Shown here: positions 1-16,361 of the stretch, one piece after another
Numbering within the stretch: position 1 is the first letter of the stretch
Layout of the letters: every line of letters starts with the position of its first letter
Source: Candidatus Hadarchaeales archaeon
Lineage (GTDB): Archaea; Hadarchaeota; Hadarchaeia; Hadarchaeales; JAWBSP01
Assembly: GCA_038842485.1 (NCBI GenBank)
Contig: JAWBSP010000022.1
Span: forward strand, 1-16,361
DNA: 16,361 nucleotides
Direction: 5' to 3'
Position numbers and translations under genes: made by a program
The notes under the pieces: generated by a model
Told to the model about the DNA's origin: nothing
Database searches by the model: none
The model's input: the letters and a program-made list of their open reading frames with translations, nothing else

Positions 1-15
1 TAGGAAATTTAAGAA

Positions 16-68
16 GCGAAAGACTTAAATAGCCCCAAGATACCGGTTTTAAAACAAAAAGGAGGTGA
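16..68 (+). promoter_or_regulatory. BRE/TATA promoter and strong RBS of the surface protein gene
   Basis: Purine-rich GCGAAAGA (16-23) followed by CTTAAATA (24-31). GGAGGTGA at 61-68 lies 3 nt before ATG 72. Confidence 0.7.
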
Positions 69-71
69 AAG

Positions 72-2963
72 ATGAAGGGATTTGCAGCACTGGCGATGGC
101 AGCCATGTTTGTAGTACAGGTAGCAGTAACGTTCCTGGGAACGGTATCAGCAGGGGTCGATGAGGCTACTGTGACATTCGATCGGGTAAAGGTCCAAGGG
201 GGGTGGTCAGGCATTCTGACCCTAACTGTTGCGAATAGTGCCGGAGCCGCCATCGATAATGTGATACTGTGCATTCCGGGAGGGTGGACTTTCAAGGGAA
301 TGCTGAGGAAAGTACCGAAGGACAATATCGTGTACTTGGTCGACGACAACATTGTGGTTCTCCCCGCCGGAACGGTTGTAGAGGTTTTTGCCGACAGCGC
401 AGATAACATTATCATCCCGGAGAACACGGATGTGATTATTCCAAGGTTGACGTGTTTCTACCATCGGGGGAACCGCTACACACTGGAGGAGAACGCTCTT
501 ATGGAGCCCACCGATAACAGAAGAACAGAGAATTTCGAGACCATGGGGGGGTTAAGTGATGGTTATGTGGACAACGAGGAGAACTTCAGGGTGGGGCAAC
601 CTCTGAGGGTTACGCTATGGCAGGACAACAGGCTTAGGCTTTTGAGCGACACCCTCGTGGTGGTGGACCATGACGACGTGATGATTCTACCGGAAAATCT
701 CTTAGCACAGGTGGTGGCTAGCAACGAGAACCAGCGTGAGAACATGGACGTCGCACCCAAGCAGGGGATAAAGGTCAAAGTCATAGATAACCACTTCAGG
801 GTCGTTTCCGATCCCTTAAACGTTGGTTATTCCATTTCCAGGCGGGGAGAAGTGGTGGAATTAGAGGAGAACATCGTCGTGATACCGGAAAACACAGTGG
901 TAAAAATTGAGGGCTCCCTGAGGGTAAGAATCCCAGAGAACGCACAGGTAATCAGAGAAAATGACACGAAGATCAAGGTTGATCTGAGTCAGGTGGAGAA
1001 CGTTCCAAAGGGCTGGAGCCAGGGGACGTGCTTGGTAGGGAGCCAGCAGGGGTACAGCTGGGCAGGAATCGGGGACAACAAGATTGCAGCCGGAGGCAGC
1101 GAGAGCTTCCCGTTCGCCATAGGGGCACCCACTGAGGCTAAACCCTACCTCTTCGTGGTGGTGATCAAGGATAAATCCGGTGGCATGAAGGATTGGTCTG
1201 TCCAGATCATCGTGGACAACTCCGTAACGGTAAATGTCAGCGTTGACAAGACCTGGGTGGGGAAGAACGAGAACATAACCATCACCGTGAGTTCCGACGA
1301 GCCCATCTGGTTCGACAACGTGCTGGTTTGCGAGAACAACGCTCCTGAGAACGTGAACCTCGAGATGAGCACGACCGACAACAAGACCTACACGGGCGTG
1401 TACACCACAGGGGAGAACGAGGACAGGGACGGCTACCTGACCATCCGCGTGATCAATGTTAGGGACGAGGTTGGGAACTCGGTGTCCGAGATAACCAAGA
1501 GCGACCTTGTGTTCGTTGACCGCCGGCGGCCGGGCCCACCGAGTCTTACAGCGCTCGGCATACCGGTGGGAATAGAGAACAAGAGCGACTGGACGATCTC
1601 AACTTCTCTGAACGAGAACCATGACAACTTAATCTTCAAGCCGGCCGGGTACTTCCCAGAGAATCTCATGCTAGAGATACTGGTGGACAACGCGGTGGCG
1701 GCGAGTGGCAGGGCGAGCTCATTTGGTCTGGTGAACTTCACCCTGACCCTCTCCGAGGGCAAGCACACCGTTGCAGCACGCATCACGGACAAGGCCGGGA
1801 ACGTGGGGGAGGAGAACAGCGAGAATGTTGTCATAGACCTGAGCAAGCCCACCGTGACCTTCGTCTCACCCACGCAGGGCAAGAAGTTCGGTAGGAAAGA
1901 TGTGGGGACGGAAAACACCATTACCATCTCCCTCAAGCTGAGGGACACGGTGCTTGGCATCGAAAACTATGTGATGGCGGACACCGCCGACGAGGCGGAC
2001 AACGAAAACTTCGACAGGGGTTACATAGTGAGGCTGTACAAGGATGGTAGCAAGATAGCCGTCCTCCAACCCACGTCCTATCCCACGCTGGAGAACGTTG
2101 AGAACGTGCTCCCGAACGTCTTCGGAATAACCGCCGACTGGACCTTCGAGAACATATACTGTCTGGGAGCGAGCCCAGAAGGCAAGTACACGGTGGAAGT
2201 GATCGCGGGGGACAACATGGGGGTTCTAAAAGGGAAGGCTCCCCACCGCGTGAAAGAGAATGTGAGCTTCGAGGTGGACCTCACGCCCCCCGATACTCCG
2301 ACCGACGACACCTGCACTGGCAGTATTGAGGCTAATAAGAGTCAGTTCACCCCAACCAAGACTAGGGTTTCTAAGCTAACGCTGATGGGAACCACCGAAC
2401 CGAACGCCACCGTCAAGATATACCGCAGTGTTGCCGGCGGTCCCTGGACGGAGCTGACCAGCACGAAAGCCGGTTCCGATGGGAGCTGGAGCAAAGATGT
2501 GGATCTCACCAAGGGGCAGACGATGGGGATTAAGGTCAGCTACATTGATGAAGCAGGCAACGAGAGCGGAATGTACCTGTATGGCTACCTGCTCTATGAT
2601 GACAGCCCGCCAAAGGTAATTATAGACGCCCAGTACAAGGAGTTCACCACCGACAAGGCCTCGGTCCTGATAACGGGGAGGGTGCAAAAAGATGACTGGG
2701 AGGACTACAACGACATCGAGCTGTGCGTCTCGCCGGAAACAGCATCGGTGAACTTCAACCGCACCAACGGGACCTTCACCGTAAGTGCGGCGGTGAGCGA
2801 GGGTACTAACCTCATCACCGTGGAAGCCAAGGATCCCGTGGGCAACAGGGGCTCGGACACCGCCGTGGTAACGAGGACGGTCACACCCTGGGCCACCTAC
2901 GCAACGATTCTAGTGATCATAGCGCTGGTGCTGGCTGCGGTCGCCATCTTCAGGAAGAAGTAG
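72..2963 (+). CDS. Large membrane-anchored surface protein with Ig-like (Big) domains, S-layer candidate, 963 aa
   Basis: N-terminal signal peptide (MKGFAALAM...VSA). Big-domain motifs RDEVGN, TDKAGN, IDEAGN, KDPVGN, VDLTPP, SEGTNLITVEA. C-terminal TM helix plus RKK. Strong RBS and its own terminator. Confidence 0.8.
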   Translation: MKGFAALAMAAMFVVQVAVTFLGTVSAGVDEATVTFDRVKVQGGWSGILTLTVANSAGAAIDNVILCIPGGWTFKGMLRKVPKDNIVYLVDDNIVVLPAGTVVEVFADSADNIIIPENTDVIIPRLTCFYHRGNRYTLEENALMEPTDNRRTENFETMGGLSDGYVDNEENFRVGQPLRVTLWQDNRLRLLSDTLVVVDHDDVMILPENLLAQVVASNENQRENMDVAPKQGIKVKVIDNHFRVVSDPLNVGYSISRRGEVVELEENIVVIPENTVVKIEGSLRVRIPENAQVIRENDTKIKVDLSQVENVPKGWSQGTCLVGSQQGYSWAGIGDNKIAAGGSESFPFAIGAPTEAKPYLFVVVIKDKSGGMKDWSVQIIVDNSVTVNVSVDKTWVGKNENITITVSSDEPIWFDNVLVCENNAPENVNLEMSTTDNKTYTGVYTTGENEDRDGYLTIRVINVRDEVGNSVSEITKSDLVFVDRRRPGPPSLTALGIPVGIENKSDWTISTSLNENHDNLIFKPAGYFPENLMLEILVDNAVAASGRASSFGLVNFTLTLSEGKHTVAARITDKAGNVGEENSENVVIDLSKPTVTFVSPTQGKKFGRKDVGTENTITISLKLRDTVLGIENYVMADTADEADNENFDRGYIVRLYKDGSKIAVLQPTSYPTLENVENVLPNVFGITADWTFENIYCLGASPEGKYTVEVIAGDNMGVLKGKAPHRVKENVSFEVDLTPPDTPTDDTCTGSIEANKSQFTPTKTRVSKLTLMGTTEPNATVKIYRSVAGGPWTELTSTKAGSDGSWSKDVDLTKGQTMGIKVSYIDEAGNESGMYLYGYLLYDDSPPKVIIDAQYKEFTTDKASVLITGRVQKDDWEDYNDIELCVSPETASVNFNRTNGTFTVSAAVSEGTNLITVEAKDPVGNRGSDTAVVTRTVTPWATYATILVIIALVLAAVAIFRKK

Positions 2964-2975
2964 GCGAACCAAACC

Positions 2976-3006
2976 GTTTTCTATTTTTGTTTTTTCTTTT
3001 TGTTTC
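2976..3006 (+). terminator. Oligo(T) archaeal terminator between convergent genes
   Basis: Successive T runs (TTTTCTATTTTTGTTTTTTCTTTTGTTTC) just after the stop at 2963. Confidence 0.7.
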
Positions 3007-3768
3007 TTATTTCCTGTAAGGGCCTAGAGTGTGTTCCAGCCGGCCCTTCCTGAAGATTCTTATTTTTCCATCTTGCTCTGAAACCACCACCCCGGTCGCT
3101 TCCGTCTCGGCGGTCATGCAGGCCACCGCGTGGTGCCTGGTCCCGAGGCCCTCCACCTTCACCCTCGCCCTCGCGGCCAGTCTGACACCAAAGGCCCGGA
3201 TCACGCCCCGGTCGTCGAGGACAAAGGCCCCGTCCAGATGGCTGGCTAGGGTGGTGAGGTAGTCCCAATACTTCCTCTCCCATATCCTCACCGTGTGCCC
3301 CTTGAAGGGGTTGGGGAAGAGGGGGGTGGAGAGCCTGAGAACCCTCTCGGCGTCCCCGATCACCAAGGCCGCACCCACCTTCTTGCTCGAGAGCTCTTGG
3401 GCGAACTCCACCGTCTCCATCACCGGGGTCTCGGAGATGACGAGGGGCCACTCGGGCACCTTTAGCGAAATCCAGGTGTCCCCGTTCCCCCCGTTCAGCC
3501 TCGCGAAGATCACCCACTCGCCGGGAGAAAGGAGCCTTTGCTTGAGCCCCACGGAGAGGACGAGGTTGGCTAGCTCGTGCGTGTCTTGGAAGGAGAACTT
3601 GAGCAGGATGGGTTCCGGTCTGACCGCCCTGCTTACCTCTGGACTGGTGGTGAAAACGAGGAAATTCCCCTCGGGAAGTTCCTGTACGTCCTCAAGGAAA
3701 TAGATTAGCTTGTAACCGCGCTTGGCCGCATGCTCAAAAGCCATCTCCGCCGCAGGGGTTATTCCCAA
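3007..3768 (-). CDS. dacZ: Diadenylate cyclase (DisA_N/DAC domain), archaeal DacZ-like
   Basis: DAC motifs GAALVIGD, LDGAFVL, GLGTRHHA, VVSEQDG, with NPFKG upstream as in archaeal DacZ. About 105-aa N-terminal extension. TTG start with GGGAGG RBS. Confidence 0.85.
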   Translation of the reverse strand: MGITPAAEMAFEHAAKRGYKLIYFLEDVQELPEGNFLVFTTSPEVSRAVRPEPILLKFSFQDTHELANLVLSVGLKQRLLSPGEWVIFARLNGGNGDTWISLKVPEWPLVISETPVMETVEFAQELSSKKVGAALVIGDAERVLRLSTPLFPNPFKGHTVRIWERKYWDYLTTLASHLDGAFVLDDRGVIRAFGVRLAARARVKVEGLGTRHHAVACMTAETEATGVVVSEQDGKIRIFRKGRLEHTLGPYRK

Positions 3769-3774
3769 CCTTTT

Positions 3775-3804
3775 CCTCCCACCCCTGCTAGCTTAAAATT
3801 TTTG
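3775..3804 (-). promoter_or_regulatory. Internal promoter and RBS for the diadenylate cyclase
   Basis: Minus strand reads CAAAAA-TTTTAAG (BRE/TATA-like) about 25-35 nt upstream of the TTG start, then GGGAGG. Confidence 0.55.
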
Positions 3805-3814
3805 ACTTCACTCC

Positions 3815-4360
3815 TTAAATCCCTTTCATTCGAGAGTGCAAGCTCCGTCCCTGCGCGTCCACCACCACCAGAAGCGGCCCGAACTCCCTGACTTCCAGAA
3901 CCCACATGGCCTCGACGCCGAGCTCCGGCCAGTGGACCCCCCTCACCCCCCTCACGAAGCTGGCCGCGAGCGCACCCGCCCCTCCGGTGAAGGCTAGGTA
4001 TACGCACCCCAGACCGGAGACCCTCCTCGCTACCCTTGGATCCATTCCCCCCTTTCCCACTAGGATCCTGACTCCCGTCCGCCTGACGAACTCCTCCTGC
4101 ATCTCATCCAGTCTGGAGGACGTGGTGGGGCCGCAGGAGAGAACCTCGTAGCCCCCTCCCCTCCGCACCACGATGGGGCCGCAGTGGTAAACGGCGCCCC
4201 CCCTGAGGTCCACCGGCAGGCTCCCCCCTCCTCTCAGGGTTTCAAGGATCTTTCTGTAGGTCCTGTCCCTCGCCGTGTAGAGCAGACCCGTCAGCCTTAC
4301 GAACTCGCCCGCCCTGAGCCTCTCCAGCTCCTCGCCCGCCGGGAGTAGGATTTCCCTCAC
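3815..4360 (-). CDS. Class I (Fe-S) fumarate hydratase/tartrate dehydratase beta subunit
   Basis: Motifs LTGLLYTARD, YHCGP, GPTTSSR, VGKGGM, ELGVEAMW. Start reassigned to GTG 4360, which overlaps the alpha stop (GTGA). The ORF-track start 4420 lies inside the alpha gene. Confidence 0.9.
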   Translation of the reverse strand: MREILLPAGEELERLRAGEFVRLTGLLYTARDRTYRKILETLRGGGSLPVDLRGGAVYHCGPIVVRRGGGYEVLSCGPTTSSRLDEMQEEFVRRTGVRILVGKGGMDPRVARRVSGLGCVYLAFTGGAGALAASFVRGVRGVHWPELGVEAMWVLEVREFGPLLVVVDAQGRSLHSRMKGI

Positions 4361-5163
4361 TGGAACACCCGGATTCTTCCCCCTTTCACCCTGAGCGATG
4401 CCCTCCTCGCCACCCAGCACTGCAGGCTCACCGCGAGGGGGAGGGTGGCCCGGTGGCAGGGTGCCTGCAAAGCCCTGACCCCCAGAACCGTCGTTTCCCC
4501 TCCCCAGCCCATCGGTCCGATCTTCAGCTGGTTTGCCCTCCCCGCTATCTCCTCCTCCAGCTCCGCGAGTTCTCCCTCCGAGCCGAGCGGTCTGAGCAGA
4601 GCCTTCTCGGCCAGCAGGCAGGCCTTCTCCGCCGTTCCGCCGATCCCCACCCCCACAATGACGGGCGGGCAGGGTTTCCCCCCAGCCTCCCGCAGCAGCT
4701 CCAGAACCGACCTGACGATGCCCTCCCGATCCCCGGGTTTGAGCAGGTAGAGCCTGCTCCAGTTCTCCGCGCCGCCCCCCTTCACCAGCAAATCGATTTC
4801 GAGTTCCCTCCCTCTTTCGAAGTGAATATCGTACCAGCTCCTCTCCTCCCCCGTCAGCGGCTGGAGGGTGTTGGGCCTCAGGGGGACCCGCTCGGAGGCC
4901 AACCTGAATCCCTTCTCTATCTCCTCCTCCAGCCCGTTCCAGCGTGGGGCCCGCACGAAGAAGGTCAGGATCCCAGTGTCCTGGCAGATGGGAACCCCCC
5001 GCCTTGAGGCGAGCGAGAGGTTTTTGAGCATGCAGTCGAGCTGGACCCGCGCTATCCGGTTTCTCTCCCTCCTCCTAGCCTTCCTGAGAGCGGTGACCAC
5101 ATCACTGGGTAGTTGGGTTTCGGCGAGCCTTATCATCTCGGCAATCTGTCGGTGAAGCCTCAC
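4357..5163 (-). CDS. Class I (Fe-S) fumarate hydratase/tartrate dehydratase alpha subunit
   Basis: Motifs [45 protein letters not shown] (three Fe-S Cys). Confidence 0.92.
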
Positions 5164-5225
5164 CCATTCTTAGGAGCCGAATTAGAAAAGCTCGCCCCAC
5201 GCATTTAAGAAGTGGGCATGAATTT
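5164..5225. promoter_or_regulatory. Short divergent promoter region between the fumarase genes and ilvD
   Basis: 62-bp gap between divergent starts. TTTAAG at 5204-5209 is about 22-25 nt before the ilvD TTG, with no RBS, so probably leaderless. Confidence 0.5.
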
Positions 5226-6887
5226 TTGTTGAAGCTGAGGAGCAGAGAGGTTACGGAGGGAATTGAGAGCCTGCCCCGGAGGGCCCTCCTCAAGGCGGGC
5301 GGACTGGTGGACGAGGACCTGGGGAGGCCTCTGGTTGCCATAGCGAACTCTTGGAACGAGATAGTCCCGGGCCACCTTCATCTCAGGGAGGTCGGAAGGG
5401 CCGTGGCGAGGGGGGTGAGGCTGGCCGGTGGTACCCCCCTCGAGTTCAACACCATCGCCATCTGCGACGGGATAGCCATGGGGACTCCGGGGATGTGCTA
5501 CTCTCTCCCCTCGAGGGAAGTCATCGCCGACAGTGTGGAGCTCATGGTGGAGGCGCACAGGTTTGACGCGGTGGTCGCGGTGTGCAGCTGCGACAAGATA
5601 GTGCCCGGGATGCTGATGGCCCTCGCCCGCCTTAACCTCCCCTCAATCGTGGTGACGGGGGGCCCCATGCAGCCGGGGGAGTGGAGGGGGGAGAAGCTGG
5701 ACGTGATAAGCGCCTTCGAGGCGGTGGGGAGGCTCAAGGCTGGGAGGATCGGGCTGAAGGAGGCAAAGGAGATAGAGAACAGGAGCTGCCCCGGTCCGGG
5801 TTCCTGCGCCGGGCTCTTCACCGCCAACACCATGGCCTGTTTGGTTGAGGCGCTGGGAATGTCTCTCCCCGGCATGGCGACCTGTCACGCGACCGACTCC
5901 AAGAAGCTCAGGCTGGCGGAGGAGAGCGGGAGGCTGGTGGTTCAGCTGCTCAGGAGGAACCTAACGCCCAGCAAGATCATGACCAGGGCATCCTTCGAGA
6001 ACGCCATCGTGGTGGATCTGGCGCTAGGGGGCTCGACCAACACCACCCTCCACCTTCCGGCCATCGCCCACGAGCTTGGAATCAGGCTGGATCTGGAGCT
6101 CTTCGACAGGCTCAGCAGGAGGGTCCCGCAGCTCTGCAATCTGAGGCCTGGGGGACCTCACTTCATGCTTGATCTGGAAAGGGCGGGAGGGGTGCCGGCT
6201 CTCATGAAGCAGCTTGGGAGGCTGATTAGGCAGGGAGCCCTCACGGTCACGGGGAGGACGGTGGGTGAGAACCTGAGGGTGGTCAAGGTTCTGGATTCCT
6301 CGGTGATCAGGCCGCTCACCAGGCCCTACCGGAGGGAGGGGGGAATAGCCATCCTCTACGGTACTCTCGCTCCCAAGGGTTCCGTGCTCAAACTTGCCGG
6401 GCTCCCCCCCAGGTTGCGGAAGTTCAGGGGGAGGGCGAGGTTTTTCAGGGGGGAGGAGGAGGCGGTCGCGGCGCTGAGCGCGGGCAAGGTCGGGGGCAGG
6501 GAAGTGATGGTGATCGCGTACGAGGGACCGAAGGGGGGTCCGGGGATGAGGGAGATGCTCTCGGTCACCTCGATGCTGGTCGGAATGGGTCTCTCGGAGG
6601 AGGTCGCCCTGGTCACGGATGGGAGGTTTTCTGGCGGGACCCGGGGAATATGCGTAGGTCACGTCTCCCCGGAGGCGGCCGAGAGGGGACCCATCGCTCT
6701 CGTGCGCGACGGTGACCCCATCCTGATTGATTTGGAGAGGCGGAGAATCGATCTGCTCGTCCCGCAGGAGGAGCTGAAGCGGAGGCTGGAGGTCCTGCCG
6801 CCCTTCAAGCCCAAGGTGAGGAGGGGCTACCTCTCTCTCTACTCCCGAATGGTGAGTTCGGCCTCTGAAGGGGCCGTCAGGATATAG
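5226..6887 (+). CDS. ilvD: Dihydroxy-acid dehydratase
   Basis: Motifs [74 protein letters not shown]. Start is TTG 5226 or 5229. Confidence 0.97.
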
Positions 6888-6958
6888 GGGATGCCGTTTT
6901 CACCGGCTGGATGCTGGTTCGTCCTCGATGCTCAAAAAAATCCCTTGACTGATTGAGA

Positions 6959-8203
6959 ATGGCAACGCTTGCGGAAAAAATCCTCAGCCGGGCGGTTGGC
7001 AGGAGGGTCAGCCCGGGGGAAATTGTGGAGCCGCCCATTGATTTTGCCATGATGAACGACATAACGGGGCCGCTCACCCTCAACATCCTGAAGGAGCTCA
7101 GAATGGAGAGGCCTTGGAACCCCCAGAAGGTGGTGCTGATACTCGATCACCAGTCACCCGCCTGCTCGGTGGAGGCCGCGACGGCGCACGTGGAACTGAG
7201 GGAATTCGCCTCCAGAACCGGAATCAGATTTTTCGAGGTGGGGGAGGGTGTCTGCCATCAGGTTTTCATGGAGAGGGGATTCGCCCAGCCCGGCATGCTG
7301 ATAGTGGGGGCGGATTCCCACACCTGCACCTATGGGGCGCTGGGGGCCTTCGCCACGGGAGTGGGATCCACCGACATGGCTCACGTGCTTGCCACCGGAA
7401 GGCTCTGGCTCAGGGTCCCGGAAAACTTCAGGATAGAGATAAGCGGGAGGCTCCCCCCCGGTGTCTTTGCGAAGGACCTGATTCTCCACATCATCGGTGA
7501 GGTCGGTTCGGACGGTGCCAACTACATGGCGGTCGAGTTCCAGGGCGAGACCGTCTCAAACCTCGGCATCTCCGAGAGGATGGTTCTCTGCAACATGGGG
7601 GTTGAGATGGGGGCAAAAACCGCCTTGGTGGCACCCGACGAGAAGACCAGGGAATGGTTCGGGGGGAAGGGAATCAAGGTGGAGGAGATCAGGAGCGATC
7701 CGGATGCCAGCTGGCAGAGGGAGGAGCAGATGGAGGTGAGCCGTCTGGAGCCCCAGGTCGCGTGCCCGCACCGGGTAGACAACGTCAGGCCGGTGGTGGA
7801 GGTTGAGGGGAGGGAGATAGACCAGGCCTTTCTGGGCAGCTGCACCAACGGGAGGGTGGAGGATCTGGTGGAGGCCTGCAGGATCTTGAAGGGGAGGAAG
7901 GTGAAGGCCAGAATGATCGTCTCCCCGGCTTCTAGGGAGGTGTACCTGGGGGCGCTGGAGATGGGGCTCGTGAGGATCCTGCTCGAGGCGGGGGCTACCG
8001 TGGTGGCACCCTCCTGCGCCGCATGCATGGGCGGGCACGTGGGAATTCTCGGACCGGGAGAGGTCTGCATCTCCTCCTCCAACAGGAACTTTAGGGGAAG
8101 AATGGGCAGTCCGGAGGCCGAGATATACCTGGCCTCCCCGGCGACGGTTGCGGCCTCGGCGGTGGAGGGAAAAATCGCCGACCCGAGGAGGTACCATGCC
8201 TAA
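6959..8203 (+). CDS. leuC: 3-isopropylmalate dehydratase/homoaconitase large subunit
   Basis: Motifs TLAEKIL, GVCHQ, GADSHTCTYGA, GSCTNGR, PSCAACMG, SNRNFRGRMG. ATG 6959 preferred over TTG 6953. Confidence 0.93.
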   Translation: MATLAEKILSRAVGRRVSPGEIVEPPIDFAMMNDITGPLTLNILKELRMERPWNPQKVVLILDHQSPACSVEAATAHVELREFASRTGIRFFEVGEGVCHQVFMERGFAQPGMLIVGADSHTCTYGALGAFATGVGSTDMAHVLATGRLWLRVPENFRIEISGRLPPGVFAKDLILHIIGEVGSDGANYMAVEFQGETVSNLGISERMVLCNMGVEMGAKTALVAPDEKTREWFGGKGIKVEEIRSDPDASWQREEQMEVSRLEPQVACPHRVDNVRPVVEVEGREIDQAFLGSCTNGRVEDLVEACRILKGRKVKARMIVSPASREVYLGALEMGLVRILLEAGATVVAPSCAACMGGHVGILGPGEVCISSSNRNFRGRMGSPEAEIYLASPATVAASAVEGKIADPRRYHA

Positions 8204-8684
8204 GGTGTGGGTGTTCGGCGACAATGTCTCGACCGACGACATCATCGCCGGGAAGTACCTGACCAGCACAGACCCGGTCTATCTCGCCTCCCACGTCATG
8301 GAAAACCTCGACCCGGAGTTCGCTAGGAGGGTTGGCCGTGGCGATGTGATCCTAGCTGGGAAAAACTTCGGCTGTGGGTCGAGCAGGGAGCACGCACCGC
8401 TCGCGCTAAAGGCAGCAGGGATTTCCGCCGTTGTTGCCCGCTCCTTCGCCAGGATATTTTTCAGAAACTCCATAAACCTGGGGCTCCCTCCCCTGACCTG
8501 CGAGACGACGGAGGGCTTTCAGGGGGGCGATGAGGTGAGGCTGGATCTGGAGAGCTTCACCCTTCACAACCTCAGGTCGGGCGCGGTGCTCAAGCTCAGC
8601 CCTCTCCCACCCTTCATCCTGCAAATTCTGAGGGCGGGGGGAATGGTGGAGTATCTGAGGAGACGATGCGCTTCAGGCCCGTAG
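8196..8684 (+). CDS. leuD: 3-isopropylmalate dehydratase/homoaconitase small subunit
   Basis: Motifs [34 protein letters not shown] 8196 overlaps the end of leuC. Confidence 0.93.
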
Positions 8685-9202
8685 GAGTTTTTGAGGCCAT
8701 CAGGCTCAGGCGGAGCATCCGGGATTATCTGGACAAACCGGTTGAGCCCGAAAAGCTGGAGCGCCTGCTGGAGGCGGCGAGGCTCGCCCCCTCTGCTAGG
8801 AACGAACAGCCTTGGGAGCTGGTGGTGGTCACCGACAGGAAGCTCAGGGCGAGACTGGTCCCGGCATGCCTCTTTCAGAGATTCGTGGGCAAGGCACCGG
8901 TTTTCATCGCAGGGGTGGTGGATCCAACCAAGAAGTGGGCGCCCGCGGATCTCTGCATCGCACTTCAGCAGCTTGCCCTAGAGGCGGTGGAGCTGGGTCT
9001 GGGAACTTGCTGGATAGGGGCCTTTTCGGAGCGGCTGGTGAGGTTCCTGCTGGGGGTTCCAAAAAACAGGAGGGTCTTTGTTTGCATGACGGTAGGATAC
9101 CCGGCGAAGATTCCTCCCCCTCACCCCAAAAAGCCGTTTGCGAAACTGTTTCATCTCAACCGCTACGGCAGGACTTTCGGCAACTTCACGCGGGGCTCGT
9201 GA
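8666..9202 (+). CDS. Nitroreductase family flavoprotein
   Basis: Motifs AIRLRRSIRDY, APSARNEQPW, ELGLGTCWIG, VGYP. Confidence 0.9.
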   Translation: MRFRPVGVFEAIRLRRSIRDYLDKPVEPEKLERLLEAARLAPSARNEQPWELVVVTDRKLRARLVPACLFQRFVGKAPVFIAGVVDPTKKWAPADLCIALQQLALEAVELGLGTCWIGAFSERLVRFLLGVPKNRRVFVCMTVGYPAKIPPPHPKKPFAKLFHLNRYGRTFGNFTRGS

Positions 9203-9249
9203 GGTATTCCTTCGCGGGGGCTTTTTAACGGCAAGACTTGTACCCCCCA

Positions 9250-9445
9250 CCGAGTTTGGCACACATGTAGCAAACCCACAAAAGGTGCGCGAGCAGGCAT
9301 TGGTTCGGGTCATCCTTAGCCTGTTGAGATACACTATTCCGCGATGTCGCTAGGTGTCTCTGTTTGTTTGCAACACGTGTAGCAAAAAGTTAGAGGCTCG
9401 CCAAGTGTTCATTTTTCGACGAGGTCTGATTCCTCCCAAACTCGG
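9250..9445. repeat. 10-bp perfect inverted repeat framing 196 bp
   Basis: CCGAGTTTGG (9250-9259) and CCAAACTCGG (9436-9445). Confidence 0.6.
9255..9386. repeat. Two near-palindromic 20-bp boxes 112 bp apart
   Basis: TTTGGCACACATGTAGCAAA (9255-9274) and TTTGCAACACGTGTAGCAAA (9367-9386) are 17/20 identical. The second is palindromic except for one pair. Confidence 0.75.
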
Positions 9446-9496
9446 CAGCGCTTTCGGCCCCCGGCGTAAAGTTAAAGGAAACAACCAAACCAATGA

Positions 9497-10624
9497 ATGA
9501 GGTACAGGATTTCGGTCCTTCCCGGTGACGGCATAGGGCCGGAGGTGGTGAGGGAGGGGGTGAAGGTTCTGGAGGCTCTCGCCGAGGTAACCCCCGGTCT
9601 CGATTTCGAATTCATTTATTTCCCCTGCGGCGGCGAGCACTACCTGAAAACCGGGGAGCTCATCACCGACGAGATGCTGGAAGAGATGTCCAAAACCGAC
9701 GCCATATATTTGGGGGCGGTTGGCGATCCCAGAGTTCCAACGGGGGTCCTGGAGCAGGGAATCCTGCTGAGGCTCAGGTTTCACTTCGACCAGTACGTCA
9801 ACCTGAGGCCGGTCAAGCTGTATCCCGGCGTCCCCTGTCCCCTGAGGGAACCCAAGAACATCGACTTCTATGTGGTCAGGGAGAACACCGAGGACTTTTA
9901 TATCGGGCTGGGGGGAAGGTTTTCAGGGAGGGGCAGGGAGCAGCTGGAGTTGGTGAGGGCCCTGTACAAGGCGAGGTTCGGTCTGGATTTGGAGTCGGAT
10001 GCGGACGAAATCGCCTACCAGCTAGGCGTCATCAGCCGGAGGGGGGCGGAAAGGGTCATCAGATACGCCTTCGAGCTGGCGAGGAGGAAGGGGAAACGAA
10101 GGGTGACCTCGGTCGACAAGGCAAATGTCCTCACCCACGTTTACTCGCTCTGGAGGGAGGTCTTCGAGCGGGTTTCGAAGGAGTATCCCGAAATTGAGGC
10201 CGAGGAGGCGTTCGTGGATGCCACTGCCATGTGGTTCCTGAAGAAGCCCGAGTGGTATGGGGTGGTGGTGACGCCCAATATGTTCGGCGACATCCTCACC
10301 GATCTCGGGGCCATGCTTCAGGGGGGAATGGGAATGGCACCTGGGGGTAACCTCAACCCCGAGGGCGTGAGCATGTTCGAACCCATCCACGGCTCGGCCC
10401 CCAAGTACGCGGGCAAGAACATCGCCAACCCACTGGCTACCATTCTCGCTGCTTGCATGATGCTGGAAGAGCTGGGCGAGGTTCAGGCGGCGCTCACGCT
10501 CGAGCAGGCGGTTAAAAGGCAGCTCGCGGAGGGTAAAGTGTTGCCCTACGATTTGGGCGGGCACGCCAGGACTTCCGAGGTGGGTGACGAACTGGTTCGC
10601 AAAATAAGGGAAATTAGTTCCTAG
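9497..10624 (+). CDS. leuB: 3-isopropylmalate dehydrogenase (beta-decarboxylating dehydrogenase family)
   Basis: Motifs [68 protein letters not shown]. Lies next to leuCD and ilvD. Confidence 0.88.
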
Positions 10625-11148
10625 TGAAAGAGGGTCTTCTGAAGCTGGGTCTCAGGCTGCTGGGGATTCTCCTGTATGTGGGGCCCCTGCTTGCCGCCCT
10701 CTCGGTTCAAGGAGGGGATTTCATGAAAGCGGCGTTCGACCCCTCGCAGGTGGAGAAAATCCAACAAAAGATGGAGAACCTCTTCCAGTTCTCCGAAAAT
10801 ACCATGGTCAAGGAGAACTCCTGGCTGGGTGAGAACGGCGGTTGCGTCACGGTGAGGTTCACCTCCACCTCTCCGTTTCCCATGAGGATCGAGAACTTCT
10901 CGGGGTGGGCATCGTGCCCCCAGCACCGCGTGAGGCTGGCGTGGTTCGAACTACCGCAGCCGGTCGAAATCAATCCGGGGGAAACCAAGCGCTTCACTCT
11001 GACTTTCACTCCCACCCTAGGAGCCTCCCTTCATGTACTCCTCCAACATCTCGGCGTTTGGCCGGAAACGGAGCTGGAAAATGCGAGGATGAAGATTAGG
11101 ATGCTCGGCGCCGAAATTGAGTTGGCGCTCGGCGAGTATGAAGGTTAA
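10624..11148 (+). CDS. Hypothetical membrane-anchored protein with a probable extracellular beta-sandwich domain
   Basis: GTG overlaps the leuB TAG. N-terminal hydrophobic helix, then beta-rich sequence (VTVRFTSTSPFPMRI, VEINPGETKRFTL) reminiscent of LEA_2/WHy folds. Confidence 0.7.
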   Translation: MKEGLLKLGLRLLGILLYVGPLLAALSVQGGDFMKAAFDPSQVEKIQQKMENLFQFSENTMVKENSWLGENGGCVTVRFTSTSPFPMRIENFSGWASCPQHRVRLAWFELPQPVEINPGETKRFTLTFTPTLGASLHVLLQHLGVWPETELENARMKIRMLGAEIELALGEYEG

Positions 11149-11725
11149 TCCAGTGGGGGCGGTGGCGGGCGCTCTCATTCTTCTCCTCCCCTTCTTGGGC
11201 CCCTGGTGGCATGCCTCGCTCGGGGAGGCCGCGGTGGTCGAGCTTTCTCCCTTCGGCTACCGCGTCTGCGTGCTGGGCGAGCTCCTCCATTCCACGCTGG
11301 CGAGCTACCTCCTGCTGGGAGCGAAGGTCTCGGTCATCCTGGGAGGGATTTTTCTGCTGCTTGGTTCGCTTTTCCCGGGTCGATGGTGGAGCAGACCCTT
11401 GGTGAGGTTTGGGGTCATGAAGGTCTTCTGGATGGTGATCTCGCTCGTGGTTTTCCTAGTGGTGGCCTCCTTCGTTGCGAACTTTCTCCTCCGTTCGATC
11501 AGGCCAGAAGATGTCACACTAGACCTCAGTCTTCCCTTCCTGACGGGGAGTTCCGAGCTGCGGCTCTCCGGCGGAAACATGAGCGCCAGCATGCCGGTAG
11601 ATCTACACTTCACAGGGGTTTTCTGGATGGCGGTGGTTGTGGCGGGCTTTGGGCTGGCGGCAAGGATCACCGCAGGCCGGTTCCAAGGGGCACTGCCAGC
11701 CAAGCCCGCTAAGCCTAACAAATAG
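11138..11725 (+). CDS. Hypothetical integral membrane protein (about 4 TM helices)
   Basis: Four hydrophobic segments and PFLGPWW after TM1. ATG 11138 overlaps the upstream gene end. Confidence 0.72.
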   Translation: MKVNPVGAVAGALILLLPFLGPWWHASLGEAAVVELSPFGYRVCVLGELLHSTLASYLLLGAKVSVILGGIFLLLGSLFPGRWWSRPLVRFGVMKVFWMVISLVVFLVVASFVANFLLRSIRPEDVTLDLSLPFLTGSSELRLSGGNMSASMPVDLHFTGVFWMAVVVAGFGLAARITAGRFQGALPAKPAKPNK

Positions 11726-11740
11726 CTGGCGTATTTCGAA

Positions 11741-12046
11741 ATGGGCAGGAAGGTGAGGTTGTTACTGGATGAGATGTACACCGGTTTCAGGGAGTACCTG
11801 GAAAGTCTGGGTTGGCAGGTGCTCACGGTGGAGGAGGCAGGGTTGCGGGGTCAGGAGGACAGAAAGGTAGTGGATTTCGCGCGGCGCAGGGGCCTCCTGA
11901 TAGTAACACAAGATGCCAAGATGGCCGACCTCGCCGCTCTCAGGGGGGTGAAGTGCGTTCTGGTTTCGAATCTCATGATTGCTAAACTGATTGATGCCGA
12001 GATAAGAAGGAGATTGTCTGTGGCGGATAAGAGGCGAACCACCTAG
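11741..12046 (+). CDS. DUF5615/Mut7-C-like PIN-domain protein
   Basis: Acidic PIN pattern LLLDEM...LGWQV.TV..GL.G.ED..V..FA....IVTQD..M. Confidence 0.8.
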   Translation: MGRKVRLLLDEMYTGFREYLESLGWQVLTVEEAGLRGQEDRKVVDFARRRGLLIVTQDAKMADLAALRGVKCVLVSNLMIAKLIDAEIRRRLSVADKRRTT

Positions 12047-12225
12047 CACAGGGATGCCACAAACCGTACCAGAACTTGCGCACGCAGCGGGAAAGCGCGG
12101 TGATTCTGTGGGCGGAGAACTCTGAATTGCCTTGAAAACTGGAAGTAGGTTTACCCCGTAGTGGGAAAACATCTCGGCTTTTTATTGAAACGCTGAGGTG
12201 CTTTCGAAGATCAGGGTTAGTTTAC

Positions 12226-12250
12226 TGCACACGTGTGCATAACTTTAAAT
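12226..12250 (+). promoter_or_regulatory. 14-bp perfect palindrome next to a TATA-like box
   Basis: TGCACACGTGTGCA (12226-12239), then TTTAAAT (12244-12250), upstream of the CDS at 12312. Confidence 0.6.
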
Positions 12251-12311
12251 TCGAGACTCAATCGCCAAACGTGTTAGGGAGCTCGATTAATGCCGCTGTT
12301 TTTACATATAG

Positions 12312-13703
12312 ATGGGCGGGGATCCCCCTAGTGCGTGGATGGGGGGAGCCTTTATTGTGATATTGATTTTGTCGGCTACCCCAGTGTCAATTCAGTCTCT
12401 CCTTCCGGAGAACTACCCCAACAACCCCCCCATCCTGAGCATGGGCAAGGTTCTCCCAACTTCGGGGATGCTTGGGACAATCTTCACCTATGAGGGAATT
12501 TACACGGACCCAGATGGGGACCCTCCCTCACTGGTTACGGTTTGTATAGACGACGTTCCATTTAGCATGCGGATGGCTGGCGGAGCTCCGGAGAACGCCC
12601 TCTTCCAGCTTTCCATCGAACTAGGTGGTCTGGGAACCCGCACTTTTCATTTTGAAGCGGTTGATGCACGGGGGGCGCGCACCAGACTTCCTCCGGAGGG
12701 TGAGTTCGAGGGGCCGGTGGTGTTTCCGCCACCGGTGGAGAACAGGGTGGACAATCAGCCACCCGTCATCACGCTTCTCCACCTAACGGGGAATCCGCGG
12801 GCGGGTCAAACCGTTGAGATCCGGGTGCGGGTGACAGACGATACCCCGCCCATCCAAGTAGTCCTTTCGATGGGCGAAACGGGTGGGCAGTCGATCCTCA
12901 AATCGACCGCGCTCTCGGAGTCCGGCGATTTTGACCATCGGTTCGCAGCTCCCGAGCCTGGGCAACACCCCCTGTTCATTACCGCGACCGATGGCGCAGG
13001 AAACACGGGGCTGTATGTCACAAATATAACAGTCCTTCCGCCAGAGGAAATTCCAGAAAAGGGAGAAAATGAATATACGGCTCCGGCCCCCGCCCCCACC
13101 GAAAACATTCCGGTAAGGAGCATTTTTGAAAACTTGGAAGGCGCGGTGAAAACGATTCAGCTCGTGACCGGGGAGGAGAATGCGAAGGTGGTCGAAAATA
13201 AAATATTGGAGGGCAAGGCTGCTTACCTTCAGCTCACGCTTGAGAATAACCGGCCCACCGCCACCAAGATTTACGACAACCGCTACATCCAGCTCGTGGT
13301 GACCAAGGTCGAGGTGGGGAAGGAGGTGGAAGTGGCCGTGGATTCGCCCACACCGGCCGGAAAGACGGTTATCTTAAACTTGGAGGAAGCGCTTCTTCCA
13401 TCGCAGGTTGTGGTGCTGGTGGATAACGTTCAAATCCCGATGGCGGACAACTACGAGGATGTGATGGACCCCACCGGGGAAAACACCTGCGAGTATCTCC
13501 TCCTGATGGGAGCGCGGCAGGTTCAGGTCCTCATCTCCATCCCGCACTTCTCACGTAGGGTCATCACCATCAGGGGCCCGATCGCCGCCGGGGGAACGTG
13601 GACCCCGCTTCTTCTTTCGATCAGCGTGCTGGTTATCGTGGCCGTGCTCCTTTACACGTTCCGAAAGACTAGGCCCCAGCGCTCCGCGTTTGCACCGTTC
13701 TGA
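12312..13703 (+). CDS. Membrane-anchored surface protein with Ig-like domains, 463 aa
   Basis: Hydrophobic N-terminus (alternative start ATG 12339). Motifs NNPPILS..YTDPDGDPP, DNQPPVI, ATDGAGN, a Pro-rich linker, ISIPHFS and a C-terminal TM helix plus RKTR. Confidence 0.78.
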   Translation: MGGDPPSAWMGGAFIVILILSATPVSIQSLLPENYPNNPPILSMGKVLPTSGMLGTIFTYEGIYTDPDGDPPSLVTVCIDDVPFSMRMAGGAPENALFQLSIELGGLGTRTFHFEAVDARGARTRLPPEGEFEGPVVFPPPVENRVDNQPPVITLLHLTGNPRAGQTVEIRVRVTDDTPPIQVVLSMGETGGQSILKSTALSESGDFDHRFAAPEPGQHPLFITATDGAGNTGLYVTNITVLPPEEIPEKGENEYTAPAPAPTENIPVRSIFENLEGAVKTIQLVTGEENAKVVENKILEGKAAYLQLTLENNRPTATKIYDNRYIQLVVTKVEVGKEVEVAVDSPTPAGKTVILNLEEALLPSQVVVLVDNVQIPMADNYEDVMDPTGENTCEYLLLMGARQVQVLISIPHFSRRVITIRGPIAAGGTWTPLLLSISVLVIVAVLLYTFRKTRPQRSAFAPF

Positions 13704-13796
13704 AGATTTCCGCCAAACTCTATACACTGAATGGGATTTTTGTGCTTTCTGTTTTCTAAGCGACCACAGGCTGCTCGGGGGAGGTCTACACCAGCG

Positions 13797-14035
13797 GGGG
13801 TCTATTTCCTCGTTCGTCAGCTCACCATACTTGGCGATTTTGGTGTCAACTTTTTTGTAAATCTTTTGAAGCTCTTTGACCACGTCAGGGACCTCTAGCT
13901 TCTTCATTATTGGTAGCCATACACTATGAGTTTTGTTTTTGGCCCGATACCGAGCTTCCTCCTTATTGCTTAGGGGATCACTACCTGCCCCTTGCTACCG
14001 AGGACGGTCACGTCCAGTCTTTCATGTCAGGCCAT
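13797..14035 (-). pseudogene. AbrB/MazE/SpoVT-family antitoxin or regulator pseudogene
   Basis: Manual translation from ATG 14035: MA*HERLDVTVLGSKGQVVIP*AIRRKLGIGPKTKLIVYGYQ*, then a frameshift into MKKLEVPDVVKELQKIYKKVDTKIAKYGELTNEEID. Stops at 14027-14029, 13970-13972 and 13907-13909. KGQVVIPxxIRRKLGI is the AbrB signature. Confidence 0.85.
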
Positions 14036-14076
14036 TGATGTTCTTACCTACAAGTGTTGACAGTTTGACCAAAATG

Positions 14077-14161
14077 TGCGGGGGAGGGGATTTGAACCCC
14101 TGAACCCCTACGGGACGAGGTCCTAAGCCTCGCACCTTTGACCAGGCTTGGCTACCCCCGC
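14077..14161 (-). tRNA. tRNA-Leu(UAG), 85 nt, no intron, CCA not encoded
   Basis: Minus strand: GCGGGGGTAGCCAAGCCTGGTCAAAGGTGCGAGGCTTAGGACCTCGTCCCGTAGGGGTTCAGGGGTTCAAATCCCCTCCCCCGCA. Acceptor stem GCGGGGG/CCCCCGC, anticodon TAG at 14123-14125, long variable arm, discriminator A, then CATTTT. Confidence 0.97.
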
Positions 14162-14191
14162 TAAACTAATTTCGCGAGAAACAAAAAATTC

Positions 14192-14401
14192 CTACCAGAT
14201 CTTCTTTGGAAGTTTCCTCTCGAGGTAATCGCGCCTTGCCATGAGCTCGAACTTGGCCGTTTTCTTCGCCTGCTTGTAGCACCGCCTGCAGTACCATCGT
14301 CCCAGCACCTTTTTGGCGCACTCCCTATGGAGCGCGGCCGCACAGGTCGAGCACCTAACCCCTCTTGCTTCGATCTCTCTGCCGCACTCAGCGCACGGCA
14401 T
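14192..14401 (-). CDS. Small C4HC3 zinc-finger protein (PHD/RINGv-like), 69 aa
   Basis: Pattern C-x2-C-x10-C-x2-C-x4-H-x2-C-x7-W-Y-C-x2-C plus a basic tail. RBS GGAGGAGGGTGA. The start overlaps the end of the flavin reductase gene. Confidence 0.8.
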   Translation of the reverse strand: MPCAECGREIEARGVRCSTCAAALHRECAKKVLGRWYCRRCYKQAKKTAKFELMARRDYLERKLPKKIW

Positions 14402-14939
14402 CGTACTTCACCCTCCTCCCGGGTGTGATAAAGACCTCCCCGGCAAGCTGATAGAGCAAATCCCCCTCCTTCGTATAACTCTCGCCGTTAAAGTAGGCGG
14501 GATCCGAGTAGGCCGCCAGAACCTCCCCGACGAACAGAGTGTGGTCGCCCAGTTCTAGGGCCTCCCTCAGCCTGCATTCGATATGGGCAATGCACTCAGA
14601 GATTATTGGTGCCTTGACCCTCTTGGCGGGTGCGGCCGTGAGCCCGCACGTAGAAAACTTATCCACATGCTCGCCACTGCAGGAGCCCGTTTCCATCACC
14701 TCCTTGAGAAGTCCTTGGGTGGGGATGTTTATCACGAACTCCTTTGACCGCAGGATGAGCCCGTGCGAGTAGCGCTTGGGTGAGACAGAGATTCCCACGA
14801 GGGGAGGCTCGAAGGAGAGGGGAATTGACCAAGCAATCGGTATGATGTTGGGCCCCCTCTCCCCCATGCAGGTAACCAGGACCACCTGCCTCGGATAAAG
14901 CAGCCTGTATACCCTCCTCCCCGGGACCTCGACCTTCAT
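14388..14939 (-). CDS. Flavin reductase-like FMN-binding split-barrel protein (flavoredoxin/DIM6-NTAB family)
   Basis: Motifs LLYPRQVVLVT, LSFEPPLVGISV, EFVINIP, SGEHVDKF, ECIAHIEC, GDHTLFVGEV. ATG 14939 preferred as start. Confidence 0.9.
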   Translation of the reverse strand: MKVEVPGRRVYRLLYPRQVVLVTCMGERGPNIIPIAWSIPLSFEPPLVGISVSPKRYSHGLILRSKEFVINIPTQGLLKEVMETGSCSGEHVDKFSTCGLTAAPAKRVKAPIISECIAHIECRLREALELGDHTLFVGEVLAAYSDPAYFNGESYTKEGDLLYQLAGEVFITPGRRVKYDAVR

Positions 14940-14980
14940 CCGAGCCTGCAGAATGGTTGAATAAAGCAACAGTAGTTTTG

Positions 14981-16066
14981 ATGAGACTCCAGGTTGCTGG
15001 GCTCTCGGATGGGGGAGAGGGTGTGGCGGAAGTGGGGGGTAGGCGGATAAAGGTCTTGGGCGCCCTCCCCGGAGAGGAGGTGGAGGCGACGATGCTCACG
15101 GAATCCGTGGCCATGGTGAAGGAAGTGGCGACGGCTTCCCCCGACCGGGTTAATCCTCCCTGCCCCCTCTTCCCCCGCTGCACGGGTTGTCAGCTTCAGC
15201 ACCTCCGCTTTCCCTCACAGTTGGAGTTCAAGCGTACCAAGCTGGAGAGGATTCTCAGGGTAAGAGTTGAGCCCCCCATCCCTTGCGGGGAGTGGGAGTA
15301 CAGAAACCATGCAAGGCTCACCGTCCAGCGGGGGGAGGTGGGTTTCGTGAACAAGTACTCGGAGGAGTTCCTGAGGGTGGATCGCTGCCTTCTCATGGCA
15401 CCCAAGATAAACGAGCTCCTTTCCAAACTCCAGGACAGATGCACCAGCACCATGGTCTCCATCCGGGTGGGGATTAGGACGGGGGAGTATCTCATCCAGC
15501 CCGAGCTCCCCCTGCCAGAGCCCGCGACGGGACAACCCTTCTATCACGAACTCCTGCTCGGCCGAAGGTTCAGGGTTTCCTCCCCCTCTTTCTTTCAGCC
15601 CAACACGGACGGGACCGAGACCATGATCCGGATCATGAGGGAGTGGATAGGGAGTGCCGGAAAAATCGTGGATGCCTATGCGGGGGTTGGAACCTTCTCC
15701 GCCCTGCTCGCGGACCTCGCGGAGGAGGTGATCGCCGTGGAGGAGTCCCCGTCGGCCGAGCGGGATGCCAGATTCAACCTGAGGAACCTGGCAAACGTCA
15801 CCTTCCTGAGGGCGAAGGTCGAGGAGGTTCTCCCGCTCGAGAACACGGACGTGCTGATCTTGGATCCGCCCAGACAGGGATGCTCCCTCGCCGTTCTGGA
15901 GACTATCAAGCGGGCGCCCCCGAAACGTATAATATACGTTTCCTGTAACCCGCACAGCCTTGCCAGGGACCTCAGGCAGCTCGGATTCACCGTCGAGAAG
16001 ATTCAGCCCGTCGATCTCTTCGCCCAGACCCAGCACATTGAGGCCCTCGCCCTGCTGACTCCATGA
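14981..16066 (+). CDS. RlmD/RumA-family RNA (uracil-5)-methyltransferase with TRAM domain and Fe-S motif
   Basis: TRAM-like N-terminus (GEG..ALPGEEV), CPLFPRCTGCQLQH plus a distal Cys, FFQPN, DAYAGVG (SAM binding), LDPPRQG, YVSCNP (catalytic Cys), DLFAQTQHIE. ATG 14981 preferred. RNA target unknown. Confidence 0.92.
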   Translation: MRLQVAGLSDGGEGVAEVGGRRIKVLGALPGEEVEATMLTESVAMVKEVATASPDRVNPPCPLFPRCTGCQLQHLRFPSQLEFKRTKLERILRVRVEPPIPCGEWEYRNHARLTVQRGEVGFVNKYSEEFLRVDRCLLMAPKINELLSKLQDRCTSTMVSIRVGIRTGEYLIQPELPLPEPATGQPFYHELLLGRRFRVSSPSFFQPNTDGTETMIRIMREWIGSAGKIVDAYAGVGTFSALLADLAEEVIAVEESPSAERDARFNLRNLANVTFLRAKVEEVLPLENTDVLILDPPRQGCSLAVLETIKRAPPKRIIYVSCNPHSLARDLRQLGFTVEKIQPVDLFAQTQHIEALALLTP

Positions 16067-16361
16067 TCCTGCTTGCCTCAAGATCCCCGCGGAGGATATC
16101 CCTCCTCAGGCTGCTTGGGGTCGAGTTCGAGTCCCGCGAGCCACCCGAGCCCGAGCTTCCGCACTTCTCCCCCCTGCCAGCTCAGCTCGCGGAGAGGAGG
16201 GCGGTAGCCAAGGTACTTCACTTCAGAGACACGGGAATCGTGGTCGCGGCAGACACGCTTGTGGTGAAAGAGGGAAGGATATATCCGAAACCCAGAACCG
16301 GGGAAGAGGCCGCCAACATCCTCAGGGAGCTGAGGGGAGGCACACACATGGTGATAACGGG
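16063..16361 (+). CDS. maf: Maf-family nucleotide pyrophosphatase, 5' part, runs off the window (absent from the ORF track)
   Basis: ATGA overlap with the upstream stop. Manual translation: MILLASRSPRRISLLRLLG...AERRAVAKV...VVAADTLVVKEGRIYPKPRTGEEAANILRELRGGTHMVIT. Confidence 0.92.
   Translation, partial: MILLASRSPRRISLLRLLGVEFESREPPEPELPHFSPLPAQLAERRAVAKVLHFRDTGIVVAADTLVVKEGRIYPKPRTGEEAANILRELRGGTHMVIT

Follow-up and report, generated by a model that had tools for sequence, protein, structure and literature searches.

The locus raises the question of why asparagine directly follows an acidic residue so often in its exported proteins. The window, a stretch of 16,361 nucleotides from a Hadarchaeales archaeon, encodes three such proteins, all on the forward strand. 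Asp or Glu precedes 44 of the 67 asparagines (28 EN and 16 DN) in the surface protein P0001 (72..2963, 963 amino acids). The corresponding figures are 14/21 (10 EN and 4 DN; 2.4 expected) in P0002 (12312..13703, 463 amino acids with hydrophobic N- and C-terminal segments; Asn codons at 12411..13484) and 6/7, as EN (0.8 expected), in P0003 (10624..11148, 174 amino acids, exported or anchored; Asn codons at 10777..11082), the GTG start of which overlaps the end of leuB. Binomial p values against each protein's own D+E content were 1e-22, 3.5e-9 and 1e-5, respectively. The reverse dipeptide, N-[DE], was found at 9/67 in P0001 (7 NE and 2 ND); composition predicts 9.0 for this protein. Four cytoplasmic proteins, also on the forward strand, served as controls and stayed near composition: IlvD, a dihydroxy-acid dehydratase (5226..6887; 3/11), a LeuC-type aconitase-family large subunit (6953..8203; 2/11), LeuB of the isopropylmalate/isocitrate dehydrogenase family (9497..10624; 1/9), and a member of the RNA uracil-5 methyltransferase family (14957..16066; 1/11). 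In P0001, the dipeptide is written in eight different codon pairs and so is not a DNA repeat. Ser or Thr occupied position +2 of only 5/44, 0/14 and 1/6 sites in P0001, P0002 and P0003, and Pro followed none of the sites. An earlier note on this DNA had claimed a directional bias, written in mixed codons and mostly lacking +2 Ser/Thr; all of its counts were reproduced exactly.

The bias was not restricted to the window. Its source genome (G000) is a Candidatus Hadarchaeota MAG of 943 kb and 89% completeness, from which a crude set of 913 proteins was called by a home-made ORF and codon-score rule. Proteins with a hydrophobic N-terminal stretch and no more than two TM segments (signal-peptide or anchored) were classed as exported, a class that has false positives such as a thermosome. 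In this class, 363/868 asparagines followed D or E (42%, O/E 3.48) versus 499/4204 in cytoplasmic proteins (12%, O/E 0.91; Fisher, p ~1e-84). Medians per protein were 0.32 and 0.12 (Mann-Whitney p 1e-9), and site densities were ~1.4 and 0.26 per 100 amino acids. EN (O/E 3.82) and DN (2.84) were the two most over-represented of the 400 dipeptides in exported proteins, as against 1.01 and 0.62 in cytoplasmic ones. Gln, Asp and Ser were not enriched after an acid ([DE]Q 0.49, [DE]D 0.80, [DE]S 0.65), nor was the reverse N[DE] (0.71). Four giant proteins gave 198 of the 363 sites; O/E was 2.58 after their removal (165/535) and 2.39 after removal of the window contig as well (145/507). Unrelated folds carried the dipeptide, including Peptidase_C25 plus PKD (38/73), MMPL (11/23), two metallophosphoesterases (11/26 and 9/19), a DUF7289 pilin-like protein (9/12), Ig strings and transglutaminase-like proteins, and sites also fell inside enzyme catalytic domains. 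The proteome-wide contrast suggested earlier thus held for exported proteins. It did not extend to the short extracellular loops of multi-TM proteins, where no [DE]N enrichment was found in an inside/outside test whose outcome depends on parameters (O/E was 1.1-3.3 in long "inside" segments).

Pro was nearly excluded directly after the sites, standing at +1 of 4/363 exported [DE]N sites versus 45/505 other exported asparagines and 45/499 cytoplasmic [DE]N; pooled Hadarchaeales samples gave 22/1133, 153/2154 and 155/1981 for the same classes. Pro was enriched at +3 (1.70x in G000, 1.24x pooled) and also at +2, as well as at -2 (2.1x), and aromatic residues were enriched at +4. D and E were depleted at -2 (0.44x and 0.61x). 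No preference for Ser or Thr at +2 was seen (39/363, 10.7%, versus a background of 12.5%). Among 64 [DE]N sites in 15 exported ortholog pairs between G000 and a related genome, G002, both residues were kept in 47 cases, the acid only in 8, neither in 9 and Asn without the acid in 0. The same classes numbered 49, 31, 8 and 11 in 108 cytoplasmic pairs. The effect is Asn-specific and directional, spans unrelated folds and is conserved as a unit.

Exported [DE]N was over-represented in 10/10 sampled Hadarchaeales genomes (O/E 1.38-4.52; cytoplasmic O/E 0.80-1.11) and absent in a genome from another order of the same phylum (G041, O/E 0.93), a comparison made with this one outgroup and with relatives that are non-independent samples. 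The strength ranged from 1.4 to 4.5 across random genome samples, though all of them have the variant AglB motif described below. Even in weak-signal samples, the P0001-family protein retained 49/91, 48/80, 38/78 and 19/33.

P0001 itself has a hydrophobic, signal-like stretch at its N-terminus, Ig-like beta domains strung together (Pfam Big_13 and Big_6) and a C-terminal transmembrane anchor, which is a helix of residues 940-961 (2889..2954) in the AF2 model (pLDDT 83.7). All 44 sites lie between residues 62 and 730 (255..2261). The membrane-proximal domains (residues 731-939, 2262..2888; Big_6 and Glucodextran_B-like) hold eight asparagines, none as [DE]N and four in canonical N-X-S/T context. 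Foldseek matched the model to multi-Ig proteins, including the Nitrosopumilus maritimus S-layer glycoprotein (PDB 8c8m), which it resembles as a ~950-residue Ig-like string with signal peptide and C-terminal anchor. Lattice formation by P0001 is putative. Those of its 32 homologues that carry a source name all come from Hadesarchaea/Hadarchaeales. P0001, the protein most densely covered by [DE]N, probably serves Hadarchaeales as an S-layer-type protein or as a major protein of the cell surface. The "generic Ig-like motifs" of the earlier note belong, in P0001, to a conserved Hadarchaeales surface protein of strung Ig-like domains; no Pfam family matched P0002 or P0003. In the P0001 family, the number of [DE]N per homologue was constant at 37-46, with 57 singleton columns, Asn conservation was 0.68 versus 0.43, and D and E interchanged in 30 of 47 well-populated columns. 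About 25 columns were retained in at least 12 of 17 homologues, while others turned over; sites so highly conserved in position are as compatible with a structural role as with a sequon. Mapping on the model, at the level of secondary structure and not of solvent exposure, placed the sites mainly in loops, as 32/44 were in coil and 7/44 inside strands. Immediately before a beta strand lay 12/44 sites versus 6/23 other asparagines.

A divergent oligosaccharyltransferase (OST) had been named as the possible reader, and its motifs were inspected. The sole STT3/AglB homologue of G000 (profile alignment E 4.6e-34, covering the motif) has EWSYGH where human STT3A has WWDYGY. [EQ]WS[YF]GH was found in 30/30 loci from G000 and 29 relatives (families f1-f5), whereas the AglB of G041 has WWDYGY and 0/14 [DE]N. 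The Lys of the DK motif is not conserved in Hadarchaeales, and an insertion of ~60 residues adjoins it. The Hadarchaeales AglB still has the GT-C/OST fold and the acidic residues in its first two catalytic motifs; solved chains of PglB, STT3 and AglB filled the first 19 places among the Foldseek matches of its AF2 model (pLDDT 83, pTM 0.80). Because the position equivalent to the catalytic TIXE/SVSE Glu varies (E, D, Q, T or gap), the protein may be no conventional OST; a Glu nine residues upstream is the only invariant one there in the order. By eye, no conserved basic residue was seen in the alignment 12-13 positions after E294, the spacing that we take to be the location of PglB's reader of the -2 acid. 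AglB is itself subject to the bias. Among 126 AglB representatives of a world-wide library, 31 with the variant motif had 355/954 [DE]N (37%) versus 258/2122 (12%) in 58 with WWDxG; homologous folds elsewhere thus lack the enrichment. A conserved AglB Asn is preceded by R or H in G041 and human STT3A and by E in most Hadarchaeales, and the next "PED" is replaced by "PEN".

We favor the explanation, at a probability of roughly 55%, that [D/E]-N-{P} is a new N-glycosylation sequon of the order Hadarchaeales, read by its single remodelled AglB. Published descriptions assign the Ser/Thr pocket to WWDXG together with DK/MI (PMC8342417, PMC5131992), and WWDXG is termed necessary for catalysis (PMC5131992). 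In the Hadarchaeales AglB this pocket is rebuilt, with WWDYG changed to [EQ]WS[YF]GH, such that a hydroxy amino acid at +2 would no longer be required and a carboxylate at -1 would be required or strongly preferred instead; selection would therefore have filled extracellular domains with [DE]N. In solved OSTs, exclusion of Pro at +1 is ascribed to the main-chain frame between sequon and external loop 5 and not to WWDYG (PMC8342417). If the acceptor peptide still paired with this loop at the main-chain level, the near absence of Pro at +1 would be explained. The binding register past +1 would need to differ, because canonical sequons avoid the Pro that is enriched here at +3. Of the checks suggested in the earlier note, all those that were run favored its reading. 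The signal, its lineage limits and the loss of the AglB motif that the earlier note looked for are observations, while modification of these asparagines is what we infer from them.

The candidate resembles the canonical OST sequon in being Asn-centred, confined to exported parts, located in loops, nearly free of Pro at +1, dense on a major surface protein and paired with a candidate enzyme of the same fold. It differs from it in the strong need for an acid at -1, the missing +2 preference, the enrichment of Pro at +3 and an enzyme without WWD. In Campylobacter PglB, the extended sequon is D/E-X-N-X-S/T (PMC8342417, PMC4894442). There, too, an acid upstream of the acceptor Asn helps to define the site, but it stands at -2, where D and E are depleted here; moreover, +2 Ser/Thr is dispensable in the Hadarchaeales motif, and an archaeal AglB takes the place of PglB.

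Metal binding and turn stabilisation, already raised as alternatives, stand as rivals to the sequon. It is possible, though rather unlikely, that [DE]N has nothing to do with AglB and serves a structural or physicochemical purpose in the extracellular domains of this lineage, for example as a turn or beta-strand N-cap, by forming a ligand pair for Ca2+/Mg2+, or by aiding solubility or preventing aggregation in a hot, reducing subsurface habitat. The AglB change would then be coincidence or reflect something else. Loop positions, often directly ahead of strands, positional conservation in the P0001 family, and the D/E interchange, which suits a charge or ligand role, are consistent with this idea, and the aromatic at +4 and Pro at -2 hint at a local structure that recurs. 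The cadherin-type "PEN" is a Ca2+-binding motif, and P0001 repeatedly shows P-E-N ahead of a beta strand. Unlike it, [DE]N is lineage-specific and also occurs in non-Ig folds, and a Pfam search of the three exported window proteins found no cadherin domain. A few sites resemble what we take to be bacterial Ig-like domain motifs (DNTPT-like, AGN). However, folding physics is universal, yet the bias is missing from G041 and from WWDxG AglBs. Unrelated folds and catalytic domains are affected, the effect is strictly directional and restricted to Asn, and AglB itself acquired E-N and PEN in Hadarchaeales. Adjacent side chains of an extended chain would also point in opposite directions and make a poor ligand pair.

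Quite improbable is an extracytoplasmic reader other than AglB, such as an oligosaccharyltransferase that works independently of AglB, or an activity that cross-links, hydroxylates, deamidates or cleaves proteins at Asn. The proteome statistics demand a reader but name none, the TIXE position of AglB is not conserved, and genes for glycan assembly seem scarce (PF00953 gave no match and GT2 one in the 89%-complete G000). This genome also encodes several exported proteins of the transglutaminase-like and C25 peptidase kinds, and an AglB-independent N-glycosylation route has been reported for Haloferax volcanii (PMC5131992). Against such a reader, no candidate enzyme was found, and the boundary of the signal coincides with that of the AglB motif change (ten genomes plus one outgroup, and the AglB family itself). 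Exclusion of Pro at +1 is known OST acceptor-binding behavior, and about one site per 20-25 residues would be too high a density for cleavage or cross-linking. That the signal is artefactual, stemming from composition, gene calls or a handful of repetitive giants, is hardly credible. Although gene and export calls are crude, 198 of the 363 sites come from four proteins, and Asn is rare (2.2% in cytoplasmic proteins) in this GC-rich genome, the idea is contradicted by normalisation of O/E to the D+E and N content of the individual protein, the counts without giants, the codon diversity, the fact that misclassified proteins could only dilute the contrast, and the comparison of a Hadarchaeales genome of GC 0.46 (G008, O/E 3.17) with G041 (GC 0.43, no signal).

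For Hadarchaeales, an order-wide [DE]N bias together with the loss of the motif that reads glycosylation sites elsewhere suggests that the sites of sugar attachment on proteins follow a new rule.

Asn residues directly preceded by Asp or Glu ([DE]N) were recounted in the three exported proteins of the window. The three ORF translations and all hand counts of the earlier note proved exact. The 963-aa surface protein P0001 (72..2963, + strand) carried the dipeptide at 44 of its 67 Asn residues (28 EN and 16 DN), against 9.0 predicted from its own Asp plus Glu content, and the 463-aa (12312..13703) and 174-aa (10624..11148) proteins carried it at 14/21 and 6/7, respectively. Cytoplasmic controls, identified by Pfam as IlvD, a LeuC-type aconitase-family subunit, LeuB, and a U5-methyltransferase, gave 3/11, 2/11, 1/9, and 1/11. 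The bias was directional, the reverse N-[DE] occurring nine times in P0001, and codon usage was mixed, eight codon pairs encoding the dipeptide in that protein. Ser or Thr at +2 was scarce (5/44, 0/14, and 1/6 sites in the order of the proteins given), and none of the sites in the window proteins had Pro at +1. Pfam recognized Ig-like domains alone in P0001 (Big_13 and Big_6) and matched no family in the 463-aa and 174-aa proteins.

Between the surface-protein genes lie genes for a DAC-domain protein (di-adenylate cyclase-type, c-di-AMP synthase-like; 3007-3768, - strand) and a DUF5615/PIN-like small protein (11741-12046, + strand). The first base of the GTG start of the 174-aa protein, at 10624, is also the final base of the stop codon of leuB (9497..10624), an overlap that may couple translation of the small surface protein to that of this leucine-biosynthesis gene.

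The distinction between exported and cytoplasmic proteins drawn in the earlier note held for the whole genome. In the source genome G000 (943 kb in 27 contigs, 88.9% complete, the window being contig C22), 913 genes were called by a simple ORF plus codon-score rule, and their products were classified by hydrophobicity as cytoplasmic, signal-peptide/anchor (at most two TM segments; referred to as exported), multi-TM, or other. The dipeptide accounted for 363 of 868 Asn residues in exported proteins (41.8%, observed/expected ratio (O/E) 3.48) versus 499 of 4204 in cytoplasmic ones (11.9%, O/E 0.91); multi-TM proteins gave 100/510 (O/E 2.82). Of all 400 dipeptides, none was more over-represented in exported proteins than EN (3.82) and DN (2.84), whose O/E in cytoplasmic proteins was 1.01 and 0.62. 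The per-protein median fraction was 0.32 for exported versus 0.12 for cytoplasmic proteins (p 1e-9). Within the exported class the effect was specific to Asn ([DE]Q 0.49, [DE]D 0.80, [DE]S 0.65, [DE]T 0.87, [DE]G 1.08) and to its direction (N[DE] 0.71). It was also independent of fold: the motif-rich proteins belonged to unrelated families, comprising Ig strings, a Peptidase_C25/beta-propeller/PKD protein (38/73), an MMPL transporter (11/23), two exported metallophosphoesterases, a DUF7289 pilin-like protein (9/12), and transglutaminase-like proteins, and sites were present within catalytic domains as well.

Some motif-free members of the exported class were misclassified, the thermosome being an example. 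Two others have a convincing signal-like N-terminus and yet lack the motif, namely a DUF4350 protein (contig C23:12381-13679, locus L168; 0/14) and the product of C17:21989-23041 (locus L170; 0/10). These might face the cytoplasm, be recently acquired, or be exempt for another reason. Sidedness in multi-TM proteins was evaluated with a Kyte-Doolittle TM finder and the positive-inside rule. A first version detected no difference (31/147 inside versus 42/165 outside, p 0.42), and under six parameter sets the outside value exceeded the inside value with p values between 0.2 and 4e-8. On either side of the membrane short loops gave O/E close to 1, and long "inside" segments reached O/E 1.1 to 3.3 across parameter sets, which probably reflects mis-assigned topology. 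This crude test lends weak support to enrichment on the outside.

Samples of 66-400 kb from each of 11 genomes were analyzed with the identical pipeline. Exported O/E values for members of the order, which are non-independent samples, were 4.52 (G002), 3.65 (G003), 3.47 (G037), 3.17 (G008), 2.06 (G030), 1.99 (G016), 1.87 (G009), 1.43 (G011), 1.39 (G018), and 1.38 (G005, 43 Asn only), and cytoplasmic values stayed at 0.80-1.11 in every sampled Hadarchaeales genome. Even where the signal was weakest, in four of the samples, the P0001 homologue was strongly marked (49/91, 48/80, 38/78, and 19/33). The exported proteins of G041, a genome from another order of the phylum and the sole proteome-level outgroup, gave 67/470 (O/E 0.93); a search of G041 for a P0001 homologue found none. 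GC content or poverty in Asn was ruled out as the cause because the signal is present in G008 (GC 0.46) and absent from G041 (GC 0.43). Exported orthologue pairs between G000 and the G041 sample were too few for comparison. Seven multi-TM pairs gave 12/63 versus 7/52, and the MMPL pair alone gave 11/20 versus 2/9. A search with an exported metallophosphoesterase returned seven homologues, all of them close, and hence gave no outgroup information.

The dipeptide was conserved as a unit. In 15 exported orthologue pairs between G000 and its congener G002 (58% identity), 64 sites were aligned. Both residues were retained at 47 of them, the acid alone at 8, and neither residue at 9; in no case did Asn persist without the acid (0 sites). 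The corresponding numbers for 108 cytoplasmic pairs were 49, 31, 8, and 11. P0001 had 32 homologues, all of those with a source name coming from Hadesarchaea/Hadarchaeales, each with 50-70% of its Asn in the motif (one outlier at 34%) and 0-1 [DE]NP. In an alignment of 17 sequences (33-58% identity), Asn conservation was 0.68 at the reference [DE]N columns versus 0.43 at other Asn, an acid preceded 484 of the 507 Asn residues in the former columns, and Asp and Glu interchanged in 30 of 47 well-populated ones. A site occurred in at least one sequence in 145 columns, of which 57 were singletons and 25 were shared by at least 12 sequences, and the number of sites remained steady at 37-46 in every aligned protein. 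As judged from these alignments, the conserved core and fluid periphery, with density held constant, look like a population of sequons; a structural role would account for the conserved core equally well.

A model of P0001 was examined next to these alignments. AlphaFold2 predicted an all-beta protein (pLDDT 83.7), for which Foldseek returned multi-Ig proteins, among them a Nitrosopumilus S-layer protein. The motif Asn residues were assigned to coil in 32/44 cases and to strands in 7/44, versus a background of 43% for all residues; 12/44 stood immediately before a strand, as did 6/23 of the other Asn residues. All 44 sites were confined to residues 63-730, the distal three quarters of the protein. 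The membrane-proximal Big_6/Glucodextran_B-like domains (window 2262-2888, residues 731-939) contain eight Asn residues, no [DE]N, and four N-X-S/T, and the family consensus likewise lacks the motif in this part.

The residues around exported sites stood out most sharply at +1, from which Pro was nearly absent (4/363 versus 45/505 for other exported Asn and 45/499 for cytoplasmic [DE]N; Fisher p 1.3e-7). Pooled Hadarchaeales samples behaved alike, with 22/1133 for exported [DE]N, 153/2154 for other exported Asn, and 155/1981 for cytoplasmic [DE]N. Pro was enriched nearby, at -2 (2.1-fold), +2 (1.7-fold), and +3 (1.7-fold), aromatic residues were about 2-fold enriched at +4, and Ser was depleted at +3. 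Avoidance of deamidation was ruled out because Gly at +1 was unavoided (7.7% versus a background of 7.9%) and Ser at +1 was enriched 1.6-fold. The exclusion of Pro from +1 is shared with the canonical N-X-S/T sequon, whereas the Ser/Thr at +2 is not: it was found at 39/363 exported sites (10.7%) versus an S+T background of 12.5%, and across exported proteins no enrichment of N-X-S/T was detected (fraction 0.119 versus an S+T frequency of 0.125). The motif also differs from the PglB-type D/E-X-N-X-S/T, in which the acid is at -2; here the acid stands at -1, and position -2 was depleted of Asp (0.44-fold) and Glu (0.61-fold) relative to background.

A candidate reader of the motif is encoded outside the window. 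The only STT3-family match in G000 was a 783-aa protein (C1:59907-62258, locus L002), which scored 38.4 and 44.7 bits with PF02516 (cut-off 24.5). A profile of 14 sequences recovered human STT3A (E 4.6e-34), AfAglB (2.2e-18), and PglB (1.8e-5). For the AlphaFold2 model (pLDDT 83, pTM 0.80), the 19 best Foldseek PDB matches were all chains of PglB, STT3, or AglB (E 2e-16 to 1e-10). The earlier note had proposed inspecting the AglB/STT3 oligosaccharyltransferase (OST) for lost or altered WWDxG and DK motifs, and WWDxG is indeed replaced: EWSYGH of G000 aligned with WWDYGY of human STT3A, pairwise and by profile, and with that of the 637-aa AglB of G041, the only genome in the phylum outside the order. 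The variant [EQ]WS[YF]GH occurred at 30/30 AglB loci, those of G000 and 29 relatives from the five families of the order. Whether Glu or Gln opens it was rejected as an explanation of signal strength (G008, Gln, O/E 3.17; G009, Glu, O/E 1.87).

Other parts of the enzyme were retained or changed to different degrees. The Asp residues of the first (EL1; D39, SDSG) and second (D153, FDRE) DXD-type motifs, in segments aligning with FDPYF and YDNE of STT3A, were invariant in 14/14 sequences including G041. At the place of the DK motif G000 has D-x-x-R-x-x-x-M, an alignment read by eye; across the order the Lys position is Arg, Trp, Gln, or Asp and the last position is Met, Ile, Leu, or Val, and an insertion of about 60 residues follows the motif. 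E303 of G000 aligned with the Glu of SVSE in STT3A and SIAE in G041, in a loop of uncertain alignment; the position is Glu, Asp, Gln, Thr, or a gap in the order. Nine residues upstream, E294 (YAxEM) is invariant in Hadarchaeales AglB. Because the TIXE/SVSE Glu position is variable and the upstream Glu is not, external loop 5 (EL5), modeled with pLDDT below 50, may be re-registered. By sequence and model the enzyme is thus genuinely homologous to OSTs and shares their fold, and its acceptor-reading parts appear rebuilt. Because the WWDXG motif is absent, the protein is best regarded as a divergent STT3-family homologue and not as a canonical member.

The Ser/Thr pocket is described as being formed by WWDXG and DK/MI (PMC8342417, PMC5131992, PMC11407970), and WWDXG is called necessary for catalysis in PMC5131992. 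The exclusion of Pro from +1 in solved OST-peptide complexes is attributed to main-chain pairing between sequon and TIXE loop in PMC8342417, which also states that Pro is disfavored at +3 of canonical sequons. Retained Pro exclusion at +1 together with the missing Ser/Thr at +2 is what would be expected of an OST with the Ser/Thr pocket alone changed; Pro at +3, enriched here and disfavored canonically, counts against this simple version.

Among named records, a Candidatus Hadarchaeota MAG came closest (locus L036; AglB 67% identical). PMC10811742 reports an enrichment of a thermophilic Hadarchaeon. The AglBs at L011, L012, L015, L024, L025, and L026 are 1,000-1,130 aa long and carry C-terminal repeat-domain extensions, and the repeat domains are rich in [DE]N (whole-protein counts, e.g. 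26/51 and 26/61). The matches of several relatives (G007, G010, G033, and others) contain one to four in-frame TGA/TAG stops, which probably lie in read-through between match pieces; L018, L030, and L031 have uninterrupted ORFs of 738-795 aa. In family f2 an insertion of about 50-60 residues before EL5 splits the match in two. PF00953 (Glycos_transf_4, AglH/Alg7-type) found no match in G000 (89% complete), and a single GT2 match was present (C5:26626-26985). Any N-glycan may thus be short, or begun on Dol-P by a GT2.

AglB, which itself has a large extracellular domain, provided the only control spanning other taxa, all within one fold. A search of 1.84 billion representatives yielded 126 matches. 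The motif made up 355/954 Asn (37%, O/E 3.73) in the 31 representatives with [EQ]WS[YF]GH, 258/2122 (12%, O/E 1.44) in the 58 with WWDxG, and 223/766 (29%) in 37 fragments or other variants. Outside the lineage this fold therefore lacks the motif, so that the earlier note's refuting condition of equal enrichment in homologous folds from unrelated taxa did not come true. At a conserved AglB Asn, the preceding residue is Arg in G041, His in human STT3A, and Glu in most Hadarchaeales, and an adjoining downstream PED has become PEN in the latter. Further variants at the WWDxG position (EWAIGH, HWSYGH, PWSYGH, DWEIGY, HWELGY, PWPVGY, DWYLGY, and HWEMGY) were carried by the representatives P0047, P0060, P0062, P0066, P0073, P0074, P0077, P0082, and P0089, mostly with [DE]N fractions of 0.2-0.45. 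Such rarer variants (PWSYGH, HWSYGH, DWEIGY, and HWELGY) hint at possible further private sequons in uncultured archaea.

The most economical reading, to which we assign a probability of roughly 0.55, is that [D/E]-N-{P}, with Pro barred from +1, is the acceptor motif of the remodeled AglB. Behind it stand the motif statistics with their pattern across compartments, lineages, and folds, the conservation of the dipeptide as a unit, the exclusion of Pro from +1, and the replaced motif in the only OST homologue. AglB would be active in Hadarchaeales, would read the carboxylate at -1, and would glycosylate the Asn of the motif. Relative to known systems, the enzyme family and the acceptor atom would be the same and the recognition code different. 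The wider proposition, that the order has rewritten its N-glycosylation code with an AglB freed from the near-universal +2 Ser/Thr rule, selecting a -1 carboxylate, and with a dismantled WWD pocket, strikes us as an even bet. Several observations point against the acceptor-motif reading: the Pro enrichment at +3, the strong positional conservation of core sites, the weak topology test, the unconserved TIXE Glu, the sparse-looking set of glycan-assembly genes, the single outgroup genome, and the non-independence of the relatives. A lineage-specific structural or metal-binding device, with which the core sites of the P0001 family agree equally well, is unlikely, since WWDxG AglBs of the same fold elsewhere do without the motif. 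That a different Asn-directed enzyme reads the dipeptide appears more improbable still. An artefact is hardly credible, as the exported class without its four largest contributors still gave 165/535 (O/E 2.58). A full-text literature search, with subscription journals and supplements outside its scope, returned nothing joining AglB with Hadesarchaea and nothing relevant on Hadarchaeota glycosylation or non-canonical archaeal sequons.

If the motif were structural or metal-binding instead, it would still be an unexplained lineage-specific design rule of extracellular proteins. If it is the acceptor motif of AglB, no natural OST lineage before Hadarchaeales would have had a sequon without a hydroxy residue. 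The long-standing question of what an acceptor peptide must supply for activation of the Asn amide, and of how specificity is kept apart from catalysis, would become directly testable, and glyco-engineering could gain a minimal two-residue glycosylation tag with an orthogonal enzyme. Counting N-X-S/T would miss nearly all sites here, and sequon-based prediction in uncultured archaea could err. With a whole order whose sole OST homologue lacks WWD and whose exported proteins carry another, strongly selected Asn motif, the acceptor code would be replaceable in nature.
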